Part shown: one piece after another, positions 1 through 64,000 of the stretch
How positions within the stretch are numbered: the stretch's first letter is position 1
Layout of the letters: the number at the start of each line of letters is the position of its first letter
Source of the DNA: Sphyrna mokarran
Taxonomy: Eukaryota
Length of the DNA: 64,000 nt
Assembly: GCA_024679065.1 (NCBI GenBank)
Contig: JAGIQG010000010.1
Location: 51,212,001 to 51,276,000 of the forward strand
Reading direction: 5' to 3'
Notes under the pieces: generated by a model
Database searches by the model: none
What the model was told of the DNA's origin: nothing
What the model saw: the letters and a program-made list of their open reading frames with translations, nothing else
Position numbers and translations under genes: made by a program

Positions 1-3000
1 ACCATGACATTCTTTACATTGCAATTATAAGCTTGAAATTTCTTTGTTGGGTACACGCTTTCTGTCTGCTTGTCTAAATAAAAATCCCTTGATATATGTT
101 TAAAGGAAAATATTGGCAGATCTGTTCACAATGGACAGGGTCTGCCAAGCTTAAGGTAGGCTGTGATTGTCAATAGCTTGCAACAATCCACTGTTAGAAG
201 TAAACATTGCCTTATGTCAATTGAACCAAACTTTTAACCCATGGGTAGCTACTTCCAGTTTTTACACTTGTGACATCAAAAATGAAGTGACCTTTCCATT
301 GGTTTGCTGCAGAAGTGTAGGCTTACTTGGCATCTAATTTCTTCTAAGATTAACTTCCTCAATTTTTAATTTTTCAAATTTTGTTAAAACAGCTTTTGGC
401 AGGGTCTGGGCTACTGCCTCATCACTCTGCAGGTTCAATTGCCTTGAGGTAGTTGCAGTACAGAATCTTGTTTGGCCAGGTGGGCTAAGCCATGAACCCT
501 CGTGCAATGCCGACCACTGTCGACCTCGGAGTAAAGCTTCATCTATAGAAGTCCCATCTCAGCGATAGACTAAATCTGTATTCGAATACTCTTCACACTA
601 GTAATTTGCCCTATCCCTTCCTTGGCTCTCAGCTTCTCCATAACCTGAGCTTGCACTGGGCCTCTAACCTCCTTACTCTTGCCACCAGTGACAACCAAAC
701 TTGATCCCCCCTCATCCCTATCACTTCATAACAAAGAAGAACTGCAGTAATGGATGTTGAATTCATGCTGATTTGGTCAGTATGCCAGATGTGGAACAAT
801 TGGTCTCAATAGTACAGGAACGGGAAAGGGGAAAAAGAGAATCAGCATTCCATTCATAATTTCTACCTAATGACTCTTGGAGTTAGGAGAAACAGAGCAA
901 TTGACAGAAAATGCTTTCACACAGCAATTTTAAATTTTCTGTATAACCTTCTATAATTTCTCATCAGGGATCCCCTCTTTTTTCTTGAGATGTAACTCTT
1001 GTTGGATGTAAAACTCGAACTTTCTGCATGCATTGCCTGTGAACTGCAAAGTTGTGCAAAAATCCAAATATGGGAGGTGCTTCCTGAGATACACTGTCTC
1101 TTTCAAAACTTTCCATAATTTATTTTTTCCCCAACTTTCTCAATGTGTTCTCATTTTTTCCTCTTTTTCCCCAGGCACTCAACATCATTCAAATATACCT
1201 AAAACACAGAATATGGGTGATCCCGATTAATGTTACAGTCCAGAGAGAAAATTGAAGTTGAAAAATGCTTTCAAGATTTTATTTTTAAATATAGGAAAAT
1301 GATCCAGAAACACATACACTGCTGCTGAATGTACTTTCTGCTTTCCCCAAGGACAATGAATACAAAACAAATACACAGAACAGTACAAAAGAAATACCTA
1401 GAATAATATTAGGATTGTCAAGTTCAAACTTTTTTTTTAAAAGACCATTAGATCAACTTTCACAATGTAAAAGCCAGGGTAACAAAAGTTCAATACAAGG
1501 TTTTCCAAACAACATGAACACATTTACTCTAAATGAAAAATCAAATAACCTCTACTAAATAACAAAGGATTCAGTGCCCGAGACACAGCAACTCAATTAG
1601 AAGCACCACTGACAGTTAGTTATCAGACCGAGTGGTTACTACCAATTATTAACATCGACCACTCGGTGCATCTAACATTGATTGAAAAATAGCTAATACT
1701 TACATGGCTTTAGATATACTAAGGTAGTAAATTAAAACACAAAAAGCAAACTGTATCCGCAGCCTTATATATTGTAGTATTTGCATACAAGTACTGTAGA
1801 ATGTAAATTTTCTGCCTCGTTTCACTGCTCTGCTATGTACTTTAATAAGTATAACTAGCTCAGTAAATAATTATCAAATTTTGTACAAGTCTTCATGGAA
1901 TTACATCAGCAAATTACCAAATCTTAAACTATATACACATAATTTATATGTACATTGCAGAAAATTAATATATTCTGAATTTAATTTGTTTACAAATTTT
2001 TATCAAATCTAATACAACTTGACTTAATTTATAGCTCATACAGATGAAAACATTTAAAAAATACTAGAAAATATATTACAAGGATTGGATTATGCCTAAC
2101 AACCAGAAAGGATTGCTGTTTACGAGCTGTAAAATAACTTAAAATTGGATCAGCCAATAATACTTATTGATGAGATGTTTTTCCATTAAGACAGAACCTA
2201 TTTTCATGACTTGAGTCTGATAAAATGATTTATCAATTGATTTTATGCTATAATTAGTTTCACATTTGAAATCAAAAGCAGAATTTTAGCACTTTCACAG
2301 TTTAAAATATGCATTTTACAGTAGGAAACTTTGATTTTTACTTTTTGAAAAAGTAAAAAAAAAAATCAGCATTATAACATAAAATACAAGGTAATTGGAA
2401 TAAACGTATGCATTACACAGGGAAGGGCAGCAGTGTAAATCTTAGCATAAAATAATTTAATAAATCATATTTGTGTACTTTCAAAATCATATGCTTGTTA
2501 TATAATACATCTATAGCATGCTTTGGACATCAGCTAATACCTTTTAGGCAAAGGCATAACTGTATCAAAAGATTTTAAGAACAGATTTTCATTGCAAAAT
2601 TTGAATCAGTTAAATCATTTTCAAAAAAGAGCAGGGTTAAATTAAAAGAGTGTACTTCCCACTTTGCACATACATTTTTTTTTAAAAAACAAACTCTTGC
2701 TGGAAATTTACAGAGCAATCAGTATCCAACATTGGTTAATGATAAAAAGAACATATTGAAAATTTTAATTTTCAGGTATGTTTTTCTTGCATTTTTTGAA
2801 ACACGACATGCTAAATTCAGGAGGGTCAAATGATTCTGACCTGTAATTGCCAAAGCTTTCCAGTACTGGCATTTGCTTTAGAGAATAGTGGAAGTTGGGT
2901 CATTGAATATATTCAAGGCTCAGATAGTGTTTTGATTTACAAGGGAGCCAGGGGCATGCAACAAAGTGGAGTTAAGGCCACTAAAGTCAGCCATGACTTT

Positions 3001-4327
3001 CCTGTATTTACAGCAGAGCAGGCTCAAGAGACCAAATGACCTTTCTCTACTTCTATTTTATATGTTCTTGGTCTTACGTCAGTTTGTTGAAGACTTATTG
3101 ATAAATGTTGATTGTTATGATGCATCTACAAAACTGGGAAATCAGATGAATTATGATATATGCATCTTGACACTATGTTCACAACCGCCCCTCCCAAGCT
3201 CAACAAATGAGCAGGTTTCTTGGAATTCTCAGCATTTAATCGTATTGCTGAAAAAGATACACATTCTGCTAAAATTTTTATCTTGCACTCATAGGATAGA
3301 CACAAGAATGCCAAATTTCAATGGAATAACCATTTATACCATTTGAGAAGTTGATGCTGATTGATTGGTCAAGACATTGCCATTGAGAATGCACCAGGGA
3401 ATTCAAAACAAAAGGCACAATGCTTGGACTGATTCCTTTTGTCTTCAAAAACAGGTCCCTTGTTATAAATGTTACTTGTGTTTGGTGAAAGTATCATTTG
3501 ACTGACTGAATCCCAAATTGCAGAAGGCGGCCATTCAGCCTATAGGGTCTTTACCGTTTCTCCAAAAGAGCATCTTTTATCTGGAATGGATGCCAAAACA
3601 GAGAGGCTGGAGGGGCAAATAGTGCAAGGGATAAGTGAAGCCGAAGGAACTCAAAGCTCAGATTATTTTCCTTCAAGCAGAAGAGGTCAAGGGGAAATTT
3701 ATGTTGTTCAAAATTGAGGAGAAACTGTTTCCAGTGACAGGAGTCAATACCAAATGACAGATTTAAGACAGATGGCAAAAAAGCAGAATAGATGAGAATT
3801 ATTTATTCAGCAAATTATGATATTTGGGTTCAAAACCGAATTGAATCCCTCACTGACAAAGTAAAAATTTACAGGGTTTTCGGGAAACTTCAGTGGAGGG
3901 GTACAAATCAATAGCTCTTCCAGATAATGAGACAGACATAGTGGGCTGAAAGACCTCTTTTAACTGCATTATTCTGAGGTAATAACATAATTACAAGACA
4001 GACCTTCAGGTTAATTTGTGAGCAAGACATGCCTGTAATTTCAAGTGGTCAAAGATTTTAGTTATTTTCAGCTTTCACTTATAGGAGTTTAGCACAACCA
4101 AAGTAGTTAAACTGTTGCATTAAAAACTTAACTCCATGCAGGAAAATGAATGCTTTATGAAACAAACTGATTTCAATCAGGTGTCACTTTAGTCTGTGTA
4201 TAATGGTATGTAGATATGTGATCAGCGCATTATACAGAGTTCTTGATCTCAGCCATTTTGCAAGCATAAATGATGTTTCACAAAGGGATCAAGGAGAAGA
4301 TTGGCAGAATTGTTGTCTAATTTTAGC

Positions 4328-4529
4328 TTATTTATTAGTGTCACAAGTAGGCTTACATTAACACTGTAATGAAGTTACTGTGAAAGTCCCCTCTTCACCA
4401 CATTCCAGCACCTATTCAGGTACACCACGGAAGAATTTAGCACTGCCAATGCACCTAAGCCGGGAATCAAACCTGAGTCCCTAGCGCTGAGAGACTTCAG
4501 TACTAACCACTGTGCCACTTTGCTGTCCC
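4328..4529 (-). mobile_element. tRNA-derived HE1/V-SINE-type SINE, internally deleted
   Basis: GTGGCACAGTGGTTAG head and ...TTAATGTAAGCCTACTTGTGACACTAATAAA tail. Confidence 0.75.
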
Positions 4530-5791
4530 ATTAAATAATACTGGTATATCCTCGAAGGCCAGGCAGACAATAATCAGCTGTTGCATGACAGAAGCAGGAC
4601 ACTGTAGATAGTATGAGACAATCAAAGCATTAAAAAAAGTAAATGAGGCTACAAGTGGAAATTGTGAAAAGGTTTGTAAGGATGGGATGGAGAGGATTTC
4701 ACAACTATAAACATTCATCCCAAAGGAACTCACCACAAAATCAAAATGGTGACTATGATTATTCCACACTGTCAAATGTGTTCAGCACAAAGTTCTATTT
4801 AATAGTCCAATGGAAAAGTGAATAGTAGAAAGTATAAAATACACACTCAATATACGCATGTAGACAAAGCAATACTGACTGACAGATAGCGATACAGACT
4901 GACAGCAATCAAGTTTAAATTGATACATGGCAAAATGCAAGCAACATGTGTCAGAGCTACCAAAGCAGTCCCATTTAAACTCAGCAATTGTGGAATGAAA
5001 CATCCATAGAATAAGGTGGTAGTAAATTTTAAACTTAACAGACTGCAATGCCTCCATAATACAAATGAGACTAAATTACTCTATGCTGATAAGTGAACAG
5101 ATTTGAACATGTCTAGCATATTGAACAAGTATATATAATTAGTTTCATCTGTATAAACAAATTACAGTATTAATTAGAGCTTATTTCATTAAATTATGGC
5201 AGACTCACAAGCCAAAATGTAGCCCTGAAGCAATTCTTTAATATACGCAATTAGAAAAATAAGACGACTATTTTGGGCTTAAATTTTCTATACAGAGCAT
5301 TATGATTTAAACTTAGTATAGATATATCAATTGCCTTTGGTTCTCTGAATTATCTTACTAGATGCAGCACAGGCACCATGGAATTAAGTCAACTGTGCAC
5401 ATTGCCACAGGTTTAATAACCCGTTTAAAGGCCTCATTCCAATAATCACAATATAGGTTCTTAAGTTTGATTGATAGTATTTTGTAATTATTAATGCCAA
5501 AGTGACAACTGAGAAAAAACAGGAATGTCTCAACCCATGTTATTCGTCCGTCACTCAAGGATAATCACAAATATAGTAGTGAAGTGTAAAAATTATGAAA
5601 ATTGTACTTCAGAGAAATTTTGTTTGAGTAAAAGATAACAGCAAATTGGTCGTATCTTTGTATGTTTGGTGGAGTTCTTAATATGTAGATTTCTTTGGAT
5701 TTTCTTTATACCCAATAACCTGCATTTGCAACGGTATCTTTCAAGACAACATCTTGAACCATATATTGACTTGTAAAGGAACAAAAATTTG

Positions 5792-5945
5792 TTAATTATT
5801 TTTTGCTGGCACATTTGGACTGTTCCCAAAGTCCACAGTGATGTTGGTGTACAAAGGAAGTTCTTCCTTGTGAAGCAAATTGTAGTCTATGGAATTCATC
5901 CCATCAGATCGCCATGAGCGGGATACCTTTACTACCATGTCAAAT
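5792..5945 (-). CDS. B4GALT3: B4GALT3-like terminal coding exon 6 (154 nt incl. TAA)
   Basis: Acceptor ttcacag|A. Encodes FDMVVKVSRSWRSDGMNSIDYNLLHKEELPLYTNITVDFGNSPNVPAKNN*. Confidence 0.93.
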
Positions 5946-8900
5946 CTGTGAAGGAATCAGATTCAAGTTTTACTGAATGCAGTTATTTAATTTGAGATAA
6001 GAAGTAGAACATTCTGCCTTTACTTACAAATATCTCTTCCAAATTAGGCATGTTCCTTTTGTAGCTATTGCCACTTCACTCTGTATTTGCAAATGCTTAA
6101 ATGAAAATGCAAACTCTTTCCAGAGTTCTATTAACTGTATAATTCATGATGGTGTGTTGGAATTAAGAGGCCCTTTGCCAAACAGGAGTTAATCCATTAT
6201 ATGCTTCATAATCCCTTTAAATCTAGATCCAAGCTCCACAGTCCTTTAATGAGCAAAATATCACTTTACTTGTTCAAAACAAAAAAAGGAGAAAGTCAAT
6301 TTTAAAATGGAAGACAACAAATACTGCTCACTTTTCAGTCCCAGCTGAAGGTTTGTAAAATCATATTATTGCTGCACAAAATATTTCGAAGAGCAACAAG
6401 AAGTTGAAAGTTGGAAACAGACTATTGGTTGCCAATGTGAAAGGAAAGATAAAAGTAAACTTTTTTTTTGTTTCTCTGCTCCTCCTCACATGACTAGAAA
6501 AAATTATTGCCTCTTCAATGGAGTACAATATGTACCATCACAAAATCTCATGTTAAAAAACAAATTGCAGTTGATGAGAAAAACTCCTAGAGCAAAGATA
6601 CCCAACAAAATATTATGTCTCTTTAAATATTCCAATCTAAATTACACTGTTGTGCTATTTGCTTCTCTTCACTATCTCCTTGCCCACACTGATTGCTGTT
6701 TATGTCCATCTGCACCCACAGCTTACACCTTTGCCCAACCAAATAGATACAAACTAAAAACAAAAACAAAACAAAAAAAACTGCTCAAAAAATCATGTAT
6801 TTTAACTCAATTTTAAATGCTAGTCAGATTTAATTTTTTTTTTAAATTCAGGAATTATTACAGCAAAGCTTCATTCATAAATTTAAATCACTTCTGAAAG
6901 TACCTTTTTTCATTTTTTTCATTACCCACATCCATACTGTGAGAGATCATTTTGTAATGTCCAAGCGAGAGGGGAGTTCGAATGATCTTCATTCCTGCTA
7001 AATAAATTCTAAATAAAAGTTGAAAAATTAAGATCTAGTTACAGGTAACAAATCTTAAATGGTTTCAATTGAATGATCAAACTGATTATTGGCAGCTTTT
7101 AGTCTAACAATGTCCATGATTTTTTCCTTTTGAGAGTTGTCGAAGATATGAAACTTACGGACATTATAAAATTTTTCCCTTTAATCTCCATGAGTATTTG
7201 TACTTTAGATAAAGTGATAGTCTAATTTAGGATTTAACTACCAAAGAGAGAACAATGTCGAGAACAATACCAATAAAATCTAAAAAAACTAACGTGAAGT
7301 ATTAGTACAGAAAGAATAATATTGGCTTTATTTCATGGACCAGACTGTCAGTGACTATCAGTTGTTTTTTTCATAATAGGCCAAATCTTCACCTGTAGTA
7401 TCACTTAGCCATTTGTTAATTTTGAATCTAAAACTGCACTCATGATTAGTGACAGAGCTCCTTTGGAATACCAACTTTACAAAAATAAGGTGTGCAGGAT
7501 TAACAAAATTATACAACCAGGATTAATGAAGAAATCCTACCTAGCAGAAATGTCATCATCTTCTCCACCCCAACCCCAATATGTGTTTGGGAAACCATTA
7601 ATCCTCAAGTATTGATCAGGAGTCAAAGCTGATACACCACCAAAATACATCTTATACGGAAGCCTGGAAAGGACATAAAAAATAGGCAGCACTTAGAGTT
7701 AAACTTCAAATTAAATTGAAAACCATATCTGTGGTTTCTCTGAAGGTACATAACAAGCTTCATAAGTATCCTACAGTTTGACCCAACATGGACCATTCAA
7801 TTCATAAGTGTATCACATGCCTAAAAAATGCAAAGCAATTTAGTCACTTGCAATGAGCTTTAAGATAGTGGAATCTTCCAAAGTTCTATCGATATGGGAA
7901 AATTGCAGAGCAACAATCTTATTCAAGAAAATGGTTAAGGACACTCCTACCAATTAAAAATCCATCAATTTAATTTCAGTTTGGGCAAAGGTATAGAAAC
8001 AACTTGGGAAAAATATAAATAAGCACTTGGGAGAAGTTTTAACAAATATTTATTTATTTTTCCTTCATTTACACACGTTTGTGTTGCTAGCATTTATTGC
8101 CCATCTCTAATTGCTCTTGAGGTGGTGGTGAGGTGCTTTTTTGAACTACTGCAATACCTGTAGTGAAAGTACACCTGGTGCTCTTAGGGAAGGAATTCGA
8201 GGATTTTGACCCAATGAAAGCAAAAGAACAGTGAAAGATTTCCTAGTCAGGATGGTGAGCCTTTGTCCTTTTAGATAGTAGTAGCTGCCTAAGGAGCCTT
8301 GGTGAGTAACTGCAGTTTGTCTTGTAGATAGTACATTCTGCTTCCACCATTTGGTAGTGGAGACAGCAAATGTTTGTAGAAGGGCTGCTTTATCCTGGAT
8401 GGTATTCAACTTGAGTTGATGCTGTACTCACCCAGGCAAGAGAAAAGAATATTCTAACTCTTGATTTGTGCATTGTAGATGGTAGATAAGCTTCGGGTAG
8501 CAAGGGGACAAGTTATTCACTGCAAGAGTCTTAGCCTCTGATCTGCTGTTGTCGCCACATCATTTATAAAGCGAGTTCCACTTAAGTTTCTGAACAATCA
8601 TAACCCCCAGGCTGATGGTGGAAGGTTCAGCGATGGTGATGGTTAGATTTTCTTGTTGGAAATAGTCATTGCCTGGCATTTGTGGCGTGAATATCAGTTG
8701 CATTCCTATGGCTATATTTTCTGGGGCTAAGGAATACAAGCTCAAGTCAGGATTGATGAAATATATATAGCTTAAGATATTAAACACTTCTGTGTAATTT
8801 AATTATACGTGTGCAACATCCACATTTAAAGAGTTCTTATTTTAATGTCAATCAGCTTAATATTTAGTTAATAATGTGGTGTCACCACAGGCTACATTGG

Positions 8901-11900
8901 AAAGGCAATACTTGCTTCATAATTCTCCAGTCTTGACAGAGATTCCCTCTACTAAGGTGGCCACAGGAAGTCACATGTCAGACTGATGGAAAATCCTCAT
9001 CAGAAATCCCTGCAATGGGGATTAGCTGTATAGCCTTTCTAGACTACATAAGCAGACCACTTAAGTCCTGCTAAAGCAGAAGTCAACTTGGTGAATGTGA
9101 CAAAAGTGACTTGGGAAGTAAAGAATTTCTGTGTGTGCATAACTGTTACTGACTTCAGATTGTACAGATCTGAAGAACTTTGATCTGTACGCAAACCTGC
9201 TTGGCAGTCTGACCTCCTTTGTCTGTGTTCTGACCTTGCCTCTACCTTGTCCCCCTAAAGGACTGTCACTTTATAAATTTTGAGTTGAGTTTTCTCTGGG
9301 AAACGGATTAGCTGCCCAGGTTTAAATAGAGATATACTGCATGTAAAGTTAAAAGAGAGCCAAGTGTTCAATTTTCTTTTTTGGTTTAGCTGATTATCTG
9401 AAGACCTTTAAATAAACATTTTTTGTAAATCATTATAATTAGTTACTCCTGAGTTTGAATACCTGTACATGAATTTATTCATAGCACTGGATACATGCTT
9501 GGGATATTTCTCATTGCAGATGTACAGATTGTGATCATTCTCTGGAATAAGGTCAACATCATGCAGAAACAGGCAGTCCCAGTCTTCATCCTTTAATGCT
9601 TCTCTCACGCCAACGTTAAGCAGCTTTGCTCTGTTAAAAGTACGATTTCCAGTCTGATGGATAAATAATTTTTATTTTATTTGAAAGCAAGACAATTAAA
9701 ATGTTGCATTTCAGCCATGTTATTCATACACCAGAAATGGTTTGTTATAGATAGATTAGTACATAAGTTGTAATTTAGGACAGTTTAGTTTTTTTTAAAA
9801 ATCAGTTTGGATTGAATTGAATATTCTGGATTGAACAGAAAAATGCAGGTTATTAAAATGCATCAAATTTGATTATGAATCAAAAATGTCTGCACCCATT
9901 TTATATTGAGATCCATTCATTTTCATGGCCATCTTTAAGAAGATTAGTTTAACAAGATTAGCTACAGATTGGAATCAACAATGAGCAAACATAAATCAGA
10001 AAAGCAATCATTCAAGCATGTGTGCTTGGTTAAAAAATTAAACCACAAGATCAAAAGGATTATGAACAGAACCACATAAACAAGGCAAAACATGCAAAAG
10101 TTAGCTTTGTCATAAGATTGAAAGTAATGTACCTCAGGCATAAAACAAAGCTATAACATTATAAAGCAGTAACAAAAATTTGGATAAGTTCATATTCAAG
10201 CCCTGTATTTTTCATGGTTCCATTCTCAAAGTTCTATATTAAAATGATATCATAAATTGCTTAGGTATGCTCAAAACTGCTATCTCCAAGTAATAGATTT
10301 ATGGGGTGGGAGGGTGTCACCAGATGTATGTGCATCAGCATGTGTATTTGATTAGAAAATTGTTTTCCAATTTAAAACATTATTATTTCAAAACTTATTT
10401 CATCAGATTGTTGACCTGAATTCAAGGCAGGAAGATATTAAAAGGTCTCACATCTGATGTTACGTACCACCAAGCGTCGCACATATATCAAAATATACTA
10501 TGAAAAGTTCTGTCCATAGAATACAGAAGTTAAAACTCTATTTCATTTTTAGTGCAGTCATGCTATTAGATGCTAAACAATATTATACGGCTTTAACTAC
10601 TTTGTTCTGCCTCTCTGCTTAAAATGTAAATTTACTAATGAAGGTGATTTTTATTAAAATCTAATATCCAAAGCCATAATTAAACACCCCGGATCAGGTG
10701 GACCACATGCAAACTTATCTGCTTTGTTCAGTTTTACAACACCGCTGGATCACCAAAATGAACGTTTCTATTTCCCACATTTGTTCCATACTTCAAAACT
10801 GCTAATTATGTTAATAGACCCTTTATGAAAAACAGTTATGTACATCGTTGAGAACTGGATCACAACTACTCCAAGCCATTGCAGTGGAACCACAGACAGC
10901 AGATGAAATATTTAACTATTCTGTGTAAACACATATTTTAGTGAGCATGTCAAAGTATTGGAGGGTGAATAGGGCAGGATTGCCAAAATGATACCAAGAA
11001 TAAAGAACTTCAGTGACATAGAGAGGTTTCTTTAAGAGCAGCAATCTCAAGTGAACATCCCATATGGGATGTTCAAAGTTAAAGGATCTAATAGCAGTTA
11101 ATCTTGGTTATTGTTTCCTCTGATTGGCATCTGGTTACCAATTCACACAGATTTAAAATAATTGGCCAAAAATACCAAAAGGAGAAATTATGAGCAGGAA
11201 AGAATCTTTCAATGTTTGGCAATATCAGGAAGATATTATTTAAAAGAGTAGTAAAAGCAGATTTCACAGGAAGTGTGTGTTTCGGACTACCTTTTTACAT
11301 TAGGATAAAACAGGAAGCCTTGGAATTGGGAGATGGTATGAAGTTGTATTGGACTCTGCCAAGCAACAGTTACTGTTGACAGGTGAACCTAAGTCATGAC
11401 TTACTGAAACCCAAGTGTTATGTTTCACACCAAAACACACACAAGCAAAAGGTTCTTGCTCTGGATAGACACTGACCTCCTGATAGTCTGGAGCTTTCAG
11501 AAGTTGGGAGTAATTTTGGGCAGATTTGTGTTAAGACTACAGGAGCGATCTTACCATTCTGTCCTGCTGGCCAGTGTGTGTGGCGAGCCAGTAAGATCAC
11601 GGAAGAGCCAAGAAATCAAGTTTGCTTCTGATTTCCTGTCTTTCACAATCTTATCGGCACTGGACATCTGGCAAGGTCAGTCTCACACCCATTTCTAGCA
11701 TGAGGCTGAATAATTCAAATAAAACTTTAATCTTATTTTGCATTGATTTGATGAACCCAAGATGACTTTGGGAAGGTCAGGGGCAAGGATATTACTGCCA
11801 GCCTGGCACTGCCCAGTGCATCATGCAGTGTCAAGGTGGTAGGCCTGCGAGGGAGACAGGGCCAGCATCACTCTGCATCAAGGATCAGTATAGTGAGGGA

Positions 11901-14900
11901 AGGGGGAGCTAGTGACACCCTGCAGTGATCAATGGTGAGATGGTTAGGCTGGCAACAAGGAGTCGATCAGTGTGGGCTGGTGGGGTAAGATGGGGGGGTG
12001 CGGTTTGCGATAAGTCATGGGCCCCTCTGGTAGGGGTGGGTAAGTGTGGACTGATGCTTTTTGTTTAGACTGGCTGAGAGCAGTATTAGCTGAGTAATAA
12101 GCCTCTGCTGCTAGAGACCTACACATGCACAACTATGCCCGCTGCTGCTCTTGGCCAGCATTCAGGCAACTTAAACCACAACCCCCTTTCCCTATGGGTA
12201 AGAAACTGTTTGAGATTCTCTTTTGCTCTTAAGTGCACAAGCGCAACAAAATGGATCATTTTCACATCCATCCTGGACTTGGAAATTTTTTAAAATAGTG
12301 CAAAGAGCACATCAAGTGCAAATGCAGTATGAATTTATAAGTGTGCTAAAATGTTAATAAAAATGGCTTTTATATAGAGTATTAATTGCCTACTAATTAA
12401 TGCTTAGGTGATACTGATGTGTTTGTTGCAGTAGAAGTGTTAAACTTTGAAATCTTGGGAGATTCTTTTAAATTGGATTTCTAAGTTATTACTCTCTACA
12501 TGAATTCTAATAAAATATGGCACAGATCAAGCTAAAAGGATCTTGCAGCACAAAAAGCCAATGAACCTAGATATGGAACAATGCCTACTACATTTATTGC
12601 AAATTTCCAATCAAAATTAACATTTATACAGGGCCTTTATCACAATGAAATAACCCAAAATACATCATAGAATGCATTACAGAATAAAGGACGATACTGA
12701 GAGAGAGAAAGAGAGAGGTACTAGATTAAGATGACCAAAAACCTGGTCAAAGAGGAAGGTTTTAAGGCATGTCTTAAAGGAGGAAAAATTAGGTAGAGAA
12801 ATGGAATGCTGTAAGAAAAAAATTACAAACCTTAATTCTAGGTAACTGAAGTCATTGATACAGCAATTATAATGAGAAATGCACAAGAGGCCACAGTTTG
12901 AAGAATGCAAATTCCTAATGATTCTAGATTGAAGGGGATTACAGAAATAAGGAAGGGCAAAACCATGAAGTGATTTGAAAATAATGATTAGAATTTAAAA
13001 ATCAAGACAATGCTCGACTGGGAATCAATTAAGTACAGTGGGGAAAGGTGGGGGAGGAGAAGAGGAGACAGGATTTGCTTTAAGTTAAGACATGCTTAGT
13101 CGTGCAGCTTTAGTATCATTCTAATCCATCTGCACCACATCTTCTCTCTGGCGGATACCTACAAAAAATAGCAACTGGTGTAGGCCATTTCATTCCTCCT
13201 GACTGTTTCGCAATTCAAATGAGCTCATGACTGATGTGTGATCCAACTTCATACCCATCTTGTTTCAAAGGTCTACTAATTTCAGTTTTAAAATTATCTT
13301 AATTAGCATCAATTGCCATTTGCAAAAGACTTGCAAACTTCCATTAACTTTCATTCTAACATTTAGTCTATGCCCACTATACATTCTCCAACTAGCAGAG
13401 ATTTTCTCTCAATTGCTCTATCAGTTTCCCCCGTACTAGCTTGAAAACCTCAATTAAATCAGCCAGTAACCTTGTAATTTCCATGGATTACAACTCTACT
13501 TTTGTTTAATATTTAATTGTAATTTAATTCACGTATCATTCTGGTAAATCTATACTGCACTCCTTTAAGATCAATGTATCCTTCACAAGATGCACTGGCC
13601 AAAACAGCTCTCAAATACTTCAGATGATGTGATCGAACCAGGGCTTTGTCTAGCTAAAACCTGACTTGAACCCCCTTGTATTCTAGTCTTCTAGATACAA
13701 AAGTCATCATTCCAGAAACACAAAATAGGAGCAAGAAAAGGCCATATGGCCCTTCAAGCCATCTCCGCCATTCAATATTACTGTTGATTATCCAATTCAG
13801 TAACCTGTTCTTGCTTTCCATCACCATTCTGTCTCCAAATAACCTTTGATCCCTTAGCGCTAAAAGCTATATCTAAGTCCTCTTTGAAAACAAATGTCTT
13901 GTCCTTAACTGTTTTCTGTGGTAGAGAATTCCACAGCTAACCATTCTGTGTGAAGAAATTTCTCCTCATCTCAGACCTCACATCCTTATACTGTGACTGC
14001 TGGTCTAGACTCCCCCACTATCAAGCACATACTTCCTGAATTTACCTTGTCTAATACTTATATAATTTTATACATTTCTATGAGATACCCCCATATTCCT
14101 TTAAAATCCAGCGAATATAATCTTAACTGACTCGATCTCTTCTCATACATTAGTCCTGCCATCCCAAGAATTAATCTGGTAATCTTTCACTGCACTCCCT
14201 CTATAACAACAGCATCCTTTCTCAGATAAGGAGATTAAACTGCGCACAATATTCTAGGTGTGGTCAATACCCTGCATAACTGCAGTAAGACATCTCTGCT
14301 CTTGTTCTCAAATCCTTTGTTATGATGGCTAACATAGCATTTGCCTACTGCACCTGCATGCTTACTTCCAGCAACTTGTACAAGAACAAGTCTCATTGCA
14401 CATTCCCTTCTCTCAATCAAGAGCTACAAAGATAATCTGCCTTCCTGTTTTTGCTATCCCCTCACATTTAACTGCATTATACTGCTTCTGCCACGCATTT
14501 GCCCACACATTCAACTTATCCAAATTATCTCTACATCCTCCTTACAGCTCACCCTCCCACTCAGCTTTGTGTCATCTGCAAATTTAGTATTACATCTAAA
14601 TCATTAATATATATTGTGAACAGTTGAAGTCCTAGCACTGATCTCTGCAATACCCCATGAGTCACTATCTGCCACTCCTCCTCTGTTTCCCATCTGCTAA
14701 CCAATTTTTTTACCTGAATACACTGCCCTCAATCCCATGCACTTTAACTCTACAAGTTAATTTCTTACATAGGACTTTGTTGAAAGCTTTCTAAAACTCC
14801 AAATAAACTTCATCTGCTGGTTCCTCCTCATTGACTCAACTAATTACATCCTTGAAGCACTCTAGTAGATTTGCCAAGCATGATTTTCTTTTCATAAATC

Positions 14901-17900
14901 CATGCTGATTAAGTGCTCTGCTATTAAATCTTATTACTGACTTCAGGCTGACTGCTCTGTAATTCCTTGATGCTCTCCACTTCCCTTTTTAAATAATGTG
15001 GTTACATTAGCTATCCTCCAATCTATAGGAACTATTCCAGAATCTATGAAAATGATCACCAATGCATTCATTATTTTAAGGCTACTCCCTTAAGTACATA
15101 GAACAATACAGCACAAACAGGCCCTTTGGCCCACAAGTTGTGCCGATCACATCTACCAATCCACAGACCTATCTATAACCCCGTATCCTATTCGTTTCCA
15201 TATACTCATCCAGAAGTCTTTTAAAAGACCCCAGCGAGTTTGCCTCAACAACCTCTGACGGCAGCCGATTCCATTCACTCACCACCCTCAGTGAAAAACT
15301 TACCCCTAACATCCCCCCCTGTATTTGCCTCCCTGCACCTTAAATCTGTGTCCTCTCGTAGTGACCATTTCAGCTCCGGGAAATGGTCTCTGAGAGTCCC
15401 CCCTATCTATTCCTCTCAACATTTTATAAACCTCTATCAGGTCACCTCTCAACCCACATCTCTCCAGTGAGAAGAGTCCCAGCTCCCTCAACCTATCTTC
15501 ATAAGGCCTGCCTCCCAATCCAGGCAGCATCCTTGTAAATCTCCTCTGCACTCTCTCAATAGCCTCTACATTCTTCCTATAGTGAGGCAACCAGAACTGC
15601 ACACAATACTCCAAGTGGGGTCTGACAAGAGTCTTATAGAGCTACATCATTACCTCCTGAGTACTCTGGAGTGTAGATGATCAGGCCCTAAGGATTTGTC
15701 AGCCTTCAATCCTACTAATTTCCCCAACACTATTTTTCTACTAACACTAATTTCCTTGTGTTCCTCTCCCTTATTGAACCCTGTATTCCCTAACATTTGA
15801 GATGTTATTTGTGTCCTCCTTTGTGAAGACAAATCAAAGTATGTGTTCAGTTGGTCAGCCATTTCTTTATTCCTCATTATAAGCTCACTGTTTCTGACTT
15901 TAAAGGACTTACATCTGTCTTCAGACTTTTCTCTTCATGTACTTATATAAGCTTTAACAGTCAGTTTTATGTTCCTACAAGCTCACCCTACTACACTTTT
16001 TTCTCCCCTTTCATAAACCAATCCCTTTATCCTCATTTTCTGAATGCGAAACAGCTGCAGCTCTCTTCTATTTTCTGGTCAATTTGCATGCCTCTTCTTT
16101 GGACCTAATACTATCCCTAATTTTCCTTGTAAGTCAGTTTGGTCAACTTTCCCATTTTATTTTTGCACCAGAAAGGAATGAACAATTGTTGCAGGTCACC
16201 CATGTGCTCTTTGAACGTTTGCTATTGCCTATCCAACATTATCCCTTTAAGTCATTTTCCCCATCCACCACTGCCAATTTGTGTATCATATTATTGTAAT
16301 TTCCAATATTTAGATTCAGGACCTTAGTCTCAGAATCAATTACATCACTTCTCATCTTGATGAAGAATTCTACCATATTATAGTCACTTGTCCCCAAGGG
16401 TCCTCACTACTAGATTGCCAATTCTCATTAGACAATACCCACTCTAAGATGACCTATTCTCTAGTTAGTTCTTCAATGGATTGGTCAGAGAATCACACAC
16501 ACTAAGAATTTCTCCTCTTATACTTTTGCTACTAATTTGATTAGCCCAATCTATATACCGATTAAAGTCATCCATAATTACAGATGTGTCTTTATTTCAT
16601 GCATCTCTAATTTCTTGTTTAATGCCATCCCCCACTTCACCACTACAGTTTTGGGGTCTATACACAACCCCCATTCATATCTTTTGCCTGTAAAAAGTTT
16701 CTCAGCTCTACTCATACAGGTTCCATTTTGTTGGAGCAAATGTCCTCCCTCACTATTGCTTTAGTTTCCTCTTAACCAACAGTGCTGCCCCACTGCCTTT
16801 TCCTTTTTGTCTGGCGTTACTGTACGAATATCCCTGAATGTTTAGTTCCATTCCCCTGCAGCCATGTTTCCGTAATCCTGACTATATCATACTCATTTAC
16901 ATCTATATGCAGGATTAACACACCCATTTTATTGTGAATGCTCCATGCATTAAGGCATAAAGCCTTAAAGCTCATCTTTTTAACATTCCTTGTGCCATCC
17001 TCATTATTTGAAAGTTTAAGCTTATTTCTTAGTTATAAATAAGCTTATACGCTGCAATGAAGTTACCGTGAAAATTCTCTCATCGCCACACTCAGGTGCC
17101 TGTCCAGGTACACAGAGAATTTAACATGGCCAATTGACCTAACAAATATATCTTTCGGACTGTAGGAGGAAACCCACACAGGCATGGGGAGAATGTGCAG
17201 ACTCCGTACAGACAGTGAGCCAAGTGGGAATTGATCCTGGATCCTTGGCACTCTGAGGCAGCAATGTTAACCACTGTGCCACCACACTGCCCACTTGATT
17301 TGCCTTTGAGTTATCCATCGGCCTGATTTTCTGTACCTGCTCACACCACTTAAATGATTTAAGTACTTAGCTTCCACCCTACTGTCCCCTACTCTACCAA
17401 AGTCTATTTGGCCTTCTACTGTTTCCAATTCTTCATCAATTAGAATGTACCTGTTCAATCTCTTTTACATCTAATGCGGATGACCTCCCATTTGCCTACT
17501 TTGAAACTACTTGCCATAGTTTTGCTCATTCATTTAATCTATTAATATTTTGTAATTGTATGTTTACATCATCTCCTACCTTTGTGATTTCAACAAACAG
17601 TAGGTAGCTTCCTGTTCCATCTAAGTTGCCAATGAATGAAAACAGTGATGTCCCAACACACATCCTTGTAGGACACCATTACTTCTAGCCTGCTAATTAC
17701 AGTACCAGCCAATTATGCCTCCTTTGTCTCTTGTCGCTCAGCCCACTTCTAAATCAGGTCAATAATTTGCCTTCAATTTCATGAACTTCAACAGCCTGAA
17801 GTATCTTATCAAATTCATCTTAAGTATCTTTAATAACACCAGTAAATATTTAATTATTTACTACTTCAGTTACCTCTTCAAACAAAATTCAGTCAAATTC

Positions 17901-20900
17901 AGATTATGTCTTGTCCTTACAGATCTATTCTGCTCACTGATCAGTTGCGATTCAGAACAGGGCAAATATGCATAGACATTCAAGGGGAATTATGGGCTAC
18001 CAGCAGAATTATATTCAACCACAAACTGTAATTGCATGACCCGATATGTCTCTCGCCTTATTACCATCAATCTAAGGATCAATCTTGGTTCAATAAGAAG
18101 TGCAAAGAGAATGGAACGTGTAGCATACCTAAAAATGAAACGTCAATTTTGAGAAACTCTGACTGCATGCTAAGCACCAGAAATAGAAAACCCATAACAT
18201 TCAGCTCAGATCAAAGATCTGCAATGCTGCCACACCAGTTGTGAATGATGACCAAACATTTCCACCTTCATTGATAGGGAACTCAGCACAATAGCGCTAA
18301 AGACAGTTGCAGAAGTTTCTGCAACTATCTTCAATCAAACTGAGTCATTCATTTCTGCCCTGTCCTGAAGTCTCCAGCAGATGTCAGCCTTCAGCAAACT
18401 CAACTTACTCCTCATGATAAAGAAATGGCCAAATAGAGCACAGGCAATGGGTCCCAAAAAAAACTCAGTATTGAAGACATGCTGGAGAACTAGTCAGCTG
18501 CCTAGGAAAGCTCTTCCAGAATTGTTATAACATTGGTATCTACCACGAAAGGGACCAACCAATCTGGCCATTTAATGCCCGAAAAACCCACTCTCAATCA
18601 GCAAATAATGTGTGATATTAACGACAATGCTTTCAAGCAGTATTTAATCAGTTTAGATTCTGCTAGGGTAATGCAACTCCAGACCTCATTACAACCATGG
18701 TCCAAACATAACGAAAGAACTGAATTCAACAGGTGACATCAAAGCACACACTGATTTGAGTCATACATAGCACCAGAGGAAGATGTTTACAGTTTCTGGA
18801 TGTCAATCATCTCTGCCACATCACTATAGGAGATCCTCAGGGTAGTAAGCTAAACACAACCCTCTTCGGCTGCTGTATTAATGATCTTCCCACCTTGTCA
18901 GAAGTGGGAATGTTTACTTAATAATTGCATAATATTCCATTCACATCACCCAAGATAGTGAAGCAATCTATCCAAATAACAGGAATATCATTTAAAAACT
19001 TGGGCTGATATATAGTATGCATGTTACTTGACACTCAAGTGCCAGTCAATGGCCATTTCCAAAAGAGAATCTGAACATCTCCCACTGGCATTCAATCTGT
19101 TGCTATATCCTCCAACAAATGGGGGACTACCATTGACCAGAAGTTGACTGAACCAGCCATATCAAAAAGCAGCTCTGTGGTGGATCTTTCATTTCCTGTT
19201 ATCACAGAGCCTAATCATCATCTAAAGGGCATGAGTCAGGAGTGCAATTAAATATTCTCCAGTTACCTGAATGAACATATCCCCCAAAATTCACAAGATG
19301 GGTACCATCCAGGACAAAACAGCCTGCTTGATCTGTACCCCATGCACTATCTTAAACATTTACTTTGTCCATTGCCATAGCAGCAATAATTACCATCTAT
19401 AAGCTGCAAAGCAACAACTCATCAAGATATTTTTGAAAGCACCTTCCAAATTTGACTTCCACCACCTAACGGAACAAGAGCAGCAGATAAAATGAACACT
19501 TCAACTGCAAGTTCCATGCCAAGCCATATACCAATATAGCCCCATCCTTCCCTATAGGCCATCTGTCCTTTGTTTTTCAGCTTTGCATCCACTGAACTTT
19601 GTTCATTTATTATCACAGTCACTGTGAAGCAGCATTTTTCAGCCAGGTAGAATTTCCAGCATCTGCAGGATTTGCTTTTATTCCTTTTAAAGAAATTCAA
19701 TATATATCCGATTAGCCGGAGAAATTAAATACTAATATTCCATACAGACATGTCACATTATCATGACAAGTCTTTAGGCTAACTGCTCAATAATTCCCTA
19801 TTTTCTCTGTCACCTTTCTTAAGCTGAATGACACACTCAAATTTTCCAACCTAAACAGTTCCAGAATTGAGAACTCTGGAAGATTATAGTCAGGGCATTT
19901 GTAATATGCTTATCTACTTTTTTTTTTAAAAAGGTCTCTACAAGGAGAAGCAGCCGGCCCTGGGGATTGTGTGTTTTTAGTGTCATTCATTTCTCCATTA
20001 CTGTTACTTGGTTTACCCTTAATTTCTTTTAGCCCCTGTAACAGATTCAATAATAGTTTCCTTGGATGGACATGCTGTCTGCTTCCACAACTGTACAGTA
20101 AATAATGATAGAAATAATACATTATGTTCTCCTTTTCATAACATCACTGGTATAACAAGAGGCCCACTTTGACCACCCGCTCTTTTCCTAATGTAGAGTT
20201 CATTGTGTTGATTTTGATATACAAAGGGATACTTTTCATACCCTGTACTGTTTTGTCACCATTTGCTGCTCTTTGTAATTTCTGTTTGCCAGGATCACTG
20301 CTATGATTTGTTACTTTTTTTTAAAATCTCAAGGTTCATGAATGTCTTTTTCCTGCAAGTAAAACACTTGTTCTAAAGGAATATATATTGGTTGTAAAAT
20401 GCATTTTCTGAATACCTCTCATAATCTATCACTTTACCAATTCACAGATATATCAAGTTTACTGTGCAGAGTTTTATCATATTGAAGTCAGCCATTCCTA
20501 AATCTACAATCTTAGTAGCTGCTTAAAGTTTCTGTCTTTTAAACATTGAATTCAACCATATTATGGTCACTACTAATGTTAAGAAAGAAACATGGTTCAC
20601 GACTAAATATGGTGGACATAGTTGTAAAAACTAATCATGAAACTTTTTATTACCTTTCAATATACCTTTAAGAGTTTTTTTTTATATATCATGCTGTCTG
20701 CAGCTCATAGCCTTAGCTGATGTTGTTAATGTTGGATTGTCTAATAAGAACCATTTTATTGCTCAGTGTCTGAAATTATTTATTTTTACTTTAGAATTAG
20801 TTTTGTGACTCTGCATTGTCAGGAGGAAACGTTCGCAGGCCAGTTAACAGAAGCTCTTATTTTCAGTTCTGAGCTGCAGATTTTAGTTTTTAAAGAAGGG

Positions 20901-23900
20901 ATATCAAGCTGGAAGGAAGTGTCTGTCTCTATCCCCATCTCTGGGTTTGAGAAATTCTGCTAGTTAGCTGAAAGCAAGGCTTCCTGCGATAGAAAATCTA
21001 CAGTTGGTAGCTTAACCAAAGTCTCTCCCTGGCGCACTAGGAAGCTGTTCTAACTTCAGACTGTTCTGGTGAAGTGAGGAATGTGCCAGACCATTAGCTT
21101 GCAGATTGTGTAATATATTTCTGCTGAATCTGATCATCCACAGCACTTCCTGAATGTCCAATCTGGAACTGTTAAATTTATTCTGAATCTAGACCACTTA
21201 GCATGGTGGTCACATCACAATGACAGTGGCAACACAGTGTGAAAATGGAACTTGGTCTCAATAAGGACTGTCTGGTGGTCATTCCTACCAACTGTCATGA
21301 ACAGGCAGCAGAGAGCTGAAGACTAGTCCAGTTCTGGAAAAGCGAATCATGTCTGAACGAGGTATTAGCTGCTACAGAGACTGCCTGTCAGAAGAAGCTG
21401 CCATTGTGCTCTCTGTTCTATACTTGATCCTCTGCCAGCAGAGGCTCACTCAACTCTGACTCCTAGTCCAGGGATTCATTGATAACACCAGGCCTGACTT
21501 CAACTGGGGATAGGTTTGCAGTTTGGAATGGCTGGCAATGATAGGCATCAACCCAGACTATTTTATTTTGTGCTCATCTCCCTCACACCCCAGAAGAACC
21601 TGGAGAGATATGCTGTAGTAGCATTTTCTGTGGTCCTCCTCCATTAAATTCTGTTTAGTAATTTGGTACTTCAAACTATTATTTCTTAAATGTCACGTTT
21701 GCAAGATGCTATTTATCCTATTCAGTGAGGAATCAGACGTATACTTGACAAGGTCACCAAATACTAGCTCAGGGAATGTGATGGTTCCATCAGCTCATTT
21801 CTAAACAGTGTATGTGCTGGCTTTGCCACATTCATGAGATGGATTAGAGCCAATACACAAAGGCCTTCTGTATGGTCAATTCGCCATTGGGTCACGATCT
21901 CCTGGGCAACCATACTCTCAATGGAAAAGTCACGCACAAGCACAATAAAATGGCAGCAAATAACACTGACAATTGGAAGACAATCACTAACAGTATGAGC
22001 TCTGGAGGCTGACGGTTTGGAGAGAAACTGGAAGAGGCATGCAAAAACTCAGCTGGCCAAGAAAAGGGCCCAGAAGCCAGAAATTCTCCATCTTTGCAGC
22101 CTCTGCAGCACAGTGGTTAGCAGTGCTGCCTCAATGCCAGAAACCCTGGTTCAATTCCAGTCTCTGCTCACTGTCTGTGCCAAGTCTGCACATTCTCCTT
22201 GTGTCTGCATGGGTTCCCTCCCACAGTCCAAAGTTGTGCAGGTTAAGTTATTGTCCATGCTAAATTAACCCTAGTGTCAGGAGGATTAGCAGGGTAAATA
22301 AGTGTTTATGGGAATAAGGATTGGGTGGGATTATGGCCTCTTTCTGCACCAAAAGGATCTAAGGTTCCTCAGCAAATAAAGCAGATATTGCCATGCCACA
22401 GTAGGGCTCCTGTTCCACACTAGGTGATGTTTAACAGAATTGACCATCATCCACAGCACAAATCATCAACTCACAAGGCTCCCAACAATATCATAGCTAC
22501 CAAAGTTTCAGACTAAGACTCAATGCCAAATAGGATTTAAAGGCTGGCTGTATTAATTGATCTTATCTTATATATTACAATTGCAAGTTTGTAAAGTTGA
22601 GGTTTAATGAATATACTATTCTTGTGTTTTCAGCTTCAGTTCAATAATAAAAGCTTTGGAAACAACTATTCCAATCCTGCATTAGGACAACACTGTTTCT
22701 AACCAGTTTTTTTTTTACAAAACTGCAACACAATCCTAATTATAATCACAACTCTCAGCTTATTAAATTATAACTTAACGTGGATTCTTTCCCTCCCAAG
22801 AACATCCTGCAAAGCAAACTCTGAAGTATAAATTGTGTGAAAAGTGAAATGAATCTGGTGATTAATTTGTTACCTCAAATATTTACAATCCATTAAACAT
22901 TAAAAATTGAATGGTCAGGATTTGAAAGGCACATACCCTGCAAGGTGCAATAAACATTGCTAATTTATTGAATATGATCATGTTGCAGTTAATTAAGTGT
23001 TAAATTGAGGAGAAATTAAATAAAGTAGAGCTGTATTTTCAGGAATTTAGAAGAACTGACTTGAGTTTTTAAGAGGAACTGTTAGCTTTTATCTACCCTA
23101 TTTGTTGTTTGGGCAACCTAGAATTAGTGGACATAGCCTCCAAGAGTCAGCCCTACTCAGATGTTGTTTAGAAATGAGCTGATGGAAATAGCATATTCCC
23201 AGACTTTTGGTGACATGGTCTTATCGGAAGTTGTCGAGTATACATCTAATTCCTCATTGAGTAGGAGTAAAATTTGTTCACAAAAAAGTGATGCAAGTTG
23301 GAATTTCTTCCACAAATGGCAAATTGCATTAGATTAATTGTCAATTTTAACCTGACACTAAGATATTAGTTATCCAAATGTATTAAGGAAAATGGGATAA
23401 AGGCAGGGTATATGGAGTTGTGATTTCGTGTGGCCTACTGCAATTCTGATGTTTTTATCCAAAGACAGCCATAATTCTTTCAGAACAAAATCTCAATCTT
23501 GGGATACCCAAGCAAGCCTAGTGTGATCAAAATGATCAGAAAACATTTATTGCTTATTTTTGAAACCGTAAACAGAAAGCTAATAGCTTGAGAATCTCTT
23601 AGTCATCCAAATGTTAAAACACTACTTTACACAACTGTAAAACAAAACAGAAAACACTAAAGTTGAATGTTGATGGCATATTTAAGTATCCACTGGCTGA
23701 AAAAGCAAATTGAAGGCTAGAAGTCCAATCCTAAATATGTTGTACGATGAGCAAGCTAGCCTTCAGTTCTCCCCACTTCCACGTCATTGGTATGTACAAT
23801 GTCCTACACATGACAAAATATATATTAAATCACTACATTGGGTTTTGATGTGTTTTTGATAGTTAGATTTAAATACTTCACCTTCTCCATTTTCTGTCAT

Positions 23901-26900
23901 CCAAGTGAAAATAACCAAAAATACTAGCACAAATCCAAATGGCTTATGATAAATGAGCTTCATTATGTCAATGTCAATCAGCTTTGTTTCAGTACTAATC
24001 TCAGAGTTGTTCAAAGGTTCGAGGAAATTGTGCCACGCTGTGTAAGTTTGTAGTTGCATCATTATTTAAAAAGAACTGTTTTTGCTGGAAATGAACCAAA
24101 TGCTTTGGATGTATGAGTCTCCAGAAATTTTCAGGCCAGTTTTAATTTCCACAGAAACGATAGTTGTTCGTATTAGTTACAATTACTCTGGTGTGGTAGG
24201 AAAAACCAGCTTATTAAAGACAAAGAATGACACAGAACAAAAGATCAAACCAAGTGAATAATCAAAATTATATGTTGGCTATTGTTTAATGTAATCATAA
24301 GTCACAGGCTCAATCAGATGATTGTAAAATTAGGATTAATCATAGCTGAATTGTGATATTAGATCCTATAGCACTGTACTGTTAGAAGCAACAAAAACGT
24401 AACTCAGTCATCAAAATAGCTAATAATAGCTAAAAACAAAATAAGGATGAAAAAGTTATGGATGAAATTTTGATGCATACAGCATTTGTTCCAACAATCA
24501 AAATATCTCTGAGCATGATCAACACATTTCTACTTTAGATCTGAAAATAATGGTGGCATTCTGTATGAACGTGAAAGTTTTTAAAAGCGCAATAATAATA
24601 TTAGTAATAATTTTAAAAACTTAAAACTCACAACCAAAAATAATTAATAATGCTGGCAAACATGCCTCAAGTTAATTACCTGATGGATGACATATATTGC
24701 ATACTGAAGCTGTTGGCGCTGCAAGAATGGATGAAGATAATACAGAAGATGGCGCAAATGTGTCTCCCTGTTTCGATGAGGAACAATGATTGCTGTTTTA
24801 TATTGAGCTTTGCAGTGTGGGGGAGTGTATCGTCCACCAACTTGAACATACGGATTTTTTCTTGCAATTTTGCTCATAACTGGAATTTTCTGAAAGCTGA
24901 TAGTCAGTGGTCCAACTGTAAATGTTGACAGCAGATCAGTCTAGTGTACATGCTTTAAATAATAGACATGAAAAAAATCCTCAATTATAGCAGAACAATA
25001 GTTCTCCTTGCATTTAAAACACAACAGTGGAAGAAAAAGTGAGGTCCAAAGTTGAAGGCCTAGCTAGTTTCAGGTCCTTCAAGATCTTTCAGCAGAATAA
25101 GTTTGACTGTAAACTAAATTTTTTAACTGCTATTTTCTGAATGCAGTGCTAGTTCAAAAGCTCACAAGGAAATTAGAGCAGCAGTAGTAGTATTGGAATA
25201 CCATGGCGAACAAGATAGCAAAACCAAAAACATGTTTACAGGTCAGCCAGCAGTTTGCCAGTACAAATATGTACCTCTACATCTAGTAAGATCATTTGCC
25301 ATAGTACCAAAGCTGTGTCACAGTTACAGATTTGCAACCACAGGCCATATATCAAATGAAAAAACATCAAGCAGAAACAGGAGTGGGATTTTACCGTCTT
25401 GTTTGGCCCGAAATCGTTAAAATCTCACCTGAAGTCAATGGACCTTTCCCTATTCCATCCCTTGCCCACTCCAATTCCTATGATGTGTGGGGCAGTACAA
25501 TTCCAGACTAAGTATTTCTTCATGAGGACAGAGAAACTCATTCCAATAAAAAACAAGTTTGACTGCTCTGCAAAAATGCAACACTCAATTCTTTTCAATC
25601 TAACACCAACAATGCCTGCCTGCACATCAAATACTTAAAAGTTTCAGAGCATTCTGGGACATTCTGGTGACAAACTATAAATGCAAATTAAGTTATATTT
25701 CTGAAAAGAAATACATGATGACATTTTTATCTTACACTCATCTGGACAACTACAGGAATGCCAAATTTTAAACAATCACAGCAATTTATACTATAGGAGC
25801 AAAGAGTGCTGACTAGCTACCAAGGCAACTCAGAATGAGAGAGACACTGCCACAAAGAAAGCAATGCAAACGCTTCTCCAAGCCCGCAAGCACCGGACAA
25901 GATTGAGAAGGTAGGACCTTCATGAATAACTTCAGTGGGTACGGGAATTGAACACCTGCTGTTGACATCGCTCTGTTTCACAAACTAGCTGTCTAGCCAA
26001 TTGAGCTAACTAACTCCCAGCAGTTCCAAATAGTAGAACAACCAGAGATCACTATTTTTGGAACTGTTAAAACTTTTTGGATACGTTACTGACTGTTGTA
26101 CGTATAAGCAACTCTAGATTCATATCTCTCGTCAAAAAAGTGAAATTCAACCTCAGAAGGGCCACAATTCAATTGATAGACGATTTGGTACCATAATTTG
26201 GGCACTGGAGAATCTGTAATATACCTGCCCAGATTTCTATTTCTAAATCAATGGAAAGGAGATCTGATGGAATGTAGAACAGGTGGATAATCGTCTATCA
26301 ATTGAATTGTGGCCCTTCTGAGGTTGAATTTCACTTTTTTGACGAGAGATATGAATCTAGAGTTGCTTATACGTACAACAGTCAGTAACGTATCCAAAAA
26401 GTTTTAACAGCTCCAAAAATAGTGATCTCTGGTTGTTCTACTATTTGGAACTGCTGGGAGTTAGTTAGCGTTTGAAACTGGAAGATACGTACATATGTTC
26501 TATAATACGTTGCCTTGCTCTGAAATGCACGTACAAAAGGTTAAAACTAGATAATTTATCATTTAGGAGAGTCAGCAACTATTCCATTAAAATAATTGTG
26601 CAATATAACTAACAATGCATCAATACATTCAGTATTCCAAAGCTGTTTCAAATTAAACATCCTATGATCGAGAAGCCAGGCCTTCAACTGAGTTCACTGA
26701 TTTTCCTACTTGTACTATCATTGGTAAACTTAACATCTTAGATAGGTAGAACAGCCAATCCCATGAAACTGATCACATATTGCAGTGCTTTAGAAAAACA
26801 TTTATATTCTCACTTTAGACTTCACGAAATTAAAATTCCAGCATTTCTTTGGTTTGTAAAGCTGTGCTGACTAATAATACTAAATGTAACTTTACTTGCA

Positions 26901-29900
26901 CCATTAAGTGCTCTGTGTATCTGAGGCTAGTATTCAAAACACAAAACTAGATTAACTGCAGTTTTGGTTACAACCGCTATGCAGTTGTTTTTATTTTGGC
27001 ATGTATCATATGCATGAATCTCGACCAAAGTCTTGCTGGATTAAGTCAGGGTCAGGTTGGTAGAAACATTTTTGTTTAAAATCACATTCAAATGTGTCAT
27101 GTTCTCATTCATAATGACCATCAACTGCACAAACATGCATTATTAGGTGCCTAGGCACTTAACTGCTACTTAATCATTATGAAAGCAATTAAACAATTCA
27201 AAGCAAACTTCAGTGGAAATTAGTGGGGTGCATAACCAAGTAGGAATTTTGACTTTCTGCAAAAAAAAAATGGAATGAAGGGACATATTTGTTCAATATG
27301 AATAGGAGAAAATTGATCTTGCCCTTTTCAACCAAGTAAAATAACGACAAAAGCAAAAGAGAGGATTAGATTTGTTCCAGAATCTAATTAGTAAGCAAAC
27401 ATATTACAACATGTTGAGGCTGCCTTCAGATATACCAAAGGAAAATTAGTTCAGCCTAACTTTCAAAACAACTTGCATTTCCATAACACTAGTTTTATAG
27501 CAACTTTGCAAGATCAGTGCATTCACCAAACCAGAAGAATCACAACGGGCAAAAGCATTGTTGAAAAAGATGACCTTCAAGGGGGTTCTGAAAGCAGGAA
27601 GAAAGTGAAAAGATAAAGGTGGTCAGGAAATTGTGTGCAATTTGACCAAAGTAGTTGCTCAGGATCAAGGATGATTCTGATGCTCGATCTGCTGAGTGGG
27701 TCAGATGGTGCTTGAAGAATTGGATAGGTGGAGTGTTTGAACGAGATGTATATTGAAAGTCCCTATAATAAACAACGTCATGCAAATTATAGTTGTACAA
27801 AGTATTATACATTTTGCTGATACATTAGTACTAATGGAGGATATTTATCAAACATTCACACAAACATCAGGTTTGATCCTCATTCTTTGCAGTTTAATTA
27901 AGTCTCCTAAATATTGTGGAAACTGTACCTTTTGGAGGTGGACAGTTATAAAAATGCCCCAAATACAGGTGTCAAGTTGAAACTTAAAAGTTTTTAATGA
28001 TCTTCTGTAAAATATAGATTCACTCATTTTGCTCTGAGCACTTGGTTGTTAAGTATGGAAGTTGAGGGGAATTGGGGAATGAAGTATTGCTGTGTCTTGT
28101 TTTTCTTTACAACGTACACAGATCAGTCAGGACAATTGCAGGAGTGACACATCTGTGTGCTATCAGTTCTACTATCAGTACTATCAACACTAAAATTTTA
28201 GTTTAAAAAGTAGAGATGCCGGGCCACGTGATATGGTAGGGAGATTGAATTTCGGAGCCACAATGTCATGTTGCAACTGTACAAAACTCTGGTGCGGCCG
28301 CACTTGGAGTATTGTGTACAGTTCTGGTCGCCACATTATAAGAAAGACGTGGAGACATTGGAGAGGGTGCAGAGGAGGTTTACCAGGATGTTGCCTGGTA
28401 TAGAGGGAGGCTGAGGGATTTGAGGTTGTTTTCATTAGAAAGAAGGCAACTAAGAGGAGACCTTATTGAAACGTACAAGACGATCAGAGGTTTAGATAGG
28501 GTGGACAGTGATTAGCCTTCTTCCTCGGATGGAGAAAGCTAGCACGAGGGACATAGCTTTAAATTAAGGGGTGGTAGTTATAGGACGGATGTCAGAGGTA
28601 GGTTCTTTACTCAGAGGGTGGTAAGGGTACAGAATGCCCTGCCTTCTGCAGATGTAGGTACGCCAAGTTTGGGGGCGTTTAAGAGATCATTGGATAGGTT
28701 TATGGATGAAAAGGGAATGGTTTAGGTTAGAGGGTCATTGCTTTTTCTTAATTGGTCGGCGCAACATCGAGGGCTGAAGGGCCTGTTCTGCGCTGTAATG
28801 TTCTATGTTATTGCAGCATGATGTGGGAGTTGGTGGACTCCATGTGGTTCCTTGTGAGCATGTCTATAGTAAATGATGGTTGCTTGAAGAACTCCAGTTC
28901 GGAGCTAATGCGCTGGGGTTTGAGCATTGAACACTGCAACACATCAAGGAAAGGAAGAATTATCTGGACACTGTTTCAGGAGGCAGTCATACCCCTTAGA
29001 ATGACAATATCAAATTCGGTCAGTCTTCAGGGACAGCAGGGTATGACTGCAAATGAAACAAGTAGATGGATCCAGGAAGTAGCGTTGAAGGAGCCTTAGC
29101 GCTTATCTTAACAGGTTTGAGATTCTTGTTGCATGTGGATAAGAGCATGGGCTCTGGAGAGGATAAGCATCTTAACCATAGCACTGTGGTTCAGAGACCC
29201 ATTCAAAAGGGGGGAAATAAGAGAAATTTAGTTTTAATTGGGGATAGTATAGTCAATTGGAACAGACATTGTTCTTTGTGGCCAGGAGATTGTATTGCCT
29301 GCCTGGTGCCCAAGTTCAAACCATTTCATCCAGACTGCAAAGAAATTTGGAGTAGGTGGGGAAAGATTCAGTTGTCATGGTCCACATGGGTACCAACAGC
29401 ATGGGCAGAAAAAAAATTCTGCTAAGGGAATGTGAGCAGCTAGGAACTAAATTAAAAAACAGAACTGAAAAGGTAATAATCTCTGGATTATCATCTAAGC
29501 CACGAGCTAATTCGCATAGGGTCAACAAAATTAAAGAGATAAATGTATGGCTGAAAAAATCGGTGTGGGAAAAATGGGTTTGAATTCGTGGGACTTTTGG
29601 AACAGCTCCCTCTTTCCCATGGTATGAGCTCCACCTGAATCATGCTAGGTGGAACCACGGTCCTGGCAAGTCACATTACTAGGAGTGTAGATAGGGCTTT
29701 AAACTAACTAGTGGGAGTAAGGGACGTCAACTGCATAGGAAATTATGAAAAGAAGCTAAAGGGAAGGAGAGCTCAGAAGAAGTTATTAAAGTCTCCAGGA
29801 CAAATAATAGGACAGTGTTTGGAAAGGATTAGGAATCTAACTTCAGGCACAACAGATAAGAGGATAACTATGAAAAGGGGAGTGTCAATGCAGAACTGAG

Positions 29901-32900
29901 GGTGTTGTATTTGAATGTGCACATATGAGGAATAAGTTAAATGAGCTGGTAGTGCAGATTGAAATTGGCAGTTATGATATTATGGGCATCAGAGAGACAT
30001 GGCTGCAAGGGGATCATGGCTGAGATAAATATCCAAAGACACACATCCAATCAATAAGACAGATGAGGGGGCAGGTTGCCTTGTAAGTAAGAAATGAAAT
30101 TAAATTGATAGCAAGAATTTATAGACCCTTTATAGGGTCAGAAGAAATAGAATATGTATGGGTAGAGTTGGGGAACTGCAAAGGTAAAAAGACCTGTGCT
30201 GGGAGTAATGTACAGACTCTGAGCAGTAGTCAGGCTATGGGCATAAAATACACCAGGAGATACAAAAGGTACATAAGAAAGGGAGGAAAATTTTAAATAG
30301 AAAGCTAGCTAATAATATAAAAGAAGATTGCAAGAGGTTTTCTTTAGATATATAAAGAGTAAGAAAGAGGCAAGAGTGGACATTGGACTGCTGGAAAATG
30401 ACACTGGAGAAGCAGTAATAGGGAACAAAAATGACTGATGAACTATATAGATATTTTGTGTATGTCTTCATTAACATACCAAATATTCAAGAGAATCAGG
30501 GCAGAGGTGAGTGTGGTGAACATTAGAAGCTGCTGGGAAGCTGAAACTTCTGAAGTTCGATAAATCATCTGGAAAGATGGATTACACCCCAGAGTTCTTA
30601 ACAAGACAGCTGAAGAGATTGTGGAGACATTAGTGGTGATCTTTCAGGAATCACTAGTCAGGGAAGATCCCAGAAAGTTGGAAAATCACTAATGCAACAC
30701 TCCTGTTTAAGGAGAGAGGGAGGCAAAAGAGGGAAACCACAGGCCAGTTAGCTGCACCTGGGTCGTTCGTAAGATTTTAAGTCCATTATTAAGGATGAGA
30801 TTTTGAAGTACTTGGAAGTGCATGGTAAAATAGGACAAAGTCAGCATGGTTTTATCAAGGGAAGATCACACCTAATAAATATGTTAGAATTCTTTAATGA
30901 AGTAATGAGCAGGTTAGACAAAGGAGAATCAATGTATGTTATCTATTTGGATTTCCAGAAAACTTTTTTGACACAGTACCACACAGGAGACTGCTGAATA
31001 AGATAAAAGCCCATGGCGTTAGAAGCAAATATGAGCATGGTTAAAAGACTGTTTGAGCAGCAGAAGGCAAAGAGTGGGGATAAAGAATGGCAATTAATGG
31101 CCCGTAGGGATCACTGTTGGGGGCACAACTTCTCACTTTATACATCAATGATTTAGGTGAAGAAACTGAGGATATTGTGTTTAGTTTGCAGATAATACAA
31201 AGATAGTTGAAGGGGTAGATTGTACTGAGGTGGCAGGAGGCTAATGGTGCAATCAGACAGGTTAGGAAAATGCGCAAAAAGTGGCAAATGGAATACAAGC
31301 TGGGAAAGTGTGAGGTTAAGCACTTTGGTAGAAAGAATAGTGGCATAGACTATTTTCTAAATGGGAAAAGAATTCAGAAATGCTAAAGCGTCTTAGTTCA
31401 GGATTCTCTTAGGATTAACTTGCTCATTGAGTTGATAGTTAGGAAGACAAATGCAATGTCAGCATTCATTCCAAGAGGACTAGAATACAAAAGCAGGGGT
31501 GTAGTGCTGAGGCTTTATAAGGCTCTGGACAGACAACATTTGGAATATTGTGAATAATTTTGGGCCCTGTATCTAAGGAAGAACATGCTGGACTTAGAGG
31601 CCCAGAGGGAGTTCATGAGAATGACCCTGGGAATGAAACGCTTGATGTATGAGCAGCATTTGAGGACTTTGGGTCTGTACTCAATGGAGTTGAGGGTGAG
31701 GGGCGATCTCATTGAAGCTTACACAGAGTACTGAAGGCCCAGATAGAGTGATTGTGGAGAAGATGTTTCCATTAGTAGGAGAGACTAGGATCGAGGGCAG
31801 ATCTCGGAGTAAAGGGACAATCCTTTAGAACCAAGATGAGAAAGAATTTCTTCAGCTAGAGGGTATTGAATCTGTGGAATTCATCGTCTTAGAGGGCTGC
31901 GGAGTCCAAATCACTGAGGGTAATTAAGACAGAGCTAGATAGATTTTTGACAGGTAAGGAAATCAAAGGTTATGGGAAAAAGGCAGGAGAATGGTTATGA
32001 AACTTACCAGCCATGATTGAATGGCAGAATAGTCTCAATGGATCGAATATCCTGACACTGCTCCTATATACAATCATTATGGTCGAGTTTACACATTTGT
32101 AATTGTCTACATCAGACTGATCTGCACAAAAACTTGAAAATGTTTCAACTATATAAAACAGGTGTTTCTTTGGTTTCCCATCCCCATTTCTCAATTGTCA
32201 TATCTCAAGATTTACATGATTTGAGATTATTGTTTCAACAGCCTACTCATATTGTTCATTATAATCGATAAGTTTTGCAACTACATCCAAAGTTTGAATT
32301 TGGAAGATTACAATGGTCAAAACTCAATATGACAGATTCTGGATGACAGAAAACCACATTATTTCAAGATTGTCTTTGCTTTGTGTATTATTAATTATAT
32401 TTTTAAGTGGGTGAGATTAATACATGTCCATAAGACTACAGCTCATTTGAGAGAAATACAAGAAATTGAAAGGATCCATCTTCATGTTATTTCTCCTATT
32501 TACAACACTGCTACTGACATCAAAAGATCTTTCCCACAGTCTTCTGTAGCTTCTCTCCAATAAAAAGCAAATTAACTTGCATTTACAGAGATTCCTTCAC
32601 AACCTCAGAATGTCCCAAACTGCTGCACAGACAATTAAATATTTTGATTTGTCACTCATGTTCTGCTGTAGGGATAAAAGCAGTCAAATTGTGCACAGCA
32701 AGGTCCTATACCAATGTTAAGCGACCAGATAATCTGTTTTTGTGACATTGGGTGAGAATAGCTAAACATTCAAGGGTAGCAGGATCACTTAGTATCTCAG
32801 GGAATGTTCAGCCATGGCCTTTTGCAAGTTATCCCAGACTCGAGTAGGAGTCTCATTGCTCAAGATTGTGCACTATGACCAATGGTAGAACCAGCACATC

Positions 32901-34837
32901 TTTACTGCTGATGGCAGAAGAAACAGAACCTAAGGAGGCATTGATGGTTTATGAGTTCCGGGTAAGGAATGGGAAACTCCTACAAGAAAATGAAGAGGAG
33001 AGTGTCCAACTATAGAGCATAGAAAAATGATTAGAGGTCCTACTCTTTAGTCAGCTCACTACAAATAAGTATTGGCCTTGGACATAGAACATAAGACACT
33101 ACAGCACAAACAGGCCCTTCGGCCCACATGTTGTGCCGATCATATCTATACCTACTAGGCCATAGAACTACTTGTAACTCCTAATCCCATTAAAGACAAC
33201 TTACTAGATTTAACAGTGTCACGGGACTTCTTACACTCAGCCAACAGGCTTAATGGGTTGCAACTTCCTATGGATAGCAATCAGTATTGGATTGCTACTC
33301 TGAATCATAAAATTTCTACAGTGCAGAAGGAGGTCATTTGGCTTATTGAGTCTGGACCGACAACAATTCCACCCAGGTCTCATTCCCATTATCCCACAAA
33401 TTTACCTCCGCCAATCCTGCTAACCTATGCATCCCAGGACACTAAGGGCAATTTAGCAAGGTCAATGTACCTCAACCACACATTTTTGTACTGTGGGAGG
33501 ACACCAGCACAGTCAATAGAGAGAACATGCAAACTCTACAAAGACAGTGACCCAAGCCAGGAATCAAACCTTCAAGTTCTGAGGTAGCAGTGCTAACCAC
33601 TATACCACGATACCATCCCTTTTTTTTCTCCAAAAAGGGATAAGATCCTACAGAGTGAAAAAACGTTTGCACTGATAATAACTAAAGATGTGCCAATCCT
33701 ATTTTTCCAGAACTTACAAAATCCGTATGGAACAATTACCCTACATGGATTTTTTTTTCCATGCTTGTTTCAGGGATGGAATTGTTTTGGGGCGAAGCAG
33801 ATGACAGGAATATTATGGGCTGATCGAAGGAGAAAAGAACACAGTGGGGGTTACTTGTCTGAGTCTTTACAGTAAGTACCCAAAAGTTAGTAGATACTTT
33901 AATTCCAACTTGTTCTAACTGATTATCAGTGTAATTATTCTGGAACTATCTGAATGAAGTTTGCAATTTAAATCACATTTTCAGATGGTTCACAGCATAC
34001 AGTTATTGCTCAGAGGAAGCTGACGCTTCTCGGCAATTGTGTGCAAATGCCTACCTGTGAATTTCACAGCACATCTTTGGGTCTCACTGGGGAACTCAGA
34101 AATTTATTGTTAAATATAATTTTCCAATAAAAAGATTGACACCTTTCAACAGCACAGCATCGCCAGACGCCGATCTAGATTAGAATGGACTAAAGGTCAA
34201 GATAAACCGGTTTGCTTTACTGCACAAGTCTTTATTTCGCCTCCAGTGACACCGGCGTTAACCTTTACACATTGCTTTTAGCAAAGTACAGGAGGGATTC
34301 CCTTGCTCTCTACTCCAGGTTAATGTTGCCCTCTCTGAGAGCTAAAGCCAGTTTCGAACCTGCACCGAGAGGAGAACTGACAGCTCTGCCAGTTCTGAAT
34401 GATTTGAGGAGCAGAGTGTTTTCCTACTCTGAGCTATACCAATGAAGACGTGTTCCCCTCTCTAACCCTCCCATGTGCCCAGTCTGCGGCTGAAGCTCTC
34501 TCAGGAAGCCGAATTCAGTCTTACCGAGCAGCGGCGACTCATCCGGACAGCCGTTTAAAGTTTGCCGATCCGGGCTGGGGGTGAGCAGGCTGAGGTTGGA
34601 GTAAACGTCGTGGGTTTTGGAGTAATCCCAGTGCTCCACAGGGTCGTCCTCGTACAAGGCGCTAGTGAAGGTGCCGGGCTGGCTGCGGCGGTACAGGAAC
34701 AGCACGAACGCCAGCTGGAGGAAAGCCACCAGGAGCAGAGTGCAGGGCCGGTTCAGGGAGCACAGGCGGCTCATCCTCCCCATCGCTTCCAGCATCCACA
34801 TAACGGCAACTGAAGCCAGCTTACCGCTCAGTTTCAT
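5792..34837 (-). CDS. B4GALT3: Beta-1,4-galactosyltransferase 3-like (GT7 family), spliced CDS: join(34525..34837, 24680..24915, 9463..9653, 7541..7663, 6904..7008, 5792..5945), 1122 nt = 373 aa + stop
   Basis: Manual splicing gives an open frame with a type II TM segment (RPCTLLLVAFLQLAFVLFLY), DVYSNLS, CPDESPLLVGP, PFLQRQQL, FNRAKLLNVG, the DxD motif FLHDVD, YFGGVSAL, WGWGGEDDD, KMISH, DGMNS and LYTNITVD. The ERPCTL-like N-terminus and DVYSNLS match my recollection of B4GALT3 better than B4GALT1/2. Exact paralog assignment needs a phylogeny. Confidence 0.9.
6904..7008 (-). CDS. B4GALT3: B4GALT3-like coding exon 5 (105 nt)
   Basis: Acceptor ttttatttag|A, donor AG|GTACTT. Encodes IYLAGMKIIRTPLSLGHYKMISHSMDVGNEKNEK(R). 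Confidence 0.93.
7541..7663 (-). CDS. B4GALT3: B4GALT3-like coding exon 4 (123 nt)
   Basis: Not in the ORF track; read by hand. Acceptor tttccag|G, donor AG|GTAGGA. Encodes LPYKMYFGGVSALTPDQYLRINGFPNTYWGWGGEDDDISA(R). Confidence 0.95.
8045..8705 (-). mobile_element. 3' fragment of the same old LINE family as 17990-19530
   Basis: The reverse complement resembles 19020-19460 (ACCATCCAGGATAAAGCAGCC, ACCATCTACAA). Confidence 0.55.
9463..9653 (-). CDS. B4GALT3: B4GALT3-like coding exon 3 (191 nt)
   Basis: Acceptor ccatcag|ACT, donor AG|GTATTC. Encodes TGNRTFNRAKLLNVGVREALKDEDWDCLFLHDVDLIPENDHNLYICNEKYPKHVSSAMNKFMY(R). Confidence 0.95.
13715..17000 (-). mobile_element. Decayed CR1 LINE (3' end at ~13715) interrupted by a younger CR1
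   Basis: Remnant ORFs 14235..14420 (KGFENKSRDVLLQL) and 15650..15877 (LKADKSLGPDHLHSRVL). Endonuclease-like sequence continues to ~17000. Confidence 0.75.
15097..15655 (-). mobile_element. Young CR1 3' fragment nested in the older CR1
   Basis: ORF 15306..15614 EYCVQFWLPHYRKNVEAIERVQRRFTRMLPG; its own tail lies at 15097-15150. Confidence 0.88.
17030..17293 (-). mobile_element. HE1/V-SINE-type SINE
   Basis: GTGGCACAGTGGTTAACATTGCTGCCTCA head and the central GTCTGCACATTCTCCCCATG..GTGGGTTTCCTCC domain. Confidence 0.85.
17990..19530 (+). mobile_element. Old, heavily decayed non-LTR retrotransposon (CR1/L2-like) fragment
   Basis: Residual RT-like nucleotide motifs (GGAGATCCTCAGGGTAGT, ATTAATGATCTTCCC, GTCAGGAGTGCAATTAAATA); no open frame. 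Confidence 0.55.
22105..22350 (+). mobile_element. HE1/V-SINE-type SINE
   Basis: CACAGTGGTTAGCAGTGCTGCCTCA...GGTTCAATTCC head, central domain, CR1-like tail. Confidence 0.8.
24680..24915 (-). CDS. B4GALT3: B4GALT3-like coding exon 2 (236 nt)
   Basis: Acceptor tttacag|TT, donor CAG|GTAATT. Encodes (V)GPLTISFQKIPVMSKIARKNPYVQVGGRYTPPHCKAQYKTAIIVPHRNRETHLRHLLYYLHPFLQRQQLQYAIYVIHQ. Confidence 0.95.
25895..26012 (-). mobile_element. tRNA-derived SINE 5' part (different family)
   Basis: A-box-like TAGCTCAATTGG and B-box-like GTGTTCAATTCCC on the minus strand. Confidence 0.55.
26005..26469. repeat. Inverted repeat: 181-bp arms (26005-26185 / 26289-26469), 103-bp spacer, 1 mismatch
   Basis: Base-by-base reverse-complement comparison; the only mismatch is A26063/C26411. 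Confidence 0.97.
28060..32070 (+). mobile_element. Decayed near-full-length CR1 LINE (ORF1 with SGNH esterase, endonuclease, RT), internally deleted
   Basis: ORF1 remnants LVLIGDSIV / VVMVHMGTNS / VIISGL (GDSL-type esterase typical of CR1 ORF1) at 28810-29700. Endonuclease remnants from ~29890; RT remnants SQHGFIKGRS..IYLDFQK; CR1 3' region to ~32070. Confidence 0.8.
28235..28810 (+). mobile_element. Young CR1 3' fragment nested in the older CR1
   Basis: [26 protein letters not shown] and the tail GGGCTGAAGGGCCTGTTCTGCGCTGTAATGTTCTATG; same family as 45350-46000. Confidence 0.85.
32575..32760 (-). mobile_element. Old Deu-domain-type SINE fragment (SacSINE1/AmnSINE1-like)
   Basis: AACTTGCATTT...CACAACCTCAGAATGTCCCAAA...AAATTGTGCACAGCAAG...GACCAGATAATCTGTTTT; recognised from memory only. 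Confidence 0.45.
33310..33618 (-). mobile_element. HE1/V-SINE-type SINE
   Basis: GTGGTATAGTGGTTAGCACTGCTACCTCA head, central domain and ...ATGACCTCCTTCTGCACTGTAG tail. Confidence 0.85.
34525..34837 (-). CDS. B4GALT3: B4GALT3-like coding exon 1 (cytoplasmic tail, TM anchor, stem)
   Basis: ORF 34424..34837. Donor CTCG|GTAAGA at 34525/34524, phase 1. The true start could be a downstream in-frame ATG (34801, 34795, 34783 or 34774). Confidence 0.88.
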
Positions 34838-34980
34838 AAGCGCAATTCATCCCGGTAGCCGTCTACCTCACCACCGAGAGCAGTGAACGGAAAGCTCAAA
34901 CATGACACCCACCCCCACGCCGCCTGCTTTCCGCACTGCTGCCAGGGGCGGTTAGTACAGCGCGAGACGTTCCCGTCGCA

Positions 34981-35331
34981 GCGCGAGCCCCGCCCCCCCC
35001 ATAGCGCGAGCCCCGCCCCCCCCATAGCGCGAGCCCGCCCCCCCCTAGCGCGAGCCCGCCCCCATAGCGAGCCCCGCCCCCCCCATAGCGCGACGCCCCG
35101 CCCCCCCAATAGCGCGAGCCCCGCCCCCCCATAGCGCGAGCCCGCCCCCCCCCCTAGCGCGAGCCCCGCCCCCCCATAGCGCGAGCCCCGCCCCCCCCAT
35201 AGCGCGAGCCCCGCCCCCCCATAGCGCGAGCCCCGCCCCCCCATAGCGCGAGCCCCGCCCCCCCCATAGCGCGAGCCCGCCCCCCCATAGCGCGAGCCCC
35301 GCCCCCCCCCCGTAGCGCGAGCCCCGCCCCC
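34981..35331. repeat. GC-rich minisatellite, unit ~ATAGCGCGAGCCCCGCCCCCCC (about 20-25 bp), about 16 copies
   Basis: Tandem units directly visible; the C-run length varies between units. It accounts for the Gly/Pro-rich pseudo-ORFs at 34834-35468. Confidence 0.95.
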
Positions 35332-35594
35332 GACCCCACCTCAGCATGTGCCGCACCCTCCACATCGCGAGGCCCCCCCCCCCCCCCCACCCCCCCCATA
35401 GTATGCGCCGCTCTCCCAAAGCGTGAGCTCCTCCCCGGCAGCGGGGGGGCCACGCCCTCACAGAACACTGCCGTCCCTGCAGAGTGCAGGGCTCTTACCC
35501 TCCCCCCACATCTTATTGCCGCTCCCGCACAGCTCGAGCCCCATCCCTATAGCATGAACCACATCCTTACAGCACGAGTCTTTCCCCCCCCCAA

Positions 35595-36390
35595 CCTCTT
35601 GGGGTTTGTGGAAGAACTCCTGCAGCCTCAATCGCCTGATGAATTCCTTTGTGTCCCCTATGAGACCGAATGTGGTCCATTTCGGTGGTGAAGCAAAAAC
35701 TGAGCCCTCGGTTGAAAACTTCGACTTCATCTGGTTGAAGTTGACAATGGAATTCCCTGCCATGGTACACCTTTCTACTGTGGTGCTGGGGGAGGCTTGG
35801 TTGCTGATGGTGGTGATGCCGAGTTTCTAAAGTTTCTTGTTCCTGATGTGTTTGTGGACAATGTAGTTCCTTTGTCTCATCTGCTTGGCAGAGTTTCGCA
35901 GCTGGTCTGCGTCCTGAGTGCAAGTTGAGAATATGAATTCTATTTTGGCTTCCATGATGCGGTGTTTGCTGTACAACTGGCATATGAGGTGGTTGAGGAG
36001 TGTGAGAGAAGTGTGACGGCAGAGTCTCTCAGCATTGTCTGTGTTACAGGTTGACCTGAGTGGATTTGTGATCTGTAGTTCTTTTAATGTCTTGTTTGCT
36101 TTCATGCATCTTTGTAAAAACTTGATGTCTATGTCGATATGCACGATCTTCTTGGAGATCCTCTCCACTTGGAGCCAGCAGTTTGTGGTGTCGATGATAA
36201 TTGTGATCTGGAGATGCCAGCGTTGGACTGGGATAAACTGTTTGTGATCAGAACTACTCACTCATCTGATGAAGGGGCAAAGCCCTGAAAGCTAGTGGTG
36301 TTTGCTGCCAAATAAACCTGTTGGACTTTAACCTGGTGTTGTGAGACTTCTTACTGTGTTTACCTCAGTCCAACACCAGCATCTCCACAT
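35595..36390. mobile_element. Penelope-like element fragment: ORF N-terminal region on minus (35595-~36240) plus an inverted pLTR on plus (~36250-36390)
   Basis: Frameshifted peptide ...VERISKKIVHIDIDIKFLQRC...SIVN..QPDEVEVFNRGLSFC..TKEFIRRLRLQEFFHKPQE, resembling the N-terminus of Penelope-type ORFs. The pLTR tail GTCCAAC.CC.GCATCTCCA occurs in both orientations and is shared with the 48777 element. Confidence 0.75.
36262..36298 (+). ncRNA. Minimal type-I hammerhead ribozyme motif (core intact, weak stem I)
   Basis: TCAT-CTGATGA-A-GGGGC-AAA-GCCCT-GAAA-GC-TA-GTGG: CUGAUGA at 36266-36272, GAAA at 36287-36290, CUA triplet ending at 36294. Confidence 0.65.
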
Positions 36391-36509
36391 TGTGATTAAA
36401 TATAATACAGAGAAGTGTAAAGTGATTCATTTTGGCAAGAAAAATGGAAAAGGCAATGCTAAACAGAGAGTACAATCCTAAAGAGGGTACAGGAGAGAGA
36501 GATGTATGT

Positions 36510-37595
36510 CATAGTGGCCTCATTCCATGTTGTAACCGTACTATGATGAATCCCACTGGCTCTTCACTATGTGCATTGATGGCTCTATAGGTGCAGATAT
36601 GGGGCTTTCCGTCTGTTAGAATGAAATGATGAAGACAAACCCCCATGGTATATTTGTCTGAGAGTACTCACCTATTTGAAATGGTGTGTGCTGGCCATCA
36701 GTCATAAACAGGGTATTGATGACCTCTGATTTAGCTGCTACTTACAAGGTACCACCAAGGTCCACTGCTAATCCTTGTAGTGAACCAGAGATAAAGAAGT
36801 TCAAAGCCACACTGACTTTAATGGTGAATAACATGGCATAACAAGCAGTCCTGTGAGGTCTGAGATCTTCCTCAATGGGGATACATAATTCAGTTACTAA
36901 CTGCTTAGACAGACAAAGCCGTGATATTCTGACATTTTCAGATGCAGGTAGTTTCTTCAGCAGTCCACTCAATGTTGAGGGTATAGCTTCCATTGTCTTC
37001 CATCCCTTACTTCTTCCCTACTAATGCCCTGGGCTCTGCATTTGCTCATGAGGATGTTGTTCCCTCTCGCTACTTGACTTGAATTCTGATTATGTTAATC
37101 CCAAGTCCAACTGTTGCCATGTTTGCAATCAGCTGCATTGACAATGCTTAATGACCCCATCAGATAGTCCTGCAATCTCTGAAGGATCTCAAACCCTTTC
37201 AGTGATGGTGTTTGCCACAGTCCACTTGTTCGAGTAACACTGCTTATCCAATAATACCCACATTCCAATGAATGAGTGCTCTTCTCAGCCATGTGCTCTT
37301 TTATTGGACCACCTAATTGAATGGCAAGGCCATTACTGGCTCCCCTCTGCATTGATGATATCTTGTGTAATCTGTACACTCCACAAAAATTCCACACTGG
37401 CCTTTGAACAAGCTGACAGGAAGCTCATTAACAAGGTCCACTGACCAATATTCTGCATCATGAAGGTTGTTAGATCCTGCTTTCTGCCCTCCTGAGGAAA
37501 TTCACTGACAGAATGGTGATGGTAAACCAGCATGAAAGCTAGTTTACGCACACACCTGCTTCCTTACTCCAATATCAGAGTGAAAATTCTACCCA
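36510..37595 (-). mobile_element. PIF/Harbinger transposon remnant (HARBI1-like transposase)
   Basis: ORF 36742..36993 contains RLCLSKQLVTELC...IKVSVALNFFISGSLQGLAVDLGG, resembling the Harbinger transposase HTH region. Terminus-like GGGTAGAATTTT at ~37584-37595. Confidence 0.55.
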
Positions 37596-38289
37596 CTTCT
37601 CAGGTATTATCTTGAAATTTTAACTCTGTATCTATCTCCATAAATGATGTCACATCTGCAGTGTTTTCCCAAAACTTTCTATTTCTATCTCAGATTTCCA
37701 GCCATCTGCAGTATTTTGCCTTTGAAAGAAATGCATTGAGATATAAACTAAAATAAAGACAACCAGACTAAAAAGTCATTTTTCTATGTGTTTAAAAACA
37801 AATCTAAATTTTAATCGTTGTGAAGAATTTTGACATTGCCCAAATATAAATTTAGCTTTTCAGGGTCAGTGGGGGTATTTAGTGTTAATTCTAAAGACAG
37901 TAAACTGTTGAGAAAAAAAATAATATTTCAAGGATTTTTATGAAAAGGCTAATTTGAATGGATGTTTTATTTAATTCATGATTATGTGGGAGATTGCAAT
38001 CTCTGGCAACTTTTAAATCACACCTTATGAAGGAGATTAAACTTATTAACAACCTTTTGATTTTCATGCTATTTTCTACATGTCAGAATTCTTGACATTG
38101 TTTTCAATTTCAGAGAAGTAATGATAATAAACATTGACAGTATTTGACACAATTGCTGCAGGCAAGACTGCCAATAATGGAGTGATGAAAATGCTCAAGA
38201 GGACAGAAATAGAGGAATCCAGATTTTTTTGCAGCATTGTAGGATGAGAAGATATTACAGATGTAGGGATGACTGAGACCAAAAGTTTA

Positions 38290-38558
38290 CTCATTAGTCA
38301 CAAATAGGCTTACATTAATACTGCAATGAAGTTGCAATGAAAAAAAATCCCCTAGTCACCACACTCCGGCACCTGTTCGGCTATGCCGAAGGAATGCTTA
38401 GCATAGCCAATTCATCTAATCTGCACATCTTTGGACTGTGGGAGAAACCCATGACATAGGGAGAAAATGCAAATTTATATAGTGACCCAAACTGGAAATC
38501 AAACCCAGGTTCCTAGTGCTGTGAGGTAGCAGTGCTAACTACTGTGCTATCGTGCCCC
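38290..38558 (-). mobile_element. HE1/V-SINE-type SINE
   Basis: Same head and TTAATGTAAGCCTATTTGTGAC tail as 4328 and 42885. Confidence 0.8.
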
Positions 38559-39654
38559 CACAGGTTTTGAAATTTAAATTCTAAGTTCAAGGTCCTGCTT
38601 AACCAAGAGCCAATGTGAGTCAGAGAGTTTAAGGGTGATAGTTGAATGAGATACAGGCAACAGAGTTTTGGATGACCTCAACTATATGAGGGTAAGATGT
38701 GGAAGCCATTGAAATAGCCAAATTTGTAGGTAACAAAGGTATGAATGAATAGATGAGCTGAGGCAGGCATAGCATCAGGCACTGTTACGGAGTTGGAAGT
38801 AGTTGTTTTAGTGTTTGGAGGTTCACTCAAAGTCAAATAAAATGTTGCAAACAGACTTGAGGCATTTCTGAATAGGGAGTCAATGTAAGTTAGCAAGCAA
38901 AGAAGGGATAGGAAAATGGGCCAGTGTGAGTTAGAATACAAACAGCAAAGTTTTGGAGAATTTTAAGTCTATGGAAGTTGAAAGGCAAGCCACAAGGACA
39001 TTGTAGATGTCAATTCTGGAAATACTAAAGATATTGGTAGGTATTTCAACAGAATAAGGCTGAAGTAGAGATGGATATGGGCACCATTATGAAGGAGGAT
39101 ATGTATTTAGGAGGGATGGTAGCATTCTCAAACCCAGTATCTTCCCATGTCTATCATTGCAGTCTCAGTTAGTGTTATAACTAGACCGGAAAATCTCAGA
39201 ACGGAACTCTAATTCAAAAGACTATAACCATAAGAGAATATCCTAGTAGATTAGTAAAGATGTTTAAGCCATTAGACATTAAAGCACTGACAGAACTACC
39301 AACATTGAGCTAAATGGTTTATAAGCTAATTTACAGTTTACACGCAAATGAAATGCAATAAGAGATTCAATCAAGTGATTATGATTTTAAAACACATATG
39401 CTGATATTTAGACTACATTAATGTATTTTAAGAATCATTGTTCACTTTAGCCAAAGGCAGATTGCTGCAAAGCATCACGGTAAAGGGCATTAGCGCAAAA
39501 GCATATTCTAAAGGAACATTAAAGCCTTGAGAATATGCAAGTTTTATCAGTAGAGTTTCTAATAGTTAAAACATTTAGAAACTTTATCAAACTACATGAA
39601 TAGAGTTTATTCACTGTCCAAATAAGATGGATGTATGCCCAGATATGGAACAAA

Positions 39655-40292
39655 AAACAAAGAAAATTACAGCACTGGAACAGGCCCTTCGGCCTTCCAA
39701 ATTTGCACCAACCATGCTGCCTGATTAACTAAAACCCCCTACCCTTCCAGGGACCATATGCCTCTTCTCCCATCCTATTCATATACTTGTCAAGACGCTC
39801 CTTAAAAGTAACTACTGTGTTCGCCTCCCCTGGTAACGTGTTTCAGGTACCCACTACTTTCTGTACAAAAAATCTGCCTCGTATATCTCCTTTAAACATT
39901 GCCCCTCGCACCTTAAACCTATGCCCTCTAATAATTGATTCTTCACCCTGGGAAAAAGACTTCTGACTATCCACTCTATCCATGCCTCTTATAATCTTGT
40001 AGACTTCTATCAGGTATCCCTTAACTTCCATTGTTCCAGTGAGAACAAACCAAGTTTCTCCAACCTCTCCTCAAAGCTAATGCTCTCCATACCAGGCAAC
40101 ATCCTGGTAAATCTTTTCTGTACCATCTCCAAAGCCTTCTGGCAGTGTGGCAACCAGAATTGAACACGATATTCCAACTGCAGCCTAACTAAGTTTCTAC
40201 AAAGCTGCAACATGATTTGCCAATTTTTAAACTCAATACCCTGGCCAATGAAGGGAAGCATGCTTTATGCCTTCCTGACTACTTTCTCCACT
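39655..40292 (-). mobile_element. CR1 3' fragment
   Basis: ORFs 40010..40261 and 39843..40031 encode the CR1 ORF2 C-terminus; tail GGCCGAAGGGCCTGTTCCAGTGCTG. Confidence 0.88.
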
Positions 40293-40303
40293 TTGGAGTT
40301 ATG

Positions 40304-40766
40304 TGTTAGTCTGGATTGGCAGTGATTTATAAGGAAACTCATGGGAACATTTATTTGAACTTTGGGCTAACTTCTGAGGTTGCTAGGCAACACAGGAAGT
40401 GAGGTCGGCCAAGACAGGAGTTATCTTCTGTATTATACAAACTAATAAAATGCCATTATGCCAGAGGGTAAGATGTGACTGGCTAAGGTATATGACATGT
40501 TATTATTGATTTATGTATATTGAAGATGATTGATTTAAAGTTAATGAAAGGCAGGAGTAGTTGATAAGAAAACCTAAAATTGATCTGTTTTGAAATTGTA
40601 TATAAAAGAATTCATTGGAGAAATCTAACTGTTCCATTTTGGGCGCTGCTCTGATCCTTTGATGATTTCTCCTGGTGGCCACTGGTCAAAGTAGAGGTTA
40701 TGTTTTAAACTGGACACTGGTTTCATGAGTCAGTGATACCCGACCATCTTGGAAATCCCACTAACG
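40304..40766 (+). mobile_element. Possible solo LTR
   Basis: Ends TGTTAGT...ACTAAC(G) are inverted, with an internal TATATAAAAG at ~40599. No clear TSD. Confidence 0.3.
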
Positions 40767-42884
40767 GTAACATTTATTTTTTTTTACAAAATATGAAGAA
40801 ATAGAGTCACAGGATTGCTAATTAGTTCTAATAACAAAGGGGGAAAAACAGAAAAGTTAGATGATAATATAGTAATCCTTTACTCTCCTCTTAACCTTAA
40901 AATCCATGTATATTTATTAAGCTAACACAGATTACTAAATATATTTAAAGCCAGAATGATCTCAGTAACACAAAGTCCTTTACATACATAGGCTTCTGTG
41001 TTAAAACATGCATTCCGCTCTGAACCCAAGTTAGTATTTGCGGATTTCTCTTCAGAATACCCCTCAGTTGATTGTCAGATGAGAGTTTTCAAACTTCATT
41101 CAGAAAAAAAAACAGTTTAAAATCTTCTTCCAGAACAATGCTTTGGATCAGAGATTTGCATTCGAAAATCCAGTCCAGGATTTCCAAATAATTCTGTCAA
41201 ACAAAGTTTCCGCTCCACTTTAACACTGAATCCTTTAGGATTTCTCTGTCTTGATTGCTGCACAAAGCATTTACAACTGTTTTAACTCTCAGTTGCCAGG
41301 CTCTATTAAACTGGAATCAAACTTTTAATCTGAAGTCTGCTTTCCCGTTTTAATTCAGGTAACCGTAACTGTCTCCTTAATTTAAAAAGCTTCGTTTATT
41401 TTTCCCTTGAATTCACTTGAACAACACTTTGGTCTGTGTTCTCTTTACTTCAATCTTCTTAATATATTCGTTTTATTCCAATTCCCTTGTTATCTGGATT
41501 TTATCTGGTTTCTTTGGAAGTCTGCCTCTTTTCCGCCCTTGTCCTGTCTAGCGTCTTCTGGTGAAGTTGTGAAATGTTCACTCTCTGATGTCCTATCTTC
41601 TACTGAAATATATACAGCTAAAATTATATTTAAAGGAACCTTTCTATGATAACGCTCTCTGAGCACAATTGAAACCAACACCCACACATACAAATACCTT
41701 TGTCTGACATGAAACTAACTGTAAGTTTTACCCTTCCGGGCACAAAACATCAAATTAAACCAATTAAAATTATACCTTTTCTCTAATGTTTACCAATACA
41801 AATATAAATCCCTTAAAACTAACTTTATTTTCCGAAAACATCCAAATTAAGTTCCAAGTGGGAAGGCCCACAGTCAACCTTGCAGCCTGTCACAAACTGA
41901 GACCTTTAACTTGTCAGTTAAGAAACTTAAGGGCCTCAACCCACTACTGCTAGGGGTTAACATTGCTACTGTTATGTCTGTTGTTATGTGGCATGAGTGA
42001 CAGCTACTACCCTGCAGGCAGCTCATCACTCTGGAGGGTGCGGAGGGGTACCTTCAATCAAACACAGTCAGTGCCTCCACAAAGGACATGAGGAAGAGGG
42101 CACCACTGAAATCTAATCATTTGTCCTAGCTTCTGACTTCCTGCACTCCTCTCCTGTGGCTGTCAGTACAAGAACCCTTCCCCCTCCCCACCACTCCAAC
42201 CTTAATATCGCTCACCTTTGTCCTGAGTCACTCCATGATCCTGGAATGTCAGGGGTGTTCTTCTAGCGACAGATATAGCCTCCTCCATAGTACCATTCAG
42301 CACAAGAGCTGCCAGGAACTGATAGGCTGGCAACACTCACTAGGTGAGACTTCAGCCCTGTGACCTGAATCCAGGGGACATCTACCATTGGCCTCACTCC
42401 TGCTATTAACATTTGGTTCAGTGGCCATTTTGGGCCTTTTCCAGAAAAGACAGCATGGTTTTTTTTGCCAGCCCTCCAGCTGGCAGGTGAAATCTCAGAT
42501 GCCTCAACAAGATTCATCTTCCTTTCTCCAAAGGATAGTCTGTAAGTAAGAAGTAGGAGTGGGCCAGGAATTGATGCCACGGATTCTAGAGATAATGGCA
42601 TGAAATTGGGAAGAGAAGCCATTACAAGGAATTATCTGGTCACAACAGGATAGATACGAATGTGGCCAGACAAGGGGAGTTGTATTCAGCTAAATGATGG
42701 AGGAGAGATGGTAGAGAAAGGTGTGGTCAACCACGTTAAAAACCGCAAACTGTTCCAAGGTAGATGAGAATGGATAATGTACCATCACCACAGTCACATT
42801 GTCAGTTGTGACTTTGATAAGAGCTAGTTCAGTGCTGCAGTAGAGAAGCTATATGTTGGAATTGTAGGTATAATGAATATGGAT

Positions 42885-43182
42885 TTATTTATTTATTACT
42901 GTCACAGGTAGGCTTACATTAACACTGCAATGAAGTTATTGTGAAAATCCACAAGTTGCCACTTTCCAGTGCCTGTTTGGATACGCTGAGGGAGAATTCA
43001 GTATGGCCAATGCATCTAACCAGCATGTCTTTTGGAGTGTGCAAAGAAACCAGAGTACCTGGAGGAAATCCTCGCAGACATGGGGAGAATGTGCAAACTC
43101 CACAAAGACAGAGACTCAAGCTGGGAATTGAACATGTGTCCTGGTGCTATGAGGTGGTAGTACTAAATGTTGTGCCACCATT
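42885..43182 (-). mobile_element. HE1/V-SINE-type SINE
   Basis: Central GTGGAGTTTGCACATTCTCCCCATGTCTGCGAGG..TTTCCTCCAGGT domain. Confidence 0.85.
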
Positions 43183-44774
43183 GGTTTGAGAGTGACATCA
43201 CATTCAGGAATTTTGGAGAGGAAACAACAGTTGGAGTTGGGGCTTGATCCCAATTAACGGTGCTATATAATGCATTATCAGTGCATATTATATACACTGA
43301 TATGAAACAGAAGGGACAGAATTTTGTGACTTCTGCCCTGTACCAAAGGATTTTTAAAAATGTTTCAATGCATTTCAAAATCAATTGGTTAAAAATAGCT
43401 TTCTGAGTCAGCTAGGTTTGTCAAATGGCTACAGACTCACAATACTGAAATACAATTTATTTTGCCTTTATAATGTAATAGTTCGAACAACGTTTTACCA
43501 ATAACATCATAATGTTTTGCTGCATTACTGACCTTCAGAGTTATCGAAAATGGCCTTTATATACCTTGTATTTCTGTTGCTGTATAGCAATTGTGGATAT
43601 TCTGGCTGACCAGGTTATCTTATTGAGCTCTACATGTTCCTCAATACTACGCTGACCTATCTTCAATACCATTCAACCCTAAATTGGTCTCACCTGTCCA
43701 GTCTGCCAGATTCAGACTTTGCATGCCAGGATAGAAAAATCCCTAAGTTGCTGAGAATAAGAAATAATGGCAACCCTCACCTCGCTTGATCCGTCTGTCG
43801 AAGCAGTTTGTTGGGATACAGCTGCTGTCACATGCGAACAACTATTTAGAACTATAGGTGACTGCCGGGTGATAACGAGGACCAAATACAGAAAGAGTCA
43901 AAGCATGTGGCACACCCACCTGGGAGAGGTGCTACCCCTTCCTTCCACCACAAAATAGGACCAGAATGGGTCAAATTGAGCAAGTGAGGTTGGCAAAGTG
44001 CAACTCTCCTTCACTGTAATGCAATTCATGCACAAGTCATGTTTGTCATCTTTCTATCATCTGCTATTCACTAGCTTCTTCTCATTGATCCCATGGAAAT
44101 GAGCAATATAACAGCAGGTGTGGATTCACTGGGAACAATATCTGCAAAGCTGCACACAGCTAGCTGACACCATTAAAACTGGAACTAGGCTGCCTCTTTT
44201 CATGAATATATTGCTTACCGCTCTAGTATGATGTAGGAACCAGGAAAAGTGCCTTAAACATTGATTTCCACACCTGGCAGGAATCTCATGAACATGGTGA
44301 TAAATCAATCTCAATAAACAGAGTAAAGGTGACACTAGTTACCTTTGTGTACTCTGTTTGTAGACAATGCCATAGCAGACAGACTTAAGTGAAGAACTGC
44401 TCATCATTAGAAAACTAACCATGCACAAAGTCCAGATTGCTGGCTTCAGACTTGTCTACTTCAGGAGGGTCAGTTAAAGGAAATCAATGCAGGTTACACA
44501 CTCATTTGGAGTGGCCATGGAAAAGAGAAACAGGGCAAGGAAGCTGCAGGCTTAGCTGTCATGTACCACTTTGTCACTAAGTAGATTTGCTATCCCAATG
44601 GTGTTAATGATCATTTGATAGTACTCAAAGCTCCCCTGCATGACAATAGTAAGAAATTGTTGCATTGTTAACCTGTATCTGGAAGCACATCCCATGTAGT
44701 GGTGTAGCTCAGGTGAGTGCAGTGGGAGCAATCACTCCTCCTAAGCACATTTTTTCAGAAGTGGCACCTTTTAT

Positions 44775-44929
44775 ACTCACTAACTCCTGCCCACATACAA
44801 CCTCCTGACTGACAACTTGATAAACCAATCTGAAACACAGCCCCTCACTCATTAACTCCTGTCCACACATAACCTCCTGACTGACAGCTTGATGAACCAA
44901 TCTGGAGCATGACTCCTCACCTACTAACT
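44775..44929. repeat. 72-bp tandem repeat, about 2.1 copies, each with a CCAAT box
   Basis: Units start at 44775 and 44847 (ACTCA.TAACTCCTG.CCACA...AACCTCCTGACTGACA.CTTGAT.AACCAATCTG). Confidence 0.85.
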
Positions 44930-45349
44930 AACAAGTTTACAGAGAGGCTGGAACCTGTATTGGGAATTTACATAACCTAGGAACTGAATGATAGAAACAC
45001 TCATGTAAAGTGCAGTGAAGTGAGTGGATAAACACACCAGTACTTGCTTGTTAATCACACTGCATCTTTTAAATCTATCATAAAGTTGAGCCTGAAGTTA
45101 TGAAGTTGAAATGTCCCCTTTCTCTGTTGAAATTAACTATCTCATAGCACTCCTGAGATTAGTGTCAGAGAGAAATATTCGTTGTCCTTCCTACTGTCTG
45201 CAAGTGTCTACACGAGGGGATTTTGAATGCCTTTTGAACTTTGTGCACGGAATTCATTAATTGCAGCCTACCTGTGATTATTAATTTTTTTTAAAGTGTT
45301 TATTTTGTGGTTATTGATTGTGGTTTATGGAGAAGACCCACACCTAACC

Positions 45350-46000
45350 TCATAGAACATAGAACATAGAACATTACAGCACAGAACAGGCCCTTCGGCC
45401 TTCGATGTTGTGCCGACCAAAATAAAAAGCAATGCCCCTCCAAACTAAACCATTCCCTTCTCTTCCATATACTTATCAACTAACCTCTTAAACGCACCAA
45501 ACTTGGCGCATCTACAACAGCTGCAGGCAGGGCATTCCACTCCCTAATCACTCTTTGAGTAAAGAACCTACCTCTGATATCCGTCCTATAACTCATACCC
45601 CTTAATTTAAAGCTGTGTCCCCTCGTGCTAGCTTTCTCCATCCTAGGAAAAAGGGCTATCACTGTCCACCCTATCTAAACCTCTAATCATCTTATATGCT
45701 TCAATAAGATCCCCTCTTAGCCGCCTCCTTTCTAACGAAAAAAACCTCAAATCCTTCAACCTCTCTTCATAGGACCTGCCCTCCATACCAGGCAACATCC
45801 TGGTAAACCTCATCTGTACCCTCTCCAATGCCTCCACATCTTTCTTATAATGTGGGGACCAGAACTGCACACAATACTCCAAGTGCGGCCGCACTAGAGT
45901 TTTGTACAGTTGCAACATGATGCTGCGCCTCCTAAATTCAATCCCCCTACCAATAAAAGCTAAGACTCCATATGCCTTCTTAACAACTTTATCCACTTGA
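45350..46000 (-). mobile_element. Young CR1 3' fragment with (TGTTCTA)n tail
   Basis: ORFs 45643..46104 and 45480..45662 encode the CR1 ORF2 C-terminus; CATAGAA repeats at 45351-45372. Confidence 0.9.
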
Positions 46001-46625
46001 CTGCCTAAAAGAGGTTTATCGACTCCTGTCTGATAGCTCGATAAACCAATTCTGCGACGATATGTCACTCCCCCGGCTCCGCCCATTTGGTACAAGGACC
46101 TCACTTAGTGCTGACTGACGGCTGAATTCACCAATAACAGCACGGCGCATCCACAGGCTCTGCCAATCCAGACACGGCTCCTCAGCCCTACTCTATAAGT
46201 GGGATGGCCAGGTCTGCGGATGACCATTGGGATTCAACAGCAGTCATTTTTCAGAAGCGGTGTCTTTTCAAAAATAGATTTTTTTTTAAATGAAAAAAAT
46301 AAATTACTGAGAAAAGAACGGTTGTTTTGCGTGCGACGTGATGACACCAGACTGTGATGATGTTAGCGCGGGGCAGAGCCTGGACAGGGTGGGCAGGGAT
46401 TGATGGAATAGTAAAGAGAGGGTGGTCATTCATTTTTTATTTCATGGCGCCTTTTTTATGTGCTCACTCCCTCTAACCTTCAAACTGGCTACACCACTGA
46501 TCGCACATGCTTGCCAGTGATGTCAGATAACAACCCTGAGACACGAGTTTTAGTTTAAACAATCACAATGCTGTATTGCACTAAAAGCTAATGAAAGACT
46601 GTAATTACATAAACTAAAACTATTT

Positions 46626-46655
46626 GTATGTGTATGTGTGTGTGTGTGTATATAT
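46626..46655. repeat. (TG)n/(TA)n microsatellite
   Basis: Directly visible. Confidence 0.8.
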
Positions 46656-46934
46656 CTATGACATTACCCGTCTATCCTCAAGTTGATCAGACCTGGTGCA
46701 AGTGTATTCCTTCAGGCAATCTCAACTTCAGGCCATCTTCTGGAGAGTTGGTTCCAGTCTCTCTCTTTCTCTTTCTGTGGGTTCTCCTGCCTTGAACAAT
46801 CATAATACTTCTTTAATCCTCCTTTCTTCCCACCACTGGTATTCAACTTATCAGTCATATGGTACTGTCAAATGATTTATTTCCTAGGCCCATCCTACAA
46901 GATGGCCCATAGTTGGCACCTGTTATCTCATGTT

Positions 46935-47245
46935 CTCATAGAATCTCTACAATGCAGAAGGAGGCCATTCAGCCCATCGAGCCTGCAGTGACAACAATTC
47001 CACCCAGGCCCTATCCTTGTAACCCCACGTATTTATTCTGCTAACCTCCTTGAGAGTAAAGGTCAATTTCATTTGGCCAATTCACTTAACCCACACATCT
47101 TTGGATTATGGGAGGAAACTGGAATATCGAGAGGAAACCCATGCAGACAGGGAGAATGTGCAAACGCCACACTGACAGAGGCTGGAATTGAACTCAGGTC
47201 CCTGGTGTTGTGAGGCAGCAGTTTTAACCACTGTGCCATCATGCC
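46935..47245 (-). mobile_element. HE1/V-SINE-type SINE
   Basis: Full head, central domain and GGGCTGAATGGCCTCCTTCTGCATTGTAG tail. Confidence 0.85.
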
Positions 47246-48864
47246 ATTTAGGAAAATTTATTTTAAAAATTTTATATAAACAGAAATGAAACATAAACCA
47301 GGCAGTATTTTACATCTTATTAAAGCCTTTGCTTCCCACTTCAATCGTGGATCATAGTGCAGACTGGGACTCGTAAGGTGGTTTTCTCTTGCTCGCAGTT
47401 TCACACCATTGTGAGGCAGTCCTTTGTGATCACCACCTCTGCTGTGACAAGGGTCTTTGGATCACTCCATAAATACAGCTTTCACTGCATGTGTCACCCA
47501 AATGTGATGTGGTTAAACTATCCCTGGCCCCTCCATGGCTGATGTAACATTGTATGTGATGTGATTAAATTAGTCCTGGGCATCAAATGTTATGTTTCAA
47601 ACAGAATCCACACAGCTTCTTGATAATATAATTAAGATCAGGAATTATTGAATTATAGAATGGTTACAGAGCAGAAGGAGGCCTTTCGGTCTATTTTGTC
47701 AGCTCTTTGCAACAGCAATTCACCTAATGTCTCCTACCTCACGTTTTCTTCACAGCGCTGAACTTTTTCTCTTCTCCAATTCCCTTTTGAAATCTATGAT
47801 TGAGTCTGCCTGTACTACACACTCAGGCATTGCATTCAAGATCCTAATTGCTCATGTCACCATTGCATCCTTTCCCAATCACCTTAAATTGATGTGCCAT
47901 ATTTCTTAATCCTTCTCTACCTATTCTGTCCAGATTCTTCATGATGTTGAATACCTCTGTCAAATCTCCATTTGATCATTTGCAATTTCACAAAGTTATG
48001 CTCAGGCTTGGTGGTTTTAAATGATGCTTTTACATCATAGACGAAAGAGCTTGTGAACAGTTCAGAGATACTTTCCATATCTCCCATTCTCAAGCACTTA
48101 TAGGCCACAAATGGCCTTAGTGATTAAGGCCACATCCGTAAGAGGCAAAGTTTTTAGCTCAAATTGTCACCATGCTGTGTTTTAATTCTCAAAGATGCAA
48201 GAAGTGCACATTCCCATTCACCCTTACTTTTAGCTCTTGACTTCGGGATTTTATGAAGGACAAACTTACATGGACACAAGGCTCTAGGCTTAACCACAAA
48301 TGTGTTCATTCATAAAAATATTCCTAATTTTCTAATACAAGAATTCTAAAATAGTGTAATGATGCTGTACAATGCTCAAAACCATGACTTATTAATAAAA
48401 ACCTCTACTGAAAAAAACCACAGGCAAAACCCCATGTTTCTGCCTCAGAGCTCATTCGGTTCAACTTTAGTTGCTACCCTTAAACTATCCTTAACCCTCA
48501 GCCCCAACATCTCTCAGATCTGACTGATATTTACAGCTTCCCCTCATGGTTGTCCATTCTGGCATGAGCTGCCGATCAACAAATCAGGTTCACCATTCCT
48601 GACTCTCCTTGGTGACTGCAGTCCTTCAGGCCACTATCACCACCGTATGACTGAAAACACTTAGGATCCCCAACATGTTCGGTCTTGTCTGGTGTTGAAA
48701 GTAGGTCTGAGTCAGGATGACCAGCCCTGATCCTCCTTCCAACTGCAGTGCAAGACACTGTGGCTTGACCTTTTTTGATGTAGAGATGCCGGCGTTGGAC
48801 TTGGGCAAACTTAGTAAAGTTTGACAACACCAATTTTAAATCCAACCGATGTATTTGATAGTAA

Positions 48865-48905
48865 ATCCACGAGCATTCGGCCTTTGTGGCCTTCGTCAGG
48901 CGAAT
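48865..48905 (-). ncRNA. Hammerhead motif copy in the inverted pLTR arm, core mutated (GAAA->GAAT)
   Basis: Reverse complement is identical to 49498-49538 except at position 48875. Confidence 0.6.
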
Positions 48906-49497
48906 GAGGTGTTCTGGTCTCCAAAAGCACACATATCAGCACAGACAGTTTACAGATTGCAGATTAGAATGCGAATCCTTACACCTAACCTGCTATTCAA
49001 GTCTTAAAGTGGCTAATAGCAGAGGTTAGAGAAATGTGTATTGTCTCCAGACAGCACAGTAAGTGAGGTTTTTTGCTAACCCAGGCAAGTCATGGGAGTT
49101 ACAGATAGTGTGACATGAAGCCAAGATCCCTGTTAAGACTGTCCTCATGTGTGTGGAACTTGGCTATCAGTCTCTGCTCAGCGACTCTGCACTGTCGTGT
49201 CTCGTGAAGGCCCAAGTTCTACTTGGGCTTTTGTGATAGCCAAGTTCCACACACATGAGGACGATCTTAACTGGGATCTTGGCTTCATGTCACACTATCT
49301 GTAACTCCCATGACTTGCCTGGGTTAGCAAAAAACCTCACTTACTGTGCTGTCTGGAGACAATACACATTTCTCTAACCTCTGCTGGTAGCCATTTTAAG
49401 ACTTGAATAACAGGTTAGGTGTAAGGATTCGCATTCTGATCTGCAATCTGTAAACTGTCTGTGCTGATATGTGTGCTTTTGGAGACCAGAACACCTC

Positions 49498-49538
49498 ATT
49501 CGCCTGACGAAGGCCACAAAGGCCGAAAGCTCGTGGAT
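49498..49538 (+). ncRNA. Minimal type-I hammerhead ribozyme motif in a Penelope pLTR (intact core)
   Basis: ATTCGC-CTGACGA-A-GGCC-ACAAA-GGCC-GAAA-GC-TC-GTGGAT: both core boxes are present, stem II is 4 bp, stem III is the palindromic AGCT, the CUC cleavage triplet ends at 49532, and stem I is 6 bp with two G.U pairs. Confidence 0.75.
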
Positions 49539-49709
49539 TTACTATCAAATACATCGGTTGGATTTAAAATCGTTGTTGTCAAACTTTACTGAGTTGACCT
49601 TTTTTAGCAGAAAACATTAGCAAAATTATCAAAGCATATTTCCTGAAGGCACACTGTTTAGATGGTCAGTGCTTAGAACGTTTTTAATTTTTTAGCTTGG
49701 GTCCTGCTC

Positions 49710-49810
49710 CCACTTACCTGACAAAGAGGCAAATCCTAAAGCTAGTGGCATTTATTACCAAATAAACCTGTTAGACTTTAACCTGGTGTTGTGAAACCAC
49801 TTACTGTGTC
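49710..49810 (+). mobile_element. Degenerate solo Penelope pLTR fragment with a decayed hammerhead
   Basis: CTGACAA...TAAAGCTAGTGG...CCAAATAAACCTGTTAGACTTTAACCTGGTGTTGTGA aligns to 36266-36360; both core boxes are mutated. Confidence 0.7.
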
Positions 49811-50829
49811 CTGCTTTAGCCCAGACAAACCCATTCATTGAAATATTGTTTGCATGACTGAAGCAATAGGTCCCATTCAGGTGTGATGTTCCAGGCTCTC
49901 AAATTGAAATACACATGATTAGCTGTTGTAGATGTTGTTTATATTGACTGCTGTCTAAAGACATCTGTTACAATGGTCACCTAGTTGGAATATCTGATGG
50001 CCACTGTTTGTGTCTTTGAAATGATAATGTCCCTGTATCCTTACATGGTATTGACTTGGTTTTGGTATTAACATGCTTTGAAACATGAACTCCTAACAAT
50101 ATAGCCTGCCTGTGTGTTTGAGGTTTAGCTATTTACTTGCAGTGTCTGTGAAGTTTTTGAGGTTTTATATTTAGTAAAACCCCACTTATAGGAGACTCCG
50201 ATCCTACAGAGCTGCTGAATTTCATGCTTCACCACTAGTCTTCATGCAAATCTAATCAACATCCAATTATATCCATAATGTCAATTGTTTCCAAACTTTA
50301 GCTTCATTAAGAGATTTTAATGACTCTAAAGGACTTTTAATGCAACCAACATGAGTGAACAGACTAGAATCACCATGAATGTCTTAAAATTCCAAATCAC
50401 GTAAATATTTCCAATTGGCAATTCATGCATATGTAAATTTTATATCAGGAATTAAAAATTCCCACATAATTTATCATAATAACCAGAATGCTTTTGTGAT
50501 CACCTATATAATTTTAGTTTGATAAACCTAGCAGGTTAAGTTCACGTTCGTAATTCAATTTAATCGAAACCAATTCTTGTTAACCAAACACAGGACATAA
50601 TAGCATGTTTTAAATAAGCAAAAACAAATTACATTTTTTAAATTTTCCTTTTCCAGTGCCTTATGGAATGATTGATAAAACTGAAGTCAAAGTCAACTTT
50701 CACAGTTAACCAAAAACCTTCAATATTCTTAGACTAAAGATTAAAGAGGACAGAGGTTATCACACCTTGTGTTTCAGTTCTGAAACATTTACACTACTTT
50801 AAAACAGACTCAAATTCACTCTAAGCATT

Positions 50830-51177
50830 ATAGAAGAATCATAGAAACACTACAGTGCAGAAGGAGGCCATTCGGCCCATTGGGTCTCAACTGACTCTCT
50901 TACTACTGAGGCCTTATTCCCATAATTCCACATACATAGCCTGCTAATCTCCCTAACCTACACATTTTGGGACATTAAGGGGCAATTTACTCTGGCCAAT
51001 CATCTAACTGGCACATCTTGGACTGTGGAGGAAACCAGAGCACCCGGAGGGAACTCACGCAGATACGTGGAGAATACGCAAACACACAAACTCCACACAG
51101 TCACGCAAGGTCGGAATTGAACCCAGGTGCTTGGTGATGTAGGCAGCAGTGCTAGCACTATGCCATCATGCTGCCCA
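50830..51177 (-). mobile_element. HE1/V-SINE-type SINE
   Basis: Head, CTCCGGGTGCTCTGGTTTCCTCC central domain and GGGCCGAATGGCCTCCTTCTGCACTGTAG tail. Confidence 0.85.
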
Positions 51178-52284
51178 CTGTGTTGTCCATCTTGCATGAT
51201 AAAAGAAGCTTGTGTATACATACATGGAAAGGAATACTAACACCTTTGAGCTGAATTTTCCAAAAAAATTATTGAAAACACAGCCAGCATTTTTCACCAG
51301 ATAATCTGACACTCTTGTCAAAACAAATTGGGGCATATGGTTTGTGTCAACATTCTGGGGGAAATGCTAGGGGACACTGCCAGCATTCCAGAGGGCAATG
51401 CCTAGCCTTGACACTCAACCCTCAGGGTTTCCAGGCACCTCCACATCCCTGGCACGGTCAGCTCAACTGGTTCTCATTTCTGAAAACCAGTAGTGAATTG
51501 CGTTGGCATGACGTCACACTACCAGGAGGAGAAATTCACGCCGCTAGACGTCACGGCATAAAGCATTGTAACGATGGTTAAATCAAGTTAAATTCAAGCA
51601 AATCAGGCTCATGCCCAGGATTATATTGCCAACAGGTGGGGCGGGGGAGTGGTTGAGATATCTCAAACTGAGATCTTGCTGGCGCAAATCCCTTTATAGC
51701 AGATTTTGTGGCTGTAATGGGATTTGCATCTATAGCGAATGGGCCACTAAATCTCACACCTTGTCCTGACAAACAATATACATATGGAACAAACAGCAAA
51801 CTTAAAACAGTTTTCAACACAGAACTACAAAGATTGAAACAGCTTGTAACTTCTATGCACAGAAGCAGTGAAACTGAAGTGCACACTCACACAAATTGCA
51901 AGGAAGGACAATCATTCAAATGCAAATCAGGAAGTTACTAATCACACACAAACTAATCGTCTTTTCCTTCCATATATGCATTTTAACCTTTGCTGTGGCT
52001 ACGTGTCTTTAATTTTCTTCTTTCTAACATGCATCTGGTTGATATTAACCAGATGATTGCTGCTTTCAAATTTTCATTACCTTTCTCATCCTTTTGCTTC
52101 TTGTTAAGCCTACCCTGTATTAATGTAACTGTCCTTTCATGTAGCATTCTATCTTCTCTTGTGAAATAGCCAGCTACTAAATTATGGAAATCTAACTCCT
52201 GGATTTCTCTTCAAATATTTTACCTCCCTTTGGTATTATCAATCTCCTGTTCCTGCTGTCTAATGACCTTGCCATCTCTTTCAG

Positions 52285-54050
52285 CTAAAAGGGTCAGAGG
52301 GATAACCCAGGGAACTATAGGCCGCTGAGCTTGACTTCAGTTATAGGTAAGCTAATGGAGAGGATCCTGAGGGACAGGATGTGTGAGCATCTGGAGCGCT
52401 GCGATCTGATCAGGGATACGCAGCATGGCTTCGTTAAGGGGAGGTCGTGCCTTACGAATCTAGTGGAATTTTTTGAAGAGGTGACAAAAACGGTTGATGA
52501 AGGACAAGCCGTTGATGTCGTCTACATGGATTTCAGTAAGGCGTTTGACAAAGTTCCCATGGTAGGCTGATAAAAAGGTGAAGGCGCATGGGATACAGGG
52601 CCAGGTATGTAGATGGGTTGAGAACTGGCTTGGGAGGAGGAGACAGCGGGTATTAGTGGAAGGCTCTTTTTCCAACTGGAGGTCAGTCACTAGTGGTGTG
52701 CCACAGGGCTCAGTACTAGGACCTCTTCTATTTGTGATTTATATAAATGACTTGGAAGAGGGGGTAGGTGGTGTGATCAGCAAATTTGCTGATGACACTA
52801 AGATACTTGGATTGGCGGGGACTGAGGAGCAGTGCCAGGCAATACAACAGGACATAGATAGGCTGGTAGATTGGGCAGATAGATGGCAAATGGAATTTAA
52901 TCCGGATAAATGCGAGGTGATGCATTTTGGCCGGAATACTGTAGAGGGGAGTTATAGGATAAAAGGTAAAACTATCCGGAGTATAGAGACGCAGAGAGAC
53001 CTGGGGGTGCAGGTTCACAAGTCTCTGAAGGTGTCAGTACAGGTGGAAAAGGTGATAAAGAAAGCGTATGGTATGTTAGCCTTCATAGGAAGGGGTATAG
53101 AATACAAGAGTAGGAGTTTGATGTTGCAAGTGTATAGAACGTTGGTTAGGCCTCACTTGGAGTACTGCGTCCAGTTCTGGTCGCCGTACTACCGGAAGGA
53201 TGTGGAGTCCCTGGAGAGAGTGCAGAGGAGATTTACCAGGATGCTGCCTGGTATGGAAGGGCTGTCTTACGAGGAAAGGTTGAACATACTGGGGTTGTTT
53301 TCCCTTGAAAGACGTCGGCTGAGAGGGGATCTATTAGAGGTATATAAGATTATGAGGGGTATAGATAGAGTAAATGGTGGTAAGCTTTTTCCACCATTAG
53401 ATTCGGATAGAACGAGGGGTCACGGCCTTAGGGTGAGGGGGGCTATGTATAAGACTAATATTAGAGGGCATTTTTTCACACAAAGGGTAGTGGGGGTGTG
53501 GAATGCACTACCGAGTAAGGTGGTGGGAGCAGGCACGCTAGGGTTGTTTAAGGGTCTCTTGGACAGCCACATGAGCGGTCTGCAGATAGAGGGATATATG
53601 AGGACTGTTTAAATACTTTAATTGTTTCCACAGGCTATTTGGTCCACCTTGTTGACCAACAAGGTGCATGCATTCGGTAGGTCGTGCGAGGGCTGCTCCC
53701 GGAGGTTACTTCAGGAGTGGCCTAGTGCTTCACGTCGTTAGTGTACGCTTAAACTGGACCATCAGATGGGCAACATGACAGCTCAGAGACTATCGCTGTT
53801 GCTGTGCAGACACATGGATTTGGGCCTGTGTCTGCGGGAGTTTGCGCGTTCTCCCCGTGGTTGCGTGGGTTTTCTCCGGGTGCTCCGGTTTCCTCCCACA
53901 TCCCAAAAATGTGCTCTTAGGCTGATTGGGTAACAAATTGTCCCTATATTGGTCTCTATATGTCATTAAGACGTTAGGAAGACAGCGCGGGCTCGTTGGG
54001 CCGAAGGGCCTGTTTCCCGTGCTGTGTTGTTCTTTGTTCTTTGTTCTAAT
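52285..54050 (+). mobile_element. Young 5'-truncated CR1-clade LINE; RT nearly intact (one frameshift at ~52560), ORF ends at 53612
   Basis: NYRPLSLTS, QHGFVKGRSCLTNL, DFSKAFDKVP, GVPQGSVLGP, KFADDTK, RPHLEYCVQFWSP, RTRGH. The 3' tail is GGGCCGAAGGGCCTGTT..GTGCTG followed by (TTGTTCT)n. Confidence 0.93.
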
Positions 54051-54284
54051 GGTTGTTCCATAGGCCAGAATGTTGTCCATCTTCTTGACATTTGTCTCCC
54101 TGCCATCTACACATTCTGGGATAAATGCAAATGCAACTATTTCTTTGAAGGATGTATGCTCCCTGTGAAAAATCCCTGTATCTTGCTAACAGGTGATTTA
54201 CCTAATTTCCACCTGTGGGCTATCACAACGCCTTTGGATGCCACACTATTGTTCCTGAGTTTAATAAAGTGTCTAATTCAACTA

Positions 54285-55620
54285 CATCTGAATTAGAAAG
54301 CAGTGCAGGAAGTGGATGATTGATCTCAGATCCCTCTCTTAGCCTCTATCAAACTCTCAGCTTGATGCCATGTACACAAATCACAACTTTCTTCACAGAA
54401 CTCACATATCCAAGAGCTGGGGACACATATCAACACACATTCTCTCTCAGAAACCATCAGATCACCAGCATTCTGTGGACAGAATTTTCAATTGTTTTGT
54501 CTAAGTGCAATAGCTGTCAGTTCTGTAGGTGCCATTCCCGCTGGCTGGAATGATTTGAAGTTGTGCTTGGACCCTAATTAATTAAGGATGAGCAAGTATC
54601 TCTCCACATCACCCAATGGGTTCAGCACTGATTCATCTGCCCACCATCAGCTGGTGGGTTCAAAGGTCCCAGTGCTACATTTAAATGCCAATCCAACATA
54701 TAAATTTTATTCTTTCCGGCTCACCTGTCCTCAGGAGACCATTTGTGATGTCTGGAAGCCAGAAGGAAAATGCTACTTCCCTCAAGAAAAGGATAACACA
54801 ACCTTCAGCCACCCAAGCCCTCAACATCTTGATCCATGGGATGTGGACGCAGAAGCATGTCCTGTACACATAGGGTGGCTCCAGGAATCACCCAAATGTC
54901 ACCTCTTCAACCTGGTAGTCCAATGCCCAGGAAGTCAGTATGGCTGGCAACCATGTCTGAATTGGAAAGCAGTGCAGGAAGTAAATGATTGATCTCAGAT
55001 CCCTCTCTTCACCACTATCAAACTCTCAGCTTGACACCACAAATCACAACTTCAAGAGCTGGGGACACATATCAACACACATTCTCTCTAAGAAACCTTC
55101 ACATCACCAGCATCCCATCTGTTATGTGCTCACATTCCATCTTCTGGCCCTTCTAGGTAGGCTCACCACACACAGCGGATATGCATTTAAACCAACCTCT
55201 GCTCCATCCTCTCTGATCACATGCCTTTCTTATGTTTTCTTGTTAGCCAAGATGATGCACAACAAGTGACAGCAAGTCTAGGGAGGGACAGCTGAGATAT
55301 TTGTATTAAATAAAGTAGAGGAGGCTGGAGCCGACCTTACTGGGAAGGACAGGCATCAGTCCTGTGGTGAAAGGAGATTGGCCTCTCCCAATATGCTAGT
55401 ACGGATCTCAGCTCCATTACTTCATCATATCATAATAATCAAAGTGAGTCAGATGTACTTTGATATAACTTAAGCCCATTCATTAAAGCTCTGTCATTTT
55501 TCCAACTACACAGATACCTGAGCCTCCAGAGCATGTCTGAGGATGAGGGGATTTAAGAAGAACCATCACAGTGCTCACCCACAATTGCCACCAGCACAGA
55601 GATGCACACCTCACTAGGGC
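54285..55620 (+). mobile_element. Probable Harbinger Myb/SANT-like ORF remnant with an internal ~190-bp direct duplication (54285-54475 / 54955-55115)
   Basis: WKQCRK.MIDL-like and KMMHNK...GG..EI.VL...E remnants; the duplication is directly visible. Confidence 0.4.
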
Positions 55621-56507
55621 ATTTTTCTAGATTAATCTTGGGCTTACTGTTGGAGAATACCTCACAGACACATTATTACAGCAGTGTAAGGCAAACACAG
55701 TCCTGATCTGAAGCATTCAGAGTCTGTCTTCATTTACTTCCAGTAAATGCTGTGGTATTCCTTTGATCCCTTGCTTATGCATGATATTGGGGTCTGGATT
55801 CCCATCCCTCAGCCTTTCTGCTACCTTCCATTGTTCATCATTCACTTCCTTGACCCCTGCTATTGTACCCCCTCGATCTTCACCCCCGTCCCTTGAACAG
55901 CCCTCCTTCCCCATTGCTCCCCACATCTTTATTAGCCCCACTCTTACCTTGCACCCCATCCACTATTGAGCTTCAGTCTGTTGAAGTGGTGGCTGCATGA
56001 GTGCCACAGCACAGGGCTGACCAGATAGACAACAGTGTCAAACACTGGGAGTAGTAAATAAAGTAGAGGAGGCTGGAGCCGACCCCAACCCTGAGTAGAG
56101 TACTGATCCGAGTCGGTGAGAGGGCGGGCTCCAGGAGTCCAACAACTTTGTATTGTCCATAAAGACCATTCGGCATGGAGCTGGAAGGCATGAACTGGTC
56201 TCAAACAGCAGAGTGACATTCAATGTAATAGGAGTGGTGTCATACTATGGCAGGTAGGCTATGTCTGTTGTACTCACCTTGAAGTATTGAGTGAACTGAA
56301 GTCTGAGATTACTCATTTTCAAATAGCTTTGAGGCTGATAAGATTTCCTGTTGGCACAATACATGATTGGAAAAACCTGATGAGATTGCAGTGAATAGTT
56401 GCTTTAATAATCATTCGTGAGATGCCAATGAATGCAAATGATGTTCATACCACCAGGCAGCCAGTAAACCAAACCATCATTAACCCACCGTTGGGAGAAT
56501 TACAATG

Positions 56508-56737
56508 GCTGGAATTTTACCATCCAGCTGCCATGGGAATCAGAACAGGCAAGGAACGGACCATAGGAAATGCTCTTTGACCTTGGATGGGATTTTATGG
56601 TTTTGGGATGGGATGGGCTAAGCATGTAAAAGTCCGTGTTTTTACACCAGCGGGTTTCCAACTTCTTGGCTCCTGCTAGATTCTCCATTCCAGCCTGCCA
56701 CCAAACTCACAGTGGGCAGAATGGGAGAATTCTGCCC
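56508..56737. mobile_element. Possible short MITE
   Basis: Imperfect terminal inverted repeats GGCTGGAATTTTAC...GGAGAATTCTGCCC. Confidence 0.35.
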
Positions 56738-58364
56738 TCTGACTCCCCAAAGTGTTATTGTTCCCTTTTGCAGATTGAATATTGGCCAGAGATCATGATC
56801 CCAAGAATCCTGCTGGCTATTAAAAATTATCCATGGCATTTTAGTTAAATTCTGCTGTCATCAACAGTTTATTGAAGAAGACAAGAATAGTCAGCAGAGG
56901 GATGGTATAATTTGTGGCAATTTGGGAGAATTCTCTGAGGATAAAAAAGGTGTAAAATCTAATAAATGGAGCAGCAGTTTGCAGGTTACAGGCTTTTCTA
57001 TCCATTTGGATCGTGGATAGCAGGTTAAACTAGAACCCGTCATGTGGTCTTTTATTGATGATAGTTTGTGTGGTTCTGAAGTTGTCCTTTTTGACGGTCT
57101 TCTCCACTACGATGAGTGTTTTTGGCTAGTTTATCTTATACAGTTTCCAGTGCATGGGTCCCTTGATGCGGTGTGATATGGACTTGATATGACTAAATTA
57201 GTTCCAAGCAAAGTCCACATGGATTCTTGATAATGCACTTAAGATTAGGAGTTAACAAGGTTTGCAATCATACTTTCTCAATTATATTCAATAACATGAA
57301 GGCCTGGATTCTTACTCTCTAGGCCAGTACACAGAACAGAGATAGGTCATGGCTGTCTGCAACTATTCTGGGAAAAGTATCCTGACTGGTGGGATTTTGG
57401 GACATTTGTTCATGGAGGAGATGGAGGGGGGTGTTGGGGTTCCTGGCAGGGAGGGTGAACCGATGGTGTTTGATCCACCACAAGTGTGTACACATCAAAG
57501 ATAGTCAAATGAGCTGCCAAATGAGACAGGCTGTTTAAAAGGCTTGGTTATCTGGGACTTTGTCCCAGTTGTTTTCTTAAATATTAGGACATCTCAGTCT
57601 CATTGCCCCAGCCACTCCCAACACCCATATATGCCAACCCAGGCACTAAACCACTCCATAGTCTCCATACGTCTAGACCAATGAATGCCAATCATAGCTT
57701 TCCCACCCACCAGCCTTTGCCCCAACATGCTCCTTGTCAACACACTAAGTATTCCCCCATGGGTAGACCACAGGACTCATGCTGAGATGACATAACGTAA
57801 AGCTCTAAATTTCTATTATAGACTTCACAATGTAAAAATCATTCTCCTTTATGAAAGTCCAATTTATATATTTAAATTCTTACTTAGTCCCTTATAAAAA
57901 CAAAGATCTGTGTTCAAAACACATTCTTTCCCCCCCACCCCCCACTACTTGCCAGAATTGCATCCTAGCACTTTTTGCACTAAGTGCCATAATATTGAAA
58001 TTCGCAGCTCACCCAAAAAAACCAACACAATCTTCTCCCATTCTCTAGCTCATTCGGCATTTAGAACTTTTTTCAGAAGATCACACCATTAATATTTACA
58101 AAATGAAATGTTAACATGATTAAATGCTGACAATAATTGAACATAATCCTTTTAGATATTAACACACTTAGTACTATTGAATATCAAGCACAATTCCCTT
58201 ACAACATCTTGTATATAACCCCATTCTATGCATTGTCATCTGATCAACTATGTCATGGCCTGTCAGAGGGATGAGCCAGACATGCATGTAATAAAAGCCA
58301 TGACAGGCACTGGCTGCTTGACTGACCATCATTTTATCATTTCAAAGGTAAATCATATAATCCC

Positions 58365-58670
58365 TATAGTGGAGAAGGACGCTATTCAGCCCATTGAGTC
58401 TGCAGCGATTCTCTAAAGAAGCATCTTAGTCAGGCCCAACTGCCACCCTCTCCCTATAACCCCAAACTAATCCATCAAACTTTCAAGTTTCTGGACACTG
58501 AGGGGCAATTTAGCTTGTCCAATCCACCTAACCTGCACTTCATTAGGCTGTGGGAGGAAACAGGAACAGCCAGAGGAAACCCAAGCAGAATCTGCAAACT
58601 GCACACAGACAATCACCCAAAATTGAACCCATGTGCTGGCACTGTGAGGCAGCAGTGCTAACCACTGCTG
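58365..58670 (-). mobile_element. HE1/V-SINE-type SINE
   Basis: CAGTGGTTAGCACTGCTGCCTCACAGTGCCAG head plus central domain. Confidence 0.85.
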
Positions 58671-59149
58671 TTTATTTAGCAAAACATGCTATCAGCAAGA
58701 TCTATCCTCCAAGATGCTACAAGGCTTGAACATCCAGAAGAGATCCAATGTTTTGATGCACAAGCAGCCATGAAGGAATCTCTCATAGAGAAGTCTTCTA
58801 TGTAAGAGAAATGGACACACTGCAGTGAGAATGATTGGACAACGTTCATAAATCAGTACATGTGCATGGCCCAATGGGGACTATGCTGCTGGCCTCTGAA
58901 GTGGGATGAGGCCCTATCCCCCACTTACTGTCATGAATCCCTCTGAGACGCTCTGTGGAACACAGAGTGCTTGAGATGCGTGAAACAAAGTACACCCAAA
59001 AAATGTGTGGGAAATCTCCAGTTTTCTTGTCCATCAGGCAGTTAGTTTTTTGGGGGAGAAGTGCCCCACTAGTGTACTCCCCAACTGGACCATTGACTCT
59101 ACTTCCCATTAGCACCTCGATTGGTTTGATGAAATCAATGGTCCAGATT

Positions 59150-59900
59150 TTCTAGCCTTGTTTATGCCCCTCATTATTTTATAGACCCCTATAAGATCAC
59201 CCCTCAGTCTTTTATGCTCCAGAGAAAAAAGTCCTAGTCTATCCATCCTCTCCTTATAACTCAAACCATCAAGCCCCAGTAGCATCCTAGTAAATCTTTT
59301 CTGCACTCTTTCTAGTTTAATAATATCATTTATATAATAGGGTGATCAGAACTGTACATAGTATCCCAAATGTGGCCTTACCAATGTCTTGTACAACTTC
59401 AACAAGATATCCCAACTGCTGTATTCAATGTTTTGACCAATGAAATCAAGCATACTGAATGCCTTCTTCACCACTCTATCCACCTGTGACTCCACTTTCA
59501 AGGAGCTATGAACATGTATCCCTAGATCTTTTTGTTCTCTAACTCTCCCCAGTGCCCTAGCATTAACTGAGTAAGTCCTGCCCTGATTCAATCTACCAAA
59601 ATGCATCACCTCGCATTTATCTAAATTAAACTCCATCTGCCATTCATCAGCCAAATTGATCAAGATCCCATTGGAATCGGAGATAATTTTCTTCACTGTC
59701 CACTATGCCACCAATCTTGGTGTAATCTGCGAACTTACTAACCATCCCTTCTATATTCTCATCCAAAACATTAATATAACTGACAAATAACAGCAGACCC
59801 AGCACTGACCCCTGAGGCTACTGGTCACAGATTTCCAGTTTGAAAAACAACCCTCTACAACCACCCACTGGCTTCTGTCATGAAGCCAATTTTTTATCCA
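59150..59900 (-). mobile_element. CR1 RT fragment
   Basis: ORFs 59346..59696 (WQMEFNLDKCEVMHFG) and 59109..59306. Confidence 0.88.
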
Positions 59901-60559
59901 TTTCTATAGATAGGATAGAATATATCCTATATATATAAATACGTCATGTTTTGGGTTAAGTACTTAAAATTAGCATCATGTAGAAAGAAGACAGATAATG
60001 ATACTTATAACAAGGTTTAATTTTATGGAAGGATGATTCTTACACATTTTGATGTAACTGATTCTTTATTATTACTTCATAATTCTATATTATAACTTTG
60101 TACTGTTATATGTTTTTCTTTTAAATAAAACTTATCTGAATTTACTCAGCTTACCTTGCAGGTTTAAAGTTTCATTTGAAATATCAGAGTTTAAACAATT
60201 ACAGGTGGGTGAATTGGACTGATTCCAAATGGAATCCATCCAAAAACTCCAACAGTATCCAACCTTCCCACTTATCTCACTCACACTCATTCACTAACAG
60301 ACTGAAAAACTATTTCAAAGACTTGCATTGTGTTCGTGAGTGAAGATTGTCAAAGGTGTCCCTGTTAGCACCAGCTCTTTTTGACTTGTCCCACAGACAA
60401 GTTAATTTTCTTTATTTGGTTTATCACCCCAAAAAACTTACCAGAACTGGCAACACGTGCTATGAAAAGGAAGCATAGGTTATCTTCCGTTGAAAATCCT
60501 GTACACCAAGGAAGCATTCTGAGGACAGGTATGCTCCACAGTTCTGAAGCGGCTTGCGT

Positions 60560-61905
60560 TGGAAGTCTGGGTCAGAAATGTGGAATTCCAGCACTGTGTT
60601 AAAAAAAAAGGAGCAGAACCGTAATTCCAATGGTGATTGCTACTTTAAGTAAATTCAGCACAGTGAAATAATCCAGAAACTACGAAAAGAGGAACATCAC
60701 CACTATAGGGATTACCTCATGACAAGTCATCATTTCAAACATGATGCCTATTATAATATTTTCAGGACTGTCCAATGCAAGCTCAGAGAGATACAAGGCA
60801 TTTGGTTGAATTGGAATGTAGACAATTTCCAATCATGCGCAAATGGCAAGGACTGGAAGAGATTCTATAAATATAAAATATGTCTGATTCATTAATCCTC
60901 AGTGCCAATGGTTGACACTACTCATCGATAAAGCCCAAGTTCTACAAAGAGAAACAGATCAATTAAACCACATTATCAATCAACTTTTATCCATCCATGA
61001 AGAAGTAATCAACAGACTGTCACAAGTTGCCTTCAACTGCTCTCTTGATGACCCTCCCATGTTGTGAAAATAATGAATACATTCAAACTCCTACATAGCA
61101 ACAAAACTCCCTCAACTGATGTTATCCCAACTGAGATCTACAAGGCTGAAAGTTAGTATCTGGTTATGAAGCTCACTGAAATCTTTCCATCTAGGTGGAA
61201 GCAGGAAATTCTCTCATAAGAAAATAAACTTGCTTCCATTGCCCCCAGTACAAACAAAAATGATGAAGAGAAGGAATTGCTATCTTCTCCTTTGCTGGCA
61301 AAATTTCACAATATCCTCCTGAACTGTTTGATGCAACACCCTAAAAAATACCTGCCCCAGATTCAACGGAGTTTCAGAAAGGTTTGAGGAACAATGAGAT
61401 AGTGTTTGCAGTTTGACAGCCAAGTGCCAAATGCCAAGAACAGAATATAGACCTCTACACAATGGCTGCCCAAGACTTCTAAAAATGTCAGCCATGAGAA
61501 CCTTTAGAAAATAATGGAGAAATGTGGCTGCTTTGAGAAATTCCTCCCAATGACACGAGTTTCACGATAGCATGCTCTTGTATCATGGTGAATCTTCTGC
61601 TTCATTCCCAGTCACAATGCCAATCCTTTTCAGCGTGCTTTTTTCTCTGTCAAATTTCCTAATGCCTTCTTTGATCATGATCCTGGCACTGAAATCTATT
61701 ATAAGTGGGAAACTGTACAATCTGAGATGACTCCAATAAAAACTTAAGTTTCAAGGACTTACTTAGCAATTTACTGTTTCTCAGTGACTGTACGCTAGCT
61801 GCTGTTTCACAGCTTGGCATGCAATGTAGCATGAACTCATTCTCCAATGCTTGTGACAACTTTGGCCCTCTGATTAGCACAAAGAAAACTGTTACCACTA
61901 ACTTC
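60560..61905 (+). mobile_element. Decayed RTE-clade LINE RT fragment
   Basis: Degenerate motifs recalling RTE ORF2 (GATGTTATCCCAACTGAGATCTACAAG ~ DGIPAEIYK; ACTTTGGCCCTCTGATTAGCACAAAGAAAACT ~ FGLTISTKKT); many stops and frameshifts. Confidence 0.5.
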
Positions 61906-62929
61906 CTCTTTGGGCACAACTTTAAATTTTACCTGAAGCTATATCAATTTTGCTAATTTCAAGTTGCATGCAAGTTTCCTGCCAATCTTACTGCAACTTA
62001 CCACATTTTTAAAAAGCATAGTCAGTAATAAATGATCAGAAATAAAGGGCAACGATACTTCTTCTTTCAGTCTTAAATTTTAATCTATTTCACCACCATT
62101 CATGAATATAAGCACAGCTATTTTAAGAACTTGCAATCAGAGAAGCTTTCAAACGTTGAACATGACTCATACGTTGCCATAAAATGCTTTCAAATAAGTA
62201 CAATGGCCCTGAAATTGTGGCATATTTTAGTTTGTTTATGTTAATTCAGCTTCTACCTTAATTTGATATGTATGTCTTGATCATTTCTTCTACACTCAGT
62301 AAAATTTAATAAAAAGTGATGGATAATCAGAGCATTTTAATTCCTGATTTGCTGTCAGAAGACTTCAATGCAATTTGCTTTTTATCTTGTTTAATGACAT
62401 CACTAATGCTGGATGCCTGGAGATCCCATTGAATTAGTGCCAGACTCAAACTATGATCAGAAAAGGGGAAACCCATGTCACTGACTTTGCCAGGTCATAG
62501 TGGGCAGCTTGCTTTGAGGCCAGTGGTAAACACTGTCCGCTGCCACTATGAGTAAACAAGTAATTTAAAATCATTTTTGTTTGTATTTGTGGGTATTATA
62601 AATAAGGCAACTTTATGTAAGTTTCCTTTGGTTTCACTGTATTTGAAAGGGCTAATAATTTCAGGTTGGTTTAGATGCCTGCATGCTATTGAGGATTTAT
62701 GATGTGAAAACAAACATGGTGTGAAGAAAAACTAGGCTGTTGCTTAATAACCAGGGACCACCTTAGGACAAAAAGAACTTTTGTGCTAGCTGTAAGCTAG
62801 TGCTAAGAGAATCTAGACACAAGGCAGTGATCTGCATGGAACAAATTTCCCAAAAGGCCATGAGAAAATCCCAATAATTGGAGACAAAAGAATATCTCAG
62901 GAAGAAAGTCTAAATGAAAAGAACAAAAA

Positions 62930-64000
62930 AAGGGAGAGATACTAAATGGTTATTTTGCATCCGTATTTACTGCGAAAACGGACATGGAGTCTATGGAAAT
63001 AGGGCAAACAGGTAGGGAGGTCATGGAACCTTTATAGATTAAAGAGGAGGAGATGCAGGCTATCTTGAGGCAAATCAGAGTGGATAAATCCACCGGACCA
63101 GGCGGGATATTCCCACAGACCTTGAGGGAGGCTAATAGTGAACTTGCTGGGGCTCTGCCAGATATATTTAAAATATCAGTATGGACGGGGAAGGTGCCGG
63201 ATGGTTGGAGGGTAGCTCATGTTGTTCCATTGTTTAAAAAAGGTTCCAAAAGAAATCCGGGAAATTATAGGCCGGTAAGTTTGACGTCGGTGGTAGGCAA
63301 GTTATTGGAAGGTGTGGTAAGTGATAGGATCTACAAATATTTGGATAGACAGGGACTTATTAGGGAGAGTCAACATGGTTTTGTGTGTGGTAGGTCATGT
63401 TTGACCAATCTATTAGAGTTTTTTGAAGAGGTTGCCAGGAATGTGGATGAAGGAAAGGCGGTAGATGTTGTCTACCTGGATTTTAGCAAGGGCTTTGATA
63501 AGGTCCCTCATGGGAGGTTAGTTAGATTCAGTCACTAGGTATACATGAGGAAGTAATAAATTGGATTAGACACTCAATGGAAGAAGCCAGAGAGTGGTTG
63601 TGGAGGATTGCTTCTCTGAGTGGAGATCTGTGACTAGTGGTGTGCCGTAGGAATCAGTGTTGTGTCCGTTGTTGTTCGTCATCTATATCAATGATCTGGA
63701 TGATGATGTAATTGGATCAGCAAATTTGCTGATGATACAAAGATTGGAGGTGTTGTGGACAGTGAGGAAGGTTTTCAAAGCTTGCAGAGCCATTTGGACC
63801 AACTAGAAAAATGGGCTAAAAAATGGCAAATGGAATTTAATGCAGATATATGTGAGGTATTGCACTTTGGAAGGACAAACCAAAGTAGAATGTACAGGGT
63901 AAATGGTAGAACTCTGAAAAGTGCAGATGAATAGAGGGATCTGGGAATACAAGTACAGAATTCCCTAAAGGTGACATCACAGGTGGATAGGGTCATAAAG
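62930..64000 (+). mobile_element. CR1 RT fragment, runs off the window end
   Basis: ORF 63053..63538 (NYRPVSLTSVVGK, QHGFVCGRSCLTNL, DFSKGFDKVPH); KFADDTK at ~63722. Confidence 0.92.

Follow-up and report, generated by a model that had tools for sequence, protein, structure and literature searches.

The 41 nt at positions 49498-49538 of the window, by which we mean the whole 64,000-nucleotide stretch of Sphyrna mokarran DNA that was analysed, carry an intact minimal type-I hammerhead ribozyme (min-HHR). It lies in a truncated relic of a Penelope-like element (PLE), likely of the Neptune clade. The reading that we favour with moderate confidence is that in active master elements this hammerhead cuts slowly and with help, that the cut frees the ORF message and the uncut RNA serves as the template, and that the relic itself is silent. 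Directly observed were the anatomy, the target-site duplication (TSD), the one-sided tail, the copy numbers, the covariation in stem II, the 94- or 100-nt gap to the start codon, and the extension of most copies past the cut site. A single motif of this kind matters little, since the published class to which it belongs has left tens of thousands of relics. It is the population that is of value: its many subfamilies offer natural variants of the stems, and its insertion ends, which number in the thousands, can be used to ask whether cut RNA is copied. The features of the window to which the text refers are as follows.

49498-49538, plus strand: min-HHR in the majority form of its own subfamily, with the predicted cut after C49532
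49234-49593, plus strand: right arm of the insertion, made up of the final 26 codons of the ORF, from its GIY-YIG endonuclease part, with the stop codon ending at 49313, followed by the pseudo-LTR (pLTR) that holds the hammerhead; no tail
48777-49214, minus strand: left arm, with the 5'-truncated ORF end, the pLTR and a 31-nt tail (48777-48807)
48865-48905, minus strand: second hammerhead, in the inverted arm, its core broken by A15.1>U at 48875 (GAAA>GAAT)
49210-49228, no strand assigned: 8-bp hairpin palindrome at the head-to-head junction
48765-48776, plus strand: left copy of the TSD, 12 bp
49594-49605, plus strand: right copy of the TSD, 12 bp
36260-36390, plus strand: end of the pLTR of a second PLE family, with its hammerhead and the tail, inverted relative to the ORF start of that element on the minus strand (about 36240 to 35567)
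49710-49790, plus strand: remnant of the second family's pLTR with a decayed hammerhead (G8>A and loss of G12), beyond the TSD of the 817-nt insertion

The letters and coordinates of the hammerhead, as given in a first-pass annotation, were confirmed by a sequence check. We numbered the positions by the convention of PMC4209133; their assignment to these bases is our own. Stem I pairs 49498-49503 with 49533-49538 (A-U, U-A, U.G, C-G, G.U and C-G; 6 bp with two G.U pairs). C3-A9 correspond to 49504-49510, and an additional A follows A9 at 49511. Stem II has 4 bp (49512-49515 with 49521-49524, G10.1-C11.1 being G49512-C49524) and a 5-nt loop. G12-A15.1 are found at 49525-49528, the palindromic AGCU at 49528-49531 replaces helix III, and C17 is 49532. 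The core CUGANGA / GAAA / UH is complete, with C3-A9, G12-A15.1, U16.1 and C17 all present. In fold prediction, the isolated 41-mer adopts the drawn hammerhead with a probability of 0.99 for stem II and 0.59-0.94 for stem I. The letters, the coordinates and the isolated fold all agree with the annotated minimal type-I hammerhead and its CUC cut site, cleavage itself being a prediction.

The surrounding sequence changes this picture. The predicted probability of stem I dropped to 0.06-0.19 with 150-400 nt of context and to 0.0 in a read-through transcript spanning the whole inverted repeat. Minimum-energy co-folding of a hammerhead dimer gave a non-hammerhead duplex. We also looked for a same-strand hammerhead that could provide an intermolecular helix III, and there was none within the insertion (48777-49593). 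Truncated and enclosed in a 362-bp inverted repeat, the copy is predicted to lose stem I in read-through RNA, and its sole neighbour in the insertion is an antisense, mutated hammerhead; it is therefore probably inactive at its own locus. The earlier description 'potentially active' is thus apt for this type of sequence but not for the locus 49498-49538.

The pLTR that holds the hammerhead is part of an 817-nt head-to-head PLE insertion (48777-49593), which is truncated at the 5' end and bordered by the 12-bp TSD. The inverted repeat measures 362 nt and its arms differ at 12 of these 362 positions. Neither arm (360 and 438 nt) retains any RT sequence. The tail of the left arm, 48777-48807, is the sequence found immediately upstream of the ORF start codon. 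The inverted pLTR, the one-sided tail and the TSD are all traits of insertions by endonuclease-bearing (EN+) PLEs. The first-pass annotation overlooked both the minus-strand hammerhead at 48865-48905 and the entire inverted insertion with its TSD. Its placement of the motif in a pLTR was right, as the hammerhead comes after the ORF stop and before the ORF start or the tail in family copies.

Among 30 sampled loci, 9 had a head-to-head partner within 1.5 kb, a count in which the two arms of a single insertion may appear twice, and none (0/30) had a same-strand partner within that distance. In many head-to-head inserts of 100-250 nt, the turning point is stem I or the bases just before it, or else the palindromic stem III (loci L047/L048, L059/L060, L243, L251, L254, L264, L292 and L299). 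The window also holds a 181-nt inverted repeat at 26005-26469, a young fold-back element whose arms are 99% complementary, are separated by 103 nt and lack the hammerhead pattern.

The hammerhead near 36266 has the sequence described in the first-pass annotation and is part of another PLE family that is only distantly related to the first. Its exchanged stem II had been offered as covariation-style support. The inner swaps do agree with the genome-wide covariation reported below, but the comparison is between two distinct families, and the closing G.U pair is probably CpG decay because the GGGGCAAAGCCCC form occurs among the listed matches of the generic hammerhead pattern. A GC-rich minisatellite of 22-23-nt units (more than 20 units, window 34950-35550) adjoins the broken ORF of this second family. 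Elsewhere in the window, a 348-aa open frame with RVT_1 (E 8.5e-16) at 52566-53612 belongs to a LINE-type repeat, of which the window holds several decayed copies.

Within the window, the bare core pattern occurs at chance level, with 9 matches where 6.3 are expected, a count reached in 18 of 100 shuffles, and the covariance-model search that the first-pass annotation had proposed gave no Rfam hammerhead family at E<=5. The case for the hammerhead therefore rests on genome counts. An exact 30-mer of the hammerhead had 453 matches in the genome and 0 in the reversed control, and a generic hammerhead pattern had at least 31,142 matches against 105 in the control. Among the first matches listed, the two places that the pattern leaves unconstrained (15.2-16.2) were GC in 93 of 100, counted by eye. 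Anchors downstream of the motif numbered 17,478 for this family group and 7,256 for the group of the 36266 copy. A DNA search returned 4,928 candidates, and the 40 that were scored gave 44 matches with 93-100% identity. In RNA data, no run contained half of the sequence words. One run of uncertain kind gave 1,125 contigs of relatives, none across the stretch and with no starts or ends, which says nothing on expression or cutting. We noticed a further subfamily (L311, L314, L318, L322, L324 and L325) in which the spacer after the cut site is 2 nt longer and stem II is of the GAG/CTC type.

To which element the relic belongs can be judged from more complete copies. Locus L074 is a near-full-length copy of the family with a frameshifted ORF. 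The family ORF contains RVT_1 (E 4.5e-8), and in L030 and L074 alike a CX4CX2C linker separates RT from EN, while VY and YIG have two cysteines between them. A single ORF that combines RT with a C-terminal GIY-YIG endonuclease, with two Cys between its motifs, identifies an EN+ PLE. Pfam gave no match on the endonuclease piece, although relatives do carry PF01541, and a PDB sequence search with the RT part returned nothing below E 0.3. Among named proteins, those most similar to the family ORF come from sharks (67-84% identity), which bears out the annotated cartilaginous-fish host. In the available parts of PMC8557442, the CX2-5CxxC linker and the two cysteines serve as criteria and the linker is common to Neptune and Nematis, while a 2026 preprint (10.64898/2026.07.22.740005) names, in its available text, Neptune and Poseidon as the widespread PLE groups of vertebrates. 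Since the linker and Cys motifs indicate Neptune or Nematis and Neptune is among the widespread vertebrate groups, the element is likely a Neptune, a clade assignment made by motifs. Our initial assumption of a Poseidon host element was dropped on account of the linker.

Next to these identities, we compared the conservation of the motif among copies. In 36 close copies, the motif showed 2.7% mismatch versus 1.6% in the remaining pLTR, mainly at CpG sites. The first-pass annotation had expected core nucleotides to be better conserved than the flanking pLTR if the ribozyme is real, and among close copies they formally are not. The motif here decays at the flank rate or faster, which points to inserted copies decaying without constraint. 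We rejected this comparison as a test of function since such copies decay neutrally and conservation is visible only between subfamilies.

For the comparison between subfamilies, 207 copies were collected by an anchor outside the motif, and 176 of them were parsed with at most 2 mismatches per box. Non-CpG core positions were 94-100% conserved in the parsed copies. The extra nucleotide between 9 and 10.1 was A in 171 of the 176, G10.1 was present in 164, and H17 was C, U or A in 169. N7 has four alleles. Stem II with its loop occurs in 21 recurrent haplotypes, and pairs 1-3 are paired in all of them. Watson-Crick pairs filled 47 of 63 cells in these haplotypes versus 37.8 after shuffling (1 of 5000 shuffles). 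We then aligned 19 of the 21 haplotypes with the two window copies, choosing rows with intact core boxes and using a shuffle that ignores relatedness; so defined, 90.4% of stem II cells were paired versus 83.9% in shuffles, and there were 17 two-sided changes versus 5.2 (0 of 500 shuffles), with slid controls paired at 24-41%.

Stem I behaved differently. In the 176-copy analysis 91 of 114 cells were paired, versus 89.5 in shuffles (1281 of 5000), and in the 19-haplotype alignment 88% of cells were paired and two-sided pairs numbered 2. Several subfamilies carry U-U mismatches in this stem. The genome-wide covariation check suggested by the first-pass annotation thus supports stem II by compensatory changes, and for stem I it gives no excess over shuffles in the 176-copy analysis. 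A subfamily common among ORF-start copies (L093-L182) has a G10.1.U11.1 pair, G or U at N7, and U-U mismatches in stem I. These features suggest that the ribozyme had been weakened without stopping this lineage from spreading.

If cut RNA is copied, the 5' ends of genomic copies should pile up at +1, a prediction that we made beforehand. We collected 100 copies by a downstream anchor, and 91 of them extend across the cut site. Eight start at +1 to +5 (with one duplicate pair and one ambiguous case), none at +6 to +13 and none at -1 to -6. An enriched set of 5' starts was taken from the first 87 of 1,455 matches; 15 were removed by eye, leaving 72 rows, a script removed another 10, all as read-through copies or internal deletions, and the removal of one palindromic twin left 61 rows. 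Here, 1-3 copies start at +1 and 19-24 at +1 to +5, a flat distribution (p 0.59-0.94 versus a flat model). In the 36 well-assigned rows, 18-22 start at +1 to +5 (p 0.15 or 0.0085, depending on the calling rule). Perfect fold-backs escape both 5'-start filters. In one subfamily group, genome-wide counts with matched patterns found 19 copies starting at the cut and 17 starting three bases upstream of it. A sharp cleavage footprint is absent from the genomic copies. There may be a weak, smeared excess at +1 to +5, within the 3' strand of stem I, and it could equally come from RT stalling at the helix. By the matched count, cut RNA is copied rarely, in line with the in vitro result from Anolis.

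How the hammerhead could act in the element follows from its fold and position. Since AGCU is unable to close stem III within one molecule, cutting would need an intermolecular AGCU/AGCU helix or the help of a protein, as published for other min-HHRs. The available text of PMC4209133 describes the min-HHR monomer as inactive and the activity of multimers as low, and in that of PMC11167929 the Anolis HHR cuts only with protein, HHR mutants still insert, and no reads end at the cut. We propose that in active masters the hammerhead would be helped by a second copy or by the element's protein and would cut slowly. Selection on the fold would act only in the few source (master) elements, and the inserted copies would decay.

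The cut site lies 94-122 nt upstream of the ATG in 57 of 87 ORF-start copies, at 94 or 100 nt in nearly all of these. A cut at this place, just upstream of both the start codon and the RT start sites (ends with and without tail), would produce a unit-length 5'-OH message and lose the upstream template. The ORF message would in this way be freed from longer transcripts, with cut RNA going to translation or decay and uncut RNA being copied. Our literature search gave no direct support for a message-release role in PLEs, and the available part of PMC8557442 calls the role of PLE hammerheads unclear.

A first alternative is that the fold is kept mainly uncut, as a structure, a protein-binding site, an RT stop or fold-back signal, or a transcription-start mark, with cleavage being marginal. 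We consider this unlikely. It fits the lack of a peak at the cut site in the matched count and the many tiny head-to-head inserts that reverse at the motif, and PMC4209133, in the parts available, allows non-cleaving roles. Starts also cluster 3-15 nt upstream of C3 (27 of 78 at-risk copies, or 2.7% per nt, whereas the rate 16-40 nt upstream does not exceed 1.3% per nt). However, this cluster is broad and takes both arms of an insertion as separate starts, and the palindrome nearby favours fold-back junctions through microhomology. A pure structure would also have no need for the catalytic G5, A6, G8, A9 and G12-A15.1 or for a cleavable UH, and these are kept, as seen above for H17.

Slightly less likely still is the model of Cervera and de la Pena, proposed in PMC4209133, in which the hammerhead cuts tandem transcripts into unit-length, possibly circularised RNAs that are the true templates. 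Circles re-join the cut site and would be compatible with the read-through copies. The near-full-length L074 begins about 5 nt after the cut, a 155-nt tandem unit begins 3-5 nt after it, and the 100-copy and 36-row samples both hold the weak excess at +1 to +5. On the other hand, neither the matched counts nor the 61 enriched rows have a peak at +1, and HHR mutants leave insertion in vitro unchanged (PMC11167929, in its available text). The 155-nt unit is itself without a ribozyme core and is still found in tandem at two loci.

We describe this unit here as a tiny non-autonomous PLE derivative. It consists of the pLTR after the cut site and the first ~60 nt of the ORF. The two loci hold 9 junctions: at L146:682-2130 (G000:C749) there are 7.6 tandem copies and an inverted part, and at L334:478-736 (G000:C1) about 1.7 copies bordered by what looks like a TSD of 11-12 bp.

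That the copy at 49498-49538 is an active ribozyme useful to the host, domesticated like the amniote intronic hammerheads, is hardly credible: its 41 nt are intact while the twin arm has a core mutation, but its 30-mer is common to 453 copies, a divergence of ~2.5% (9 differences in 361 nt from the family majority) would leave the 41-mer intact by chance in at least one third of copies, and the motif lacks a stable stem III, with a long hairpin predicted to sequester it.

Returning to slow, assisted cutting that releases the message and spares an uncut template, we may take it further, though we regard the extended form as doubtful. More than 30,000 min-HHR insertions might then be a fossil record of a catalytic core selected through at least 21 lineages, even though cut RNA would almost never be the template. 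One part of the transcript pool would be cut and serve as message, with a leader of 94-100 nt; the other part would stay uncut as the template, and its copying would tend to end or fold back at the 5' edge of the folded ribozyme. The ribozyme-free 155-nt units would still move and form tandems. If true, the genomic data would thereby explain the purpose of PLE hammerheads.

The class is already known, as the first-pass annotation had stated. The available text of Cervera and de la Pena 2014 (PMC4209133) reports min-HHRs in Xena, Poseidon and Neptune PLEs of fishes. These share with ours the type I topology, the unpaired base between 9 and 10.1, G10.1-C11.1, the palindromic 15.2-16.2 and the missing loop 3. 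They likewise form many consensus families with compensatory changes, occur mostly as single motifs on truncated copies, and include opposite-strand pairs 100-700 bp apart. The counts, which were obtained by different search rules, are at least 31,142 here (strict pattern) versus 4,000 in coelacanth and 9,000 in Xenopus tropicalis. Stem II has 3-5 bp here versus 7-8 bp in Schistosoma. No shark is named in the text portions and supplements of PMC4209133 that were searched. Apart from the retrozymes in the preprint (Li et al. 2026, 10.64898/2026.07.22.740005), whose available text counts tandem ones in one chondrichthyan genome, we found no paper describing shark PLE hammerheads in a search with subscription journals and repeat databases outside its scope. 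Nor did we find a published description of this family, although further supplements of PMC4209133 or of the preprint may list chondrichthyan motifs. We are dealing with a known class in a family for which we found no description in the literature.

The animal non-LTR retrozymes of that preprint resemble our motif in having a type I HHR related to those of PLE pLTRs. In retrozymes, units that each contain an HHR follow one another in tandem on one strand, whereas here there is a single inverted pair. This, together with the lack of same-strand partners at all 30 sampled loci, speaks against a retrozyme identity. The insertion resembles the head-to-head inverted-pLTR insertions of EN+ PLEs (available parts of PMC3846280 and PMC8557442), with which it shares an inverted 5'-truncated copy, a one-sided tail, a TSD and a junction palindrome. 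It differs from them by its two very short arms without RT sequence.

The Poseidon element PAc of Anolis carolinensis (Frangieh et al. 2024, PMC11167929, available text) also has its HHR at the junction of pLTR and ORF. As here, two kinds of 3' end flank a 30-40-nt tail, and there is no sign of cut RNA as template. In PAc, however, the ORF begins inside stem II and the cut falls 26 nt after the start codon, whereas in the shark family the cut falls 94-100 nt before it and the protein has the zinc-finger linker of Neptune and Nematis.
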